In this document: positions 1 to 64,000 of the stretch, piece after piece
Numbering within the stretch: the stretch's first letter is position 1
Layout: every line of letters starts with the position of its first letter
DNA from: Eubacteriales bacterium
Lineage (GTDB): Bacteria; Bacillota; Clostridia; Oscillospirales; CAG-272
Length of the DNA: 64,000 nt
Assembly: GCA_045594785.1 (NCBI GenBank)
Contig: JAZNZE010000004.1
Coordinates: 39,254 to 103,253 of the forward strand
Direction: 5' to 3'
Made by a program: the position numbers and the translations under genes
Notes under the pieces: generated by a model
What the model was told of the DNA's origin: nothing
The model's input: the letters and a program-made list of their open reading frames with translations, nothing else
Databases searched by the model: none

Positions 1-1415
1 GTAATATAACCTCAATTTCGGTAAACGGTGTGGAACAATACAGATATGTGTATGATAACGTAGGTCAACTCTTGAGAGAGGACAATGTTCCTAAGAATAA
101 AACCTATGTACATACATATGATAATGCAGGCAATCTAAAATCAAGGAAAACGTATCCACTTACAGCAGCTGATGTGATACCGAGTGGTAATTACGTTTCG
201 GTTAGCCGTGCATATTCCACAAGCGCATGGGGTGATCTTCTCACTTCGTACGGCGGAGTTGCAATAACCTATGATGAAATAGGAAATCCTCTTAGCTACC
301 TAGGAAAAACGTTTACCTGGGAAGGCAGGCGTCTTGTTAGTGCTGTAAGCAGCAGCAAAACTATAACCTTCGAGTATAACGATGAAGGTATACGCACAAG
401 TAAAACCGTAAACGGAGTAACGACAAATTATTATCTTAACGGTTCTCAGATAATGGCTGAAGAAACTAACGGTAATATTACGGTTTATCTGTATAATAAT
501 ACAGGCATAATCGGTTTCCAATACCGCGCTTCAACCTATGCGGCTGACGTTTGGGATACTTATTTCTACGAAAAGAATCTGCAGGGTGACATAATAGCTG
601 TATACACATCCGATGGAGCAAAGAAGCTCTCTTATACCTATGATGCCTGGGGTAATTTCACTGTGACCTACCTCAACGGAGCAAACCTAGTCACGATGAA
701 AACTTTGTTTGCTTACAGAGGTTATTACTACGATAGTGACTTAGGTTTCTACTATCTTAATTCAAGGTATTATGACAGTAATACCGGTAGGTTCGTGAAT
801 GCAGATAACCAACTTTCAACAGGTAGTGATTTGACAGGAATAAATTTGTTTGCTTACTGTGGCAACAATCCTGTTAATCGTATAGATCCAGATGGACATG
901 CGTGGAAAGATATTAAAAATTGGTTCTCAAACACCTGGAATAATGTTAAGAAAACTGCTAAACAAATTGTAAAAACTGTTAAGAAAAAAGCTTATACAAC
1001 TTACTACAATGCAACTAAGTGGCATTTCGAGGATAGAGAAAAGAAAAATGGAACACCTCCGACTTATTCAGAAGTGAATGATAGGAATTCTGGCTGGAAT
1101 CTCTTGCCTGAAAGCCAATCGATATATCACGATAATGGAGTTGGTAAATCAGAACTTAAGTATATAACTGATGATGGACGAGAAGCTGTATTTGATGGCG
1201 ATACACTAGAACCAGTTACAGATCCGAGATATATTGCTACCTATAACTATTGCCCACTATACCAAATGCCATCTACTGGTGCTGGGGTTTTAGACTATGT
1301 CAAATTGGCTGGCTCGGGAGTCGGACATTTCTTTGCGGATATGGTGCCGTACTATCTAACCGGAAATAGTAATACGAGAGAGCAGTTTGAATCGAAAGTC
1401 TTTTTCTTTGATTAG
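1..1415 (+). CDS. RHS/YD-repeat polymorphic toxin, 3' portion (5' end lies off-window) with a variable C-terminal toxin tail
   Basis: The frame is open from the left edge (codons in phase with nt 3). YD/RHS repeats (YTYDAWGN, YRGYYYDSDLGFYYLNSRYYDSNTGRF) end in the core-end motif NLFAYCGNNPVNRIDPDGH (about nt 840-899). The last ~170 aa (900-1415) share nothing with the tails of the downstream cassettes. The ORF track lists only the ATG-started part 30..1415. Confidence 0.85.
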   Translation, partial: NITSISVNGVEQYRYVYDNVGQLLREDNVPKNKTYVHTYDNAGNLKSRKTYPLTAADVIPSGNYVSVSRAYSTSAWGDLLTSYGGVAITYDEIGNPLSYLGKTFTWEGRRLVSAVSSSKTITFEYNDEGIRTSKTVNGVTTNYYLNGSQIMAEETNGNITVYLYNNTGIIGFQYRASTYAADVWDTYFYEKNLQGDIIAVYTSDGAKKLSYTYDAWGNFTVTYLNGANLVTMKTLFAYRGYYYDSDLGFYYLNSRYYDSNTGRFVNADNQLSTGSDLTGINLFAYCGNNPVNRIDPDGHAWKDIKNWFSNTWNNVKKTAKQIVKTVKKKAYTTYYNATKWHFEDREKKNGTPPTYSEVNDRNSGWNLLPESQSIYHDNGVGKSELKYITDDGREAVFDGDTLEPVTDPRYIATYNYCPLYQMPSTGAGVLDYVKLAGSGVGHFFADMVPYYLTGNSNTREQFESKVFFFD

Positions 1416-1426
1416 GAGGGATCTGA

Positions 1427-1966
1427 ATGAAAAAAGAATTAAGGAGCGTAATGATTATTATGTTATCCATAGGTATGATTTTAGGTTTATGCTCATGTCG
1501 CATGAAGGAGAGCTACAAGGAGTTTAATATTAAAAACATAACCGGTAGTGTGAATGATAATTATTTTACTTCAGAAGATTTTTCTTTTGCAAGAATTCAG
1601 AATATTGTGATTATACCCGAAGTCAAGGCTATAAACCACGAAGAATATATTATATACATATCCGCATATTCAAAGAGCGGAAAAGAAATTGTTCAAATTA
1701 AAAATGTAATTTTCAAAGAAAAAGAGTGTGTTTTGTTAAACAACGAGTTGGGGAACAAGATTGAATTTAAACAGAATGCTAACTCTATATACGAGGGATG
1801 GATTGATGGAGGAACCTTTACAGAAGAAACTTTGAAGGTGGCAGATGGTAAAAAGTATGACATTATAATTGAAGTTGATGTTTTTGATAATGGTTTAAAC
1901 ATATCAAAAAACTTAACGTTTGAAATGGACATAAAAGGATATAAATCATTTGTTTGGCCAACGTAA
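1427..1966 (+). CDS. putative cognate immunity protein (predicted lipoprotein)
   Basis: It starts 11 nt after the toxin stop, with GGAGGG 6 nt upstream of the ATG. The N-terminus MKKELRSVMIIMLSIGMILGLCSC looks like a signal peptide with a lipobox-like LCSC. It is a small A+T-rich gene in the canonical immunity position. No family recognised. Confidence 0.55.
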   Translation: MKKELRSVMIIMLSIGMILGLCSCRMKESYKEFNIKNITGSVNDNYFTSEDFSFARIQNIVIIPEVKAINHEEYIIYISAYSKSGKEIVQIKNVIFKEKECVLLNNELGNKIEFKQNANSIYEGWIDGGTFTEETLKVADGKKYDIIIEVDVFDNGLNISKNLTFEMDIKGYKSFVWPT

Positions 1967-2065
1967 GAAAAAGGGGTCAAAAAAAGAAATGCATTTGTGG
2001 CAACATGATTTGAATATGTATTATAAGAGCAAATATGGCGTATTGCCGCCTCTGAACAAACGTGG

Positions 2066-2485
2066 ATGGTGATTATAATGAACCTTCATATTAATTCCCC
2101 ATCATATTACAGTCAAATTCACGGAATTGATGACGAGATATATAAAATGTGTCGATTATTAGAAAAAAATGTCGATATAAAAAAATATACATCTCTGTTA
2201 GATACCGTGGGAATAACACCGATTGTTGCTCCGAATTTTGAAATAGGCTGTGCTAACTATGCAGAAGTAAAATATATCAGTTTGCCTTATCGAATGGCAA
2301 GCATATCGCTGCATATTGACTACTTGGAGTATGTTTCTGTGAATATTGAAGAAAAAAAGGCGCTGATTATCAAAAATATTTTAAATTCGTTGTTAGTAAT
2401 AAAAAAACGGTTAAAAAATGGTTTTGACTATGTACGGATTGAAAATGATATTTTAACATTAGTGAAAGCCCCGAATGATAGATGA
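2066..2485 (+). CDS. hypothetical cytoplasmic protein, possible orphan or second immunity protein
   Basis: Intact 139-aa ORF with no signal peptide or TM segment, A+T-rich, lying between immunity candidate 1 and the next rhs cassette. An alternative start is ATG 2078. Function not recognisable from sequence. Confidence 0.4.
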   Translation: MVIIMNLHINSPSYYSQIHGIDDEIYKMCRLLEKNVDIKKYTSLLDTVGITPIVAPNFEIGCANYAEVKYISLPYRMASISLHIDYLEYVSVNIEEKKALIIKNILNSLLVIKKRLKNGFDYVRIENDILTLVKAPNDR

Positions 2486-2624
2486 ATGCAAAAAATGAAA
2501 CGAACTAAAAGCGGTTATGTATAGCATTTATAGAATATGAAAACGATGATTTTTACCACGATTTCTCATCTCAGATATTCTATAATGATAATTATACTAT
2601 ACTTATACATACTCTTATTCAACT

Positions 2625-3215
2625 TCCGGTTGGGGTGATCTGCTAACATCATATAACGGTCGTGAAATTACTTACGACGAGATAGGAAACCCTCTTAGCT
2701 ATTATAACGGTGCTTCGTATACATTCTCTTGGACGGGTAAAGAACTGACGGGGCTTGTAAAGAGTGGAAACACATACTCCTTTACTTACAATGATGCCGG
2801 AATACGTACTACAAAAACCAAGAACGGAGTAACAACAACCTACTATCTCAGCGGTTCTCAGATAATGGCAGAGGAAAGATGCGGTGAAATTACGGTTTAT
2901 CTGTATAATAATACAGGCATAATCGGTTTTCAATACCGCGATTCAACCTATGCAGCGGACGTTTGGGATACATACTTTTACGAAAAGAACTTGCAGGGTG
3001 ACGTTGTCGGTATATACGATGCAAACGGAACAAAGCTTGCTTATTATACCTATGATGCGTGGGGCAATTTCACTACTGCATACTACAGCGGAGCACCGTA
3101 TCCTGTATTTAGTAATCCCTTCACATACAGAGGCTATTATTATGATAGAGACCTAGGGCTTTATTATCTGAATTCCAGGTATTATGACAGCATGACCTGT
3201 AGATTCGTGAATGCG
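2625..3215 (+). repeat. more diverged direct repeat of the rhs core segment (aligns to about nt 220-805)
   Basis: The conserved blocks WGDLL...YDEIGNPLSY and IMAEE..ITVYLYNNTGIIGFQYR...YYLNSRYYDS are shared at nucleotide level. There is a 3-codon length difference upstream of the ATG at 2865. Confidence 0.8.
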
Positions 3216-3869
3216 GATACGTTTGATGTAATAACCGCAACACCCGGTGCTCTTACCGATAAGAATCTCTATGCCTACTGCGATAATAATCCCATTATGC
3301 GTACAGATGAAGACGGTGAATTTTGGTTAGGTCTTGCGATTGGTGCTGTGGTTGGTGCGGTAGGAGGTATTGTTGGTCAAGTTATAAGCGATATGGTTAC
3401 TAGCGCATTAAATTTTGAAGTAACAATTAGCAATTGGCAAACATATGTTGGTGCTGCCGTTGGCGGTGCTGCTGGTGGAGTAGTTATTGCTGCTACAGCT
3501 AATATAAGTGCCGCTAATGCGGTTGTAGGTGCCGTTACAACAGCTGTAGGGCAATCGTTAGAAAAATTAACAATTAGTGATTACGATAAATCCTGGATGG
3601 AGATAGGTTCAAATGCCGTTGTAGATGGTACAGTTAGTTATGGTCTAGGAAAAATACCCGGAATTAAGGGAGCGACTGCAGGAAGAAACAGCTGGTCTGC
3701 AGTGTACAAATCCGGACTAACCAAGTTAAGACACGGAACTGCTGCCAAAATGAGTGCCAAAGTGGTTACTAAGGGAGTTGGATCAAATGTTGTTGGTGGT
3801 TTTGCGCTCGATGGATATTATGGTCTAAAACAATATGCTTACGATAAATTAAAAAATCCATTAGCATAG
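2865..3869 (+). CDS. orphan RHS C-terminal cassette with a Gly-zipper, membrane-toxin-like tail (RHS-homologous frame is open from 2592 without a start codon)
   Basis: It has the same RHS core as feature 1 (TVYLYNNTGIIGFQYR, YYLNSRYYDS), ending NLYAYCDNNPIMRTDEDGEFW (~nt 3320). The frame is open and RHS-like from 2592 (YSTSGWGDLLTSYNGREITYDEIGNPLSY), but there is no ATG/GTG/TTG before 2865 and no RBS. The tail 3321-3869 is Gly/Ala-rich with repeated GxxxG (GLAIGAVVGAVGGIVG, GAAVGGAAGGVV). Confidence 0.7.
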   Translation: MAEERCGEITVYLYNNTGIIGFQYRDSTYAADVWDTYFYEKNLQGDVVGIYDANGTKLAYYTYDAWGNFTTAYYSGAPYPVFSNPFTYRGYYYDRDLGLYYLNSRYYDSMTCRFVNADTFDVITATPGALTDKNLYAYCDNNPIMRTDEDGEFWLGLAIGAVVGAVGGIVGQVISDMVTSALNFEVTISNWQTYVGAAVGGAAGGVVIAATANISAANAVVGAVTTAVGQSLEKLTISDYDKSWMEIGSNAVVDGTVSYGLGKIPGIKGATAGRNSWSAVYKSGLTKLRHGTAAKMSAKVVTKGVGSNVVGGFALDGYYGLKQYAYDKLKNPLA

Positions 3870-3879
3870 GAGTTAGGAA

Positions 3880-4419
3880 GTGAACAAAATTAAGAAGCTC
3901 TTTGAAGTCCAAACCAAGTTGACATCTTATACCTACCCAATAGTAAAGATAATAATATGTATAGCTATTATTATTTTCACTTATATTCGAAATCTAATCT
4001 TTCGTTTTTCAATCCCATGGGCTAATATAGTACTTACAGTGCTATGTGCTCAATTAATGATTTTCAGTATTCTTTGGTTGTATATTTCTATTGGCGAATT
4101 GTTCCATACATTTGAGAATCGTAGACGTATAAATAAAAATTATCAATTCGTAAATGTAAAACAATTGACAACAGAAGCTATAACTAAAATAGTGTCCGAA
4201 AATGATATTGTTGAGATTGAAGTGTATGACGGTAATAAAATTATCCAAATAGGAGCAAGTTCAGACTGTAAATATTCAAGTTGTATATTTACAGATAAAT
4301 TGTTTTATATATCAGATTCGGATTATGAAACAATAGAAATATTTACAGAAGCGTTAATTGCTTTGTTCCCTACAGGAAGTGTACCTGTTTATAAAATTGA
4401 TGGTTTACCTTTAACTTAA
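3880..4419 (+). CDS. putative immunity protein for cassette 2 (integral membrane)
   Basis: GTG start 10 nt after the cassette-2 stop, with AGGA-type purine run upstream. Hydrophobic helices (IVKIIICIAIIIFTYI, ANIVLTVLCAQLMIFSILWLYISI) are followed by a soluble C-terminal part. Very A+T-rich. Confidence 0.55.
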   Translation: MNKIKKLFEVQTKLTSYTYPIVKIIICIAIIIFTYIRNLIFRFSIPWANIVLTVLCAQLMIFSILWLYISIGELFHTFENRRRINKNYQFVNVKQLTTEAITKIVSENDIVEIEVYDGNKIIQIGASSDCKYSSCIFTDKLFYISDSDYETIEIFTEALIALFPTGSVPVYKIDGLPLT

Positions 4420-5451
4420 TATATATTATTTGTTCTCGATACCGACTATACCTTTACCGAAACAAGCACGCAAACCTCATCACAGGTAAAAACCTATAAG
4501 ACAACGGTAAACGGAACCGCGACAACCTACACGTACACCTACGATTCCAGAGGTAATATAACCTCAATTTCAGTAAACGGCGCGCAGCAGTATAGGTACG
4601 TATATGATAACCTCAGCCAGCTAATAAGAGAAGATAATATACCTAAAAATAAAACTTATGTTTACAAATATGACAATTCAGGTAATATATTATCAAAGAA
4701 AACCTATTCGTTAACTGCGGCAGGCGTAACGCCTACAGGCTCATATACCGAGAATAGCTACACCTATTCTACAGGCGCATGGGGAGACCTTCTTATCTCG
4801 TATAACGGCGCAAGTATTACCTACGATGCGATAGGAAATCCGCGTAACTACCGAGGCAAAACGTTCACTTGGGAAGGAAGACGTCTTGTAAGTGCAATAA
4901 ACGGAAGTAACACTCTGACCTTCAAGTATAACGATGAAGGTATACGCACAAGCAAAACTGTAAACGGTATAACCACGAACTATTACTTAAACGGTTCTCA
5001 GATAATGGCAGAGGAAAGATGCGGTGATATTACGGTTTATCTGTATAATAATACAGGCATAATCGGTTTTCAATACCGCGCTTCAACCTATGCAGCGGAC
5101 GTTTGGGATACTTACTTTTACGAAAAGAATCTGCAGGGTGACATAATAGCTGTATACACAGCCGATGGAGTAAAGAAGCTCTCTTATACCTATGATGCCT
5201 GGGGTAATTTCACTGTGACCTACCTCAACGGAGCAAACTTAGTCACGATGAAAACTTTGTTTGCTTACAGAGGTTATTACTACGATAGTGACTTAGGTTT
5301 GTACTATCTTAATTCAAGGTATTATGACAGTAATACCGGCAGATTCATTTCAGCGGATGACATTGGTATCATTTGTTCTATACCGAATGCATTAACCGAT
5401 AAAAATCTATACAAAGTTTTTATTATGTCATCACAAATCATAGCGAAATAA
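4420..5451 (+). pseudogene. truncated orphan RHS fragment (no start, no toxin tail, no immunity gene)
   Basis: The frame opens at 4420 directly after a TAA, and RHS homology begins at ~4438. Nt 4553-5352 are colinear with nt 1-800. There is no start codon until 5005. After ALTDKNLY the frame leaves the core-end motif (no YCxNNP/DPxG) and stops 12 codons later. Confidence 0.65.
4553..5352 (+). repeat. near-identical direct repeat of rhs core segment nt 1-800 (constant offset 4552, no indels seen)
   Basis: By-eye alignment: for example 453-800 versus 5005-5352 differ only at scattered positions. Identity drops abruptly after the codons for SNTGRF. Confidence 0.9.
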
Positions 5452-5504
5452 AAAAGCTCACTTTCGATAAATGAGCTAAAGCATTTGATATTATTACTGA
5501 GAAA

Positions 5505-5542
5505 GCAGCTCAAACCTTGCGTTTGAGCTGCCTTCGTTTTTT
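5505..5542. terminator. bidirectional stem-loop terminator between convergent units
   Basis: An 11-bp perfect stem gcagctcaaac / gtttgagctgc with loop cttgc. A T-run (tttttt) lies a few nt downstream on + and TTTCTC follows on -. It sits between the rhs relic (+) and the 5550..7151 gene (-). Confidence 0.65.
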
Positions 5543-5549
5543 ATTCGTT

Positions 5550-7151
5550 TTAATCTTTGTTTTTGCGATGCGTAGAAATTTTTATATAGTCGTTCGTAAG
5601 CAGCGTATCTATGCCCATATCGAAAAGCGCGTCTGCCTCTTCGGTAGTGTCAGCGTAGAAATAGTTGCATCTTATGCCGTGCGCATGCGCCTTGTCAATC
5701 ATTTCCTTAGTGTAGAACTGTAGGTAAAGCTGAACCTTTTCACAACCGTATTCTATAGCTCTGTCTACTATATCCCACGGTCTTTCGGAAAGATGTCCCA
5801 CGCAAATGGGGATATCGGGAGCGTATGCTTTCCATTGCTTTATCTGCATATCGCTTTCAAGCATAAAGTAGCAATGCCCCTCTGCGTTATAGCGCCTTAC
5901 CGTATCCACGATTTTTTTCATAATATGCTCGGGATAGTCCTCGGAATAGGAAAGCGGCTTGACGTGAATGTTCATAATGACGTGAGAGGAAAATTTTTCA
6001 AGAATTTCTTCAAATTTTACAACCGAAAGCCCTGCAAAGCTTTCGTCAAATTTGATTCCGAAGTCGAGCTTTTCAAGCTCCGCTAAGGTTTTGTCGGTTA
6101 TAAGTCCTTCACCCGTGCTCACTCTTTCGAGATTTCTGTCGTGAGAAGAGACTATTTCTCCGTCAAGAGTAGGCCAGAGGTCGAATTCTATTTCTTCAGC
6201 TCCGAGGGCAACCGCCGCACCGTATCCCGCCATAGAGTTTTCGGGCAGGGAATGCATTCCTCTGTGAGCGCAGAGCCTAGGATATCCGAGCTCCTTTTCA
6301 CCGGGAATCACCGAGCTTCCCGCAGGTCGATATTGCCAAGGCTTTCTTCCGTATTCTATATATTCGTAATGCGCCTTTTCGGGATTTCCGAAGCCTGCAG
6401 GCTTATAGTGCTTATCCTTCGGGTCAAACTCGGCAGTTTCCATACCGAATCTTCCGCGCATATTGACGAGGGTTTTTCCGTAAGGCGAAACCACCATGCT
6501 CGCGCCGCAAACGGTAGCTTTTTCGTCAAAGCTTACCGAAGAGCGAAGCACGTACGCATTCGTGTTATACGCAAGCATTTTGCACATCGTTTCGATAGCC
6601 TCGTGACTGTCGCTGCGCTGAAGCGAGCAGCCGATAATTATATCCACGTTCTGCTTTGCTATATTCGCAAAAGCCTCGTAGAAATAGAAATCGTAGCAGG
6701 TGAGAAATCCGTATCTCAGTCCGTCAAGCTCCAGAACGTACGGTTCGGAAAATTCCATAGTGTAGTCGGAGTCGAGGGCAAGCGTTTCTTTTTCAAGAGG
6801 CGGAAGATGCTTTTTGAAGTATTTTCCTACCGTTTCTCCGTTTTTATCGATTGCGTAGGTTGTGTTTCTGTAATTTCCGTTAACCTCGTAAAGAGCGTTG
6901 ACGAATACGGCAGCGCCGCATCTCTTTGCCGTCTCTGCACATTTTGAAAGCAGTGTTTTTATGTATTTTTTGTGGTAAAAGAGGGTTTCCTCTCTGTCCT
7001 TTGTGGCACAGGGAACGTCACTGTACTCCGGCAAAACTATTATATCAACCGAGCTGTCACATTTATCGAGCAGCTTAATTTTGTACTCAAAATATTCGTC
7101 ACAAAAAGCCGTATCCATTGAATATGGCGGCTGAATTATACAGGCTTTCAT
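5550..7151 (-). CDS. fusion protein: N-terminal carbon-nitrogen hydrolase (nitrilase superfamily) + C-terminal glycerophosphodiester phosphodiesterase (GDPD) domain
   Basis: The N-terminal half shows nitrilase-type Glu-Lys-Cys context (IIVLPEYSD, GKYFKKHLPP, YGFLTCYDFYF). The C-terminal half shows the GDPD signature (LCAHRGMHSLPENSMAGY..EEIEFDLWPTLDGEIVSSHDRNLERV). Confidence 0.75.
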   Translation of the reverse strand: MKACIIQPPYSMDTAFCDEYFEYKIKLLDKCDSSVDIIVLPEYSDVPCATKDREETLFYHKKYIKTLLSKCAETAKRCGAAVFVNALYEVNGNYRNTTYAIDKNGETVGKYFKKHLPPLEKETLALDSDYTMEFSEPYVLELDGLRYGFLTCYDFYFYEAFANIAKQNVDIIIGCSLQRSDSHEAIETMCKMLAYNTNAYVLRSSVSFDEKATVCGASMVVSPYGKTLVNMRGRFGMETAEFDPKDKHYKPAGFGNPEKAHYEYIEYGRKPWQYRPAGSSVIPGEKELGYPRLCAHRGMHSLPENSMAGYGAAVALGAEEIEFDLWPTLDGEIVSSHDRNLERVSTGEGLITDKTLAELEKLDFGIKFDESFAGLSVVKFEEILEKFSSHVIMNIHVKPLSYSEDYPEHIMKKIVDTVRRYNAEGHCYFMLESDMQIKQWKAYAPDIPICVGHLSERPWDIVDRAIEYGCEKVQLYLQFYTKEMIDKAHAHGIRCNYFYADTTEEADALFDMGIDTLLTNDYIKISTHRKNKD

Positions 7152-7309
7152 TCTTTATCACCTCAGAACCTGGTTTTATACAAAGTATAACACAAAACAA
7201 AACGGCTGTCAATCGACAACCGCCGTATAAAAAATATTTTACATTCCCTTAATTTTATATCTTCTTTTACCGTAACTTTAAAGTTATAGCGGTATATCAT
7301 ATTTTGTAA

Positions 7310-7338
7310 TTTACAAATTTGTTTTTGTATGCTATACT
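7310..7338 (+). promoter_or_regulatory. sigma-A type promoter for 7401..10673
   Basis: TTTACA (7310-7315), 17-nt spacer, TATACT (7333-7338), about 60 nt upstream of the ATG. Confidence 0.5.
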
Positions 7339-7400
7339 TAAGAAAAAGCCTTTATGCTTAACGGCTAAATAATCTATTATTCTTAAGGCAGGGAATACCT

Positions 7401-10400
7401 ATGAAATCAGCACGCTATACGCCAACCGAAAACGGTTTTCGGGTCAGAGGCAGCTCCGAGGTTTTTAACAGAACCCTCTACGGCTCGCATAAAAACGATG
7501 AAAATCCCGAGAGATTTTTAACCTTTGCAGGCGATGCGCCTCAGATTATGGGCGCGGTTTCCGACTGGCTGAAAAGCACGGTTTCCTATTACGCAAAGTG
7601 CGGTGTTCTGAATAGCGGACTTGCCATAACTCCCGGTAAGCGCTCGAGATTTTATTATTCCGAGCACATCGACCAGACTTCGAAGTGGTTTCACGATTCC
7701 GAGGATATAGAGGCAGAGTTCAAAAACGGCTGGATGGAATACGAGCTTTCTCAGATGTCCGCCTGGTTTCCTGACGTGCGTATTAAAATGGAGGTTTATC
7801 CTCTTCTTCCCGATGACGGATATATAGTTCATTACAGGGTGACCTCAGACCAGCACGTGCATTTCGTGGCAGGCTTTGGCGGAATTACTGACGTTCTCTG
7901 CCGTTTTGAATATAAGGGTGAGCCGAGGCGTCATTTTTCGGCTGAAAACTGTATAGGAAACACCGTCACTATAGGCAAAAACCGCGCCTCTGTAACTCAT
8001 ACGGACGGCAAGAATATGAGAATTGCCACGAGCTTTGACGCGGATTTTGCGCTCGGCTCGGCAAAGTCTATGTCAGAGCCATATCCAAGCACCTTCGTAA
8101 GAAGCAATCCCGAAGATGAAAACGATTGCGTTGTCAGAATTTCCGCGCCCATTGAGCCCGGCAAGGCATTTGACGGATTTATCGTTGCCGTTTATAATTC
8201 TGACGAGGAAACGCTCGACAAGTGGCTTAATATGAAAAACCCCATAGGCTGCGTAAAGGAGCAGATATACGCAAAGCTTGCCTGCATCGACCTTGCAACT
8301 CCCGAAAAGACGCTCGACCTCACTGTAGCTCCTACCGTAATTGCCCTGGATTCCTCGTGGCATAAGGATTCCTTCCATCACGGCGCTTTTGCTTATCACG
8401 CGCCCTTCCTCGGTTGGAGAAACTGGTATGCTCCTACTGCGCTCGGCTGGAGGGACAGAGTTTCAAAGACTATGAAAAAGTACTTTGCGCTTATATCGAA
8501 GGGTGACGTTAAGAACGAGCGCGTATGGTACGATGACACTCCTATTCCTGACGGGCAGAATAAATTTGACAGAAGATATCATTATCAGGAAAACCCTGTA
8601 GGAAGACTTCCTTCCTGCTTTGATTCAAATCAGAATCCCGAATACGGCCCTTACAATATGCAGGAATGTGCTCTCGATATGATGCTCTATTACATAGAGT
8701 GGTCGGGAGACCTTGAAATAGCAAGAGAGCATTACGATGATATGTGCTCCATGGTAGAGTGGGAGAGAAGAACCTTTGACCCCGATGATGACGGACTTTA
8801 TCAGAATCTTCTCAACACCTGGATTTCTGACGGTCATAACTATAACGGTGCAGGCTGCGCGCAGTCTAGCGCTTATAACTACAGAGCAAATCTCGTTCTC
8901 GCGAAAATTGCCGAGAGAATAGGCAGAGACGGAAAGGCGTTCAGAGAACGTGCAGAAAAAATCAAAAAAGCTCTAAATGACAACCTATGGTTAGCAAACG
9001 AGGGTGTTATTGCCGAATCTCTCGACACCGTGGGCAGTTGCCTTATTCACCCATCGGTAGAGCTTCCTACCGTATATCACGTTATGGATTCGGATATGAT
9101 TGACGGCTTTAAGGCGTACAGAACTCTTAAATACACCGAAAACCATATACAGAACGTAACCACTCCTTCGGGAAAGGGAAGGCTTTGCTATTCTTCTAAC
9201 TGGCTGCCTAAGCAGTATTCCAACTGCGGAATTTTCCCTGCCGAGAACGCGCACCTCGCGCTTATGTATTTCAAGCTCGGACTTAAGGAGGAGGGCAAGC
9301 GGATACTTGACGGAATCAGAGACTGCTATTACAGCGGCAGGAATCCCGGTATGGCGGCTCACGTTCAGTCGCCTATGTGTACCTGCGACCTCGGAGATAT
9401 GGATTTTACTGACGTGTCAAGCACCTATCTCCGCCTCGTCATAGAGGGACTTTTCGGAATCAGAATCGATTCGCTTTCCGACAGACTTTACGTATCGCCC
9501 GGATTCCCGAGCGACTGGGAAAATGCCAGCATTTCCCTTAGGGATATTTCTCTTACCTATACGAGAGCCGGCAATCGCGAGGTCTTCTCAATATGCTCGG
9601 AAAGAGCCGAGAAAAAGGTTATAAGAATTCCTATGCGATGCGCGGATATAGAGGCGGTTATGCTTGACGGTGAGCCCGTGGCTTATGATATCGAAGCCTC
9701 TCCCAACAATAGCTTTATAACCGTTCAGGTTGATAAGCGCGGCAGGTTTCAGCTTCGCGTAATGCACGGCAGAGAGCCGATTCCTCAGCTTCTGTTCCCG
9801 GAGAGTGTTATTGAAGGCGGCAGAATATCCTTTGAGCTTTCGGGCGGTGAAATTGCCGAGATTTTTGATATTTCAGAGGCGCTTTCGGATATCAGTACGG
9901 TAGGAAACAAGGTTTACGCAACCGCAAAAAATGCCAAGGGAGACCACACCCTCTTTATCCGCGCAAGGTCGGGAGAGTATGACGGCTGGCTTGCAGCCGA
10001 TTACAGTATTCTTTCTGAAGAAAAGGCGGAAGCTCCTCTTTCCGATAAGCCGTATCAGACTATAGATATATCGGACTTCTTTAACTGCAGTATGACCGAG
10101 CTTCACGAGCAGGCGTATATTCAGCCGAGACCCGAGGGATATTCTATGGGTATGTATCAGAACGGAAGGTATTCGCATAACTGGACGCAGATGGGACGCA
10201 ACGTTGTTATGGTTGACGATTCCTTATTCAGAAATTCCGGAGGCACGGTGTACAGTCCATCGGGAATTCCGTTCAGAACGCCTGCCGAGAAGGATAATCT
10301 TGCCTGCGTTTCGGTTTTTGAAAGATTTCCGACAGAAATGACCTTCTCGCTTGACGGAAAAGGAGAGGAGCTTGCAGTTCTCTTTATTACCAGCTCCTGC

Positions 10401-10673
10401 TGCCTGCATTCCTACGTTGACGGCGTGCGTATAACCGTCAGCTATTCTGACGGTACTGCCGAGAGCGAAGCGCTCGTCTATCCCGAAAGCCTTGACGACT
10501 GGCTTACCTCAGCCCTAACCACCAAGGCTGAAATCTTCTATTTCAGCGACTATAACCACGCTACCGTAAAGAAAATCAGGCTCAATCCCGAAAAGAGCTT
10601 AAGCTGTGTAAAAATAGAAGCGGTAGCTAACGAGCTTATTTTCGGCGTTGCGGGAATAAGTCTGCGTAGGTAG
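7401..10673 (+). CDS. large cytoplasmic protein, probable (alpha/alpha)6 six-hairpin glycoside-hydrolase-like enzyme
   Basis: 1090 aa with no signal peptide. The central region (ECALDMMLYYIEWSGDLEIAREHYDDM...YNYRANLVLAKIAERIGRDGKAFRERAEKIKKALNDNLW) resembles six-hairpin glycosidase helices. The exact family is not recognised. Confidence 0.45.
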   Translation: MKSARYTPTENGFRVRGSSEVFNRTLYGSHKNDENPERFLTFAGDAPQIMGAVSDWLKSTVSYYAKCGVLNSGLAITPGKRSRFYYSEHIDQTSKWFHDSEDIEAEFKNGWMEYELSQMSAWFPDVRIKMEVYPLLPDDGYIVHYRVTSDQHVHFVAGFGGITDVLCRFEYKGEPRRHFSAENCIGNTVTIGKNRASVTHTDGKNMRIATSFDADFALGSAKSMSEPYPSTFVRSNPEDENDCVVRISAPIEPGKAFDGFIVAVYNSDEETLDKWLNMKNPIGCVKEQIYAKLACIDLATPEKTLDLTVAPTVIALDSSWHKDSFHHGAFAYHAPFLGWRNWYAPTALGWRDRVSKTMKKYFALISKGDVKNERVWYDDTPIPDGQNKFDRRYHYQENPVGRLPSCFDSNQNPEYGPYNMQECALDMMLYYIEWSGDLEIAREHYDDMCSMVEWERRTFDPDDDGLYQNLLNTWISDGHNYNGAGCAQSSAYNYRANLVLAKIAERIGRDGKAFRERAEKIKKALNDNLWLANEGVIAESLDTVGSCLIHPSVELPTVYHVMDSDMIDGFKAYRTLKYTENHIQNVTTPSGKGRLCYSSNWLPKQYSNCGIFPAENAHLALMYFKLGLKEEGKRILDGIRDCYYSGRNPGMAAHVQSPMCTCDLGDMDFTDVSSTYLRLVIEGLFGIRIDSLSDRLYVSPGFPSDWENASISLRDISLTYTRAGNREVFSICSERAEKKVIRIPMRCADIEAVMLDGEPVAYDIEASPNNSFITVQVDKRGRFQLRVMHGREPIPQLLFPESVIEGGRISFELSGGEIAEIFDISEALSDISTVGNKVYATAKNAKGDHTLFIRARSGEYDGWLAADYSILSEEKAEAPLSDKPYQTIDISDFFNCSMTELHEQAYIQPRPEGYSMGMYQNGRYSHNWTQMGRNVVMVDDSLFRNSGGTVYSPSGIPFRTPAEKDNLACVSVFERFPTEMTFSLDGKGEELAVLFITSSCCLHSYVDGVRITVSYSDGTAESEALVYPESLDDWLTSALTTKAEIFYFSDYNHATVKKIRLNPEKSLSCVKIEAVANELIFGVAGISLRR

Positions 10674-10735
10674 TTGTAGTTAGACGTGGGGTTATTGCGC
10701 TTTTCGTGAAAAGCGCGCAAAAGCTTTATAGAAAA

Positions 10736-10767
10736 AACGCTGAAGGACATAGTTCTTCAGCGTTTTT
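10736..10767 (+). terminator. rho-independent terminator of 7401..10673
   Basis: Stem aacgctgaag / cttcagcgtt (10 bp), loop gacatagtt, followed by TTTTT. Confidence 0.8.
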
Positions 10768-11067
10768 AAATGTTTGAATGAGGTCGGGATTTTGTCTTTT
10801 TTGAAAAACAAAGAGCTATGAAATCTTGCAAAATCATAGCTCTTAATTGTTTAAAGTTTTTGGGCGCTTTTTTCAAAAAGTGCATTAACCTTCGTTTTTT
10901 TAAGCTTCCGGCTTCATTGTGGGTAGCAAGACAAAAATCTTCTAAATGACGATTTTTGTTGCAGCGAAACCGCCCAAAGCAAGAAGCGGACGGAGCCGAG
11001 TGTACCGAGGCGATGGGCTGCGCCTATGCGGCGGTGGAGGGGCTCGGCTTGTGGGTGCAAAAAAGCT

Positions 11068-12579
11068 TTAAGTTTCGGGTTTCATAGTGGGGAAAAGTAT
11101 AACCTCACGAATGGTATCGTTTCCGGTAAGCATCATTACTGTTCTGTCAACTCCGATACCCATACCGCCTGTGGGGGGCATACCGTATTCCATAGCGGTG
11201 AGGAAGTCCTCGTCAAGCATTTCTGCCTCGTCATCGCCTCTGTCGCGGAGCTCAAGCTGCTTCATAAAGCGCTCGCGCTGTACGATAGGGTCGTTAAGCT
11301 CGGAGTATGCATTTGCAAGCTCGCTGTGGCAGATGAAGAGCTCAAAGCGCTCGGTAAGTCTGGGGTCTTCGGGGCTTGCCTTAGTGAGAGGAGATACCTC
11401 TACGGGATACATAGTTATGAAGGTAGGCTGAATGAGCTTTTCTTCTACGCGCTGGTCAAAGCAAGCGTAAAGCGCGTTGCCCCAGGTCTTATCTGCGGTA
11501 TCTGCAAGCTCAACGCCAATCTTCTTTGCTGCGGCAACCGCCTCGGCGTCATCGGTTATAGCGCCGAAGTTAACGCCAGCATATTCCTTGACCGCATCAA
11601 CCATAGTGAGTCTGCGCCAGCCGGGAGTGAGGTCGATTTTCTCGCCCATCCACTCAAGCTCGTAAGTACCGAGAAGCTCTTTTGCCGCACCTGAAATGAT
11701 GCCCTCTGCGATGTCCATCATATCGTGGAAATCGGCATAAGCCTGATAAAGCTCGATTGTGGTAAACTCGGGGTTGTGCTTAGGGTCCATACCCTCGTTT
11801 CTGAATATTCTGCCTATCTCATATACTCTGTTCATACCGCCGACAATAAGACGCTTCAAGGGAAGCTCGGTTGCGATACGCATATACATATCGATATCGA
11901 GGGTATTGTGATGAGTTACGAAGGGGCGCGCGGAAGCACCGCCTGCGATAGTGTTAAGAACAGGGGTTTCTACTTCAACGTAATCTCTCTCATCGAGATA
12001 CTTACGCATAAACTTTATGAACTGCGAGCGAATGATGAAATTGCGCTTTACCTCCGGGTTAACGATAAGGTCAACGTATCTCTGTCTGTATCTCTGCTCA
12101 AGATTTGTGAGACCGTGGAACTTTTCGGGAAGGGGAAGGAGAGACTTTGCAAGCAGGGTAGCGCTCTTTGCGTGAACCGATACTTCACCGGTACGGGTGC
12201 GGAAGAGAACGCCTTCGACACCGATTATGTCACCTATATCCCATTTCTTGAAGCTCTGATAGTCCTCGTCACCGAGGTCGTCACGGGAAACGTAGAGCTG
12301 AATTTTGCCTTCACCGTCAAGAAGATGAGCGAAGGAAGCCTTACCCATAACTCTTCTTGCCACCATTCTTCCCGCAATTCTTACGGTGATTTCTTCACCC
12401 TCTGCGAGAGCAGGCTCTTTTTCGGTGAACTCTGCAATTGCCTTTACGCTCGAATAAGTAACCTCGTACTTCGTTATTTCAAAAGGATTTTTGCCTGCCT
12501 CAATGAGACCTGCAAGCTTTTCTCTGCGAACTACAAGCTCGCTTGTTGAGTTCTGCTGATTGTTCTGTTCATTTCCCAT
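11068..12579 (-). CDS. lysS: lysine--tRNA ligase (class II)
   Basis: 503 aa with a typical LysRS N-terminus (RREKLAGLIEAGKNPF), an OB-fold anticodon-binding region and class II catalytic motifs (FRNEGMDPKHNPEFT, GMGIGVDR). Downstream of greA, as in many Firmicutes. Confidence 0.95.
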   Translation of the reverse strand: MGNEQNNQQNSTSELVVRREKLAGLIEAGKNPFEITKYEVTYSSVKAIAEFTEKEPALAEGEEITVRIAGRMVARRVMGKASFAHLLDGEGKIQLYVSRDDLGDEDYQSFKKWDIGDIIGVEGVLFRTRTGEVSVHAKSATLLAKSLLPLPEKFHGLTNLEQRYRQRYVDLIVNPEVKRNFIIRSQFIKFMRKYLDERDYVEVETPVLNTIAGGASARPFVTHHNTLDIDMYMRIATELPLKRLIVGGMNRVYEIGRIFRNEGMDPKHNPEFTTIELYQAYADFHDMMDIAEGIISGAAKELLGTYELEWMGEKIDLTPGWRRLTMVDAVKEYAGVNFGAITDDAEAVAAAKKIGVELADTADKTWGNALYACFDQRVEEKLIQPTFITMYPVEVSPLTKASPEDPRLTERFELFICHSELANAYSELNDPIVQRERFMKQLELRDRGDDEAEMLDEDFLTAMEYGMPPTGGMGIGVDRTVMMLTGNDTIREVILFPTMKPET

Positions 12580-12604
12580 TTTTTAAGTGTCCTTTCAAAA
12601 AGAA

Positions 12605-13084
12605 TCAGTCCTTAGCTCTCGAAACCTTCTTTACGAGAAGGTGCTGTTCTCTTACTCCGTTTACTACGACCTCATCACCTGCTCTTGCTCCGAGAAGAGC
12701 TGCTCCTATAGGTGAGGAATCCGAAATTTTGCCTGAGAGGGGGTCGGTCTCGTAAGAGCCAACTATGTGATAGGTGAAATCCTTGTTTCTTTCCTTGTTA
12801 TGAAGCTCTACGATAGAGCCAACGCTGATAACCGATTCGTCTATCTGGGATTCGTCAATAACCTTTGCGTTTGCAATCATTTCCTTAAGCTCTGCTATGC
12901 GGGAATGAATTTTGCCCTGCTCAGCCTTTGCCTCATCGTATTCGCTGTTCTCGGAAAGGTCACCGAATGCTCTGGCTGTCGAAATGTCCTTTTTGTTTTC
13001 TTCTACCTTTACGTTAACGAGGAAGTCGAGCTCGTCCTGGAGGGCCTTAAAGCCCTGGGGGGTGTAAGTCTTGGTTTCTGACAT
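12605..13084 (-). CDS. greA: transcription elongation factor GreA
   Basis: 159 aa with the coiled-coil N-terminal region ARAFGDLSENSEYDEAKAEQ and a GreA C-terminal domain. Confidence 0.95.
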   Translation of the reverse strand: MSETKTYTPQGFKALQDELDFLVNVKVEENKKDISTARAFGDLSENSEYDEAKAEQGKIHSRIAELKEMIANAKVIDESQIDESVISVGSIVELHNKERNKDFTYHIVGSYETDPLSGKISDSSPIGAALLGARAGDEVVVNGVREQHLLVKKVSRAKD

Positions 13085-13113
13085 TTTGATTTATCTCCTG
13101 AAGTTGTATTTTA

Positions 13114-14469
13114 TTATTTATTTACGAGAAGCTTGTTTGCTTCCGTATAAGCGCGCTCAAGATAGTCTGATGCCGTGGGGTTTTCTATAGGCTCACCGTC
13201 AGCGTCCATATCAACGTCAAGAGGTACTCCGTCACCGTTATAATGGTTGCCGAGCGGAGTGTAGTAATACGCAACGGTCAGGGTGACAGCAGAGCCGTCA
13301 TAGAGGGTGTAGGTATTCTGCATAACGAATTTGCCGTAGGTTTTAGTTCCGCCCACGATAGTTACGGGAAAGTATTCCATTATAGCAAGGTCGCGAAGCC
13401 CTGCGGTGAAAAGCTCTGATGCCGATGCTGAATTGCGGTTGCACAGCACTACGGTAGGTATAGCGTAGGAATGCCCGTCACGTGATTTCTCGGGTGAATC
13501 GTATTCGTTTGAGAAGGAAGCGAGAATTAATCCGTCCTCAGCTATATAGTCAAGCATATTCACGACAGTCTCAAGATATCCGCCTCCGTTGTCGCGAACG
13601 TCATAAATTATAGCTTTTGCCTTATTCTCTTTCATATAGTCTATGGCTTCGATAAAAAGCTCGTCTGTGTTTTTCTTGAAGGAATTTATATCGATATATC
13701 CGATTCCGCTTTCGTCAAGCTCGTAGTCGACCGTAGGCTCGATAACGGGACCGCGGGTTACGGTGATGTCGAGAGTCGTTTCCCCGCGTCTCACGGTTAT
13801 AACCACGTTCGTACCCGATTCTCCCTTTACTCTGTCAATGGCAGCCTGGTATCCGATTTCGGTAACCGCCACACCGTCAATCGCGATTATCATATCTCCC
13901 GCAAGCACGCCGGCGTTGTAGGCGGGCGAATTGCGTATCGGCTTGATAACAAGAATTCCGTCCTCGACAAGAGACGCCTGAACGTTGACGCCTATTCCGT
14001 AGAAGGTAGGCTGAGTGCCGCTCATATTCGAGGTGTAATCCTCATACTGCTCGTTCGTGCGGTAGAATGAATACTTGTCGCCTATAGCTTTAACGAACGC
14101 TGTGAGCAGAGCGTCAGAAACCATACCTGAGCTTTCAAGGTCTGTTTTGTCGTAGCTGTTTTCAAGAAAGTCGTTTGCAACCGCCTTGGCAAGCTCGTAA
14201 GAGGAAGGAATCTCCTCGTAGTAATGGTCGCGGTAAAGCTTTTCTACCTTTTTCAGCTTGTTCTGGTCAAATACCGGAAATTTCCAGGCGTCAAGGTATT
14301 CCCAAACGTACTGGCGGCTTTCGTTCGTTTCGGCTGAGACGTTTGCGCTCAGCTCTTCCTTGGTGTATATTACCTCGCTTCCCGCGGCGCAGGAGGTGAG
14401 CGTCAGAGTAAGAGTGAAAAGCAGAGTGAGCAAAACGAGAAGAAGGGAAATTTTGTTTTTTGTTTTCAT
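13114..14469 (-). CDS. S41 family C-terminal processing peptidase (lipoprotein, PDZ domain)
   Basis: Signal peptide with lipobox LTSC, a PDZ-like GDMIIAIDG segment, and S41 motifs DVRDNGGGYL and SASASELF. Confidence 0.85.
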   Translation of the reverse strand: MKTKNKISLLLVLLTLLFTLTLTLTSCAAGSEVIYTKEELSANVSAETNESRQYVWEYLDAWKFPVFDQNKLKKVEKLYRDHYYEEIPSSYELAKAVANDFLENSYDKTDLESSGMVSDALLTAFVKAIGDKYSFYRTNEQYEDYTSNMSGTQPTFYGIGVNVQASLVEDGILVIKPIRNSPAYNAGVLAGDMIIAIDGVAVTEIGYQAAIDRVKGESGTNVVITVRRGETTLDITVTRGPVIEPTVDYELDESGIGYIDINSFKKNTDELFIEAIDYMKENKAKAIIYDVRDNGGGYLETVVNMLDYIAEDGLILASFSNEYDSPEKSRDGHSYAIPTVVLCNRNSASASELFTAGLRDLAIMEYFPVTIVGGTKTYGKFVMQNTYTLYDGSAVTLTVAYYYTPLGNHYNGDGVPLDVDMDADGEPIENPTASDYLERAYTEANKLLVNK

Positions 14470-14551
14470 ATTCGCCTTTCATTACTGCCTTAGCAGTCGC
14501 TTTTCAAATTTATCGGGGAGGCGTACGGATATCCTCCCCAAAAAATATCGG

Positions 14552-15637
14552 TTAAAACTTAGTAGGCTTGCTTGTGAGATATTTTTTAACCATAAGAGCA
14601 ACCTTGAAGGTTACTGCGTGGTCAAACTCGCGAAGGTCAAGTCCTGTAAGCTTTCTTATCTTTTCAAGTCTGTATACGAGAGTGTTTCTATGTACGAAAA
14701 GCTTTCTTGAGGTTTCGGAAACGTTAAGATTGTTTTCAAAGAAGCTCTGAACGGTCATAAGCGTTTCTCTGTCAAGCGAAGAAAGCGAGCCCTTCTTGAA
14801 TACTTCCTGAAGGAAGATTTCGCAAAGAGTGGTGGGGAGCTGGTAAACAAGTCTTCCTATACCGAGGTTTTCGTAAGACATTATAGGCTTCTCGATATCG
14901 AATACCTTGCCGACCTCAAGCGAGATTTTTGCTTCCTTGTATGCTCTTGCAAGGTCCTTAAGGCTTTCGGAAACCGAGGAAATACCGATAAGAATCTTTG
15001 CCGAATATTCGTTTGCCACGGTTTTGAGGATTTCTTCCGCGAACGCTTCAAGCTCCTCCGAGGAGGTGTTCTTGGCAACCTCTTTTACTATTACTATGTC
15101 CTGCTCGCTGATACTTATGACGTAATCCTTGGTTTTATCGGTAATTATTGATGAAATTACCTCGTAAGGAACGAAAGAGCCTGCACTGAGGAACTTGATT
15201 ACTATAACCGCGCGGTGCTCCTCGCTGCTGAAATGAAGCTCGTTTGACTTAATATAAATGTCGCTTGGAAGGATATTGTCAAGAAGAATGTTCTTTATGA
15301 ACGAGCCCTTGTCGTATTTCTCATCGTAAAGGCTTTTGATATTGCCGAGCGAAATCGATATAAGCTGGCACATCTTAGAGGCGTGCAAATCGTCACCCTC
15401 AACGAAAGCGATTGATTCGGTCTTCTCCTGAGCGCCAACGAAGCGGTAGGTGTAGCCGTCATATACTATCGAATCCTGAGAATAGGTAAGCTCTTCCTTG
15501 ATTCTCTGCTTGGATTCTCCTATCTTAGCGAGGTCGGAGCAGGCAATAACTATTCCGTTCTCGTCTATAACACCTATAGTTCTGCCAACGACATCGCGCA
15601 TCTGGTGTATAATGGTCTGGTACAAGCGGTTTGACAT
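14552..15637 (-). CDS. PucR/CdaR family transcriptional regulator
   Basis: C-terminal PucR-type HTH (ETSRKLFVHRNTLVYRLEKIRKLTGLD). The preferred start is ATG 15637 (MSNRLYQ), preceded by GGAGGG. The ORF-track start at 15673 lacks an RBS. Confidence 0.8.
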   Translation of the reverse strand: MSNRLYQTIIHQMRDVVGRTIGVIDENGIVIACSDLAKIGESKQRIKEELTYSQDSIVYDGYTYRFVGAQEKTESIAFVEGDDLHASKMCQLISISLGNIKSLYDEKYDKGSFIKNILLDNILPSDIYIKSNELHFSSEEHRAVIVIKFLSAGSFVPYEVISSIITDKTKDYVISISEQDIVIVKEVAKNTSSEELEAFAEEILKTVANEYSAKILIGISSVSESLKDLARAYKEAKISLEVGKVFDIEKPIMSYENLGIGRLVYQLPTTLCEIFLQEVFKKGSLSSLDRETLMTVQSFFENNLNVSETSRKLFVHRNTLVYRLEKIRKLTGLDLREFDHAVTFKVALMVKKYLTSKPTKF

Positions 15638-15866
15638 AAAACCCTCCAAGAAAAATAATCTGAAAACAGTCAAAAAACAACCGCACCTTTCGGGTGCGTG
15701 CCTGTTGAATTTTCCTGTATGAAAAACCGCCTTTTCAAGCGGTTTGTCAATACTGTACTATATTTTAACCTATTTTTTGATATTTTTCAATAGTTTTTTG
15801 AAAAATAATTACGAAATACACAAAAAAATTAACAATTGTTTGTATATTTTTAACCTTTTGTTCTTA

Positions 15867-16604
15867 TTACAGCTCAAATTGATAGGAAATTGCGGACAAA
15901 ACGTAGCTTGGCGCCGTTTCACATCTGAGAATTCTCGGGCCGAGATTTACGATATGCGCTCCCATATCCTTGGCAGCGGCTGCTTCAGCAAGCGAAAAGC
16001 CGCCCTCAGAGCCGACAATAACGGCAAGCGTCTTTACGTTACTGTCAAACGAAGAAAGAACCTCTTTGAGCGACCTTGCTCCGTCACCCTCGTAGCAGAA
16101 TAGAACGGCATCGGCTTTTTTTGCCTCGCGCAGCATTTCGGAGTAGGAGAGGGAGGGAAGAATTTTCACAAGCCTGCTTCTTCCGCATTGCTTTGCCGCT
16201 TCCTCTGCAATTCTCGTAAGCCTTGCGTTTTCGCGCTCAGCCTTCTCGGGCTTTGGCTTCTTTACGCATCTTGAGGATTCAAAGGGAGCAATTTCGCACA
16301 CTCCAAGCTCAACCGCCTTCTGAGTTACGACCTCAAGCTTATCTCCCTTTGGGTATGCCATATACAATGAAACGTAGAGTGGGGATTCGGTTTTTCCCTC
16401 GCTGACCGAAAGGACAGCGCATACGCACTCGCTGTCTCTTATTCTGGTAATGGCGCAGGAATACTCAGCTCCGTGCATATCGCAAACGGTTATAAGGTCT
16501 CCCACCGCCATTCTTAATGCTCTCGCTATATGAAAAGCGTCATCTCCCGTGATTTTGACTTCGCTTTCCGAAAAATTATCGCTCGGTACGAAAAATCTAG
16601 GCAT
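15867..16604 (-). CDS. rsmE: 16S rRNA (uracil1498-N3)-methyltransferase RsmE
   Basis: Begins MPRFFVP (typical RsmE) at ATG 16604, one nt after the prmA stop. C-terminal GSEGGFS SPOUT motif. Confidence 0.85.
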   Translation of the reverse strand: MPRFFVPSDNFSESEVKITGDDAFHIARALRMAVGDLITVCDMHGAEYSCAITRIRDSECVCAVLSVSEGKTESPLYVSLYMAYPKGDKLEVVTQKAVELGVCEIAPFESSRCVKKPKPEKAERENARLTRIAEEAAKQCGRSRLVKILPSLSYSEMLREAKKADAVLFCYEGDGARSLKEVLSSFDSNVKTLAVIVGSEGGFSLAEAAAAKDMGAHIVNLGPRILRCETAPSYVLSAISYQFEL

Positions 16605-16605
16605 A

Positions 16606-17526
16606 TCAGCCCTCTGCCGCAACGAGCATGGCAAGCCAGTCGTTTTCGGTTTCTTCCTTAATTATTTTGTATCCGTATTTCTTTACGGCTTCTCTTATCT
16701 CCTCGGCTCTGGGGCTTATAATTCCCGAGAGAATTATTTTTGCATCCGGCTTTACGTAGTCGGAGAGGTCGGGAAGCATACGCAGAATTATATCCGCAAC
16801 TATGTTGGCAAGGCAAACGTCATATCTGCCGCCCGAAAGGTCAACGCCTTTAAGAAGGTCGGACACCCCAACGGTGATATTGTCGCAGCCGCCGTCTCTT
16901 GCGTTTTCTCTTGCAACCTTAACGGCAACGGGGTCGATGTCGTAGGCATTGCAGCTTTTCGCTCCGAGCTTTGCCGCGCAAATCGAAAGTATGCCCGAGC
17001 CCGTTCCCATATCGAGTATTCTTTTATCCGCAAGGTCCTCGTCCTGCATAAGACGGATAACCAGCCTTGTCGTTTCGTGCGTTCCCGTGCCGAAAGCCAT
17101 ACCCGGATCCATTCTTATGATTACCTCGTCTTTATCGGGGGTATAATCCTCCCAGGCGGGAACTATGGTGATTTTGCCGAGCTTTACCGGCTTGTAATAC
17201 TGCTTCCAGCTCTCAGCCCAGTCCTCCTCGCACATTCCCTCCGCGGTTATCTCAGCGTCTATTCCGAGAGAAAGAAATCTCTCGGCAATAAAGGCTCTGC
17301 ATTCGGGAAGGCTTCTTTCCTCGGGAACGAAAACCGATACCTTCACCGTATCCTTATCTGCGTTGAGTATGCTGTCGTCTACAAGCTCGCCGTACATTCC
17401 GTTAAGCGAAAAATCGCTGTAATCCTCTATCATAAGTCCGTTGTCTATCATACTCATAACCGAGCTTATAGTGTCAAGGTCTGCGGTTTTTCCCGCGGCC
17501 GTAAGCTTAGTCCAATTTCCTGCCAT
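16606..17526 (-). CDS. prmA: ribosomal protein L11 methyltransferase PrmA
   Basis: 306 aa with the SAM-binding motif ILDMGTGSGILSI and the conserved IRMDPGMAFGTGTHETT block. prmA-rsmE pairing. Confidence 0.9.
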   Translation of the reverse strand: MAGNWTKLTAAGKTADLDTISSVMSMIDNGLMIEDYSDFSLNGMYGELVDDSILNADKDTVKVSVFVPEERSLPECRAFIAERFLSLGIDAEITAEGMCEEDWAESWKQYYKPVKLGKITIVPAWEDYTPDKDEVIIRMDPGMAFGTGTHETTRLVIRLMQDEDLADKRILDMGTGSGILSICAAKLGAKSCNAYDIDPVAVKVARENARDGGCDNITVGVSDLLKGVDLSGGRYDVCLANIVADIILRMLPDLSDYVKPDAKIILSGIISPRAEEIREAVKKYGYKIIKEETENDWLAMLVAAEG

Positions 17527-17531
17527 AATGA

Positions 17532-18446
17532 TTACTCCTCATTGCCTAAAGCTGTGTTTATGTCAATATTTATTTGCATTTTTAGCTGTTCTACGCTATC
17601 AAACTTCTTTTCGGGACGGATAAAATCGAGAAAACTTACGGAAATTTTCTCTCCGTAAAGGTCACCCTCGTATCCGATTATATAGGTCTCGATATGCTTT
17701 TCTCTGTCAGAAACGGTTGGGCAGCTTCCAACGTTCGTGATAGCCTTATAGCTTAGCCCCGCTGCCTCGGCTCTGCATTTATAAACTCCCGAGGGAAGAG
17801 AAACTGCGTTTTTTTCCATCTCGATATTTACCGTAGGAAAGCCAAAACCCCTGCCAAGTCCGAGTCCGCGTTTTACGGTGCTTTTTACGAAATAGGGCGC
17901 ACCGAGAAGCTCTGCCGCCCTCTTTACGCTTCCGCTTCTCAGCAGCTCCTTTACTCTCGTGGAGGATATCTTTTCTCCGTCTATTTCCACGTCCTCCGGG
18001 CAGATAAGCTCAGCCCCCAGAGCCCCAAGCGAGCAGGCAAGCATTTCGGTGTTTCCGAGCGCCCCTTTTCCAAATCTGAAATCCTTGCCCGAAAGCGCAA
18101 CCGAAGCGCCCAGCCCCTCTATAAGCGTTTTTCTGATAAAGTCCTCTGCCGAAAGAGACCTTACCGCGTTGAAATCCGAAATGATTACCTCGTCTATTCC
18201 GCATTCGGATATAAGCGAAAGCTTTTCCTTCGTTGAATATATTCTTTCCTCGCCCTTAATGCCATCGCTTTCGGAATAGAAGGTAAAGACGGCAGAGGGA
18301 AGAGAACGCTTTTTTGCTTCGCAAACCGCTCTTTTCAGTATCTCTCTGTGTCCAAGGTGAACACCGTCAAAAAAGCCGAGAGCAACAACTCTTTTTCCGG
18401 CAAAGCATTTGCCCGGCTCGTATTCGCGTATAAGAATTGCTCTCAC
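17532..18446 (-). CDS. ribF: bifunctional riboflavin kinase / FMN adenylyltransferase
   Basis: N-terminal VALGFFDGVHLGH nucleotidyltransferase motif and a C-terminal riboflavin kinase domain (GFPTVN, ...ETYIIGYEGDLYG). GTG start. Confidence 0.9.
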   Translation of the reverse strand: MRAILIREYEPGKCFAGKRVVALGFFDGVHLGHREILKRAVCEAKKRSLPSAVFTFYSESDGIKGEERIYSTKEKLSLISECGIDEVIISDFNAVRSLSAEDFIRKTLIEGLGASVALSGKDFRFGKGALGNTEMLACSLGALGAELICPEDVEIDGEKISSTRVKELLRSGSVKRAAELLGAPYFVKSTVKRGLGLGRGFGFPTVNIEMEKNAVSLPSGVYKCRAEAAGLSYKAITNVGSCPTVSDREKHIETYIIGYEGDLYGEKISVSFLDFIRPEKKFDSVEQLKMQINIDINTALGNEE

Positions 18447-18564
18447 CCCCTTTAAAACGATTAACTAATTATACTACTTTCTTGCTTGAATGTCAAGAAC
18501 GCTCGGTTGACAAATCGGGCGCGCTATGCTAAAATAAATAAAAATATATCACGGGAGAGCCCTT

Positions 18565-19404
18565 ATGAAACCTGTTTTTATAGTTCTTATAGCGATAGCG
18601 GCAGCGCTCTTGCTTTTATTTTCGGTTTACCTTTATCTGATTATGCCTAAGCTCAGGAGAAAAAAGGCGATAAGGAAATTTTCGGCGCAGAAATATGCGC
18701 ACAGAGGCCTTCACGGTGACGGTGCTGCGGAAAATTCGCTTACCGCATTCAGACGCGCGGTAGAGGCAGGCTACGGAATAGAGCTTGACGTCAGACTTTC
18801 GCGTGACGGTCAGCTGGTGGTTTTCCACGATGATACTCTTGACAGGGTTACCGGTGCTTCGGGCAGAGTTGACGCCTACGATTACTGCGAGCTTATGGGT
18901 ATGCGTCTTTCAGATACCGAGGATACCGTTCCGCTCTTTACCGAGGTGCTTTCCGCGGTTGACGGCAGAGTTCCGCTTCTCATAGAGCTGAAGGAGGACG
19001 CGGGCAAATATGCGGTGACCGAAAAGACGCTTGAAATACTCAAGGACTACAAGGGCGATTATATTATCGAATCCTTTAACCCTCTGGCTCTCGGCAGAGT
19101 AAAGAAGAAAAATCCCGAAATTCTGAGGGGAATACTTTCTATGAACTATATGGCTGAGGAAAAATACCGCAAGCCTATGTATTTCGCTCTTCAGATATTC
19201 CTTACGAACGTTATCTGCCGTCCCGATTTCGTTGCCTACGACCATAAGCAGTATAAGAATTTTGCGTTCAGGCTTTGCCGCGCGCTTTTCCGTGTAACGA
19301 CTTTTGCCTGGACTGTGCGCTCGGCGGAAGAAGAGAAGAATGCCTATAAGCATAAATTCAGTTCGGTAATTTTTGAAAACTATATTCCCGGAGATAATAG
19401 ATAA
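18565..19404 (+). CDS. membrane-anchored glycerophosphodiester phosphodiesterase family protein
   Basis: N-terminal TM helix followed by GDPD motifs (YAHRGLHG..ENSLTAF, GIELDVRLSRDGQLVVFHDDTLDRV). Confidence 0.8.
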   Translation: MKPVFIVLIAIAAALLLLFSVYLYLIMPKLRRKKAIRKFSAQKYAHRGLHGDGAAENSLTAFRRAVEAGYGIELDVRLSRDGQLVVFHDDTLDRVTGASGRVDAYDYCELMGMRLSDTEDTVPLFTEVLSAVDGRVPLLIELKEDAGKYAVTEKTLEILKDYKGDYIIESFNPLALGRVKKKNPEILRGILSMNYMAEEKYRKPMYFALQIFLTNVICRPDFVAYDHKQYKNFAFRLCRALFRVTTFAWTVRSAEEEKNAYKHKFSSVIFENYIPGDNR

Positions 19405-20522
19405 TGAAATTCGAGCTTGTTGCAACCTGCCTTTTCGGGCTTGAGCATCTTCTGGGCGAGGAGATAGAGGCTCTCGGCTATGAGAGGCTTGAAACCATTG
19501 ACGGAAGAGTGACCTTTTACGGTGACGCGGAGGCTGTTGCGCTTTCAAATATATTTTTAAGATATGCCGAGAGGGTGTTTATAAAGCTTGGCTCTTTTCC
19601 CGCGGCGACCTTTGACGAGCTGTTTGAGGGCACTCGCGCGCTCCGCTGGCCTGATTTTATAGGCAAAGAGGATATGTTCCCTGTAAAGGGGCATTCTATA
19701 AAAAGCGCGCTCACCTCTATTCCCGACTGCCAGAAGATAGTTAAAAAGGCGGTTGTGCGCTCTATGTCCGAGCGCTACGGAATATCCTACTTTGAGGAAA
19801 CGGGAGTAAAATATCAGATAGAGTTCTTCATTTTAAAGGACGTTGCAACTCTTATGATAGATACCTCGGGCATACCCCTTCATAAAAGAGGCTACCGCAG
19901 GGATTCAAACGATGCTCCGATAAGAGAAACTCTTGCTGCGGCAATAGCGAAAACCGCAAGGCCGAGAGAGGACGTGCTTCTCTGGGACCCTATGTGCGGC
20001 AGCGGCACTATTGCTATTGAGGCGGCTATGCTTATGAAGAATATAGCTCCCGGTGCAAAGCGCTCCTTTGCGGCTGAGAAATTTCCTTTTATCGACAAAA
20101 AAATATGGATTTCGGCAAGGGAAGAGGCAAAGGACGGCGAGACCGACACCGCCTTTGAATGCTTTGCCTCGGATATAGACCCGAATGCCGTTGAGCTTAC
20201 GAAGAAAAACGCCTCTATAGCAGGCGTTTCGGATATAATTACCGCATTTTCCTGCGACTGCACGACCATATCCTCTGAGGGCAGGCGCGGTACGATAGTT
20301 ACAAATCCCCCGTACGGAGAAAGGCTTATGACACCTGCAGAGGCAGAGGCGCTTTATCGCAGAATGGGCGAGCATTTCAGAAGTCTTTCGCCCTGGCAGG
20401 TTTATATTATAACCTCGCACAGAGAGTTTGAGCGCTTCTACGGCAAAAGGGCGGACAAGGTCAGAAAGCTGTATAACGGAATGATACCCTGCTATCTTTA
20501 TCAGTTCTTTAAAAATAAATAG
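19404..20522 (+). CDS. THUMP-domain class I SAM-dependent RNA methyltransferase (RlmL/YpsC-like)
   Basis: The start overlaps the upstream stop (ATAATG). Motif I is DPMCGSGTIAIEAA and motif IV is NPPYGER. Confidence 0.8.
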   Translation: MKFELVATCLFGLEHLLGEEIEALGYERLETIDGRVTFYGDAEAVALSNIFLRYAERVFIKLGSFPAATFDELFEGTRALRWPDFIGKEDMFPVKGHSIKSALTSIPDCQKIVKKAVVRSMSERYGISYFEETGVKYQIEFFILKDVATLMIDTSGIPLHKRGYRRDSNDAPIRETLAAAIAKTARPREDVLLWDPMCGSGTIAIEAAMLMKNIAPGAKRSFAAEKFPFIDKKIWISAREEAKDGETDTAFECFASDIDPNAVELTKKNASIAGVSDIITAFSCDCTTISSEGRRGTIVTNPPYGERLMTPAEAEALYRRMGEHFRSLSPWQVYIITSHREFERFYGKRADKVRKLYNGMIPCYLYQFFKNK

Positions 20523-20668
20523 TCTGAAAGTTTTTCCGCAGGCTTTATTTTATTAACACCTAATTAATAAAAAGGGTGTAAAATACATCTGTGCCTATAT
20601 TTCAGCGCCCGAATAAAAGGGCGCAAAACGGGTGAGAGTACATATTTTTATATCTAACGGAGAAATTT

Positions 20669-21895
20669 ATGAGAATAAAAACCAAAATCATTTCTGTTCT
20701 TTTGCTTTTCGTACTTGCTCTGTCGCTTTCCTCCTGCGTCTTTTACACCACCGTTTCGGATTTGACGGACAATGACGGCGGGCAGACGCCTGTCGGTGAC
20801 GTTACCATAAACGTTGACGAGGTTAAAAACCACGATATAAATATTAACAGCACCGAAAGCGGAAGCGAGATTGCGGCTGCAAAGGCGCTTATGTCCTCAG
20901 TCAGTATAAGAACCCCAAGCGCAAGCGGCTCGGGCGTAATTTTCAAATTGAGCGAGGATAAGAGCGAGGCATATATACTTACGAATTATCACGTCGTATA
21001 CGATTCCTCGACACGCCGCGTAAGCAGCAATATAAAGGTCTACCTTTACGGTATGGAAAGCTATCTTTACGGAACTGACGATTGCGCTATACCTGCGCAG
21101 TATATCGGCGGAACTGTAAAATACGACCTGGCGGTGCTTAAGGTTAGGGCAAGCAAGGTTCTGCTGGAAAGCAATGCGCGTGCCTGCGATTTTGCCGATT
21201 CAAACAAGGTTACTGTGCTTGAAACTGCCATTGCCGTAGGAAATGCGGCAGGCGCGGGAATCTCGGTTACTATGGGTAAGGTAAACGTGGAAAGCGAATA
21301 TATCGCGCTCCTCGCGGCTGACGAAAAAACCGAGCTTGAGCTGAGAGTTATGAGAACTGACGCTGCGGTAAACAGCGGAAATTCAGGCGGCGGACTTTTC
21401 AATTCAAAGGGCGAGCTTATAGGAATAGTAAACGCGAAGAGTGCAGCCTCCTCAACCGATAATATCGGATACGCAATTCCCTCGAACGTTGCAAAATATA
21501 TCGCAAACAACATAATGTACTACTGCAACGGAACGAACGATTACTACGCATACAGATGTATGCTCGGCATAAGCGTTACGGCAGATAAGCTTTATACCGA
21601 ATACGATGAAGAAACGGGTATTCTTTACCGTAAGGAAAGCGTGGTTGTTAGCTCGCAACCCCAAAAATCCGCGGCTGCGTTCGGCATTATTGCAGCGGGA
21701 GACGTTATTAACAGCATCACCATTGACGGTGAGGTTTACGAGGTAACGAGAATGTTCCACGTAGTTGACGCAATGTTTAACGCAAGAGTTACCAGCGAGG
21801 TCGTCGTGAATGTTACGCGTTCGGGTAATTCGCTTGACCTCACGATTCCTCTTGCAAATAAGGATATAGTGAACGCGGACAGCTCGGTAAATTAG
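20669..21895 (+). CDS. S1C (trypsin-like/HtrA-type) serine protease, lipoprotein
   Basis: Lipobox LSSC. The catalytic triad context is TNYHVV, YDLAVLKV, GNSGGGLF. Confidence 0.8.
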   Translation: MRIKTKIISVLLLFVLALSLSSCVFYTTVSDLTDNDGGQTPVGDVTINVDEVKNHDININSTESGSEIAAAKALMSSVSIRTPSASGSGVIFKLSEDKSEAYILTNYHVVYDSSTRRVSSNIKVYLYGMESYLYGTDDCAIPAQYIGGTVKYDLAVLKVRASKVLLESNARACDFADSNKVTVLETAIAVGNAAGAGISVTMGKVNVESEYIALLAADEKTELELRVMRTDAAVNSGNSGGGLFNSKGELIGIVNAKSAASSTDNIGYAIPSNVAKYIANNIMYYCNGTNDYYAYRCMLGISVTADKLYTEYDEETGILYRKESVVVSSQPQKSAAAFGIIAAGDVINSITIDGEVYEVTRMFHVVDAMFNARVTSEVVVNVTRSGNSLDLTIPLANKDIVNADSSVN

Positions 21896-21943
21896 GAATT
21901 AGGAAAGTTTAATTTTATAAAATTAAGAGAGAGTAAACGAAAT

Positions 21944-22160
21944 GGGCACGCGCGATAACGAAGGTTTTTCCGAAGTTGTCGATGCGTGCCCATAATGAAT
22001 TGCCCTTATGGGCATGAATTGGCTTACGCCGTGATTTGCACCGGTGGTGCATGAATTGCCTGCGGCATTAAAAACAGGGCAATTCAATTCATGAAAACGC
22101 AGTTTTCAAATCATGAAGACGAAAGGCTTCAATTCATGACGCAAGGCGTCAATTCATTAC
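21944..22160. repeat. modular hairpin / 8-mer array A (ATGAATTG x3 direct, then CAATTCAT x3 plus one degenerate copy, each separated by short hairpins)
   Basis: Leading hairpin gggcacgc...gcgtgccc (21944-21991). ATGAATTG at 21995, 22014 and 22051. CAATTCAT at 22085, 22130 and 22150, and CAAATCAT at 22107. Intervening mini-hairpins include tgccc/gggca, gcacc/ggtgc, gaaaac/gttttc and gacgc/gcgtc. Confidence 0.8.
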
Positions 22161-22317
22161 TATCGGGAATAATCTTTCCCAAAGCAACGCAAAAGCACTT
22201 ATGACAAACGATTTTTCGTTATCATAAGTGCTTTTTCTAAAACTTCGTTATGGGGCTTTCGCTAATGCTTACTCTCTCTTTTCTTTTATTGATTTTTCGT
22301 TGTGCCGAACGCTTGTA

Positions 22318-25140
22318 TTATTCTGTTCTGAGCGCTATTACGGGGTCTTTCTTTGCTGCGCTTCTTGCGGGAATAAGTCCCGAGATGCAGGTGAGAAGAA
22401 CGCTGAGCACTACGAGTATAATAGCCTGGCTTATGGGAAGCGCCGCTATGCGCGAGTATCCGATAAGAGGCGTGAGGATAAGGTTTACTATCACAGAGGC
22501 GAGATAGGTAAAGCCAACGCCGATAATTCCTGCCAGAAGTCCTATAATAAAGGTTTCCGCATTGAAGAGGTGGCTTACGTCCTTCTTTCTTCCTCCGAGC
22601 GAGCGTATAACGCCTATTTCCTTTATTCGCTCAACTACCGAAACGTAGGTTATAATTCCTATCATAACGGTTGAAACAACGAGTGAGATTGAGGTAAAGG
22701 CAACGAGCGCGTAGGTGATAACGTCTATCATAGTGTTTATCATATTAATGATAAGCTCAAGCGTGTCGGTGTAGGTAACCTTAATTCTGTCCTTTGCAAG
22801 CACCTCTTTGCCGTCAACCTCTATATATTCCGCATCGTGCCAGTCGTCAAGATACTTGGTGACAAGGCTCTTTTCGTCAAAGGATTTCGGATAGATAAGA
22901 ATATTGTTTGCAAGGTCGTTTCCGCCAAGGCTTCTGATAAGCGCATCACGGCTCTTAAGCTTCTCTGCCTCGGGGTCCTGAGCGCCGCCGCCCAGCATAG
23001 CGCCTATCATATTAGAGGCGGAGGAGGGGGGAGCGATGTATCCGATACCGTCTGCAAAATGCTGAGTTTCGTCACTGTCATTTGTGGGATCGTTGTAATC
23101 GTAGGTGTAGGTGTAGAGCATCCAGTATGCAGGAATTGTAAAGGATTCTCCGCCGAACTGCTTATCTCTTGAGCCCATTTCGGTCATAGAAGCTTCGCTT
23201 CTGAGATATTCGAGATAGCTTGAGGTCTTGTTGGTTTCAAGAATATGATTTGTAAGCGCCTCGGTGTAATAAATTCCGGAGGAAAGAGAGCCGTAGGAAA
23301 CGTTTTCCTTAGGAGTGAGGATTCCGACAACCTTAAGATTCACTCCGTTTTCCTTATTTTGAACGTTATCACCTGAGGAGGCGTATGCGTATCTGATTCC
23401 ATTAAGGAATCTGTCTCCGTTAAGCTTATCAGATTCGGTTGTGAACACCGAATCGGTGGGATACCACACGAATTCCTTGCCGAGAAGCTCTTCGTATTCA
23501 AAGTATTCGCGGTAAAGTGCCTTCATTGAAAAGTTTTCCTTGTCATCTGAGGTAGCCTTGTCGACTATTGCAAGGAATTCTTCCTGAGTATAATAGCCGA
23601 ATATCGCAAGCAGAAGGTCGGAAATCTCTTCATTTGGGTTAAGAACGAGCATTATTTCGTCTGCCTCGTCAGCAACCTCGCTGCCGCCGAGCAGGTCATA
23701 CTGCGAGAGTATGTAATCCGAGTTGTTCGGTGCCTGCTTCATAGAGGGAACGAGATAGGGAATAAACGAGGAATACTGCGCGTATTCGGTTTTTCCGAGT
23801 ATTGACGTGTAGTTGTCGATAAGACGCTTTACCGAAAGCTGCTGCTTTTCGGAGTTCTTGTCAAAAGAAAAATCGGTAAAGATATTAAGCGACATATCTA
23901 TTCCGTAGCTGAGAAGCATTGCCTCGTAGTTTTCCTTCGGCATAGACTTGACGTATTCAACGTATTCGGGGGTTATGGTATTTGCCGAGAAGAGACGGTT
24001 AAGGTTCTCGTTCATTTCGGCAAGTCTCTCGATCGTGCTGGTTATATAAACCTTGTCTGCAAGCTTTTCCTTGTCCTCTACGTCAGCGGCAGACATAAGC
24101 TCGGATACCGCAGAAGCGTCAAAGCCTGTTTCGGCAATCTCTATGGGGTTACCCGAAAGCATATCGTCCTGCATAGATGCAACGAATCCCTTGATACCCG
24201 CGGAGAAAGCAAGAACCATCGCTATACCGATAATACCTATAGAGCCAGCGATGCCGACCATTGTCGTGCGTCCCTTCTTGGATATAAGGTTTCTTGCGGA
24301 AAGCTTGAAGGCGGTAAGGAAGGACATTCTTGCCTTTTCCTTTTTACGCTTCTTTTTCTTGCTTACACCCTCGGCTGCCGCAGCCTCAAGCGCTGCTATC
24401 TCGGCTTCCTTTGCCTTGAGCTCCTCTTTGATTCTTTGGCACTCTGCTTCCTCCTCCTCGGCTGAGAAGGGGTTAGTGTCCTCAAGCACTTGTCCGTCAA
24501 GAAGCCTGATTATACGTGAGGAATACTGTTCGGCAATTTCGGGGTTGTGAGTGACCATAATAACAAGTCTCTCGCCCGAGATTTCTTTTATGAGGTCCAT
24601 TATCTGCTTGGAGGTAACGGTGTCAAGCGCTCCCGTGGGCTCGTCTGCAAGCAGGATTTCGGGGTCGTTTACAAGAGCTCTTGCAATAGCTACTCTCTGG
24701 CACTGACCACCCGAAAGCTGATTGGGGCGCTTGTAGTATTTGTCTGAAAGTCCCACCCTGTCAAGAGCGAGCTTTGCTTTTTTCGTTCTCTCCTCCTTGC
24801 TGATGCCTGCTATCGTGAGAGCAAGCTCAACGTTTCCAAGCACCGTCTGGTGAGGAATCAGGTTATAGCTCTGGAAGATAAAGCCTATTCTGTGGTTTCT
24901 GTAAACGTCCCAGTCTCTGTCCTTATAGAGCTTAGTGCTTCTTCCGGCAATAAGCAGGTCTCCCGATGTATAGTGGTCGAGACCGCCTATTATGTTAAGC
25001 ATTGTCGTTTTTCCGCAGCCTGACGGGCCGAGTATGGAAACGAATTCCTTTTGCCTGAAGGAAATATTAACGCCCTTCAGCGCTTGCACCGTTTCGGAAG
25101 CGGTAACGTAGTCCTTTGTTATGTTCTTTAATTGCAGCAT
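22318..25140 (-). CDS. fused ABC transporter ATP-binding protein / FtsX-MacB type permease
   Basis: N-terminal ATPase (GPSGCGKTT, LSGGQ, LLADEPT), then a Lys/Glu-rich coiled linker, then a permease with a very large extracytoplasmic segment and C-terminal FtsX-type helices. Confidence 0.85.
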   Translation of the reverse strand: MLQLKNITKDYVTASETVQALKGVNISFRQKEFVSILGPSGCGKTTMLNIIGGLDHYTSGDLLIAGRSTKLYKDRDWDVYRNHRIGFIFQSYNLIPHQTVLGNVELALTIAGISKEERTKKAKLALDRVGLSDKYYKRPNQLSGGQCQRVAIARALVNDPEILLADEPTGALDTVTSKQIMDLIKEISGERLVIMVTHNPEIAEQYSSRIIRLLDGQVLEDTNPFSAEEEEAECQRIKEELKAKEAEIAALEAAAAEGVSKKKKRKKEKARMSFLTAFKLSARNLISKKGRTTMVGIAGSIGIIGIAMVLAFSAGIKGFVASMQDDMLSGNPIEIAETGFDASAVSELMSAADVEDKEKLADKVYITSTIERLAEMNENLNRLFSANTITPEYVEYVKSMPKENYEAMLLSYGIDMSLNIFTDFSFDKNSEKQQLSVKRLIDNYTSILGKTEYAQYSSFIPYLVPSMKQAPNNSDYILSQYDLLGGSEVADEADEIMLVLNPNEEISDLLLAIFGYYTQEEFLAIVDKATSDDKENFSMKALYREYFEYEELLGKEFVWYPTDSVFTTESDKLNGDRFLNGIRYAYASSGDNVQNKENGVNLKVVGILTPKENVSYGSLSSGIYYTEALTNHILETNKTSSYLEYLRSEASMTEMGSRDKQFGGESFTIPAYWMLYTYTYDYNDPTNDSDETQHFADGIGYIAPPSSASNMIGAMLGGGAQDPEAEKLKSRDALIRSLGGNDLANNILIYPKSFDEKSLVTKYLDDWHDAEYIEVDGKEVLAKDRIKVTYTDTLELIINMINTMIDVITYALVAFTSISLVVSTVMIGIITYVSVVERIKEIGVIRSLGGRKKDVSHLFNAETFIIGLLAGIIGVGFTYLASVIVNLILTPLIGYSRIAALPISQAIILVVLSVLLTCISGLIPARSAAKKDPVIALRTE

Positions 25141-25334
25141 TTTTTTCTCCGTATAAAAAATAAGTGACTATATTATACACTTAAAATATGAACAAATCTT
25201 TATTAAAAATAAGTTATTTTACAAATGTTTATTTCTGGAGAAAAACTTCGGAGAAAAAATTCGTAAATCGGTTTACAAAATTCGTAAAATATGCTATACT
25301 GGTAAGGACGAAAACATATCCCGAAAGGAAAGCT

Positions 25335-25913
25335 ATGAAAAGAATAGATTTGAAACCCGGAACGCTTCTTGCCCCTCTGCCTGCCGTAATGGTCAGCGTG
25401 GGAGATATGGAAGAATCAAATATTATAACTGTTGCCTGGACGGGAATACTGTCAAGCGACCCTGCCAGAGCCTATATTTCGGTTCGCCCCTCGCGCCACT
25501 CTCATAAATTTCTTAAGGAAAACGGAGAGTTCGTTATAAACCTCACCACCGAGGCTCTTGCGAAGGCTACCGATTACGTGGGAATATATACCGGAGCTAA
25601 GGTCGATAAGTTTGAAAAGTGCAAGCTTACGAAATGCGAGAGCAAATGCGTGAAAGCTCCCACAATAGAGGAGTCTCCCATCTCTCTTGAATGCCGGGTG
25701 TTTGAGGTTATTGAAAGCGGCACTCACGATATATTCCTTGCCGATATAGTTAACGTTTCCTGCCGCGAGGAGCTTATGGACGATAAGGGCAAAATCTGCC
25801 TTGAAAAAGCAAAGCTTATAACCTACTCTCACGGTGAATATTATGCTCTCGGAAGAAGAATAGGAAAGTTCGGCTTTTCAGCCGCAAAGAAGAAAAAACA
25901 GCCTAAAAAGTAA
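25335..25913 (+). CDS. flavin reductase family protein
   Basis: The real start is ATG 25335 (MKRIDLKPGTLLAPLPAVMVS), preceded by AAGGAA. Flavin-reductase-like split-barrel block NIITVAWTGILSSDP. The ORF-track start at 25188 adds an implausible leader. Confidence 0.8.
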   Translation: MKRIDLKPGTLLAPLPAVMVSVGDMEESNIITVAWTGILSSDPARAYISVRPSRHSHKFLKENGEFVINLTTEALAKATDYVGIYTGAKVDKFEKCKLTKCESKCVKAPTIEESPISLECRVFEVIESGTHDIFLADIVNVSCREELMDDKGKICLEKAKLITYSHGEYYALGRRIGKFGFSAAKKKKQPKK

Positions 25914-25937
25914 ACTTTAGTAGGAAAAATAAGAAAA

Positions 25938-26360
25938 ATGAATCTGGAAAACAATGAAAAAATCCGTCAGAGAATACTTTCTCTTATAGAAACCGAGTTC
26001 GAAAGCGATGCCGCCTTTGAGCGCGCTATGGGGCTTCGTGATAAGACGGTGAATAACTGGAGGCGCGGCAGGTCTGCCTCTTATATGAAAATGCTTCCGA
26101 CACTTTCCGAGCGCTTTTCGGTAAACGTTGGCGAGCTGCTTGATATTCCGCTGAGAAAGGATACCTCCGAGCTTTCGGAGGACGAGCTGCACCTTTTGCA
26201 CCTCTACCGCCGTTCAAGAACGATGCCGCCTAAAATGAGAGCCGCTCTCAGAGAAACAATCGAAAGTCTCATATCACTTTATATAAAATCCGCCTCCGAG
26301 CAGAAGGGTAAAAAAACCGAGAAGAGCGAAAAGAAAAAGAAGGAGGGCGGCGAGGTATGA
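25938..26360 (+). CDS. XRE-family helix-turn-helix transcriptional regulator
   Basis: N-terminal HTH-like region (AAFERAMGLRDKTVNNWRRGRS) and a Lys/Glu-rich tail. Its stop overlaps the next start (ATGA). Confidence 0.6.
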   Translation: MNLENNEKIRQRILSLIETEFESDAAFERAMGLRDKTVNNWRRGRSASYMKMLPTLSERFSVNVGELLDIPLRKDTSELSEDELHLLHLYRRSRTMPPKMRAALRETIESLISLYIKSASEQKGKKTEKSEKKKKEGGEV

Positions 26361-27229
26361 GGCTCTCAATTCATACGGACAGGCTGGAGAGAAGATTCGG
26401 AGCTATCGCCGCTATCAAAATGATAGCCGAGGCAGGCTTTGAGGCAATAGACTACTCTATGTATTACACCGATTCCGCCGTCTTCGGAAGGGGCGGAAGA
26501 ATTCTTGCCTCAGAGATTAAGCGTATCGCAGAGGCGAGAGGACTTGCTGTTAATCAGGCGCACGCGCCCTTTTCGGATTTTCGCATCGGGGCTGAGAATG
26601 AATCTCATAACCGCAAGGTATATAGCTCTATATGCGAGGCTATCGCTATTGCGGCAAGGCTCGGCGCTCCAACCGTGGTGGTTCACCCTGCCGTTATCTG
26701 CCCCCGTCTTTCAAGAGATGCAAGATTTGAAATGAATGCAGAGCTTTTCTCGCATCTTGTGGCTTTTGCCGATAACTGTGGCGTAGGTATATCAATAGAA
26801 AACCTCTATCCGAGAGAGAGAGAAGACGGAGAAATGCCTCTCGGCAGAGTTTGCGCGGACGCAGAGGAGCTTATAAGATATGCTGATGCGCTTTCCGATA
26901 GAGGAGTGACCGTTTGCTTCGATGCCGGCCACGCAGGTCTTGCAGGCGAAAGCGCTGCCGGAATGGTAAAGGCTCTCGGAGAAAGAATAAAGCACGTGCA
27001 TCTTCACGATAACGATTTTAACGAGGATATGCACACGCTTCCGTATCTTTTAAATACTAACTATTCTTCCTTATGCAAGGCGCTCGGAAGGGTAGGCTAC
27101 TCCGGAGACGTAACTCTTGAAGCTGACGGCTTTATCAAAAATATGCCTGACGGACTTGTAGGCGCAGCGCTTTTGTTTTCAAGAAACGTTGCAGCGTATA
27201 TCCGTGACGAAATAATCAGATATTCCTAA
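26357..27229 (+). CDS. sugar phosphate isomerase/epimerase (xylose isomerase-like TIM barrel)
   Basis: 290 aa with the typical AP-endonuclease-2/TIM pattern (GFEAIDYS, VNQAHAPF, TVVVHP, ISIENL, HLHDN). Confidence 0.75.
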   Translation: MRLSIHTDRLERRFGAIAAIKMIAEAGFEAIDYSMYYTDSAVFGRGGRILASEIKRIAEARGLAVNQAHAPFSDFRIGAENESHNRKVYSSICEAIAIAARLGAPTVVVHPAVICPRLSRDARFEMNAELFSHLVAFADNCGVGISIENLYPREREDGEMPLGRVCADAEELIRYADALSDRGVTVCFDAGHAGLAGESAAGMVKALGERIKHVHLHDNDFNEDMHTLPYLLNTNYSSLCKALGRVGYSGDVTLEADGFIKNMPDGLVGAALLFSRNVAAYIRDEIIRYS

Positions 27230-27236
27230 AAAATTG

Positions 27237-27265
27237 TTGACAAATCCGCAGAAGCGGTATATAAT
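27237..27265 (+). promoter_or_regulatory. consensus sigma-A promoter driving the riboswitch leader
   Basis: TTGACA (27237-27242), 17-nt spacer, TATAAT (27260-27265). Confidence 0.7.
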
Positions 27266-27271
27266 AATTAC

Positions 27272-27579
27272 GTCAAAAGCGACCTGAACGCAAGCAGGGA
27301 AAGCGCGGTGTAATTCCGCCACAACAGCCATTACCGTCAAAGTCGGAATGCCTGTCGGTCGCGATTCGGATTAAATTCCTTGGGTAAAAAGAGGGGATTC
27401 CCGGAGCTGATGGTTTATGGGTGAGTCGTAGCCGAAGAGACCGAGCAAATAAGTCTTTCTTTGGCTATAGGATTTTTCGGCTTTCGCGAGGCTGGCAGGC
27501 AGTCTTGCTTTGCCGCGTTTCCGCCTTGCCGTACTTTGCCTTTTCAGCCTTTGAGTCTCCTCGGCTCAAAGGCTTTTTA
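27272..27579 (+). promoter_or_regulatory. cobalamin (B12) riboswitch with terminator expression platform
   Basis: The aptamer core at 27279-27362 is closed by gcgacc/ggtcgc. It contains AGGGAAAGCGCGGTGTAATTCCGCC (GGGAA..GGTG.AA.TCC core) and the B12-box-like AGTCGGAATGCCTGTC. An intrinsic terminator follows at 27546-27579 (agcctttgag/ctcaaaggct + TTTTT), just upstream of the RBS of the next gene. Confidence 0.7.
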
Positions 27580-27609
27580 TATTTCAAAAACAAAAAAGGA
27601 GAAAACAAA

Positions 27610-28056
27610 ATGAAAAAAATTCTATCCGCAATTCTTGTCCTCACTCTTGTTCTTACGGCAGCTTTTACCCTCTCGTCCTGCTCGAAAAACGACCCTGTGG
27701 GAAATGCAACTCTCGTTATCGCGACAGAGGAAAAGCAGGTATACGATATTCCGCTCTCAAAGCTTCGCGAGGGTAGCGGACTGCTGCCTGCGTTTGAATA
27801 TCTCAAAGCTGAAAAAGGACTTGAATACGATATAAACGGAACTATGATAAATAACCTCGGCGGGCTTGAAAACGACTACGAAACGGGAAGATATATTTAC
27901 ATTTACACCTCTGTAGAGGCTGATTTTGACGTAAGCGAATATAAAAAGGAAATAGAGTACGAAGGGAAAACTCTCGTTAGCTCGGGCTTTGGATTTGACA
28001 AAATGAGCCTTAAAGACGGCGCGATAATTTACGTAGGACTTATTTCCTGGGAATGA
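27610..28056 (+). CDS. DUF4430-like surface lipoprotein (transcobalamin beta-domain-like, putative B12-binding)
   Basis: ATG 27610 preceded by AAAGGAG. Signal peptide with lipobox LSSC. The C-terminal pattern (INGTMINNLGGLEND...LKDGAIIYVGLISWE) is typical of DUF4430. Lies under the cobalamin riboswitch. Confidence 0.65.
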   Translation: MKKILSAILVLTLVLTAAFTLSSCSKNDPVGNATLVIATEEKQVYDIPLSKLREGSGLLPAFEYLKAEKGLEYDINGTMINNLGGLENDYETGRYIYIYTSVEADFDVSEYKKEIEYEGKTLVSSGFGFDKMSLKDGAIIYVGLISWE

Positions 28057-28586
28057 GAAAAAGCAAAAATGCCGTAAAGTATACGGCTCTCGTTGGAATG
28101 ATGGCGGCGTCAATAGAGTGCGCAAAGCTTCTGCTTGCCGTCATTCCAAACGTAGAAGCCGTCAGCCTTCTTATAGCCCTTTATTCCTATGCGTTCGGCT
28201 GGGCGGGAGTGCTCAGCGCATTCGTCTTCGTATCTATCGAGCCTCTTGTGTGGGGAATGGGAACTTGGTTTATCTCATACCTCATTTACTGGCCTCTTCT
28301 GGCTTTTGTTTTCTTCATTTTAGGAAAAGTCAGGCTGAAAAACCGATTCGCAATAACGGGAACAGCAGTTTTTATGACCTTCTTTTTCGGCATACTTACC
28401 TCTCTTGTAGATATAGGTCTTTTTTCCGGAAGCTTTGATAATTTCTTCTATCGGTTCGGAATTTATTATGCCAGAGGTATAGTCTTTTATCTTTTGCACG
28501 TGGGCTCAAATCTGGTTATTTTTCTATTTGCCTTTCCGCCCCTAAGAAAGTTTTTGTTAAGACTAAAAATAAAATTTTTCGCATAA
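28053..28586 (+). CDS. small polytopic membrane protein, ECF-transporter S-component-like (candidate corrinoid-specific)
   Basis: 177 aa with 5-6 hydrophobic helices. The start overlaps the upstream stop (ATGA). Same riboswitch-controlled unit. Confidence 0.5.
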   Translation: MRKSKNAVKYTALVGMMAASIECAKLLLAVIPNVEAVSLLIALYSYAFGWAGVLSAFVFVSIEPLVWGMGTWFISYLIYWPLLAFVFFILGKVRLKNRFAITGTAVFMTFFFGILTSLVDIGLFSGSFDNFFYRFGIYYARGIVFYLLHVGSNLVIFLFAFPPLRKFLLRLKIKFFA

Positions 28587-28623
28587 GCAAGCGGTTTTTG
28601 TTAAGATTTCCGCTTGCTTTTTG
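28585..28623 (+). terminator. rho-independent terminator of the B12 uptake unit
   Basis: Stem aagcaagcgg / cgcttgctt followed by a T-run. Confidence 0.7.
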
Positions 28624-28719
28624 TATGCTTTGTTAAGGTTTTTATCGAATTTGTGTATTGTATTTTATCAGGGCGATTATTATAATAATCTTAGAAACAA
28701 AAACTTCCGGAGGTAAATT

Positions 28720-29952
28720 ATGATAGTTAAACAGTACATTAAAGATTTTGAAGCTCTTGAATTCGGTATGTTCGTTCATTTCGGTATTTACAGTGAAATC
28801 GGAAAGGGCGAATGGTCTCGCGATTTGCTTAAAATTCCCGCAGAAGAATACGAGGCTTACGCGGATAAATTCAACCCCGCGCCTGACTGGGCAAAGAAGC
28901 TTGCAATAACCGCAAGAGAGGCGGGCTGTAAGTATATAACTCTCACCACAAGACATCACGACGGATACTCCCTTTTCGATACTAAGGGACTTAACAGCTT
29001 TGACGCTCCGCATTGCGCAGCAGGAAGAGACCTTATACGTGAGTTTGTAAACGCTTGCCGCGAGGAAGGTCTCGTCCCCTTCTTCTATCATACTCTCCTC
29101 GATTGGCACGAGCCTACCTATAAGACCGACTTCAAGGCATACCTTAAGTACCTTCGCCGCAGCGTTGAAATTCTCTGCACCGAGTACGGAAAAATAGGCG
29201 GCCTCTGGTTTGACGGTTGGTGGGATAAGCCTGACGAGGACTGGGAATTTGACGAGCTTTACGCTCTTATAAGAAAAAATCAGCCCACCGCTATGATAAT
29301 AAACAACACGGGACTTGGCAGGCTTGGAGAGATAGGCCACCCCGAAATCGATTCGGTTACCTTTGAAAGAGGCAGACCTGTGAAGGTAAATACTCCCGAT
29401 GCTCCGAAATACGTAGCGAGTGAGATGTGCCAGATTTTCGGTGACCACTGGGGATATGCTGCTCTTGACTTCAACTTTAAGTCTATGGCGACCATAATCA
29501 AGGATTACTGCTCCTGCCGTAGCTGCGGCTCGAACTTCCTTCTTAACGTAGGCCCTATGGGCAACGGATATCTCCGTCCTCTTGACACGGCGATGCTCAC
29601 CACTCTCGGTCAGTGGATAGAAACCGTGAAAGAGGCGGTAGTAGGTACTCGTCCTTCCGAAATAGCGGTAGACGGAGAAGAGGGCGACTTCATAATGAAG
29701 GGACACGGGGCATACTATCTTTTCTGCAATAACCTTTCTCAGAGAGGAGACCCCAACGTAATTAAGCAGAAGCCGGGCGGACCAAAGTTCAGAGTTACTT
29801 TCAGCCTTGCAGAAAAGGTTAAGAATGTGAAGTGGTTATATGATGATACTTCCCTTGAGTTCACTCAGGACGGTGAAGAGGTTGTAGTAACCACGAAGCC
29901 GCAGCAATACGGAGAAAGTATGGTTGTCAAAGTAGCCAAAATCGAGGTTTAA
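28720..29952 (+). CDS. alpha-L-fucosidase (GH29)
   Basis: GH29 N-terminal pattern FGMFVHFGIYS...GEW...KYITLTTRHHDGYSLFDT...FFYHTLLDWH. No signal peptide. Confidence 0.85.
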   Translation: MIVKQYIKDFEALEFGMFVHFGIYSEIGKGEWSRDLLKIPAEEYEAYADKFNPAPDWAKKLAITAREAGCKYITLTTRHHDGYSLFDTKGLNSFDAPHCAAGRDLIREFVNACREEGLVPFFYHTLLDWHEPTYKTDFKAYLKYLRRSVEILCTEYGKIGGLWFDGWWDKPDEDWEFDELYALIRKNQPTAMIINNTGLGRLGEIGHPEIDSVTFERGRPVKVNTPDAPKYVASEMCQIFGDHWGYAALDFNFKSMATIIKDYCSCRSCGSNFLLNVGPMGNGYLRPLDTAMLTTLGQWIETVKEAVVGTRPSEIAVDGEEGDFIMKGHGAYYLFCNNLSQRGDPNVIKQKPGGPKFRVTFSLAEKVKNVKWLYDDTSLEFTQDGEEVVVTTKPQQYGESMVVKVAKIEV

Positions 29953-29957
29953 CGGGG

Positions 29958-30085
29958 ATATTTTGGTATAATTTCCCGTTTCCTCACTCGATGTAGGTAA
30001 CTACATCTTCGTTCGTCAGCCGAAAAATTCTCCTCAAAATCTCCCTCGTTAAACAGGTGGGTGAAGGGGGGTAAAACGGGAAAAA
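29958..30085. repeat. dispersed intergenic repeat family C, copy 1
   Basis: ATTTTGGTATAATTTCCCGTTTCCTCACTCGATGTAGgtaaCTACATCTTCGTTCGTCAGCCGAAAAATTCTCCTCAAAAT closely matches 51174-51248. The outer arms tttcccgttt (29971-29980) and aaacgggaaa (30073-30082) are complementary. Confidence 0.8.
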
Positions 30086-30145
30086 AATCAAAAACGAGGA
30101 AAATCGCAGTTTTTTCTTGGTTGTTTATAAAGTAACATTATGTAA

Positions 30146-30188
30146 AGCGGAGATGCCGATTTTTTAGCATCTCCGCTCCTTTTATTTG
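30146..30188 (+). terminator. rho-independent terminator
   Basis: 11-bp stem agcggagatgc / gcatctccgct followed by the T-rich CCTTTTATTT. Confidence 0.7.
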
Positions 30189-30230
30189 GTTGTGCAAAAT
30201 GTGAGAACACTTTATTTTATTTTTGCGCTA

Positions 30231-30259
30231 TTGACATAATATTTTTAATATGATAAAAT
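30231..30259 (+). promoter_or_regulatory. sigma-A promoter with extended -10 for the thyX-like/nadE unit
   Basis: TTGACA (30231-30236), 17-nt spacer ending in TGA, TAAAAT (30254-30259). Confidence 0.55.
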
Positions 30260-30298
30260 AAAAGTTACAAAAGCTTTTAAATAAAAAGGAGTCTTATT

Positions 30299-30919
30299 AT
30301 GCTCAAGGTTGAAAGAATTTCTGTAATGAATATGGAGAATGCTATAAGAGGAGCAAGAAATCCTCTTAACAGCTGGGACAGAATGGACAGCTATTACGAT
30401 GAGGACGGCAATTTCGTTCTCGGTGAAAATGACCTTTCTCTTGCTGTAAGACTTGCCAAGGCGGGCAGCGACCACAGAAAATATCTTCGTCAGATAATGG
30501 TTTCTATGGATATCACTGCGCCTCTTTACTGGTGGAAGGAATTTGACACCTACAAGGTAGGCACGGTTGCAAACTCTACCTCGACTATGCATAAAATTCA
30601 GGCAAAGAAGTTTGCGCGTGAGGATTTTTCTATGGAAAAGCTGACGGGAAAGAGCCTTGAGGTTATGGATTCGGTTATCTCTTGTCTTGAAGAAGAAAGA
30701 CTTAAATTTATAGAGACTAAGGACAAGGCAAGCTGGATAAATATGATTCAGCTTCTTCCCTCATCGTATAATCAGATGCGTACCGTTACTATGAATTACG
30801 AGGTGCTTATCAATATGTATTATGCGAGAAAGAGCCACAAGCTTTCCGAGTGGCATATTCTTTGCGATGCTATAGCAGCTCTTCCTTACGCTGATAAGCT
30901 TATACTTGTTAAAGAATAA
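30299..30919 (+). CDS. ThyX (Thy1)-fold protein lacking the canonical RHR / SxRY dUMP-binding motifs
   Basis: Collinear by eye with ThyX (AIRGARNPL ~ [34 protein letters not shown] ~ [51 protein letters not shown] ~ [26 protein letters not shown]). Where ThyX has RHRxxSxxxxSxRY this protein has [17 protein letters not shown]. Confidence 0.5.
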   Translation: [206 protein letters not shown]

Positions 30920-30931
30920 ATGGAGTTTTAA

Positions 30932-32809
30932 ATGAAAAACGGATTTTTGAAAATCGCTCTTATAAGCCCGCAAATTCGGGTTGCAGACCCGATATATAAC
31001 GCTGTGCTTTCTGTAAATTCGGCAAGAGAAGCCGCTGGGCAGGGGGCAAAGGTGCTTCTTTTTCCCGAGCTTACTCTTTCGGGCGCGACCTCCGGCGACC
31101 TCTTCTTTCAGTCTGCGCTTATAGAAAAGTGCTTTGCCGCACTTGAAAAATACGCTGAGGAAACCGCAGAGCTTGACCTGATAAGCTTTATCGGATTTCC
31201 TCTTAAATACGGTTCTAAGCTTTATGACGCGGTTGCCGCTGTTTCTCACGGAGAAATTCTCGGCATATCCACTCGCGAGCCTATGGGAAATGAAAGATAT
31301 TTTTCGGATTTCGGAGAGGCTGAATATATAAATCTTTTCGGTAAAGAGGTTCTTGTCGGCGAGAATATTATTTATTCGCTTTCGGGCACGGCTGCAAGGC
31401 TTTTCGTTGAGATTGGCGATAATGCTCACTTCGCAATTTCTCCTGCCGCTTATGCTGCAACCTCGGGCGCGAATATTATACTCGGTGCGATGGCTTCTCC
31501 CGAATATCTTACCCTTAAGGAGAGGGAAGAGCGCCGAATTCTCTCTGTGAGTGAGAGGCTTTCTTGCGCGTATGCGGTATGCTCTGCGTCCTCTTACGAG
31601 AGCGGAACTGACGGTGTTTATGCCGCAAGGCGCATTATATGCGAGGTTGGAGAGACCGTTTCTTCTGCGCCGCTGTTCTCTTCCGATATAGTATACGGAG
31701 TAATAGATACCGAAAAGGCTGACGCGCTGAGAAGCAGAAGAGCCGATTTTGATTCGCTTTGCCGCGAATATGCGGTTGTTGATTTTTCACTTTCGGAAGA
31801 CGTTATAAATCCTGCTCCGCCCAAGAGATTTCCGTTTATCCCCGATACCCAGGCGGAAAGGGAGGCGGCTTCCGCTCTTGCGCTTGCTATTCAGGCGCGC
31901 GCTCTTGCGGGCAGAATTGAGAGGGCAGGAGCAAAATGCTGTGTTCTTGGCGTTTCGGGCGGACTTGATTCAACGCTTGCCGTTCTTGTGTGCGAGAGAG
32001 CGATGGAGCTTCTCGGACGCGAAAAGACCGATGTTATAGCGATAACTATGCCCTGCTTTGGAACAAGCGAGCGCACTAAAGGGAATGCTTTGCTTCTTGC
32101 CGAGGAGCTTGGGCTTTCGGTACGCACTATTGATATAAAGAATGCTGTAAATCAGCATTTTGCGGATATAGGACAGGACGAAAACACCTATGACGTTGTT
32201 TATGAGAATGCGCAGGCGCGTGAGCGCACGCAGATTCTTATGGACGTTGCAAACAAGGAGGGCGGAATAGTTGTCGGAACAGGTGACCTTTCCGAGCTTG
32301 CTCTCGGCTTTGCTACCTATAACGGCGACCAGATGTCGATGTATTCGGTAAACGGCTCCGTGCCGAAAACGCTTATGCGCGAGATTATCAGATGCACGGC
32401 TAAATCTGCTTACAAAAAGGGCAGAGAAAATCTTGCAAAGGTGCTTCTTGACGTTATAGAAACGCCCGTAAGCCCCGAGCTTCTTCCCACCGAGGACGGC
32501 AAGGAAAACGCTCAGTATACGGAGACGATAGTCGGCCCTTATGAGCTTCACGACTTTTTCCTTTATTACACTGTTAAGTACGGATTCGGTGCTGAAAAGG
32601 TGAAGAGGCTTGCGCTTCTCGCATTCGGTGATAAGTACGCAGAGGACGAGGTCTCTGCTTACCTTAAAAAATTTCTTACCAGACTTGTAACTCAGCAGTT
32701 CAAACGCTCCTGTATGCCTGACGGCCCGCTTGTGACTGAAATTTCATTCTCTCCGAGAGGAAGTTTCGTAATGCCTTCAGACGCTAGCGTTGAGGCATTA
32801 CGAAGTTAA
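30932..32809 (+). CDS. nadE: glutamine-dependent NAD+ synthase
   Basis: 625 aa with an N-terminal CN-hydrolase (glutaminase) domain and a C-terminal NAD synthetase domain carrying the PP-loop VLGVSGGLDSTLA. Confidence 0.9.
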   Translation: MKNGFLKIALISPQIRVADPIYNAVLSVNSAREAAGQGAKVLLFPELTLSGATSGDLFFQSALIEKCFAALEKYAEETAELDLISFIGFPLKYGSKLYDAVAAVSHGEILGISTREPMGNERYFSDFGEAEYINLFGKEVLVGENIIYSLSGTAARLFVEIGDNAHFAISPAAYAATSGANIILGAMASPEYLTLKEREERRILSVSERLSCAYAVCSASSYESGTDGVYAARRIICEVGETVSSAPLFSSDIVYGVIDTEKADALRSRRADFDSLCREYAVVDFSLSEDVINPAPPKRFPFIPDTQAEREAASALALAIQARALAGRIERAGAKCCVLGVSGGLDSTLAVLVCERAMELLGREKTDVIAITMPCFGTSERTKGNALLLAEELGLSVRTIDIKNAVNQHFADIGQDENTYDVVYENAQARERTQILMDVANKEGGIVVGTGDLSELALGFATYNGDQMSMYSVNGSVPKTLMREIIRCTAKSAYKKGRENLAKVLLDVIETPVSPELLPTEDGKENAQYTETIVGPYELHDFFLYYTVKYGFGAEKVKRLALLAFGDKYAEDEVSAYLKKFLTRLVTQQFKRSCMPDGPLVTEISFSPRGSFVMPSDASVEALRS

Positions 32810-33170
32810 ATCCACACTAACGCGTGGAATAAATCTGCTACGCAGATGAAGTCCTCGCAAGGCTCGGATGAAGTCGCTGCGGCGATGTGTGGATTTAACA
32901 AAACCGAAACGGAGTTTCGACTTCATCTGCCAAAGGCAGACTTCATCACGAAGTGACTTCATCGTGCGTCAAAGCACGATTTCATTAAAGCTGCTTTATA
33001 GAATGAAAAAATCCACACTAACGCGTGGAATAAATCTGCTGCGCAGATGAAGTCCTCGCAAGGCTCGGATGAAGTCGCTGCGGCGATGTGTGGATTTAAC
33101 AAAACCGAAACGGAGTTTCGACTTCATCTGCCAAAGGCAGACTTCATCGTGCGTCAAAGCACGACTTCAC
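32808..33170. repeat. modular hairpin / 8-mer array B, tandemly duplicated with a 200-bp period (ATGAAGTC direct copies, then GACTTCAT inverted copies, separated by short hairpins)
   Basis: Copy 1 spans 32808-33007 and copy 2 spans 33008-33170. In copy 1, ATGAAGTC is at 32846 and 32868. GACTTCAT is at 32919, 32939 and 32955, with a degenerate copy at 32978. The flanking arms AAATCCACAC (32808) and GTGTGGATTT (32887) are complementary. Copy 2 is identical except for one loop SNP and the precise loss of one 16-nt hairpin+8-mer module. Confidence 0.9.
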
Positions 33171-33183
33171 TAAAGGAGTTTTT

Positions 33184-33525
33184 ATGAAAGAAAACAAGCT
33201 TGCGGATTTGACAATGGATTTTGCAGTAAACGCACTGCGCCTTGCAGACGAAATTGAGGGGCACTATGCTTTGAAAAATCAGTTTGAGCGTTCTGCTACA
33301 AGCATTGGGGCAAATCTTCGTGAAGCTAACTATGCTCAAAGCAATGCGGATTTTTTGTCAAAGCTGCAAATTGCTTTAAAAGAATGCTATGAAACGGAAT
33401 ATTGGCTTGAGCTTTTTGTTAGGTCTAATCTTTTGCCTGAGGATAAAGTCAAGGTTCTGATGCACGACTGCGGAGAAATCCGCCGCATTCTTGTCTCTTC
33501 TGTTAGAACACTAAAATCAAAATAA
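33184..33525 (+). CDS. four-helix-bundle protein (23S rRNA intervening-sequence protein / Avd-like family)
   Basis: 113 aa with the family pattern MDFAVNALRLADEI...LKNQFERSATSIGANLREANYAQSNADFLSKLQIALKECYETEYWLEL. AAAGGAG RBS. Confidence 0.8.
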   Translation: MKENKLADLTMDFAVNALRLADEIEGHYALKNQFERSATSIGANLREANYAQSNADFLSKLQIALKECYETEYWLELFVRSNLLPEDKVKVLMHDCGEIRRILVSSVRTLKSK

Positions 33526-33620
33526 AGTTAATAAAATACTAACGTTTTTATGTCTTTTTTGGATTTGTGTGCAATAGTAGATTTGCTAATACTTTAATAA
33601 GTGCATGTAGAGGGAAAATA

Positions 33621-34244
33621 ATGGCAAATATTTTTGACCTTTTTAAGAAAATAGAGAAAAGCAGTGAGACTGCGCCGATAACCCATATTATCGTTGGGCT
33701 TGGCAACGTTGGCTCTGAGTACGTAAAGACGAGGCATAATATCGGCTTTATGGCAATAGACTATATTGCTGAGAAGGCGGGCGTGCGAATAGACCGTCTG
33801 AAATTCAACGCTTACGTTGGAGAGGGAACTCTCGGCGGAAAAAGAGCTCTTTTTATGAAGCCTACAACGCTTATGAACCGTTCGGGACTTGCGATAGGCG
33901 AGGCGGCGGCATTTTATAAGATACCGCCTGAGAACATTTTGGTTCTTTGCGATGAGATAAGCTTTGAGCCGGGCCTCTTCCGCATAAGGAGAAAGGGCTC
34001 TGCGGGAGGTCATAACGGACTTAAGAGCATTATTGCCTCTCTCGGCTCGGAGAATTTTCCGAGAATAAAAATCGGGGTAGGGCAGAAGCCCACTCCCGAA
34101 TACGACCTTGCGGCGTGGGTGCTGGGAAAATTTTCCGAAAGCGCTCTTTCCGAGGTCAGCGCAAGATATAACGATATATATTCCTCGGCTGAGCTTATTT
34201 TTATGGATAAGTGCGAGGAAGCTATGAACAAATTTTCAAAATAA
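33621..34244 (+). CDS. pth: peptidyl-tRNA hydrolase
   Basis: Start ATG 33621 (MANIFDLF), preceded by AGAGGGA. Motifs VGLGNVGSEYVKTRHNIGF and GSAGGHNGLKS. Confidence 0.9.
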   Translation: MANIFDLFKKIEKSSETAPITHIIVGLGNVGSEYVKTRHNIGFMAIDYIAEKAGVRIDRLKFNAYVGEGTLGGKRALFMKPTTLMNRSGLAIGEAAAFYKIPPENILVLCDEISFEPGLFRIRRKGSAGGHNGLKSIIASLGSENFPRIKIGVGQKPTPEYDLAAWVLGKFSESALSEVSARYNDIYSSAELIFMDKCEEAMNKFSK

Positions 34245-34253
34245 GGTGAACTT

Positions 34254-37200
34254 ATGACGGATATTTTTTCGCTTATCCGTTGGGACAAGGAATTTATCCA
34301 CTCGGTTGAGGCTATCCGCGAGCAGCTTAATGCAAATTCTCCCCTGCCCATAGCGATAAACGGCTTGCAGGGCGGCGCGACAACTGCCTTTCTCTGCGAA
34401 GCTCTTCGAGAAGCCGTGAGGCTCTCGGGTGTGCCTGCTCTGGTTCTCGTGCGAGACGAGGGGACGAGGGCAAAAATTGCTTCGGATATCTGTGCGTGCG
34501 GATTGCGCGCGCTTGAGTACAAGTCCCGCGAACCCGTGTTTCATAACATTTCAGCCTCTGCCGATGTGGATCGGGAGAGGCTTTCGGTGCTTCTTTCGGT
34601 AATGCGCGGCGAATGCGATGCGGTGGTTTCCACTCTTTCGGCTGCGCTTTCGTATACGATGCCTGCCGCAATACTCAGCGAAGGCTCAGTTTCTCTTTCG
34701 GTGGGGGACGAGATGCCCTTTGGCGAGCTGGAAAAGAGGCTTTCCTCTCTCGGCTTTATGAGAGTTGAGACGGTTGAATCGGCGGGTCAGTTTGCCGTGC
34801 GCGGCGGTATACTTGATATTCTTACCGGAAGTGATAATCCCCCTACGCGCGTTGAGTTTTTCGGTGACGAGGTGGATAGAATTTCGGTTTTTGATATCGA
34901 GAGCCAGCGCACCGTTGGAACGGGCGAGCGCCTTTCGGTTTTTCCTGCCGTTGAGGTGATTATCGATAAGCCTGCATCGCATAGGATTATCAAGGAAATT
35001 GATAAGCTTCTTCGCGATGTACCCGATGAGATAGGGCGCGAAAAGCTTATGCGCGAGCGCTCTTATCTTGAAGCAGGACTTTCTCTTCCGTCAAGAGACA
35101 AATATTTTTCGCTTGTATACAAAGAAAAGGAAAACCTTCTCTCATACTTTAAAAACCTTTCTTCGCGCGCGGCTGTGTTCACTCTCGGAACGAATGAAAT
35201 ACGCGAGGAGGCTTCAAAGCGCGCAGAGCTCGTTTCTTCTTCGGTATCCGAGCTTGAGGCTTCGGGACTTCTGTTTAAATCTACGGCTCAGACCTCAGCG
35301 CCCGTCTCCTCTGCCGACACTCTTCTTTCAGAGCTGGTAAGGGTTGACGTAAACCCGTTCGCGGGCGGACTTGGCTCTATGCGCCTTGGCGGACTTTTTG
35401 GATTCCGCTGCCGCAGGACTGTGGAATACGGAGGCTCTCCCTCGCTTCTTTTTGATGACGTGAGGGGGCTGAGAAAGTCGCTTTACAGAACGCTTATTCT
35501 CTCCGAAACAAAGCAGGGGGCAGAGTCGCTCGTTGCTTCTCTCGGAGCTGAGGACATATACGCAGAGCCGATTTACGAGCTTGACAGCTTTGATTTGGCG
35601 AAAGCCGAGGGCGGCAGAGTTTTCGTTGGCGTTGGAGAGGCTGAGGGCTTTGACCTTATTTCTCCGAAAATTGCCGTGCTATCTATGCGCACGCCCGAAG
35701 GCCACGTTATAATGAAGCGCCGCCGCGAAAAGAGGCTTATCAAAAAGCTTGGCGGAGCAGGGCAGAGGCTTATGAGCCACGCCGACCTTTCGGTAGGCGA
35801 TTACGTCGTACACGCAAACTACGGTATAGGACTTTTCGAGGGAATTCAGGCTGTAACCGTTGACGGAGTTACAAGAGATTACATTACGATAAGATATGCG
35901 GGAACGGATAAGCTTTTCGTTCCTTGCGACAGAATTGAGCTTATCGGAAAATATATAGGTAAAAAGGACGATACAGGTGAGGTAAAGCTATCCAAAATGG
36001 GTGGCGGAGACTGGCTTCGCACGAAGACCAAGGCAAAGAGCGCGGCAAGGGATATCGCGAAAAATCTTCTTGCGCTTTATGCCGAGAGGCAGAGAAGCGA
36101 GGGCTTTGCTTTCCCTGCCGACAGCGACCTCGAGGACGAATTTGCGGCTTCCTTTGATTACGAGGAAACTCTTTCTCAGCTTATAGCCATTGAGGAAATA
36201 AAGCAGGATATGATGCGTCCCATTCCTATGAACAGGCTGCTTTGCGGTGACGTTGGATTCGGTAAAACCGAGGTTGCGCTCAGAGCTGCATTCAAGGCTA
36301 TTATGGGCGGCAAGCAGGTTGCTTTTCTCGTTCCTACGACCATTCTGGCGCTTCAGCATTATCAGACCGCGCTTTCCAGAATGAGAGGCTATCCGATTAC
36401 GGTGGAAATGATATCCAGATTCAGAAAACCGAAGGAGCAGGAGCAAATTCTCCGAAGGGCGAGAAGAGGCGAAATCGATATTCTTATAGGTACTCATAAG
36501 CTGCTTTCAAGCAAGGTGGAATTCCACGACCTCGGACTTCTGATAATAGACGAGGAGCAGCGCTTTGGCGTTTCCCAGAAGGAAAAGCTGAAGGAAATGA
36601 GAAAGAACGTTGACGTTCTTACCCTCACCGCAACTCCTATTCCCAGAACGCTTAATATGGCTATGAACGGAATATCCGATATGTCAATTCTTGACGAAGC
36701 ACCGGGAGAGAGACACCCGGTTCAGACCTACGTTCTCGAATATGACGAGGGAATAATATACGATGCCATAAGAAAAGAAATTCAGAGAGCCGGTCAGGTG
36801 CTCTATCTTTATAACAGAGTCAGCGATATAATATACGTTGCGGATAAGATAATGAAGGCTATTCCCGAGGCAAGAGTTGCCGTAGCTCACGGAGCTATGG
36901 AAAAGGATGAGCTTGAGGATATCTGGCAGTCTCTCGTCAGGGGCGAGATAGACGTTCTCGTCTGCACAACGATTATAGAGACGGGAGTTGACCTTCCGAA
37001 CGCAAATACTCTGATAATTGAAAATGCCGACAGAATGGGTCTCTCTCAGCTTCACCAGATACGAGGAAGAGTGGGAAGAAGCGAGCGCGTTGCTTACGCT
37101 TATTTCACCTTCAGACCCGGCAAGGCGCTCTCCGAGGTAGCAACCAAGAGGCTTAACGCAATAAGAGAGTTTGCCACCTTCGGAGCAGGCTTTAAGATTG

Positions 37201-37802
37201 CTCTTCGCGACCTTGAAATAAGAGGCGCGGGAAATCTGCTGGGAGCAGAGCAGCACGGATATATAGAGAGTGTCGGATACGACCTTTACGTAAAGCTTCT
37301 TTCCGAGGCGGTGCTTGAGGAAAGCGGCAGAGCTGAGGCGGTGCAGCCCGATGCAACCGTGGATATCAAGGTTTCGGCAAATATTCCCGAAAGATATATC
37401 CGCGTAAGCTCTCAGAGAATGGAAATGTATAAAAAAATATCCCTAATCAAAGACAAAGAGGATATGCAGGATATTCTTGACGAGTTCATAGACCGATTCG
37501 GAGAGCCGCCCAGAGAAACTCTGGCGCTTCTTAAGATTTCGCTTATCAGAGCGCTGGCAACAAAATGCTCAATAACGAAGGTTGAGGCAAGAGAAAATTC
37601 GCTCATATTCACAGCGGATAAAGCCGGTCTTGAGGTGTGGTCCGAGGTGTTTGGCAAAATCAACGGCATAACTCTGCGTCCCTTCGGTCAGGGTATGGCT
37701 GTCGTATACAGGCTTCAGAGCGGTGAGAGCGCAGTTGACGGCGCACTCAGAATTCTTAAGCTCTATACAGATGCGGCAAATAAAAGCAAAGAGGAAAAAT
37801 AA
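34254..37802 (+). CDS. mfd: transcription-repair coupling factor
   Basis: 1182 aa with a UvrB-homology N-terminus, an RNAP-interaction domain (DYVVHANYGIG), superfamily-2 helicase motifs (GDVGFGKTEVA, DEEQRFG) and a TRG motif region. pth-mfd synteny. Confidence 0.95.
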   Translation: MTDIFSLIRWDKEFIHSVEAIREQLNANSPLPIAINGLQGGATTAFLCEALREAVRLSGVPALVLVRDEGTRAKIASDICACGLRALEYKSREPVFHNISASADVDRERLSVLLSVMRGECDAVVSTLSAALSYTMPAAILSEGSVSLSVGDEMPFGELEKRLSSLGFMRVETVESAGQFAVRGGILDILTGSDNPPTRVEFFGDEVDRISVFDIESQRTVGTGERLSVFPAVEVIIDKPASHRIIKEIDKLLRDVPDEIGREKLMRERSYLEAGLSLPSRDKYFSLVYKEKENLLSYFKNLSSRAAVFTLGTNEIREEASKRAELVSSSVSELEASGLLFKSTAQTSAPVSSADTLLSELVRVDVNPFAGGLGSMRLGGLFGFRCRRTVEYGGSPSLLFDDVRGLRKSLYRTLILSETKQGAESLVASLGAEDIYAEPIYELDSFDLAKAEGGRVFVGVGEAEGFDLISPKIAVLSMRTPEGHVIMKRRREKRLIKKLGGAGQRLMSHADLSVGDYVVHANYGIGLFEGIQAVTVDGVTRDYITIRYAGTDKLFVPCDRIELIGKYIGKKDDTGEVKLSKMGGGDWLRTKTKAKSAARDIAKNLLALYAERQRSEGFAFPADSDLEDEFAASFDYEETLSQLIAIEEIKQDMMRPIPMNRLLCGDVGFGKTEVALRAAFKAIMGGKQVAFLVPTTILALQHYQTALSRMRGYPITVEMISRFRKPKEQEQILRRARRGEIDILIGTHKLLSSKVEFHDLGLLIIDEEQRFGVSQKEKLKEMRKNVDVLTLTATPIPRTLNMAMNGISDMSILDEAPGERHPVQTYVLEYDEGIIYDAIRKEIQRAGQVLYLYNRVSDIIYVADKIMKAIPEARVAVAHGAMEKDELEDIWQSLVRGEIDVLVCTTIIETGVDLPNANTLIIENADRMGLSQLHQIRGRVGRSERVAYAYFTFRPGKALSEVATKRLNAIREFATFGAGFKIALRDLEIRGAGNLLGAEQHGYIESVGYDLYVKLLSEAVLEESGRAEAVQPDATVDIKVSANIPERYIRVSSQRMEMYKKISLIKDKEDMQDILDEFIDRFGEPPRETLALLKISLIRALATKCSITKVEARENSLIFTADKAGLEVWSEVFGKINGITLRPFGQGMAVVYRLQSGESAVDGALRILKLYTDAANKSKEEK

Positions 37803-37803
37803 G

Positions 37804-39048
37804 GTGACTATTAAAGCTCAAAAAACTAAAGAAAAGATGAGCAGAGGCAGGATAGTGCTAACATTAGTTTGCATTTTTATGGCTTTAGTTCTGATTTTCG
37901 GCATAGTTTTCGGAATAGTTCTGATTGTCAGAAATGCAAAAGCCGTCCTTTCTTACGGCAACGTGCGCATAGGCGAGGACGAGGCGTACTTTCTTTCTGC
38001 CTTCTATAAGTATAGCTTTTTGATTGACTATGCTTCGGACGGAGCGGAGGATACTCCTGAGTTCTGGAATTCTGCATACGATGATGACAAAACCTACGGC
38101 GAGCTTCTCAGAGAGGGGAGCGAAAAATACGTAAGGGAAACCGTAGTTAAGGCTTATCTTTTTGATAAATTCTGCGACTTTGATACTCTTGACGAAATAA
38201 AAGTCAAAAGGGCGGTAAAACAGATTATTGATTTCAGAGCCTCAGGAAGCGAAGAAAAATTTAGTGAAATTTACGAAAAGTACGGCTTTGATTTTGAAGC
38301 CTTTCAAAATATGGCAGCCGTTCTCTATAAGGCTGCGGTTGTCAAGGACAGAATTTACGGAGAAAACGGAGAGAGTGCCAGCAGATTAACCTCTGAATGC
38401 AATAAATATTTTGAGAACTACTCGCACGTAAAGCTTCTGTTTATAAGAACCGAGGATACCTACGTTCTTGACGGTGAGGGAAACCTGACCTTTGACGAGA
38501 AAACGGGTGAGCCGATTACTATCAGTCTTACGGATAGCGAAAAGGCTCAGAGGCAGGCTCTTCTTGCGGAAATACGAGCCTCAGTAAAGGCTTTCGAGGA
38601 TAAGAGTGACGACTATAGAATGACACCCGAATATTTTGACACTCTGCTTTCGAGGCATAACGAGGAGCTTAGAGACAGAAATCAATCGGGTCATTATTTC
38701 CTCGCGGAGTCCTCATACACGGCGGCATTTATAAGAAACAAAGACGGCACGGCAGACCTGCAGCGCGCCGAGATAGTCAAGCGCGCGCTCTCTATGAAAA
38801 AGGATAGCTATGCCGAGCTTGCCTATGAGGGCGGAGTTTGCTTTATTTATAAGTACGAAAACACTCCGATGGCATATACCGATACCTCGGCAGACGGATT
38901 TTTCCCTGATTTCTATTCGCTCGTAGCTGCGAAAACCTTCAGCGATGCCGTAAGCGACCTTTCCTCTGAGGTAAAGGTAAAGAATAAATTCTCGGATATT
39001 GATATTATAGCGATGCCGAGTGAAAAAATGTTTATTCCGAGGTTCTGA
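37804..39048 (+). CDS. membrane-anchored hypothetical protein (possibly PrsA/SurA-like chaperone-type, no rotamase motif recognised)
   Basis: GTG 37804 has AGAGGA 8 nt upstream; the alternative start is ATG 37837. One N-terminal TM helix (IVLTLVCIFMALVLIFGIVFGIVLIV), then an acidic extracytoplasmic domain. It sits downstream of mfd, where foldase-like genes often lie in Clostridia. Confidence 0.5.
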   Translation: MTIKAQKTKEKMSRGRIVLTLVCIFMALVLIFGIVFGIVLIVRNAKAVLSYGNVRIGEDEAYFLSAFYKYSFLIDYASDGAEDTPEFWNSAYDDDKTYGELLREGSEKYVRETVVKAYLFDKFCDFDTLDEIKVKRAVKQIIDFRASGSEEKFSEIYEKYGFDFEAFQNMAAVLYKAAVVKDRIYGENGESASRLTSECNKYFENYSHVKLLFIRTEDTYVLDGEGNLTFDEKTGEPITISLTDSEKAQRQALLAEIRASVKAFEDKSDDYRMTPEYFDTLLSRHNEELRDRNQSGHYFLAESSYTAAFIRNKDGTADLQRAEIVKRALSMKKDSYAELAYEGGVCFIYKYENTPMAYTDTSADGFFPDFYSLVAAKTFSDAVSDLSSEVKVKNKFSDIDIIAMPSEKMFIPRF

Positions 39049-39049
39049 T

Positions 39050-39988
39050 ATGGGAATTTTTTTAGCGGCTCTTATTGCGGTGGCAATTCTGCTTCTGACC
39101 GCAGCTCCCGGATATATTCTCATTAAAGCCAAGGCTATTTCGCGTGAGAGTATTCCTGCGTTTTCAAAGGTTTTGCTTTTCGTTTGCCAGTCCTCGCTGG
39201 TTATATATACCTTTTCCGTGACACCCTATTCGGCTGATATGCTGAAAAATCTCGGGCTATTTATGCTCGGAACTGTCGCAATTCACGCGGTGATGCTTAT
39301 CGGAGCTTGCCTTATACTTTATAAGAAATTCGACAACGTTACCGCCAGAATATCAACGATAGCGACCACCTTTGCAAACAGTGCCTTTTTCGGAATTCCG
39401 ATAATTGAGGCGGTTATGGGAGACGGAGCGTCAGAGCTTATAATTTATACTACGGTTTACGCTATGGTAATGAATCTTCTCGGCTGGACGGCAGGCTCTG
39501 CGATAATATCAAAAAGCCGAAAGTATATTTCGTTAAAGAAGCTTTTCGTTAACCCTTATATGATAAGCGTAATAATTTCCCTGCCGTTATTTCTTTTCTC
39601 GCTGAGCCTTCCCGCACAGCTTGAAAATATGATAACGATACTCGGAAAAATGACCACGCCTCTTTCTATGCTTATTATAGGAATGCGTCTTGCAACCTCT
39701 GAATTAAAGAGCGTTTTCGGAGACCTTAAAATATATGCCGCCGCGCTCGTAAAGCTTGTGGTAATGCCGCTTCTGGCATTTTGCATTATATATTTCTTTC
39801 CGCTTCCGCCTGAGGCAAAAAAGACCTTTTATATAATTTGTGCCTGCCCTACGGCATCAATAGTTCTCAACTTTTCCGAGATTATCGGAGAGGGGCAAAA
39901 GGAAGCGGTTGCATCGGTTCTTCTTTCTACCGTGCTTAGTATAGGAACACTTCCGCTTATGATGCTTCTTTTGCCTCTTCTTGCGTAA
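39050..39988 (+). CDS. AEC (auxin efflux carrier) family transporter
   Basis: Start ATG 39050 (MGIFLAALIAV). About 10 TM helices and an AEC-type two-repeat layout. Confidence 0.75.
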   Translation: MGIFLAALIAVAILLLTAAPGYILIKAKAISRESIPAFSKVLLFVCQSSLVIYTFSVTPYSADMLKNLGLFMLGTVAIHAVMLIGACLILYKKFDNVTARISTIATTFANSAFFGIPIIEAVMGDGASELIIYTTVYAMVMNLLGWTAGSAIISKSRKYISLKKLFVNPYMISVIISLPLFLFSLSLPAQLENMITILGKMTTPLSMLIIGMRLATSELKSVFGDLKIYAAALVKLVVMPLLAFCIIYFFPLPPEAKKTFYIICACPTASIVLNFSEIIGEGQKEAVASVLLSTVLSIGTLPLMMLLLPLLA

Positions 39989-39994
39989 CGAAAA

Positions 39995-40027
39995 AACAGG
40001 ATTTTCACCTTGAAAATCCTGTTTTTT
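39995..40027. terminator. bidirectional rho-independent terminator
   Basis: Stem aacaggatttt / aaaatcctgtt, flanked by an A-run upstream and a T-run downstream. Lies between convergent genes. Confidence 0.8.
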
Positions 40028-40110
40028 GTATTGAATTTTGCGAACGCTTGTCCCTACGGTATTGATTTACGGACAGTCGGGGTCGCTTGTTTCTACGGTA
40101 TTTGTATTGA

Positions 40111-41217
40111 TTATAACAGAGCTTCGTAAATGAGCTTTGCGATTGCGAGATGCTCTCCTTTGAATATCTTCGGCCAGTTTAAGATATTCATACCCATAGT
40201 TATTGATATTCGGTTATCGGTGTCAACGAGAACGTAAGAGCCTGCCGCGCCGTCCCAGCCGAATTCGCCCTTCGGAATTCCGCATTCAAGCGGAAGAGTA
40301 CGCACGCGCACACCGAGTCCGTAGCCGTAGTCTGTACCCTGAACGCAGGTGAAGGTGTTTTTTACGTTCACCGAGTCAAACTGTATTTCTTTCATTTTTT
40401 CTATCGTTTCGGAATTTATAAGCCGATATCCGTCAGCTGATATGCCGCCTGAGGCAAGCGCGTCTGCAAAAATCGCATAGTCGTCTACTGTTGATATCAG
40501 ACTTGAGCCTCCGTTGCGGTATTTTCTTACAGGGCTGCGGCGTGCAAAAGCGCTTTTGCTTTCGGGCTTGAATCCGTCCTCGGTTATTTCAAATACCGTA
40601 GGAGGATTTTCCGCATGCTTTTCATGAAACATTGTAGAGTTTTTCATTCCCAGAGGATTAAAAATATGCTTTTGCATATATTTCGCAAGGTCAACTCCCT
40701 CTACAGTCTCAATAAGCGCTCCGAGCGCATCGTGAGAAAGGCTGTAGAGAAATCTTTCTCCCGGTTTAAAGTTAAGAGGTTTCTTAAGGTACTCGCAAAC
40801 TACGTCCGTTGTTGTTGCGGTATCGTATTTTTCTTTGGCAAGCTTTTCTACCTCGGGAGTATATCTTTTATAATCAAAGCCTGTTGACATGGAAAAAAGG
40901 TGGCGGACTTTTATAATTTCGGAATGCTTTTCTCCGTTTTCGTCTAAGGTGTAAGCCTTTTCAAATTCAGGGATATATTTTGACACGGGGTCGTCAAGGG
41001 AAATCTTTCCCTCCTCAATAAGCCTCATTCCCGAAACCGCGGTCAGAACCTTGGTGCAGGAGAACATAGACAGAAGCTCCCTGTCATCGAAACTAGCTTC
41101 GTACGAGCCGCAGTGCTTGTAAACCGGCTCGTGATTTTTATATACGCGAACGTCAAGAAGCGGCAGCTTCTTTTCTTTAATGAGCTTATCTATATAAGCA
41201 GTAGTCTTTCTGAACAT
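40111..41217 (-). CDS. serine hydrolase, beta-lactamase/transpeptidase-like (class C-type fold), paralog 2
   Basis: 368 aa with the SxxK motif in MFSCTKVLTAV. No signal peptide. Confidence 0.8.
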   Translation of the reverse strand: MFRKTTAYIDKLIKEKKLPLLDVRVYKNHEPVYKHCGSYEASFDDRELLSMFSCTKVLTAVSGMRLIEEGKISLDDPVSKYIPEFEKAYTLDENGEKHSEIIKVRHLFSMSTGFDYKRYTPEVEKLAKEKYDTATTTDVVCEYLKKPLNFKPGERFLYSLSHDALGALIETVEGVDLAKYMQKHIFNPLGMKNSTMFHEKHAENPPTVFEITEDGFKPESKSAFARRSPVRKYRNGGSSLISTVDDYAIFADALASGGISADGYRLINSETIEKMKEIQFDSVNVKNTFTCVQGTDYGYGLGVRVRTLPLECGIPKGEFGWDGAAGSYVLVDTDNRISITMGMNILNWPKIFKGEHLAIAKLIYEALL

Positions 41218-41220
41218 AAC

Positions 41221-42327
41221 TTAAATCAATTCCTCATAAAAAAGCTTTGCAATTTCGGTATGCTCGCCGCGGAAAACCTCGGGCCAGTTCATAATATTCA
41301 TACCCATAGTTATGGAGATGCCGTTATCTGTATCAACGAGAACGTAAGAGCCTGCCGCACCGTCCCAGCCGAATTCTCCCTTGGGAATTCCGCATTCGAG
41401 AGGGGAGGTTCGTACGCGAACACCCAGACCGTATCCGTAGTCCTTACCTTGAACACAGGTATAGTTATTGTCAACGTCAACGGCAAGGAAGTGTACTTCC
41501 TTCATCATTTCTACCGTTTCGGGCTTCAGAAGACGGTAGCCGTTCTTTGCAGTTCCGCTTGCCGCGAGAGTATCCGCAAATATCGCAAGGTCCTCGGTGG
41601 TAGAGATAAGTCCCGCACCGCCGCTTACGTAATTTTTCGTTGGGTGGAAGTGCTTATAGGAATTGCCCTTTTCGTGCTCGTAGCCGCCCGGCACTATATC
41701 GTGATTTATAGGCGGATTGTCTATATATTTTTCGCTCTTCATTGTGGAATTTTTCATTCCGAGAGGCTCGAAAATATACTTCTGCATATAATCCGCAAGA
41801 GTTATTCCCTCAACCGCTTCGATAAGCGCTCCGAGCGCATCGTGAGAGAGGCTGTAGAGAAAGTTCGCTCCGGGGGTGAAGTTCAGCGGCTTTTTTAAAA
41901 GGCTGCATATGACCTCAACCGTACCTGCGGTATCGTATTTTTCTTTAGATATCGCTAATATTTCCGGGCCTGTTAATTTGTAGTCAAATCCGCTAGACAT
42001 TGTAAAAAGGTGGCGCACTCTGATAATTTCGGGGTGCTTTTCTCCGTTTTTGTCTAAGGTGTAAGCCTTTTCAAATTCGGGGATATATTTTGACACGGGG
42101 TCGTCAAGGGAAATCTTTCCTTCCTCAATAAGCCTCATTCCCGAAACCGCGGTCAGAATCTTGGTGCAGGAGAACATACAGAGAAGCTCGCTGTCGTCAA
42201 ATTTTCCCGAATACGAGCCCCAGTGCTTGTAAAGGCAATCGTTATTTTTATAAACGCGAACGTCAAGAAGCGGTAATTTCTTTTCTTCTATAAGCTTATC
42301 GATATAAGCGGTGGCTTTGGTAAACAT
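41221..42327 (-). CDS. serine hydrolase, beta-lactamase/transpeptidase-like, paralog 1
   Basis: 368 aa and collinear with 40111..41217 (MFSCTKILTAV), with only 3 nt between the two genes. Confidence 0.8.
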   Translation of the reverse strand: MFTKATAYIDKLIEEKKLPLLDVRVYKNNDCLYKHWGSYSGKFDDSELLCMFSCTKILTAVSGMRLIEEGKISLDDPVSKYIPEFEKAYTLDKNGEKHPEIIRVRHLFTMSSGFDYKLTGPEILAISKEKYDTAGTVEVICSLLKKPLNFTPGANFLYSLSHDALGALIEAVEGITLADYMQKYIFEPLGMKNSTMKSEKYIDNPPINHDIVPGGYEHEKGNSYKHFHPTKNYVSGGAGLISTTEDLAIFADTLAASGTAKNGYRLLKPETVEMMKEVHFLAVDVDNNYTCVQGKDYGYGLGVRVRTSPLECGIPKGEFGWDGAAGSYVLVDTDNGISITMGMNIMNWPEVFRGEHTEIAKLFYEELI

Positions 42328-42344
42328 AATTTACACCTCAAAAA

Positions 42345-43718
42345 TTAAATATCTTTTGCAAGGCCCTTGCGGCGATTCCATTTTGCAAAAAGGAAGTATA
42401 GCGTTGCGGGTACTGCAAATCCGTACGGAGCAAGCGCATATCCGAGAACGAAGCCGAAAAATCCAAGGTCGAACACTATTCCGAAAAGCCAGGAAAGACC
42501 TATTCTCAGAACAACACCGTCAAGCATTGCAAGTACCATTGATAGCTTTGCGTTTCCTATTCCCGAAATAAACGCTCCGCTTCCTCTCATAAGTGCAAAG
42601 GCAGGGAACATCCAGAGAATAGCCTTGATAAAGGTTTCCGACATATCGTGAACGAGCGGGTCCTCTGAGAAGAGCATAAACAGCTCTGTGCCGAGGAATA
42701 CGTAAAGAAGCATAAACACAGCTGTCAGTATAAAGGAATATATCCACGCGTGGTAGACGACCTCTTTCATTCTTTTTTGATTTCCCGCGCCGTCATTCTG
42801 GCTTATCATAGGCATAGCGGCATACTGAATACCCTGGGAAATTTTGTTTATTATATCGTCAATACGAACGCCGACACCGAAGGTTGCCGAGGCAACTACA
42901 CCCGCATCGTTTATCATAGCGTTGACGAAAAGCATAGACAGATTTATAAAGCCGGACTGAACTGCCATAGGCGTTCCAAGCTTAAGAATCATAGAGGAAT
43001 ATCTTTTGCTGAGCGTGAAGCTTTCGCGCTTAAAATCAAAGCCGAATGCCGCCCTCTTGCGATAAAGGTATATTATCGAAAAGACGAAGGAGGCAGCCTG
43101 ACCGGTAATGGTAGCCCACGCCGCGCCTGCAACACCCCAGCCGAAAATACCTGTGAAAAGAATGTCTAAAACGAGGTTGACGGCAGAGGCTATACCGATA
43201 AACAGAAAAGGTCTTTTCGCATCTCCCATACCGCGAAGAACCGCAGAAACCATATTATAGCCTGCCGTGAAAACCAGACCGCCCGCGCATATAACGAGAT
43301 AGTCCCAAGCCATATCGTAGGATTCGGTAGGAATCTTTATTGCTTTAAGAATCGGAACGGAAAGTGCAATCATTGCTACGGAAAAGGCAAGAGCAATAAT
43401 CATAATGAGGCAGAAGAGCGTACCCATTATATCGTTCATTTCCTTCCGCTTTTTAGCACCGAGCGCCTGAGCTATAAGCACCTGACCCGCATTTGAAAAG
43501 CCGAGGCATACCATAGTTGCGAAGTTGACTATCTGGCTTGACTGCGAGACTGCCGAAAGTCCCGCCGTGCCAACGTATTCGCCAACGATAATCATATCTA
43601 TGGTGCTGTAAAAGACCTGTAATGCGTTTGACGCCATAAAGGGAAGCGCAAAAAGAAGAAGCTGACGCGCTATGCTGCCCTGTGTAAAATCCTTAGATAG
43701 TTTTTTTGCGTTCGTCAA
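42345..43718 (-). CDS. MATE family efflux transporter
   Basis: 457 aa with 12 TM helices and a typical MATE N-terminus (LSKDFTQGSIARQLLLFALPFMASNALQVFYSTIDMIIVG). Its own promoter on the - strand is TTGACA (43774-43779), spacer, TGnTAAAAT (43750-43755). Confidence 0.85.
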   Translation of the reverse strand: MTNAKKLSKDFTQGSIARQLLLFALPFMASNALQVFYSTIDMIIVGEYVGTAGLSAVSQSSQIVNFATMVCLGFSNAGQVLIAQALGAKKRKEMNDIMGTLFCLIMIIALAFSVAMIALSVPILKAIKIPTESYDMAWDYLVICAGGLVFTAGYNMVSAVLRGMGDAKRPFLFIGIASAVNLVLDILFTGIFGWGVAGAAWATITGQAASFVFSIIYLYRKRAAFGFDFKRESFTLSKRYSSMILKLGTPMAVQSGFINLSMLFVNAMINDAGVVASATFGVGVRIDDIINKISQGIQYAAMPMISQNDGAGNQKRMKEVVYHAWIYSFILTAVFMLLYVFLGTELFMLFSEDPLVHDMSETFIKAILWMFPAFALMRGSGAFISGIGNAKLSMVLAMLDGVVLRIGLSWLFGIVFDLGFFGFVLGYALAPYGFAVPATLYFLFAKWNRRKGLAKDI

Positions 43719-43838
43719 TTTAGTATCTCCAAAATATTTGTCCTTTAGTATTTTAGCACAGGATATATGTAATTGTCAATTAATTACAAAGAAAAAGACG
43801 GCCCGTTTTTCAGTCCGAGCCGACCTTATTTTTGAAAA

Positions 43839-44114
43839 CTATTCCTTTTTCTTTTTGCCCGAGGTAAGCGCATATTCACCGCCAAGATACATAGCGACAA
43901 GCCCGAACAGAACGGTTATAGACGTTGCGTAAATAAGAACCTTGAAAATCTTTTTGTAAATTACCGTGCATATAGCGGCTGCGCCCTCACCGCCTATAAT
44001 GATTGCGATAACGTATCCGAGAACGGTAAGTCCGCCTATAAAGAGGTTTATCATTATGCTGTATCCGAAAATAAGCTTGCACACCTCTGATATTTTTTTC
44101 AGCTTTTCTTTCAT
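43839..44114 (-). CDS. small membrane protein (2-3 TM) translationally linked to the DctM-like permease
   Basis: AGGAGG RBS in the 15-nt gap after the permease stop. Hydrophobic 91-aa product with a Lys-rich tail. A terminator-like hairpin follows downstream on the - strand. Confidence 0.55.
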   Translation of the reverse strand: MKEKLKKISEVCKLIFGYSIMINLFIGGLTVLGYVIAIIIGGEGAAAICTVIYKKIFKVLIYATSITVLFGLVAMYLGGEYALTSGKKKKE

Positions 44115-44129
44115 TAATCTATCCTCCTA

Positions 44130-45491
44130 TCAAAGAAGTCCGATTATCGGAAGCCAGCCCATAAGAACGACAACTTCCATAATGAACTGTCCCGCAACCC
44201 AGAAGAGATTGTTTTTGAACGTCTTCGAAAAATCCGATTCGGCAAGCGACATTCCTGCGTACATACCAAGTCCGAGAGGCGGTGTTATTCCGCACATAAC
44301 TCCGCATATGCAGGGAAGCATTGCGGCTGCGAGAATGGGATTTACTCCTGTCGATGCAAGCACGGTTATAAACACGGGTCCGAATATAACGACCAGTGAA
44401 GAGCCCGGTATAACCATTCCGAGAAAGCAGGTTATAATGCATATGAAAACAACCATTCCGAATTTTGAAAAGTCGAGGTCCATTATAAATGACTGCATTT
44501 CTTCTGCAACGTTCATAGCAGAGAAAAGAGCGCCAACCATATATCCGATAATGCACACGCCTATAGCGGGAGCAATCGACTTCGTGCTTTTGGCAAATGC
44601 CTTTGCAATAGCGTGAGGGGTAACGACCTTTTTGTCCTTAGCCATAAAGCAGGTTATTATGGCAACCATACCGGGTATGAATAGGAGAAGTGAGCTTGAC
44701 ATAAATTTCGCGCCCTCTTTTCCGAGACGGGAGGTGAAGAAAGTATCCTTAAATATGTAATCGAGAAGAAAGGGAAGGAGAATTATAACGGGGAGAAGAA
44801 GTCCCTGCCAGCTTTCCTTGAAGGTTTCCTTAAAGGAAGGAAGGTCTTCCTTTGTCATAGGCTTTACCTTGTAATATTTGCAAAAGGCAAAAAGCGTAAG
44901 TATTCTCTGAAGAATAAACCATACTGCGATTCCCCAAAGCACTATCCAGAACTGTCCCGTGGTCATATTACTGAGAGGATAAAGCGCGGTAAAAGCTCCT
45001 AATGCAGCAACTATGTTTGAGGAAGGAGGAATCATATTTCCCATATAGCTTGCGTTGCTCTCAACGTTTGCGGCAAGCTCTGCGGGAAAGCCTGACTTTT
45101 TCATAGCGGGAATGGTTATAGCTCCCGTTGCCATAACGTTACCGGGGCCGCTTCCCGAAAGAGCGCCCATAAACGAAGAGGCGATTATTGACACGTAACC
45201 CGCTCCGCCCGGTATCCTTCCGAGAAGGGAGAGAATTATCGCAACGCAGCCGTCTATTATTTTGGTTTTGGTAAGAATAATCGACATAGCTACGAAGGCT
45301 GTCATAGAATAGATAAGCGAAGATGAAAGTCCTGCATTTATAAAGGAAGGGATTTCGCTCCAGGTGTTAGTAATGGCAAGCAGGATTATAAAGCTTATGA
45401 GAATCGCTTCGTATACGGGACGCTTCAGCACCATAAACCAAACGATAACCACAGCTAGCATAACACCGAGATAAATAAAGGCTGACGGCAT
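44130..45491 (-). CDS. TRAP-transporter DctM-like large permease
   Basis: 453 aa with the DctM-type block IIASSFMGALSGSGPGNVMATGAITIPAMKKSGF. AAAGGAG RBS overlapping the upstream LysR stop. Confidence 0.65.
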   Translation of the reverse strand: MPSAFIYLGVMLAVVIVWFMVLKRPVYEAILISFIILLAITNTWSEIPSFINAGLSSSLIYSMTAFVAMSIILTKTKIIDGCVAIILSLLGRIPGGAGYVSIIASSFMGALSGSGPGNVMATGAITIPAMKKSGFPAELAANVESNASYMGNMIPPSSNIVAALGAFTALYPLSNMTTGQFWIVLWGIAVWFILQRILTLFAFCKYYKVKPMTKEDLPSFKETFKESWQGLLLPVIILLPFLLDYIFKDTFFTSRLGKEGAKFMSSSLLLFIPGMVAIITCFMAKDKKVVTPHAIAKAFAKSTKSIAPAIGVCIIGYMVGALFSAMNVAEEMQSFIMDLDFSKFGMVVFICIITCFLGMVIPGSSLVVIFGPVFITVLASTGVNPILAAAMLPCICGVMCGITPPLGLGMYAGMSLAESDFSKTFKNNLFWVAGQFIMEVVVLMGWLPIIGLL

Positions 45492-45496
45492 TTTGA

Positions 45497-46393
45497 TTAC
45501 TCCTTTGTAACGGTTTTAGCACAGCAGATAAAATCCTGCTCCGCTTTTGTTAAAAATTGTTCTTTTCTATAAAAAATGTAAACTTTTCTTTCTGTTTCTT
45601 GCATATTTTTTCTGGGAACGGGGAGAAACCTCACGTTTTTATTCTGCTCGGCTGTTCCGAATTTCTCTATATAAGAGGGGGCAAGCATAACTCCGATTCC
45701 GCGCTTTATAAGCGAGAGGCCCGATTCAATGGACTGGCATTCTATTTCAGGGCGGGGCGTTCCGAGTTCTTCTGAAATTTCATAGAGGGTCTGCCGCATA
45801 GACTGCCCTTTTCCTACGCTTATTATCGGAAGAGAGAGCATAAGCTCGGCTGCCGTGCTAGCATTAGAGCATAGCTTTTTAGGCGCGGCAAGAAGCACGT
45901 TTTCGGTGAAAAGCTCTTCGCCTTCAAAATCCTTTGTCGTCTCGTCAAAAATGCTTATTATAAGGTCAAGCTCGCCTCTGTAAAGCCTCTCGGAAAGCTC
46001 CGCTGTTGTTCTTTCCTCTATAATAACTCTGCCGTCTGGATTTTTCTCTCTGTACGCTTCAATAATTGACGGCATCATATACGGTGAGCGTGAAGGGCTT
46101 ATACCAACTCTTACAACAGAGCTTTTGCCAAGCTTGATTTCTTCAAGCTGCTTATCAAGCTGTCTTTCAACGTCCATAAGGCGCTTTGCAGCTTCAACGT
46201 AGCATTCTCCCGCTTTGGTAAGCCTTATCGGCAGCGCGCTTCTGTCAAAAAGCTCGATTCCGAGCTCTCCCTCAAGCTTTTTGAGATATTTGCTGAGTGT
46301 CGGCTGGGATATATCAAGTATTTCCGCTGCTTGAGAAATTCCTCCCGCCTCGGATATTACTCTGACGTATTCAAATTTCTTAAATTGTGACAT
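45497..46393 (-). CDS. LysR family transcriptional regulator
   Basis: N-terminal wHTH (FEYVRVISEAGGISQAAEILDISQPTLSKYLKKLE) and a LysR substrate-binding domain. Confidence 0.9.
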   Translation of the reverse strand: MSQFKKFEYVRVISEAGGISQAAEILDISQPTLSKYLKKLEGELGIELFDRSALPIRLTKAGECYVEAAKRLMDVERQLDKQLEEIKLGKSSVVRVGISPSRSPYMMPSIIEAYREKNPDGRVIIEERTTAELSERLYRGELDLIISIFDETTKDFEGEELFTENVLLAAPKKLCSNASTAAELMLSLPIISVGKGQSMRQTLYEISEELGTPRPEIECQSIESGLSLIKRGIGVMLAPSYIEKFGTAEQNKNVRFLPVPRKNMQETERKVYIFYRKEQFLTKAEQDFICCAKTVTKE

Positions 46394-46500
46394 ATTTACT
46401 CCTTTATAGCCTTGTTGCTATATGGTATGGCAATTTTGACATAACAGATTATACACCTTAATTTCGGATTTGTCAATAGAAAAATGAATAAAAACTAAAC

Positions 46501-46530
46501 AAAAAATTCCCGCAGTAAAAAACTGCGGGA
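46501..46530 (-). terminator. rho-independent terminator (minus strand)
   Basis: Stem tcccgcag / ctgcggga. On the minus strand it is followed by AATTTTTT. Confidence 0.65.
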
Positions 46531-46548
46531 GCGATATAAATGAAATAT

Positions 46549-46689
46549 TTATATTTTGTTTATTAAATCTTCCATACTTACACCGAGAATTTTTGAGATA
46601 ACGAAAAGCTCCTTGTCCGTTGCGCTTCTAAGCTGTCCTTCAAGCTTTGAGTAGCTTGTCGGATTTATATCACAGCCCATAGTTTGCAT
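46549..46689 (-). pseudogene. N-terminally truncated XRE-type HTH remnant (46-aa ORF, below the ORF-track cutoff)
   Basis: Translates to MQTMGCDINPTSYSKLEGQLRSATDKELFVISKILGVSMEDLINKI. This matches only the C-terminal two thirds of an XRE HTH domain (..YSKLE.G.R..T..EL..I...LGVS...L). A stop codon lies 6 codons upstream of the ATG. Confidence 0.4.
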
Positions 46690-46793
46690 TTGCGCTATAA
46701 AATCCTTTTATTTTACTTGTTTCGGTAGGAAACGCTTGCCGTTTTCGATGCAGCGTGAATAAAATCTATGAAGTTTTTTTATAATAAATTAAT

Positions 46794-47453
46794 TCAAAGC
46801 AGGGCAAAATGGTTTTTTCTGGCGCTTATTATTCCTGCTCGCTGAAGCTTGCTTATTTCTGCCGAAAGTCCGCTTCTGTCTACCTCGAGATAGTCGGCAA
46901 GCTCCTGGCGGTCAAACGGAATGTCAAATTCGCTCTTTCCCGTCTTTTTTGAGTAAAAATCAAGATATGCCAAAAGCTTTTCGGCTGTGGTGCGCTTAGA
47001 CGTTATTTCGATTCTCTGGTGAAAGGCTATGGTTTTTTCCGCAAGATCCTTCATTAAATTATATATGAGCTTATGGTGAAAGGAGCAGCCGTTCTGACAG
47101 GTGTGGAGAATACGCTCCGCCTCTATCAGCATAACCTCGCAGGGCTCGTCTGCAATCACGCTTACAGGCAGCGATTTCGTTCCTGCGCAGGCAAATGCCT
47201 CGCCGAATACCTCGCCCTCGGCAATCTCGGATAGAATGCTTCTGTTGCCGTAATAATCTATCTGAACCACGTGCGCCGTGCCCGAGAGAAGTATTCCGAT
47301 ATGCTTTGCAGGTCTTGCCTCGGCAAAAACCGTGTATTTCTTGTCGAAAAAATCGACCTTAGCTCCAAGGCAAGCGAGCATTTTTATAAGCTCCTCGCTC
47401 TTTATATCCGCAAAAAGAGGACATTTTTCTAAAACTTTCAGAAATTTTTTCAA
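46794..47453 (-). CDS. Crp/Fnr family transcriptional regulator
   Basis: cNMP-binding-like beta-roll (GEVFGEAFA) and a C-terminal HTH (RQELADYLEVDRSGLSAEISKLQRAGII). No N-terminal Cys cluster of FNR type. Confidence 0.85.
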   Translation of the reverse strand: MKKFLKVLEKCPLFADIKSEELIKMLACLGAKVDFFDKKYTVFAEARPAKHIGILLSGTAHVVQIDYYGNRSILSEIAEGEVFGEAFACAGTKSLPVSVIADEPCEVMLIEAERILHTCQNGCSFHHKLIYNLMKDLAEKTIAFHQRIEITSKRTTAEKLLAYLDFYSKKTGKSEFDIPFDRQELADYLEVDRSGLSAEISKLQRAGIISARKNHFALL

Positions 47454-47468
47454 TTTTTCCTCACTTTT

Positions 47469-47482
47469 GTTGAAAATTCAAC
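47469..47482. promoter_or_regulatory. perfect 6-N2-6 palindrome GTTGAA-AA-TTCAAC, candidate Crp/Fnr-family operator
   Basis: It lies in the 96-bp divergent intergenic region. Its centre (47475.5) is 41.5 bp upstream of the TSS predicted from the TATAAT at 47505-47510. Confidence 0.5.
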
Positions 47483-47526
47483 ATAATTTATAAAAAAATT
47501 ATACTATAATATACTCAGAAAATCAA
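47482..47526. promoter_or_regulatory. overlapping divergent promoters (ldhA operon rightward; crp/fnr gene leftward)
   Basis: Rightward: TATAAT at 47505-47510 with a poor -35 (CATAAT, 47482-47487). Leftward: TTGATT (complement of 47521-47526), 17 nt, TATAAT (complement of 47498-47503). Confidence 0.45.
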
Positions 47527-47549
47527 GAGGCTCAGAAAGGAATTTTATC

Positions 47550-48590
47550 TTGAAAATTGCATTTTTTGATACGAAGCCGTACGATAAATCGGCATTCGAT
47601 AAATTCAACGGGCAAAACGAAATCACATTCAAATATTTTGAAACCAAGCTTAACGAGGATACGGTTGAGCTTTGCGAGGGTGCAGACGCCGTTTGCGTTT
47701 TCGTTAACGACACGGTAAACCGCGCTGTAATAGACAGGCTCTGCGAGCTTGGAGTAAAGCTCGTTTTGCTCAGATGCGCTGGCTACAATAACGTTGACGT
47801 AAAGTATGCGTTCGGGAAAATACACGTGCTGAGAGTTCCCGCATATTCTCCCTACGCAGTAGCCGAGCACGCGATAGCAATGCTTCTTACCTCGGTTCGC
47901 CGTATTCACAAGGCTTATATAAGAACCAGGGATTTTAATTTCAGCCTTGCGGGAATGACCGGCTTTGACCTTCACGGCAAAACTGTCGGAGTTATCGGAA
48001 CGGGGCGTATCGGCAGAGCATTTATAGATATTTGCGTGGGATTTGGAATGAACGTTCTTGCTTACGATAAATTTCCGTCTCCTCAGCTAATCGGCAGAGA
48101 GCGGGTAAAATACGTCTCTCTTGACGAGCTGTTTTTGGGAAGTGACGTTATATCCCTGCACTGTCCTTTGAGTGAGGATACCTATCATATTATAGACGCT
48201 GCGGCAATAGAGAGGTGCAAAAAGGGAGTTATCATAATAAACACCTCGCGCGGCGCGCTCGTTGATGCCGAGGCTCTTCTGGCGGCTATAAAATCCCGCA
48301 AGGTTGGCGGCGCTTGCCTTGATGTGTACGAGGAAGAATCCGACTTCTTTTTCGAGGACTACTCTGGGCATATACTTGACGATGACGTGCTTGCAAGGCT
48401 TATTTCAATGCCTAACGTAATAGTTACCTCGCATCAGGCGTTTTTGACAGACGAGGCTCTTACGAATATTGCCGAGACTACCGTAAATAATGCACTTGCG
48501 TTTTTTAGCGAAAGTGAAAATCCTAATCAGAACGAGGTTTGCTACCGCTGCGGAAAAATTGAAAACTGCAAGCCCGGAAAATGCTTTTAA
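47550..48590 (+). CDS. ldhA: D-lactate / D-2-hydroxyacid dehydrogenase
   Basis: TTG start with AAAGGA upstream. MKIAFFDTKPYD.. N-terminus, the NAD motif GVIGTGRIGRAF, and catalytic R/E/H context (NTSRGALVD, VTSHQAF). It carries a short Cys-rich C-terminal extension (CYRCGKIENCKPGKC). Confidence 0.8.
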   Translation: MKIAFFDTKPYDKSAFDKFNGQNEITFKYFETKLNEDTVELCEGADAVCVFVNDTVNRAVIDRLCELGVKLVLLRCAGYNNVDVKYAFGKIHVLRVPAYSPYAVAEHAIAMLLTSVRRIHKAYIRTRDFNFSLAGMTGFDLHGKTVGVIGTGRIGRAFIDICVGFGMNVLAYDKFPSPQLIGRERVKYVSLDELFLGSDVISLHCPLSEDTYHIIDAAAIERCKKGVIIINTSRGALVDAEALLAAIKSRKVGGACLDVYEEESDFFFEDYSGHILDDDVLARLISMPNVIVTSHQAFLTDEALTNIAETTVNNALAFFSESENPNQNEVCYRCGKIENCKPGKCF

Positions 48591-48608
48591 GAAAGGAAAA
48601 CTACTGAA

Positions 48609-49304
48609 ATGCTAAGAAAAGTTATCAAAATAGACAAAAACAAGTGTGACGGGTGCGGTCTGTGCGCTGCTGCGTGTCACGAGGGTGCTATAGGAATAGT
48701 TGACGGAAAGGCAGAGCTTTTGCGCGAGGATTTCTGTGACGGACTTGGCGATTGCCTTCCCGCTTGTCCCACGGGTGCTATAAGCTTTGAAGAAAGAGAA
48801 GCTCCCGCGTATAACGAGGCTGCGGTCAGGGCGGCAAAGGCAGAGCCGTCTGATAAAAAGCTTTTCCACGGCTGCCCCGGCAGGCTTTCAAAGACTATTG
48901 AAAGAGAAAAATTTCCGAGAGCGGAGCGCGGCGCTGTACATAGTCAACTCTCGCAGTGGCCCTGCCAGATTAAGCTTGCGCCCGTAAACGCGCCTTACTT
49001 TGACGGAGCAAATCTGCTTATAGCTGCAGACTGCAGCGCCTATGCCTACGGAAGCTTTCATAACGACTTTATAAGAAATCACATAACCCTTATCGGCTGT
49101 CCTAAGCTTGATGCGGGAGACTATGCCGAGAAGCTTACCGAGATTATCAGAAATAACGATATAAAGAGCGTCAAAGTGGTAAGAATGGAAGTGCCCTGCT
49201 GCTCGGAAATCGAGAATGCCGTCAAGAGAGCTCTTATGGCGAGCGGTAAATTCATTCCCTGGCAGGTAGTGGTGATTTCTACTGACGGAAGAATTATAGA
49301 CTGA
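48609..49304 (+). CDS. 4Fe-4S dicluster domain protein with a Cys-containing C-terminal domain
   Basis: Two ferredoxin motifs (CDGCGLCAAAC, CDGLGDCLPAC), then a ~130-aa domain with conserved Cys (AADCSAY, GCPKLD, VPCCSE). Confidence 0.75.
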   Translation: MLRKVIKIDKNKCDGCGLCAAACHEGAIGIVDGKAELLREDFCDGLGDCLPACPTGAISFEEREAPAYNEAAVRAAKAEPSDKKLFHGCPGRLSKTIEREKFPRAERGAVHSQLSQWPCQIKLAPVNAPYFDGANLLIAADCSAYAYGSFHNDFIRNHITLIGCPKLDAGDYAEKLTEIIRNNDIKSVKVVRMEVPCCSEIENAVKRALMASGKFIPWQVVVISTDGRIID

Positions 49305-49379
49305 AAATTAAATAGGGGACTTGAAAAAAATCTTCTTTGTGGCTATAATGAAAATAACGATAAAAAACGAGGTGACCTT

Positions 49380-51173
49380 ATGAAAATCACAAAAGACGTA
49401 AAATATATTGGTGTGAATGACCGAAAAATAGATTTATTTGAGGGTCAGTACGCAGTTCCGAACGGAATGGCGTATAATTCCTATGCAATTATTGACGAAA
49501 AAATTGCCATAATGGATTCGGTTGACGCAGCTTTTACGCACGAGTGGCTTGATAATATTGCGGCTGCAACCGAGGGCAGAGCTCCCGATTATCTCGTGGT
49601 GCAGCATATGGAGCCCGACCATTCCGCGAATATACTTAATTTTACCAAGGCGTATCCAAATGCGAAAATCGTTTCCTCGGTAAAGGCGTTTGGTATGATG
49701 AAGAGCTTTTTCGGAACTGATTTTGAGGACAAGCGAATAATTGTGGGCGAGGGGGATACACTTTCTCTCGGTAAGCACACTCTCAGCTTTGTCACCGCGC
49801 CTATGGTGCATTGGCCCGAGGTTATAGTTACCTATGACAGCACGGATAAAATTCTTTTCTCGGCTGACGGATTCGGAAAGTTCGGCGCGCTTGACGCTGA
49901 CGAGGACTGGGCGTGCGAGGCAAGAAGATACTATATAGGCATAGTAGGTAAATACGGCTCGCAGGTGCAGGCTCTCTTAAAGAAGGCGGCAGGACTTGAT
50001 ATCGAAATTATCTGTCCTCTCCACGGCCCTGTGCTTAAGGAAAACCTCGGATACTATATCGGCCTTTATAACACCTGGTCATCTTATCAGCCTGAGGAAG
50101 ACGGTATAGTGATTGCCTACACCTCGGTTTACGGAAACACTAAAAAGGCTGTTGATATTCTTGCCGATAAGCTCAGAGCCTCGGGCTGCCCCAAGGTTGT
50201 GGTAAACGACCTCGCAAGATGCGATATGGCAGAGGCTGTGGAGGACGCCTTCAGATATTCTAAGCTCGTTCTTGCCACGACAACCTATAATTCCGAGATA
50301 TTCCCGTTTATGCGTGAGTTCATAACCCACCTTACCGAGAGAAACTACCAGAACCGCACCGTTGCCTTTATAGAAAACGGAAGCTGGGCGCCTATGGCTG
50401 CTAAGGTTATGCGCCAGATGTTTGAGAAGTCTAAGAACATAACGTTTGCCGATAATACCGTAAAAATTATGTCTGCCTTAAATGCAGATAGCTCGGAGCA
50501 GCTTGACGCTCTTGCAGCAGAGCTTTCGCGCGAGTACGTGGCAAGGCATAGCGACACCGCAAACAAAAACGACCTTACCGCTCTCTTTAAGATTGGCTAC
50601 GGTCTGTACGTTGTTACCTCAAACGATGGAAAAAAGGATAACGGAGCAATAGTGAATACCGTAACGCAGGTTACGAATACTCCGAACAGAATTGCGGTTA
50701 CGATAAATAAGGAAAATTACTCTCACCACGTAATAAAGCAGACGGGCAAAATGAACGTCAACTGTCTGACGGTAGAAGCTCCGTTCAAGGTGTTCGAGTC
50801 GTTTGGCTTCGTTAGCGGAAGAACCGTTGATAAGTTTAAGGACTGCGAGCCGCTTCGCTCGGATAACGGACTTGTTTTCCTCCCGAGATATATAAACAGC
50901 TTTATGTCGCTTGCGGTTGAGCAGTACGTAGATCTTGGCACTCACGGAATGTTTATCTGCTCGGTCACCGAGGCAAGAGTTATTTCGGATAAGGAAACTA
51001 TGACCTATTCCTACTATCATCAGAACGTGAAGCCGAAGCCTCAGACAGAGGGCAAAAAGGGCTACGTTTGTACGATTTGCGGATATATCCACGATGAAGA
51101 AATTCTTCCCGAAGACTTTATATGCCCGTTGTGTAAGCACCCCGCTTCCGACTTCGAACCCATAAAACCGTAA
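49380..51173 (+). CDS. multidomain flavodiiron protein: metallo-beta-lactamase-like diiron + flavodoxin + flavin-reductase-like + rubredoxin domains
   Basis: Diiron motif HMEPDH, flavodoxin motif IAYTSVYGNTKK, flavin-reductase-like block GLYVVTSNDGKKDNGAIVNTVTQV, and a C-terminal rubredoxin CTICGY...CPLCKH. Confidence 0.85.
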   Translation: MKITKDVKYIGVNDRKIDLFEGQYAVPNGMAYNSYAIIDEKIAIMDSVDAAFTHEWLDNIAAATEGRAPDYLVVQHMEPDHSANILNFTKAYPNAKIVSSVKAFGMMKSFFGTDFEDKRIIVGEGDTLSLGKHTLSFVTAPMVHWPEVIVTYDSTDKILFSADGFGKFGALDADEDWACEARRYYIGIVGKYGSQVQALLKKAAGLDIEIICPLHGPVLKENLGYYIGLYNTWSSYQPEEDGIVIAYTSVYGNTKKAVDILADKLRASGCPKVVVNDLARCDMAEAVEDAFRYSKLVLATTTYNSEIFPFMREFITHLTERNYQNRTVAFIENGSWAPMAAKVMRQMFEKSKNITFADNTVKIMSALNADSSEQLDALAAELSREYVARHSDTANKNDLTALFKIGYGLYVVTSNDGKKDNGAIVNTVTQVTNTPNRIAVTINKENYSHHVIKQTGKMNVNCLTVEAPFKVFESFGFVSGRTVDKFKDCEPLRSDNGLVFLPRYINSFMSLAVEQYVDLGTHGMFICSVTEARVISDKETMTYSYYHQNVKPKPQTEGKKGYVCTICGYIHDEEILPEDFICPLCKHPASDFEPIKP

Positions 51174-51285
51174 ATTTTGGCATAATTTACCGTTTCCTCA
51201 CTCGACGTAGATTTCTACGCCTTCGTTCGTCAGCCGAAAAATTCTGCTCAAAATTTAAGGGTTTTAAGTGTAGGAGAAACGGTGA
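51174..51285. repeat. dispersed intergenic repeat family C, copy 2
   Basis: It starts at the first nt after the FDP stop. ATTTTGGCATAATTTACCGTTTCCTCACTCGACGTAGatttCTACGCCTTCGTTCGTCAGCCGAAAAATTCTGCTCAAAAT matches copy 1. The arms accgtttcctc and gaggagaaacggt are roughly complementary. Confidence 0.8.
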
Positions 51286-51310
51286 TTTAAATTTTGTTTT
51301 CGGTTTGAGT

Positions 51311-51369
51311 AAGATTTCTATGCTTTCGTTCGTCAGCTGAAAAATTCTGCTCAAAATTTAAGGGTTTTA
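51311..51369. repeat. family C, partial third copy (3' half only)
   Basis: TTTCGTTCGTCAGCTGAAAAATTCTGCTCAAAATTTAAGGGTTTTA repeats 51222-51266 almost exactly. Confidence 0.8.
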
Positions 51370-51473
51370 TAATGTTGAGTCGATTAAAATTTTTAAGTAT
51401 AGTTTTAAAATGTGACCGATAAAAAGCAACGGTTAAAAAATAAATTTTAAATATTGATAAGGAGAAAATTAAA

Positions 51474-51635
51474 ATGAAAAAGTACGTATGTGATGTTTGC
51501 GGTTGGGAATACGATGAGGAGCTTGGCGATGCTGAGCTTGGAATAGCTCCCGGCACTAAGTTTGAGGATTTGCCCGAGGACTTTGAATGCCCTCTTTGCG
51601 CAGTAGGCAAGGATATGTTTTCCGAGGCAGACTAA
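51474..51635 (+). CDS. rubredoxin (53 aa; absent from the ORF track because it is under 60 aa)
   Basis: AAGGAGAAAATTAAA ATG. It translates to [53 protein letters not shown], with the two CxxCG/CPxC knuckles of rubredoxin. Confidence 0.9.
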
Positions 51636-51723
51636 AAACGAAATTTTTGTTCTGAATTCTATTTCATTATCTAGGCTGGCGTGTTTGGTATAAAAAGATT
51701 TTATCTGACGTAAAGGAGCAATT

Positions 51724-52476
51724 ATGATTCCTGTTTTGTTGACGGCTCTTGGAGTTGGAGGCGCTACCGTTTTCGGCGCGGCAATAGGCTTTATATTTAA
51801 AAAGGTATCGCACACCTTTTCGGATATCGTGCTTTCCTTTGCTGCCGGAGTTATGCTTTCGGCTGCGGTTATAGGGCTTATTATTCCGTCTCTTGAATAT
51901 GGCGGAGACCTCGCTATTCTCATAACGATACTCGGCATTTTTGCAGGCGCAGCCTGCCTTAACCTTATGGATAAGCTCGTTCCGCACTTGCATCATATGG
52001 CGGGCGGTGAAGAGGAAAGCCATAACAATAAAAATCTCGGCAAGGTGCTGCTTTTCGTCAGCGCCATTGCCATACATAATCTACCCGAGGGAATTGCGGC
52101 AGGCGTAGGATTCGGTTCGGGTGACACAACCGGGGCGCTCATAATCGCAGGCGGTATTGCGCTGCAGAATATCCCCGAGGGTATGGTAATTATAGGCCCT
52201 ATGCTCGCTGCCGGAATAAAGCCGAAAAAGACCTTCCTCATAGCTCTTCTTACAGGACTTGTTGAGGTTGCCGGAACGTTTATCGGTTATTTTGCGGTAA
52301 GCATCGCTTCGGCAATACTGCCGTTCGCGCTTGCTTTTGCCGGCGGAACGATGCTTTACGTAATAAGCGATGAAATGATTCCCGAAACCCACGCTCACGG
52401 GCATCAGAGAGGGGCGACCTATGCGCTTCTCGTTGGCTTTTGCGTAATGCTTCTCACCGATTTTCTTTTAGGGTAA
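51724..52476 (+). CDS. ZIP family metal transporter (ZupT-like)
   Basis: 250 aa with 8 TM helices, the HNLPEGIA and QNIPEGM motifs, and a His-rich loop (HLHHMAGGEEESHNN). Confidence 0.85.
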   Translation: MIPVLLTALGVGGATVFGAAIGFIFKKVSHTFSDIVLSFAAGVMLSAAVIGLIIPSLEYGGDLAILITILGIFAGAACLNLMDKLVPHLHHMAGGEEESHNNKNLGKVLLFVSAIAIHNLPEGIAAGVGFGSGDTTGALIIAGGIALQNIPEGMVIIGPMLAAGIKPKKTFLIALLTGLVEVAGTFIGYFAVSIASAILPFALAFAGGTMLYVISDEMIPETHAHGHQRGATYALLVGFCVMLLTDFLLG

Positions 52477-52484
52477 ATATTTTT

Positions 52485-52521
52485 GCGGAAAAGAAACTGT
52501 AAACGCTCTTTTCCGCTTTTT
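52485..52521 (+). terminator. rho-independent terminator of the ZIP gene
   Basis: Stem gcggaaaag / cttttccgc followed by TTTTT. Confidence 0.75.
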
Positions 52522-52695
52522 CGTTAAAAATGTTGTTTTTTATAATTTTGCAGTGAAAACGGCTGTATAATCTAGATGTAAATAGTTTAAAGCGTAATTG
52601 TACCAAATAAAGGCAAGATTGTACATAGACAACGGATTAGTTTTTTGCTAAAATGAAATAAAATTGAATTTATTTAAAAGTTAAAGGAGAGGATT

Positions 52696-53718
52696 ATGAA
52701 AAAATATCTTTTACCGAGACAGGGCAAATTCTATAAGGCGAATATGCATTGCCATACAAATATCTCAGATGGACAAATGACACCCGAAGAGGTTAAGGCG
52801 GCATTTAAGGAAAAGGGATACTCTATAGTAGCCTACACCGACCACGAAATAATGATGCCGCATTACGACCTTGCCGATGAAAATTTTCTTCCAATAACGG
52901 CTTACGAGGTGCAGCTCAGGGATTGGAACAGGCAGGTTAACTGCATTAAGCTCTACCATATGAATCTTTACTCACCCGACCCCGAGAGATACCTATCAAA
53001 GACATACTGCAAAAAGGACGCCTGGTGGGGAAATATAGTAAATCATTTTACCGATGAAATGGCAGCAGCCGGGCTTGCGGAGCGCGAATATTCTAAGGAG
53101 TTTGCTCAGTGGATAATTGACACGGCAAAAGAGGAGGGTATGCTCGTTTCCTATAACCACCCCGTATGGTCGCTTCAGAATCACGATGATTATTCGGGAC
53201 TTAAGGGGCTTTGGGGTGTTGAGTGGCACAATACCGGCTGTGTAAGAGCCGGCTACGTTGATAGCGAGCAGCCGATAATTGACCTTCTTAGCGAGGGAGA
53301 AAACGTTTTTCCTCTTGCTACTGACGATAATCACCGCACTGCTGATTTGTTCGGCGGTTGGATTTGGGTTAAGGCAAAGAAGCTCGATTACGCTACGGTA
53401 TTTAAGGCGCTTAAAAACGGAGATTTCTATTCCACAACCGGCCCTGAAATAAAGAGCCTTTACCTTGAGGACGGAGTGGTTAAAATCAAGACCTCTCCTG
53501 CAAAGAGAATAAGCCTTATCACAGACAGAAGACATACCGTTAGCAAAAATGCGGACGGAAAGCTTCTTTCGGGAGCAGAGCTTAGTCTTTCCGCATTTCT
53601 TGGAATTAACGATAAAACAAAGGAATACAGACGCGCATATTTCAGGCTTGAGGTAGTGGATAAGTACGGAAACAGAGCCCTCACGAGAGCATACTATCTT
53701 GACGAGCTTGGATTTTAA
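52696..53718 (+). CDS. PHP-domain metal-dependent phosphoesterase family protein
   Basis: N-terminal ANMHCHTNISDG and AYTDHE motifs of the PHP fold. 340 aa, cytoplasmic. Confidence 0.65.
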   Translation: MKKYLLPRQGKFYKANMHCHTNISDGQMTPEEVKAAFKEKGYSIVAYTDHEIMMPHYDLADENFLPITAYEVQLRDWNRQVNCIKLYHMNLYSPDPERYLSKTYCKKDAWWGNIVNHFTDEMAAAGLAEREYSKEFAQWIIDTAKEEGMLVSYNHPVWSLQNHDDYSGLKGLWGVEWHNTGCVRAGYVDSEQPIIDLLSEGENVFPLATDDNHRTADLFGGWIWVKAKKLDYATVFKALKNGDFYSTTGPEIKSLYLEDGVVKIKTSPAKRISLITDRRHTVSKNADGKLLSGAELSLSAFLGINDKTKEYRRAYFRLEVVDKYGNRALTRAYYLDELGF

Positions 53719-53747
53719 TACATATCTAACACGGGAGAATGTAAACA

Positions 53748-54914
53748 ATGGATTACAAAAAGTATTTAACTGACGAAATTTTGGCGCATTATCTCAGTCT
53801 GCAGACGGATAAGGAATGCGGAGGAATTCTTAACTTCTTTAATCCCGACTGTACTCTTAGAAGAGACGAGAAGGACGTATGGTTTCAGGGCAGAGCGATG
53901 TGGACATACTCACTTACCTACAGGCTTGTTGAGAAGAGGCAGGAATACCTCGATATGTGCGCTCACATATTCGACTTTATAAAAAAACTTGACCTTTATG
54001 ACGGCAAGATGCCTTACTGGGTAAGCCGTGACGGCAAGACTATGACGAGAAGCCAGGGGGATAACTTTTATTCCGAGTGCTTTTGCGCTATGGGCTGCGC
54101 TCAGTATTACAGAGTGAGCGGCAGAGAAGACGTTAAGGAGCTTTGCGAAAAGCTTTTCGACATAATGTATGACGGATATTTCAAGGCTGCAAAAGAGGGC
54201 AGAGTTGGCGGACACGGCGTACGCACCTTTGTTTTCGGTCTTCATATGGCTATGCTTGCGGGAGCTCAGTTCGTTCGTAATGCGGGTATCCGCGTTGAAA
54301 AGGCAAATATTCTTGCAGACGCCTGCCTTGACGGAATGATGAACGAGCCGCATATTGATGACGCAAGAAAAATGGTTATTGAGGAGCTTGCAGCTCCGGG
54401 AGAGGTTCTTCCTATAGAAAAAAACCACACCTGCCCCGGTCACGTATACGAGGCGGCATGGTTTGTTATGTGCGAGGGTGAATACAGAAACGACAAGAAA
54501 ATCAAGGACTTCGGAAGAAAGCTTCTTGACTACGCTATGCCCGAGGGCTTCGAAGAGAAGGAGCAGCTTATTCCTACCTTCCTTCGCCCCGATGACCCTT
54601 GGAACTTTGACTGCACCGATAATACTATTTCCTGGCCTGCTCAGGAGGCTATAATTGCTTACAGAGTGGCATATCATATGTTCGGTGAGGAAAAATATAA
54701 GCGTCTTTCCGAGATAGTAGAGAAGGCAGCCTTCGATTACTTTGCCGACAGAGAGCAGGGAAGATGGTACATAAACATCAAGAGAGGTCTTCCTCCCGTT
54801 TCCGAGCGTAAGGATAAATCCGGACATATTGAAGGTCCCTTCCACCTTGAAAGAATGCTTCTCGGCCTTGCAGTTCTTGCCGAAGACGCCAGCATAAAGA
54901 GATATATTTCTTAA
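53748..54914 (+). CDS. AGE-family (N-acylglucosamine 2-epimerase-like) epimerase/isomerase, paralog 1
   Basis: 388 aa with an (alpha/alpha)6 pattern (GGILNFFNPD..., VWFQGRAMWTYS, HVYEAAWFVM, WPAQEAIIAY, GPFHLERML). Confidence 0.65.
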   Translation: MDYKKYLTDEILAHYLSLQTDKECGGILNFFNPDCTLRRDEKDVWFQGRAMWTYSLTYRLVEKRQEYLDMCAHIFDFIKKLDLYDGKMPYWVSRDGKTMTRSQGDNFYSECFCAMGCAQYYRVSGREDVKELCEKLFDIMYDGYFKAAKEGRVGGHGVRTFVFGLHMAMLAGAQFVRNAGIRVEKANILADACLDGMMNEPHIDDARKMVIEELAAPGEVLPIEKNHTCPGHVYEAAWFVMCEGEYRNDKKIKDFGRKLLDYAMPEGFEEKEQLIPTFLRPDDPWNFDCTDNTISWPAQEAIIAYRVAYHMFGEEKYKRLSEIVEKAAFDYFADREQGRWYINIKRGLPPVSERKDKSGHIEGPFHLERMLLGLAVLAEDASIKRYIS

Positions 54915-54923
54915 ATACAAAAT

Positions 54924-54958
54924 GCTCTGTGCAAGTCAAATCGCACAGAGCGTTTTTT
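54924..54958 (+). terminator. rho-independent terminator between the AGE paralogs
   Basis: Stem gctctgtgc / gcacagagc followed by GTTTTTT. Confidence 0.8.
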
Positions 54959-55045
54959 GTAATGTTTCAAAATCTTTTTGTAATTTCATTTTCGGTTTGT
55001 TGGTGGTAAAATAAAGGTAAATATGGCTCTCGGGAGAACGGATAT

Positions 55046-56206
55046 ATGGATTACGGAAAATATCTTACAGAAAAATCGCTCGCTCACTACCTTAAAATAT
55101 TGAAGGACGAGAAGTGCGGCGGAATATTCACCCGCTTCACCCCTGAGGCTGAAGTATCGGTAAACGAAAAGCACGTCTGGTTTTTTGGCAGAGCGATGTG
55201 GAGCTTTTCTATGGCGTATCTTCACGTTGATAAGAGGCAGGAATATCTCGACATCTGCGATTGCATATTCGACTTCCTTAAGAAAATAGAATTCGTAAAC
55301 AACCGACTTCCGCTTTGGGTAACGCGTGAGGGCAAGCCTTTCAAGGCGGCGGTGACAGGTCCATATAACGAGGGCTTTGTTGCTGTCGGCTGCGCTCAGT
55401 ATTACAGAATAACGGGCAGAGAGGACGTTAAGGAATATGCAGAGAGATGCTTTGACATCCTCTACGACATTTACTTCAACCTTCTTGATAAAAGGCAGAA
55501 TAATCCTGACGAGCCTGTTCCTACTCAGGTTCTGGGACTTGATATGGCTATGCTCAATAATGCTCAGTTTGTCAGAAACGCAGGCATCCGTGTAGATAAA
55601 GCCAACAAGCTCAGCGCAAAATGCATTGAGAGACTCGCTCTGCACATAGACGAGGAGAAGAAGCTCGTGCCAGAGCATTGCCCGCTTTCCGGCTATGAGG
55701 TGACTCGTGAAATGGACCACTTCTGCCCCGGTCACATATACGAGGCTGCCTGGTTTGTGCTCTCGGAGGCAGAGTACAGGGGTGACGAAAAAGTGGCTCT
55801 TATCGGAAAGAAACTCCTTGATTACGCTATGCCCGAGGGCTTTGAGAAAATGGCAAGACTTATTCCCACTGTCGTTCCCACATACGAGCCATATAATTTC
55901 GGAAAGAGCCAAACACTCATTTCTTGGCCTCAGCAGGAGGCGATAGTTGCGTATAATCTTGCATACCTTATGTTCGGTGAGGAAAAATATAAGGCTCTTG
56001 CGGATATGATTGAGGAAACTGCGGAGAAGTATTTTGCAGATGATGCAGCGGACAGATGGTATAAAGAAATACATATATCCTCTCCTGTCGTAAAGAAAAG
56101 AAGCAAAAAGGGCACTCATGCGGAGGGACCCTTCCATCACGAAAGAATGCTTATTGCTATGGATATTCTTACTTGTGACGGCAGCATAAAGAGGTATATC
56201 TCCTAA
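55046..56206 (+). CDS. AGE-family epimerase/isomerase, paralog 2
   Basis: 386 aa and collinear with 53748..54914 (MDYxKYLT..., HVWFFGRAMWSFS, HIYEAAWFVL, WPQQEAIVAY, GPFHHERML). Confidence 0.65.
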   Translation: MDYGKYLTEKSLAHYLKILKDEKCGGIFTRFTPEAEVSVNEKHVWFFGRAMWSFSMAYLHVDKRQEYLDICDCIFDFLKKIEFVNNRLPLWVTREGKPFKAAVTGPYNEGFVAVGCAQYYRITGREDVKEYAERCFDILYDIYFNLLDKRQNNPDEPVPTQVLGLDMAMLNNAQFVRNAGIRVDKANKLSAKCIERLALHIDEEKKLVPEHCPLSGYEVTREMDHFCPGHIYEAAWFVLSEAEYRGDEKVALIGKKLLDYAMPEGFEKMARLIPTVVPTYEPYNFGKSQTLISWPQQEAIVAYNLAYLMFGEEKYKALADMIEETAEKYFADDAADRWYKEIHISSPVVKKRSKKGTHAEGPFHHERMLIAMDILTCDGSIKRYIS

Positions 56207-57135
56207 AATTTAATACTCTTTTTAAGTTCGGGATTTTTGTCGTAAAATTCTTTCAGCTTTGTGCGGAAGTATTTCGGCAGAAGTCCCGTTTGCTTTTTGT
56301 GGCAAAGAACGAGGTGAGAGGGAGAATTAAAGCCGCAGAAATCCGAAACGGCAGATATATCGTAGGCGGTATGAGCGAGATAGAAAACCGCGTTCGAAAC
56401 TCTCACTCTCTGTATATAGTAGGAGCAGCGCATTCCCATAAATTTTTTGAATAGCGAAAAAAAGCTCGTCTGGCAGAGGTAAGAGACGCGCAAGAGCTCA
56501 TCGGTGGTTATCTTTTCGGGAAAATGCTCGTTTATATACCTTACGGCGCGTGCGATAGGCAGCGCCTTTTTCGTAAGAGCTATGCGGGCCTCGGCTTTTT
56601 CCTTTTCCGTGAATATAAGCTCGGGAAGGGTAAAGAGCTTGTTTATCTCGGGGATAAGCTCGGCAAGGGAGGAGCTTGACATAAACAGATAGGAAAACTG
56701 CGCCTTGAATTTTTCGCAGGACCTCTCCGAGAGGGAGAATTTTTTTACTCCGCCCATAAACGAGGGAAGCAGAGAATGAAAGAAAAATTCTTCTGCCAAG
56801 GAGAAATCAACCTCAAGATAAACCTCGGTGGATACGCTGAGCGAGAAAAGCTCGGTATTTGCCTTCACGGAGAAGCTGTGAGGCTTTCCCGGAGGAACGG
56901 TAAGGATATCTCCCGGCAGCATAAGAAAGCTGCTTTCCTCTACAGTATGAAGACATTCGCCGGATATGCAGAACCATATCTGAACGAAATCGTGTATATG
57001 AAATTCCTGCCGCCATTCCTTTTCGTAGCTGTCCTTTCTGAACGAAAGCGGAATTCTTTTTCCGTAAAATCTATCGTGCGCAAGGTCGGGAGAACGAAGC
57101 GGGGCAATATATTCGTTTTCATTAGAGTTTTTCAT
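56203..57135 (-). CDS. AraC family transcriptional regulator (cupin sensor + HTH)
   Basis: N-terminal cupin-like HIHDFVQIWFCISGECLHTV and a C-terminal AraC double HTH (ITTDELLRVSYLCQTSFFSLFKKFMGM... FNSPSHLVLCHKKQTG). Its stop overlaps the convergent AGE-2 stop by 4 nt. Confidence 0.85.
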   Translation of the reverse strand: MKNSNENEYIAPLRSPDLAHDRFYGKRIPLSFRKDSYEKEWRQEFHIHDFVQIWFCISGECLHTVEESSFLMLPGDILTVPPGKPHSFSVKANTELFSLSVSTEVYLEVDFSLAEEFFFHSLLPSFMGGVKKFSLSERSCEKFKAQFSYLFMSSSSLAELIPEINKLFTLPELIFTEKEKAEARIALTKKALPIARAVRYINEHFPEKITTDELLRVSYLCQTSFFSLFKKFMGMRCSYYIQRVRVSNAVFYLAHTAYDISAVSDFCGFNSPSHLVLCHKKQTGLLPKYFRTKLKEFYDKNPELKKSIKF

Positions 57136-57280
57136 AGCTTTACCTTTTTATCGGTTTTTCTTTATTTTACAACTGCGTAAAAGAAAAATCAAGACCGAAA
57201 CAATAAATAGAAAAGCTATTGAAAATAAAATATTTATGTGTTAAAATTAAGACAATATAAAATCTTTTGAGGAGAAAAAT

Positions 57281-58543
57281 ATGGATATCAATGAAATTCT
57301 TTCCGGTGTGGAATGCTCTTGCGGTAAGCACCACACCTGCTCTATAGAAAAGGTATATATAGAGAAGGGGGCTGCAGCAAGGCTTACCGAGCTTTGCGCC
57401 GATTATAAAAGGGTGATAATCGTGGCTGACGAAAATACCTATGCGGCAGGCGGCGAGAGGGTTATGGCCGCTCTTTCGGACAAGGAAGCTGTGAAGGTTA
57501 TTTTTGACGGTAAGACGGTTCTTATACCTGACGAGAGAGCGATTGACAGAGTAAACGCTTCTCTTGGAAATTCGGAAATAATAATCGCGCTTGGCTCGGG
57601 CGTTATTCAGGACCTCTGTAAATACGTCTCTCATTTTTCGGGTATTCCTTATATAGACGTTGCTACGGCTCCGTCAATGGACGGCTACGCCTCTGACGGC
57701 GCGGCTATGATACTTAAGGGAATGAAGGAAACCGTAAAGGCAGGACTTCCGAGAGCTATAGTATGTGACGTTGATATACTTAAAGATGCGCCCCTTGAAA
57801 TGATTAAGGCGGGATACGGAGATATAATCGGTAAGTACAGCGCGCTCTGCGACTGGAGACTTGCAAATATCGTAAACGGAGAATATCTCTGCGAGTATAT
57901 TTATAATACCACTATGGATATGGTTGAAAAGACCCGCGCGCTTGCCAAGGGACTTATGGATAGAGACGAGCAGAGCATTGCCGCTCTTATGGAGGCTCTC
58001 GTGGTTGTCGGAATTATGATGAGCTTTGCAGGCTCGTCTCGCCCCGCATCGGGAAGCGAGCATCACCTCTCTCACTTTTTTGAGATTGTGGGAATCGTAA
58101 GAGGGGAGGATTATTTTCCGCACGGAATTGACGTTGCCTATTCTGCTATAGTCACCGCTTCCATACGTGAGGAGCTTATGGAAACGCCGTTCCCGAGGAG
58201 AAAATTCCTTCTTCCCCGCGAGGAATACGAGAAGAAAATGGAGAGAATATACGGTCCGGTTGCCAAGGGCTGTATTGCCTTGCAGGATAAGGTAGGAAAT
58301 TACGTGACTGACAGAACCGAAGCCTATCTCAGACACGAAAATGAGCTGAAACGCCTTTTTAAGAGCACTCCTACCTCTTGGGAAATAGAGGGAATGCTCA
58401 GGCTTGTAGGACTTGAGCTGTCCGAATTTCACGCAAAATACGGTACGGAAAAGATTAACGATGCTATTTCTTATGCTAAAGACCTCAAGGACAGATATTC
58501 GGTTCTTTGGCTTTACTACGACCTTTTTGGAGAGCAGATATGA
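57281..58543 (+). CDS. iron-dependent alcohol dehydrogenase superfamily protein, sn-glycerol-1-phosphate dehydrogenase (AraM/EgsA)-like
   Basis: 420 aa with GSGVIQDLCKY, the DVATAPSMDGYAS block typical of G1PDH/AraM-type enzymes, and a His cluster SGSEHHLSH. Confidence 0.6.
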   Translation: MDINEILSGVECSCGKHHTCSIEKVYIEKGAAARLTELCADYKRVIIVADENTYAAGGERVMAALSDKEAVKVIFDGKTVLIPDERAIDRVNASLGNSEIIIALGSGVIQDLCKYVSHFSGIPYIDVATAPSMDGYASDGAAMILKGMKETVKAGLPRAIVCDVDILKDAPLEMIKAGYGDIIGKYSALCDWRLANIVNGEYLCEYIYNTTMDMVEKTRALAKGLMDRDEQSIAALMEALVVVGIMMSFAGSSRPASGSEHHLSHFFEIVGIVRGEDYFPHGIDVAYSAIVTASIREELMETPFPRRKFLLPREEYEKKMERIYGPVAKGCIALQDKVGNYVTDRTEAYLRHENELKRLFKSTPTSWEIEGMLRLVGLELSEFHAKYGTEKINDAISYAKDLKDRYSVLWLYYDLFGEQI

Positions 58544-59562
58544 ATTTACCCAAGACCATTAAATTCGACGGAATGAAAACCGGGCATATTCAGGGAATTG
58601 CCACCGATAAAGAAAGAAAATATATGTACTATTCCTTTACGACCTCTTTCGTAAAGACGGATATGCAGGGTAATATTATAGGCAGCGTTGAAGGGCTTTG
58701 CGGTCACCTCGGCTGTATCGCATATAATTACGATGATGGAAGAGTATACGGCTCGCTTGAGTTTAAGCACGACTCGATAGGTAAGGAAATTTTAAAAAGA
58801 GTAAGCTCTCAAAACAGCGAGGAGATAGACGTTGAGGACGGCTTCTATATCGTTTATTTTGACGTAGAAAAGATAGACAGAATAGGAATGAATGCCGAGA
58901 CTGACGGAATTATGAAGGCGGTTTATCTTGCCGAGGTTACTGCCGACTACAATGCCGAGGGACACAGACACGGCTGCAGCGGAATTGACGGTCTGACCTT
59001 TGCGCCTATTCCTTCCGAAAAGGGAGAAAGATATCTTTACGTTGCTTACGGAATATATTCCGACCTCGAAAGAGACGACAACGACTGCCAGGTGCTTCTC
59101 AGATACGATTGGCGTGAGTTTGAAAGGCTTGCAGCTCCGCTCAATCAGCAGAATATGCACAGAAGCGGCCCGAAAAAGCCTGAGGACAAGTATTTTGTTT
59201 ATACCGGAAACACGACCTGGGGCGTGCAGAACCTTGAATACGTTCCCGAAAACGATATTATGCTGCTTGCGGTATATAAGGGGGTTAAGCCTCAGTTCCC
59301 TAATTATCCGATGTTCTTTCTCGATATGAGCCTGCCCGCAAAGGAGGAGAACGGTAAAAGGCTTCTGACGCTTGCAAGGCTTGGAAAATGTCACGAGTCC
59401 ACCGGCATTTGCGGAAGCGATTTTCCTTACGGCTCAACCGGAGTTATAGCTCTCGGAGATGGAAAATTCTATTTCTCCAAGCCTTCGGATACCCACGGTG
59501 TCTGGAGCACTGAAATAGCTCTTTATTCTTTTGACGGCAAAGGCGGTTTTGCCGAAATATAA
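58540..59562 (+). CDS. hypothetical protein
   Basis: ATG 58540 overlaps the upstream TGA (ATGA coupling). 340 aa, no signal peptide, no recognised motif. Confidence 0.6.
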   Translation: MNLPKTIKFDGMKTGHIQGIATDKERKYMYYSFTTSFVKTDMQGNIIGSVEGLCGHLGCIAYNYDDGRVYGSLEFKHDSIGKEILKRVSSQNSEEIDVEDGFYIVYFDVEKIDRIGMNAETDGIMKAVYLAEVTADYNAEGHRHGCSGIDGLTFAPIPSEKGERYLYVAYGIYSDLERDDNDCQVLLRYDWREFERLAAPLNQQNMHRSGPKKPEDKYFVYTGNTTWGVQNLEYVPENDIMLLAVYKGVKPQFPNYPMFFLDMSLPAKEENGKRLLTLARLGKCHESTGICGSDFPYGSTGVIALGDGKFYFSKPSDTHGVWSTEIALYSFDGKGGFAEI

Positions 59563-59583
59563 GAAAAACGAAAGAGAGAAAAA

Positions 59584-62109
59584 ATGAGATTACTGAGAAC
59601 GCTGTTGCTTCTTGCCGTGTCATTACTATGCCTTGCTTCTTTGTTTTTCTATGATGACGGAATATGCACCGAGCATCTTGACGGTGACGAAAATTTCATA
59701 TGCGACAGGTGCGAGGCAGAGCTGGAAAAGCCGAAAGACCCGATATGCGCTGAATGCACAGACGCTGACGGAGATATAAAATGCGATGCGTGCGGTAAAG
59801 CCGTGGCGTATCCCATAAGCCTCATATCAGATGGAAAGTGCGGTTATACCTTCGTAATAGGCTCAGGTCTTGACGGAAACGCTATGATGGCGATAAACGG
59901 GCTTTCTTCCGAGCTTAAGTCGCTTGGCGCAGAGGTCAATACCGTTTTTGAGAGCGCAGAAGAGACCGGTGAATGCGAAATTCTTTTCGGAACTATGACC
60001 CAAAGAGCAGACGTATATAGGGTTGACCCGCATCTTTTCGGAGTTAAGGGCTATACCGTAAGAATAATAGGCAAAAAAATCATTGTTCTCGGTGGCTCGG
60101 CAGCAGCGCTTTCCGAAGCAGTCAGCGCGCTGAGAGGCGAGTTTTTCGGAATAACCGACAAGACGAAGGCTCTTTCTGACAGACTTATTAATCCGGAGGA
60201 CAGCATAAGCGTTATTCAGAGCGACTATAAGGTAAATAAGATTACCCTTTTCGGAGAGGATATCAGAAATTACACTATAGCTATAGATAAACAAAGCATT
60301 GATTCTATTTCTGCGGCAGGTAAAATTCAAGCCCTGCTTTATGAAAAATGCGGATATTGGCTGCCTGTGGTTGATATTGCCGAGGCAGGAAAATCAATAC
60401 TCATAAGCCTCACTCAAAAGACTGACGGAGAAGGGCTTTACGCAAGCTTTTCCAAAGGAAAAATCGAATTCAAGGTTGAGTATACGACCTCTCTCAAAAA
60501 GGAAATATATAATTATTTTGCAGAAAAAATCGAAAATAACGAAGGTACTCTGAAATTCGGTTCGGGTGATAGCTTCTCAAAGAACGTGCGTGACGTATTC
60601 TACAAGGATTTCGGCGCGGTGGGCGATGGAGTAACAAACGATGCCGAGGCGATACTTGCAGCGCACAGATACGCTTACGATGGCGGTCATAAAAAAATAG
60701 TTGCCGAGAGCGGAAAAACCTATTACTTAGGTAAGCTGAACGCTGCCGCACCGATAATTTGTGACGTTGACTGGACGGGTGCGAAATTTATAATTGACGA
60801 TACGGTTATAAGTGCGTCTGAAATGAAGGATATATTTGAGGTTATGGATACCTCGGGCGCAGCTGTAGGCTTCAATCCGCAAAAAAGCGACACCCTGAAA
60901 GAGATAAACGCCGGCGGCGGTATAGATGCTTCCGCCATAACAAAAATCGACCTCGGACTTGGTTATCCTGCCATGCTCAAGGTCAATAACGGCGAGCATA
61001 AGAACTATATCCGCTACGGAGCTAATGCCAGCTCGGGAACTATGCAGACCGAATTTATTCTGGTAGATGCCGAGGGAAATATAGACCCTACTACTCCGTT
61101 TATGTTCGACTATGAGAAGATTACCTCAATTTACGCATATAAAATAAACGCTGAGCCTATTACGCTTCTGGGCGGAGAATTTACTACGGTAGCAGCTGAC
61201 AAAAGCTTTTCATATTGCAGCAGAGGTATTCGTATTCAGCGTTCAAACGTGACGGTTAAAAACCTTAAGCACTACGTAATCGGCGAAGGAGAGAAGGGCG
61301 CTCCGTACTCTCATTTCATAGGAATATCCTGTTCAAATAACGTTCTTGTGGACGGCTGCGTTTTTTCGGGACACAAAACCTACTATAATTCAAGCGGAGT
61401 GGGAATTGGCAGCTACGATATAAACGTCAGCGAGAGCATTAACGTTACCTTTAAAAACTGCACTCAGTCGAACTTCTTTAAGGAAGACGGCTCGCTCGTC
61501 ACGGACAAGTGGGGAGTTATGGGCTCAAGCAAGTGCAAGAATATTACCTATGACGCTTGCGTTTTAACACGCTTTGATGCTCACGAGGGCGTATGGAATG
61601 CAACGATAAAAAATACGGCTATAAGGGATATTCGTATCGTTGGCGGCGGCAGGTTCATATTAGATAACTGCCATATCTACAAGAATACCGTAATAAGCTT
61701 CAGAGAAGATTACGGAGCATTCTGGTTTGGTGAGGTGATATTAAAGGACGTAACCGTTCATTCAAATCAGGCGGTGGATATTATGGACGGTTACTGGTAT
61801 AATCACGACTTTGGCTATAAGACTGCCGCACCGAGAAGTATTACCGTTGACGGTCTTGAAATCGTGGGAGAGGCAAAAACGGTGAGTCTCTTCAGCGAAA
61901 TCTTTATAAAGAGGCTGAACCGTTCTACGCTTGATGAGTTTGCTTCAACAAACAGCGAAACGGGCGAGACTGTAACCAAGCCTAATATAAATAAAGTTGA
62001 GCCTATCGAGAAAATAACGGTGAAAAATATCGGAGAGGGAATCGACCTTGTGCTTCCTCCAAAAACCGAGTTTTTTGAAAATACCGTTATTAGTGAAATC
62101 TCACCTTGA
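59584..62109 (+). CDS. secreted/anchored right-handed beta-helix (pectate-lyase-superfamily) protein with an N-terminal Cys/Asp-rich module
   Basis: N-terminal hydrophobic signal/anchor. The Pectate_lyase_3-type start motif is VFYKDFGAVGDGVTNDAEAILAAHRYA...GKTYYLG. Repeated beta-helix coil signatures follow (NVLVDGCVFSGH, NVTFKNCTQSN, NITYDACVLTRFDAHEG, ILDNCHIY). Confidence 0.7.
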   Translation: MRLLRTLLLLAVSLLCLASLFFYDDGICTEHLDGDENFICDRCEAELEKPKDPICAECTDADGDIKCDACGKAVAYPISLISDGKCGYTFVIGSGLDGNAMMAINGLSSELKSLGAEVNTVFESAEETGECEILFGTMTQRADVYRVDPHLFGVKGYTVRIIGKKIIVLGGSAAALSEAVSALRGEFFGITDKTKALSDRLINPEDSISVIQSDYKVNKITLFGEDIRNYTIAIDKQSIDSISAAGKIQALLYEKCGYWLPVVDIAEAGKSILISLTQKTDGEGLYASFSKGKIEFKVEYTTSLKKEIYNYFAEKIENNEGTLKFGSGDSFSKNVRDVFYKDFGAVGDGVTNDAEAILAAHRYAYDGGHKKIVAESGKTYYLGKLNAAAPIICDVDWTGAKFIIDDTVISASEMKDIFEVMDTSGAAVGFNPQKSDTLKEINAGGGIDASAITKIDLGLGYPAMLKVNNGEHKNYIRYGANASSGTMQTEFILVDAEGNIDPTTPFMFDYEKITSIYAYKINAEPITLLGGEFTTVAADKSFSYCSRGIRIQRSNVTVKNLKHYVIGEGEKGAPYSHFIGISCSNNVLVDGCVFSGHKTYYNSSGVGIGSYDINVSESINVTFKNCTQSNFFKEDGSLVTDKWGVMGSSKCKNITYDACVLTRFDAHEGVWNATIKNTAIRDIRIVGGGRFILDNCHIYKNTVISFREDYGAFWFGEVILKDVTVHSNQAVDIMDGYWYNHDFGYKTAAPRSITVDGLEIVGEAKTVSLFSEIFIKRLNRSTLDEFASTNSETGETVTKPNINKVEPIEKITVKNIGEGIDLVLPPKTEFFENTVISEISP

Positions 62110-62137
62110 AAATAAATACCGCAATCGCTTAACGCAT

Positions 62138-62174
62138 AAGAGGATAGCTCGTTTTAAATTTGAGCTATCCTCTT
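62138..62174. terminator. 13-bp stem-loop between convergent genes (no clear T-tract)
   Basis: aagaggatagctc / gagctatcctctt with an 11-nt loop. It lies between the beta-helix gene (+) and trmH-like (-). Confidence 0.5.
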
Positions 62175-62177
62175 AAA

Positions 62178-63005
62178 TTATTTCTTATATCTGAGCTGCC
62201 AAAAGGCTACCGCTGCCGCAGCTCCCACATTAAGCGAATCGACACCGTTTGACATAGGTATTTTTACGGTGTAATCGGATTTTTCGATTGTTTCTTTCAT
62301 AAGTCCCGTGCCTTCCGTGCCGAGAATAAGAGCCAGCTTTTCCTCAGCCATAAGCTCTCTGTCATCTATGCTTACCGAATTGTCCGACAGCGCCATAGCC
62401 GCGCACTTAAAGCCGTGTGACTTCAATAGGTCAATATCCTTTGGCCAGTCTTGTGGTGTATTGCCGATTTTTGCCCACGGAACGAGAAAAACAGTTCCCA
62501 TGCTTACACGCACCGCGCGTCTGCAAAGTGGGTCGCAGGAGGTTGGCGTTACAAGCACGGCATCTATTCCGAGCGCTGCTGCGGAGCGGAAAATCGCGCC
62601 CATATTCGTTGAATCGCAAACCGCCTCAAGCACCGCAATTCTTTTTGCGTTTTTCAGCACCTCGCAGGGTGTTTTCGGTTCGGGACGGCGCATAGCGCAC
62701 AGCGCGCCTCTTGTAAGCTCAAAGCCCGTAAGAGCGGTAAGCGTTTCTCTGCTTGCGGTGTATACCGGGATATCCGGGTGATTTTTTATAAGTCTTTCCA
62801 CCTCTCCCGTCTTTATCAGTCTTTCGTCCGTCAGGATAGATATAGGCTCGCAGCCGCCCTGCATCGCAACCTCGATTACGGTAGGGCTTTCCGCTATGAA
62901 AATGCCTTGTCCGTTCTCCTTTTTAGCCCTTAGCTCTGCACCCGTAAGCCGTACGTACACGTCAAGCAGAGGCGAGCAAAGACTGTCTATTTTCGTTACG
63001 TTCAT
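62178..63005 (-). CDS. TrmH/SpoU family RNA 2'-O-methyltransferase
   Basis: SPOUT motifs (AVLEAVCDSTNMGAIFRSAAALG, LILGTEGTGL, IPMSNGVDSLNVGAAAAVAFW). Confidence 0.85.
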   Translation of the reverse strand: MNVTKIDSLCSPLLDVYVRLTGAELRAKKENGQGIFIAESPTVIEVAMQGGCEPISILTDERLIKTGEVERLIKNHPDIPVYTASRETLTALTGFELTRGALCAMRRPEPKTPCEVLKNAKRIAVLEAVCDSTNMGAIFRSAAALGIDAVLVTPTSCDPLCRRAVRVSMGTVFLVPWAKIGNTPQDWPKDIDLLKSHGFKCAAMALSDNSVSIDDRELMAEEKLALILGTEGTGLMKETIEKSDYTVKIPMSNGVDSLNVGAAAAVAFWQLRYKK

Positions 63006-63006
63006 A

Positions 63007-63945
63007 TCAGCTGAGTCTCTTGTCCTTACCCTTGAAGAGCAGAATTCGGGAATCCGAACCGACTATTCTTGAATAAATGCGGTCCTCATATTTTTCCGAA
63101 AGCTCGGCAGGGGAGAGGTTGGTGGAAATAATAGTTGCGAGTCCCTTGTTCATTCTGGTGTTGAGGAGATTGTAGAGACAGGAAACCGTGAACTGACTTA
63201 TAAATTCTGTTCCCAGGTCATCAAGGATAAGAAGCTCGCATTCAAGATATTTCGTTCCCTCGGGCTCGTACGCACCGTAGCCGCTCTTGAATTTATCCTT
63301 TTCAAAGGCGGAAACGATATTCTGCGCGCTGTCGTAGAGCACCTCGACACCCTTTTCGATAAGCACCTTTGCAATAGAGGTGGATATATGGGTTTTTCCC
63401 GTACCCGTAGGACCTATGAGAAGAAGATTTTTTTCTTCCTTGCCGAAGCTTTCGGCAAATTCCTTGGCTGCGGCAAGATTTTTTTCCATAAGCTCCTTTG
63501 TTGCGGCGTCATAGCCGGCAAGCGAGAAGTTATCAAACGACTGCTTTTCGATAAGCCTTCCTATGCCCGAGGACTTTATATTTTCCTTTATGAGCATTTC
63601 ACGGAAGCAGGAGCACATAGCTGTGCCTACGAATCCCGTGTCCGAGCATTTTTTGCAGGTGTACTGCGGCTCGGTGTAATCTTCGGGGTAGCCGAGCGTT
63701 TTGAGCAGCTCGCGTCTGTTAGCGTTCAGAGAGAGATTTCTTTCTCTTATGGGAGCTATGTCAGCTCCGTCACAGGCTGTTTTAAAAAGCAGAAGACCGG
63801 TTTTCACAAGCTCCGCATCAATGATACGGATATCCTCAGAGGAGGCTCTTAGCTCGAGATTGCGGCGGTCAGCCTCGGCAATCGCGCCGAGTCTTCTTTT
63901 TTCTATCTCCGCTTTTACCTTTTGATAATTATCGTAGCCGTACAT
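63007..63945 (-). CDS. DnaC/DnaI-like helicase-loader AAA+ ATPase
   Basis: Zn-ribbon-like CKKCSDTGFVGTAMCSC, Walker A LLLIGPTGTGKTH and Walker B LLILDDLG. AAGGAG RBS. Confidence 0.8.
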   Translation of the reverse strand: MYGYDNYQKVKAEIEKRRLGAIAEADRRNLELRASSEDIRIIDAELVKTGLLLFKTACDGADIAPIRERNLSLNANRRELLKTLGYPEDYTEPQYTCKKCSDTGFVGTAMCSCFREMLIKENIKSSGIGRLIEKQSFDNFSLAGYDAATKELMEKNLAAAKEFAESFGKEEKNLLLIGPTGTGKTHISTSIAKVLIEKGVEVLYDSAQNIVSAFEKDKFKSGYGAYEPEGTKYLECELLILDDLGTEFISQFTVSCLYNLLNTRMNKGLATIISTNLSPAELSEKYEDRIYSRIVGSDSRILLFKGKDKRLS

Positions 63946-63956
63946 TTCTTTCTCCT

Positions 63957-64000
63957 TTATTCTTCGTCCTCGGAAGCTCCGTAGCTCCGCTCAAGTGCCT
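63957..64000 (-). CDS. 3' end of an upstream gene running off the right edge (unknown; acidic C-terminus ...ALERSYGASEDEE)
   Basis: Open frame on the minus strand ending at TAA (complement of 63957-63959), 11 nt before the DnaC-like start. Too short to assign. Confidence 0.3.
   Translation of the reverse strand, partial: ALERSYGASEDEE

Follow-up and report, generated by a model that had tools for sequence, protein, structure and literature searches.

Array B, which stands between nadE and a four-helix-bundle (4HB) gene in the window (the whole 64-kb stretch of DNA analysed), is, judged from its sequence and predicted structure, a diverged Gut-1 RNA, duplicated in tandem. The link between a Gut-1-type RNA and a 4HB gene has not been described before; the insertion that carries them, and the polymorphism of unit and module numbers between strains, are also new here. 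With a probability of about one half, we consider array B to be the cis-acting structured 5' leader of a selfish gene cassette similar to the intervening sequences (IVS) of 23S rRNA. Gut-1 has been in Rfam since 2010 without a function, a host organism or a genomic context, and the S23p/4HB protein has been labelled hypothetical since the 1990s though structures have been solved. These two orphans may explain each other.

Layout of the array and variation between strains

The array is real: the region 32808-33170 of the window is a tandem duplicate of a 201-bp unit, with a direct repeat of 140 nt (99% identity, period 201 nt) between 32808-32947 and 33009-33148. This agrees with the sequence-only reading, which had described a 200-bp structured unit duplicated in tandem. 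An 8-mer spaces the hairpins, ATGAAGTC in the left half of the unit and the complementary GACTTCAT in the right one, and the modules, of 16-22 nt, are arranged as two inverted sets. The window contains 10 copies of the word ATGAAGTC, where 1.8 would be expected, a count reached in none of 100 shuffles, and nine of the 10 copies fall inside array B. The coordinates of all features are reported in table 1.

Table 1. Features of array B, its cassette and array A (positions in the window).
Feature	Position	Strand	Remarks
Insertion (array, 4HB gene and spacer)	~32786..33620	+	compared with relatives that have nadE abutting or overlapping pth
5' hairpin in the T0 position	32765..32804 (arms 32765-32776 / 32793-32804)	+	perfect 12 bp, 16-nt loop
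Unit 1	32808..33008	+	201 nt; from sequence, alignment and covariation
Unit 1, left domain	closed by P1 32805-32817 / 32887-32899	+	holds X0 and two ATGAAGTC
X0, unit 1 left domain	32828-32835	+	AATAAATC
Central hairpin Hc, unit 1	32905-32919	+	
Unit 1, right half	32919, 32939, 32955; 32978	+	GACTTCAT (three copies); GATTTCAT
16-nt module	32939..32954	+	8-mer and cac-gaa-gtg hairpin; in unit 1, absent from unit 2 (pairwise alignment)
Decayed duplicate of the start of the downstream gene (RBS and first codons)	32986..33008	+	TAAAGCTGCTTTATAGAATGAAAA against TAAAGGAGTTTTTATGAAAGAAAA, 84% identity
Unit 2	33009..33172	+	runs into the RBS
Unit 2, P1	33009-33018 / 33088-33097	+	
Unit 2, 8-mers	33047, 33069; 33120, 33140; 33163	+	ATGAAGTC; GACTTCAT; GACTTCAC
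ATGAAGTC in array B, n = 4	32846, 32868, 33047, 33069	+	
ATGAAGTC in array B, n = 5	32919, 32939, 32955, 33120, 33140	-	
Rfam Gut-1 match, sub-threshold	32915..32987	-	44.9 bits, cut-off 50, E = 1.7e-7
Rfam Gut-1 match, second	33116-33186	-	32.9 bits
RBS and 4HB gene	33173..33525	+	RBS AAGGAG 33173-33178; gene 33184-33525, ATG 33184, 113 aa; PF05635 / TIGR02436
Array A	21940..22160	+	solo array, same two-armed type

Some details of the sequence-only reading needed correction. The 12-bp complementarity that it placed between 32842-32853 and 32919-32930 is exact. A closing pair was found as proposed, but it is longer than the 10 bp given, GTTAAATCCACAC/GTGTGGATTTAAC comprising 13 bp in the first unit and 10 bp in the second. 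The two units, said to differ only by a SNP and a 16-nt loss, do show both (the SNP, 32840 A/G, lies in a loop), but their pairwise alignment contains eight further differences within the last ~30 nt. As to its limits, the array had been placed between the nadE stop codon (TAA, 32807-32809) and the RBS; both landmarks are as given, but the element extends upstream to a hairpin that stands where the family has its conserved 5' hairpin, T0; in it, TTCGTAATGCCT, within the nadE coding end, pairs with AGGCATTACGAA. In homologues, a covarying hairpin occupies the same place (GGCATTTGCC..GGCAAATGC, GGCACTTGC..GCAAGTGC and GGCATTGGC..GCCAATGC). The decayed duplicate of the gene start (RBS and first codons) at the end of unit 1 marks the junction of the tandem duplication.

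Array and 4HB gene together make up an insertion of ~810 bp. In two relatives (L008 and L009) pth follows nadE directly, with no insert, and the C-terminus of the nadE product in the window departs from that of relatives past MPSDAS. Copy numbers vary between loci whose downstream protein is identical to that of the window: L002 has a single unit with the 16-nt module present, and L001 has two units, the second of which includes the module. Right halves carry two to four modules across the family, and three independent tandem duplications of the unit were found. The differences of L001 and L002 and the range of module numbers support the earlier suggestion that the module is the unit of gain and loss. 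As the 16-nt module lies between direct copies of GACTTCATC, its loss is as expected for replication slippage. Nearly all contigs with this locus are shorter than 1.1 kb; the presence of a repeat array explains why assemblies break here.

Strain-variable unit and module numbers and recurrent duplications would also be compatible with slippage-prone, functionless junk beside an inserted gene. Such a neutral origin is highly improbable in our opinion, because compensatory changes keep the helices paired across lineages whose proteins are 76-100% identical and the architecture is kept down to 46% protein identity.

Gut-1 membership and RNA structure

Only three hairpins, corresponding to one arm, are present in the Rfam model of Gut-1 and in the text of 2010, which gives no function, second complementary arm or gene association (Weinberg et al. 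2010, PMC2864571). No later papers on Gut-1 were found in the literature searched. Both Gut-1 matches in the window are minus-strand images of the right halves, no match being found on the plus strand, and the window copy scores below the gathering threshold of the RF01706 covariance model (50 bits). Homologous units upstream of 4HB genes pass this threshold on the gene strand (52.6 bits for L241, 65 for L244 and 59.1 for L245), and the seed BAAZ01025322 represents the same locus type as L245, directly 5' of a 4HB gene. The Gut-1 seeds of 2010 have the same complementary left and right arms, a two-armed layout that the Rfam model leaves uncovered: it matches left arms on the plus strand and right arms on the minus strand, and captures only half of the element.

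Both Gut-1 and array B are strings of short covarying hairpins with a conserved purine-rich linker (consensus GUGAAAU in Gut-1, AUGAAGU in array B), and both come from gut Clostridia-type sequences. Array B has at least three short hairpins joined by a single-stranded linker of the RUGAAAU type, and its hairpins show compensatory changes among 14 units. The order of its left arm is AAUAAAUC, H1, AUGAAGUC, H2, AUGAAGUC, H3, and the right arm is the complement. It differs from Gut-1 in the linker itself (AUGAAGUC), in the enclosure of the left arm by a long helix, P1, with which a local hairpin competes, in a conserved central hairpin (CCGAAAC-GNA-GUUUCG), and in a score below the Rfam cut-off, obtained through the minus-strand image only.

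The sequence-only reading had described a new, unannotated grammar, to be given up if the array matched a known RNA family; it does match Gut-1, below the threshold in the window and above it in homologues. The dedicated generating machinery proposed at the same time is not borne out either: different species keep the hairpins through compensatory changes, which indicates that the modules are old and under selection, not freshly made. Nor is the 8-mer a property of each genome, as had been supposed. ATGAAGTC is common to this element in many genomes and is, judging by this distribution, a property of the element lineage.

In the alignment of the 14 units, 95.1 per cent of cells are paired and 11 of the 37 pairs change on both sides; none of 500 shuffles was as good, and slid controls gave 33-45 per cent paired. 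Folding of unit 1 against shuffles yielded z = -5.5 on the plus strand and z = -4.4 on the minus strand. The 5' strand AAAUCCNNNN covaries with two partners, one nearby (92.6% paired) and one distal (97.8% paired), with three covarying pairs in each case, and the predicted minimum-energy folds alternate between 'closed' and 'zipped' among homologues. These results support the mutually exclusive folds that had been anticipated.

The hairpins are almost perfect Watson-Crick palindromes (~2% G-U), and their summed energies are equal on the two strands (-343.7 versus -343.5 kcal/mol), so that structure alone leaves the strand unfixed. A strand call based on hairpin energies was dropped, and G-U/A-C counts and loop types were used in its place. 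In the alignment, G-U exceeds A-C by 14:2 outside P1a; P1a itself has five A-C against one G-U, i.e. better pairing on the minus strand. The plus-strand loops are of the GNRA type in H4 (GAAA, GGAA, GAGA) and of the UNCG type in H3 (UGCG, UACG). Read by eye, the right half has two G-U and 0-1 A-C on the plus strand, and its loops are GNRA on the plus strand and not on the minus strand. Taken together, covariation, G-U bias and GNRA/UNCG loops favour a plus-strand RNA with two competing folds.

Rfam gives the type of Gut-1 as 'Gene; sRNA' (RF01706). Each arm might be a separate trans-acting RNA, the left one transcribed rightwards and the right one leftwards, as the strands of the Rfam matches would suggest. 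The minus strand of P1a, followed by a T-rich tail, scores terminator-like, and solo arrays occur away from any 4HB gene, both of which would suit free-standing RNAs. We nevertheless regard this as very unlikely: in the window, no promoter or terminator frames the unit and nothing promoter-like flanks either arm; the loops and pair counts of the right half point to the plus strand; and in ~15 loci the unit keeps a fixed position with respect to the RBS of the 4HB gene, which fits a leader better.

Two structural proposals were abandoned. A position-by-position nested 'ladder' of left and right 8-mers fits array A (GTGATTTG mirrored by CAAATCAT) and a concerted change in L241 (AUGAAAUC / GAUUUCAU), but is contradicted by L243, L101, L114 and some Gut-1 seeds; several units combine left AUGAAAUC with right GACUUCAU, which gives A.C if paired. 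Covariation at single positions gives nested left-right pairing no support in this family, and we therefore speak of complementary arms and do not claim a proven set of helices. Sequestration of the start codon by a right-arm 8-mer was rejected, since genes starting with ATGAGG or ATGCGG do not fit.

Association with 4HB genes

The product of the 4HB gene matches TIGR02436 (97.4 bits), PDB 2RLD (E = 7e-25) and PF05635 ('23S rRNA IVS protein'). A unit lies directly upstream of the 4HB gene at all loci but one (~12 distinct loci, proteins of 76-100% identity). The exception, L089, encodes the same protein but lacks an array, its upstream ORF being unrelated; it was set aside as a possible chimeric assembly. 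The same order of unit and gene is found at 67.6 and 45.6 per cent protein identity, with other 8-mers (AUGAAAU and GUGAUAUU). The comparison of arrays with 4HB genes, suggested beforehand, thus revealed a strong link in several genomic contexts and over 46-100 per cent identity. The 80 nadE loci contained no 4HB gene and gave no unbiased sample.

Transposons have subterminal repeats, to which the 8-mer sets can be likened. The inverted sets could be the ends at which a mobile cassette is recognised or recombined, or hairpin sites in single-stranded DNA, the RNA structure being incidental. Several unrelated contexts of the cassette (downstream of nadE or of guaA-like genes, within a phage-like region of L241, and among many mobile-element genes in L243) would agree with such a DNA-level element, as would the strand symmetry of the hairpins, the three independent tandem duplications and the presence of PF05635 genes in cas operons (PMC3936711) and, as observed here, in restriction and defence operons. 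We find this explanation unlikely. The shared syntenic site of the cassette after guaA in most genomes suggests that it is inherited vertically; no match to the array was obtained by BLASTN in the plasmid and phage nucleotide collections; neither a target-site duplication nor a recombinase gene was seen beside the cassette in the window; and the G-U bias and loop types point to an RNA of one strand.

More distant 4HB genes also have repeats: all eight examined carry arrays of 7-8-nt repeats at their borders, in five cases as inverted brackets. Given this tight linkage of 4HB genes and short repeat arrays across phyla, the array might serve as a platform for the protein. A pentameric 4HB protein would bind the single-stranded UGAAG and/or CUUCA linkers of its own leader, and possibly those of solo arrays; it would autoregulate its translation or build an RNA-protein particle, with the complementary arm as internal competitor. 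The last linker adjoins the RBS, and the motifs are identical, equally spaced and single-stranded between hairpins, as with oligomeric RNA binders such as TRAP and HutP, which use evenly spaced identical short motifs. Avd works with RNA and reverse transcriptase. The S23p/4HB proteins are relatives of Avd from diversity-generating retroelements (PMC10053308), and S23p forms a toroidal homopentamer (PMC4990558); PDB 2RLD has five chains. We consider the platform rather unlikely, because the repeats beside fairly similar 4HB proteins vary widely (CAATTCG, TCGTAAT, AATTCAA, TTTTAGA, ATTTACG), which speaks for a structural, self-complementary role more than for sequence-specific recognition, and the protein of the window is, by residue count, roughly charge-neutral and not basic.

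Comparison with known systems and the leader model

The cassette resembles the 23S rRNA IVS with an S23p ORF in several respects. Both encode a PF05635 protein and are inserted, selfish-looking elements; both have short repeats directly 5' of the ORF in strain-variable copy number; and complementary sequences form double-stranded RNA in both (predicted for array B). In Coxiella burnetii, two or three heptameric repeats, their number varying by strain, precede the S23p ORF, and RNase III cuts the IVS out at its terminal stem (PMC4990558). The repeat arrays at the borders of the eight distant 4HB genes, five of them inverted brackets, also agree with this analogy. An IVS is defined by insertion in helix 25 or 45 of 23S rRNA, whereas the array B cassette lies between the protein genes nadE and pth, and no rRNA is present in the window. 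Both arms of array B are upstream of the ORF and do not bracket it, and in the window no inverted repeat connects the array with the 95 nt that follow the 4HB ORF; as the two-armed structure lies wholly upstream, the analogy with IVS is incomplete. The 8-mers are interleaved with hairpins, in contrast to the plain tandem heptamers of IVS.

REP, BIME and BOX elements are modular and rich in hairpins, vary in module number and occur at gene 3' ends with units in both orientations. Array B is likewise modular, hairpin-rich, intergenic and variable in module number, but these elements have a palindrome conserved genome-wide, whereas the hairpins of array B all differ and only the 8-mer linker is conserved within the array. 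In the 64-kb window, hairpins differ both within and between arrays, and no RAYT-type transposase was seen. Type III toxin-antitoxin systems (ToxI/ToxN) share with array B a short RNA repeat array directly 5' of a small protein gene. However, ToxI consists of direct repeats of ~34-36 nt with no inverted arm, against modules of 16-22 nt in two inverted sets, and ToxN is an endoribonuclease, whereas the 4HB protein (TIGR02436) has no such domain and is not ToxN/AbiE-like. At L116 and L117, a ToxN gene is found downstream of the cassette as a separate neighbour.

Other candidates were rejected: a DnaA box (ATCCACA), as the strand covaries to CCGCC in relatives; an integron attC site (GTTAAAT..ATTTAAC), as its core sites come in the wrong order and relatives lack the motif; and CRISPR, as the repeats are no longer than 8 nt and conserved hairpins take the place of 'spacers'. 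The parS/Noc half-sites, k-turn and C/D box were dropped for want of supporting features. A JGI metagenome scan for the conserved centre CCGAAACNNAGTTTCGACNTCAT gave two matches, both due to chance and with no arrays. In viral contigs, GATGAAGTC..GATGAARTC gave at least 120 matches, which were judged to be chance (the loci themselves were not read) because they are single occurrences, mostly with spans that are multiples of three (GATGAAGTC corresponding to Asp-Glu-Val).

In the leader model that we favour, the cassette would comprise hairpin T0, one or two leader units and the 4HB gene, inserted in this lineage between nadE and pth and transcribed on the plus strand, probably by read-through from nadE. 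In the window, the interval from nadE to the 4HB gene contains no promoter-like site; L241 has a 12/12 sigma-70 promoter upstream of the unit on the plus strand. In the left domain of a unit, a P1 helix of 10-15 bp would enclose three short hairpins joined by 5-nt UGAAG linkers; the central hairpin would follow, and then two to four hairpins on complementary CUUCA linkers, the string ending at the RBS. The local hairpin P1a competes with P1, and, when P1 is open, left and right linkers may zip into a branched double-stranded rod. As all the linkers are identical, zipping would work in several registers and tolerate the gain or loss of modules. The double-stranded segments may act in cis as a site of RNase III-type processing and of insulation, a proposal derived from the rRNA intervening sequences with the same gene, and might also set the 5' end and the translation of the 4HB message. 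The predicted accessibility of the RBS showed no consistent pattern. If Gut-1 is a 4HB leader, both RNA and protein acquire a testable context, namely RNase processing, protein binding and the insertion of cassettes into operons.

We suggest tentatively that 4HB (S23p/Avd-like) genes and their flanking repeat arrays might form one widespread two-part system, in which register-tolerant 'zippers' allow the inserted gene to be excised from the host transcript or insulated in it, or else are bound by the pentamer. Such a system would span 23S rRNA intervening sequences, cassettes in restriction, CRISPR and housekeeping operons, and the Gut-1 arrays of gut Clostridia; Gut-1 would be its RNA arm, and solo arrays such as array A would be gene-less derivatives.

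No 4HB gene lies beside solo arrays such as array A, which the Rfam search does not detect even at E < 10. A generic k-mer cluster detector applied to the 80 nadE loci (1.35 Mb) was too noisy, and a stricter two-arm detector found arrays only in close Clostridia loci. The 64-kb window contains two arrays only, each with its own linker. Array A has three copies of ATGAATTG and one GTGATTTG on the left, three of CAATTCAT and one CAAATCAT on the right, and the centre TTGCCTGCGGCA, which is common to Gut-1 seeds.

Array B and the Gut-1 family

Array B lies between nadE and the gene of a four-helix-bundle (4HB) protein, and consists of a 201-nt unit in two tandem copies. The sequence-only reading, which had described a tandem 200-bp unit with a closing pair and a further 12-bp complementarity, was right on these points: the copies share 140 nt at 99% identity, the closing helix P1 is longer in unit 1 (13 bp) than in unit 2 (10 bp), and the 12-bp complementarity is exact. 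There are 10 copies of ATGAAGTC in the 64 kb (1.8 expected), a number reached in none of 100 shuffles; nine of them are inside array B, where the left halves carry four + strand copies and the right halves five − strand copies. The left arm runs in the order P1a (a local hairpin), AAUAAAUC, H1, AUGAAGUC, H2, AUGAAGUC, H3 and then the distal stretch that pairs with the first strand to give P1. After a central hairpin comes the right arm, with two to four modules of GACUUCAU plus hairpin, the last ending at the RBS. Each hairpin is closed by U-C...G-A taken from the flanking 8-mers, so that the truly single-stranded linkers are 5 nt long (left UGAAG, right CUUCA). Unit 1 folds much better than its shuffles (z = −5.5 and −4.4 for the two strands).

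Table. Features of the window and of loci from other genomes or contigs (L handles).
Feature	Position	Strand	Description
Array A	21940-22160		solo two-armed, after HtrA-like protease gene, before bidirectional terminator; left ATGAATTG x3 + GTGATTTG, right CAATTCAT x3 + CAAATCAT
AdoCbl-II (cobalamin) riboswitch	27281-27360	+	50.7 bits (cut-off 36.5)
nadE C-terminus	32765-32809		…MPSDASVEALRS*
Hairpin upstream of units	32765-32776 / 32793-32804		perfect 12 bp, one arm within nadE coding end
nadE stop	32807-32809
Array B	32808-33170
Direct repeat	32808-32947 / 33009-33148
P1, unit 1	32805-32817 / 32887-32899
12-bp complementarity	32842-32853 / 32919-32930
Central hairpin	32905-32919		CCGAAAC-GGA-GUUUCG, conserved
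SNP between units	32840
16-nt deletion	32939-32954
4HB-gene RBS; ATG	33173-33178; 33184
4HB gene	33184-33525
4HB-ORF complementarity	33200-33210 and 33476-33484
AAATTTTG cluster	51172-51352		four copies, alternating orientation, within 180 nt
L089, array-less	1-300
L093, solo array	13900-14130		CATAAATTG x4 and CAATTYATG x4
L120, solo array	13700-13830
L112, inserted segment	6467-8740		HTH gene + 439-aa ORF
L116; L117, ToxN-family gene	10697-11185; 1031-1519
L245, promoter-like site	2954-2982		TTTACA, 17 nt, TATATT with TG in front

In a permissive Rfam scan, the right halves of array B match Gut-1 (RF01706) on the minus strand with 44.9 bits (E = 1.7e-7) and 32.9 bits, both below the cut-off of 50 bits. 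Homologous units at L241, L244 and L245 exceed this cut-off on the gene strand (52.6, 65 and 59.1 bits). The model also matches the left arm of L098 and L101 on the + strand (38.6 bits) and the right arm of L101 on the − strand (32.7 bits). Gut-1 was described in 2010 from human-gut sequence as a likely non-coding RNA, with nothing further stated (Weinberg et al., PMC2864571), and no later work on it was found in the literature searched. The Rfam model covers one arm only. The flanks read in the seed alignment have the full two-armed layout in most seeds, for example GUGAUAUU x3–4 with hairpins, centre UUGCCUGCGGCA and AAUAUCAC x4 with hairpins, or linkers GUGAAAU with AUUUCAC. Given these matches, the view that the array grammar was of a new kind does not hold. 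Array B resembles Gut-1 and, on its sequence, belongs to the Gut-1 family as a diverged and duplicated RNA element. For the Gut-1-type element, no earlier description appears to exist of the second arm, the association with a gene or the cassette context.

Covariation, strand and pairing of the arms

Pairing in the proposed helices reaches 95.1% across 14 distinct units, and 11 pairs are changed on both sides; none of 500 shuffles reached the observed value, and slid controls are 33–45% paired. These figures speak against the rival explanation that array B is junk. P1 (97.8% paired) and P1a (92.6%) compete, both covarying with the same 5′ strand. Predicted minimum-energy folds fall into two states, P1-closed (window, L101, L243) and P1a with zipped linkers (L118, L114); L241 is mixed.

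All but perfectly palindromic, the hairpins have the same energy on either strand. In the alignment outside P1a, G-U exceeds A-C by 14 to 2, and the + strand loops include GNRA in H4 and UNCG in H3. From this + strand preference we conclude, on sequence evidence, that the array B element is an RNA on the gene strand. The Rfam matches on the opposite strand, we conclude, are due to the pseudo-symmetry of the two arms.

The arms are complementary in six of six arrays with different 8-mers (arrays A and B, L241, the L093 solo array and two Gut-1 seed types), and are therefore coupled. In array A a variant 8-mer in one arm has its mirror counterpart at the matching place in the other (GTGATTTG vs CAAATCAT), and in L241 the arms have changed in concert. 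Position-by-position mirroring was looked for and not found in L243, L101, L114 and some Gut-1 seeds, so zipping, if register-tolerant, is considered plausible but not proven.

The centre of array A, TTGCCTGCGGCA, is common to Gut-1 seeds; the array has no match to Rfam Gut-1 even at E < 10. Two related genomes (L093, L120) also have solo arrays, immediately following clpB. The L120 array, orthologous to that of L093, keeps the first hairpin (GCAAGC..GCTTGC), has linkers of the CATGATGTG/CATGAAGTG type and is without a right arm. The linkers of solo arrays seem to change in concert within one array.

Insertion and duplication

In the closest genomes that were found, whose nadE is 68% and 55% identical, pth directly follows nadE; the array and the 4HB gene thus constitute an insertion of ~810 bp. 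The nadE C-terminus is unlike its relatives immediately after MPSDAS, where a new tail supplies the 3′ arm of the perfect 12-bp hairpin, so the insertion rewrote the nadE end. The 5′ arm is conserved nadE coding sequence (TTCGTAATGCCT). The hairpin has the same position as T0, the covarying 5′ hairpin present in all relatives. In L112, one strain of the L106 species, a segment of ~2.2 kb separates the guaA-like gene from the leader unit and is followed by a second copy of the last guaA bases (GAGTGGGAATAA) and of T0; the site is an insertion hot spot.

The units had been said to differ only by one SNP and a 16-nt loss. Both are real, but eight further positions differ in the last ~30 nt. Unit 1 ends in a decayed version of the downstream gene's RBS and first codons, so the duplication spanned AAATCC...ATGAAAGAAAA. 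The missing module is flanked by direct GACTTCATC copies, as would be expected from slippage. Unit number varies among strains whose 4HB protein is identical to that of the window: L002 has one unit and L001 two, with the 16-nt module kept in the second. Tandem duplications with different junctions have at least three origins (window and L001; L088 and L091; L093–L097). The ENA contigs L001–L007, all with the identical protein, are under 1.1 kb in seven of seven cases and several begin inside the array; short-read assemblies thus seem to break at tandem units.

Association with the four-helix-bundle gene

The gene downstream of array B belongs to PF05635/TIGR02436 and is similar to PDB 2RLD. 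Its protein has >7000 homologues, hundreds at 75–88% identity; among the matches listed, the latter are mostly on contigs no longer than a few kb. Some 12 different loci were retrieved with proteins at 76–100% identity, and in all except L089 the unit is directly upstream of the 4HB gene. These loci keep the 8-mers of array B (AUGAAGUC, AUGAAAUC, AAUAAAUC / GACUUCAU, GAUUUCAU), a common centre and hairpins with compensatory changes. The gene upstream of the unit varies (nadE in the window, usually guaA-like elsewhere); the linkage is between unit and 4HB gene. At lower identity, L244 (67.6%) has a unit with P1 AAAUUAAUCC/GGAUUAAUUU and linkers AUGAAAU/AUUUCAU, and L245 (45.6%), which is the Gut-1 seed BAAZ01025322, has a two-armed array of classical Gut-1 type, flanked by a tRNA terminator and the 4HB gene. 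Our verdict is that array B is the leader of a 4HB gene cassette resembling the 23S rRNA intervening sequence (IVS).

L089 encodes the same 4HB protein as L088 without any array, and an unrelated ORF (…YRFNWYDDNGVEVENPDNEMW…) reaches the RBS; it may be a chimeric assembly or a genuine array-less context.

Some cassette settings count in favour of the rival that array B is a DNA-level mobile-element end: the surroundings of L241 are phage-like, and those of L243 are rich in mobile-element genes. L241 also has a 12/12 promoter on the + strand. As an RNA leader, array B would be transcribed by nadE read-through, its arms would zip in vivo, nuclease processing or insulation may take place, and translation may be controlled. 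In the Coxiella IVS, heptamer repeats that vary among strains precede the S23p ORF, the terminal stem is cut by RNase III, and S23p is a toroidal, pentameric protein (PMC4990558). Two further rival explanations are that a 4HB pentamer binds the element and that array B gives free sRNAs.

Distant 4HB genes on annotated plasmids or phage contigs (L246–L253: Treponema, Monoglobus, Nostoc, Bernardetia, Planktothrix, Dolichospermum, Gloeocapsa, Aulosira) have 7–8-nt repeat arrays at their borders in eight of eight cases, a count with no matched control. Inverted brackets such as (CAATTCG)x4 ... (AATTGCG)x4 surround the ORF in five (Nostoc, Dolichospermum, Gloeocapsa, Aulosira, Monoglobus). In Planktothrix the ORF is flanked left and right by full two-armed arrays; Treponema has about 40 RTGAAAG-type 8-mers and then a complementary run, and Bernardetia (TTAGTGA)x15–16. 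Several distant genes are inside restriction or defence operons (hsdS-4HB-hsdR; helicase-4HB-methyltransferase; DUF1156-4HB-Swt1 HEPN), and cas operons are reported to contain PF05635 genes (PMC3936711).

In L245, a promoter-like site (10/12) overlaps the final GTGATATATT copy ahead of the 4HB start, and GTGATATT-type linkers look like extended −10 elements. A gene of the ToxN family (type III toxin) lies ~350 nt downstream of the cassette in L116 and L117. Within the window 4HB ORF, the complementarity between GCGGATTT, close to the 5′ end, and AAATCCGC, close to the 3′ end, is probably due to chance, because it is not conserved in L101; AAATCCGCC also serves as the P1 strand in leader units from other genomes. 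Elsewhere in the window, the AAATTTTG cluster may be due to chance, because the region is AT-rich.
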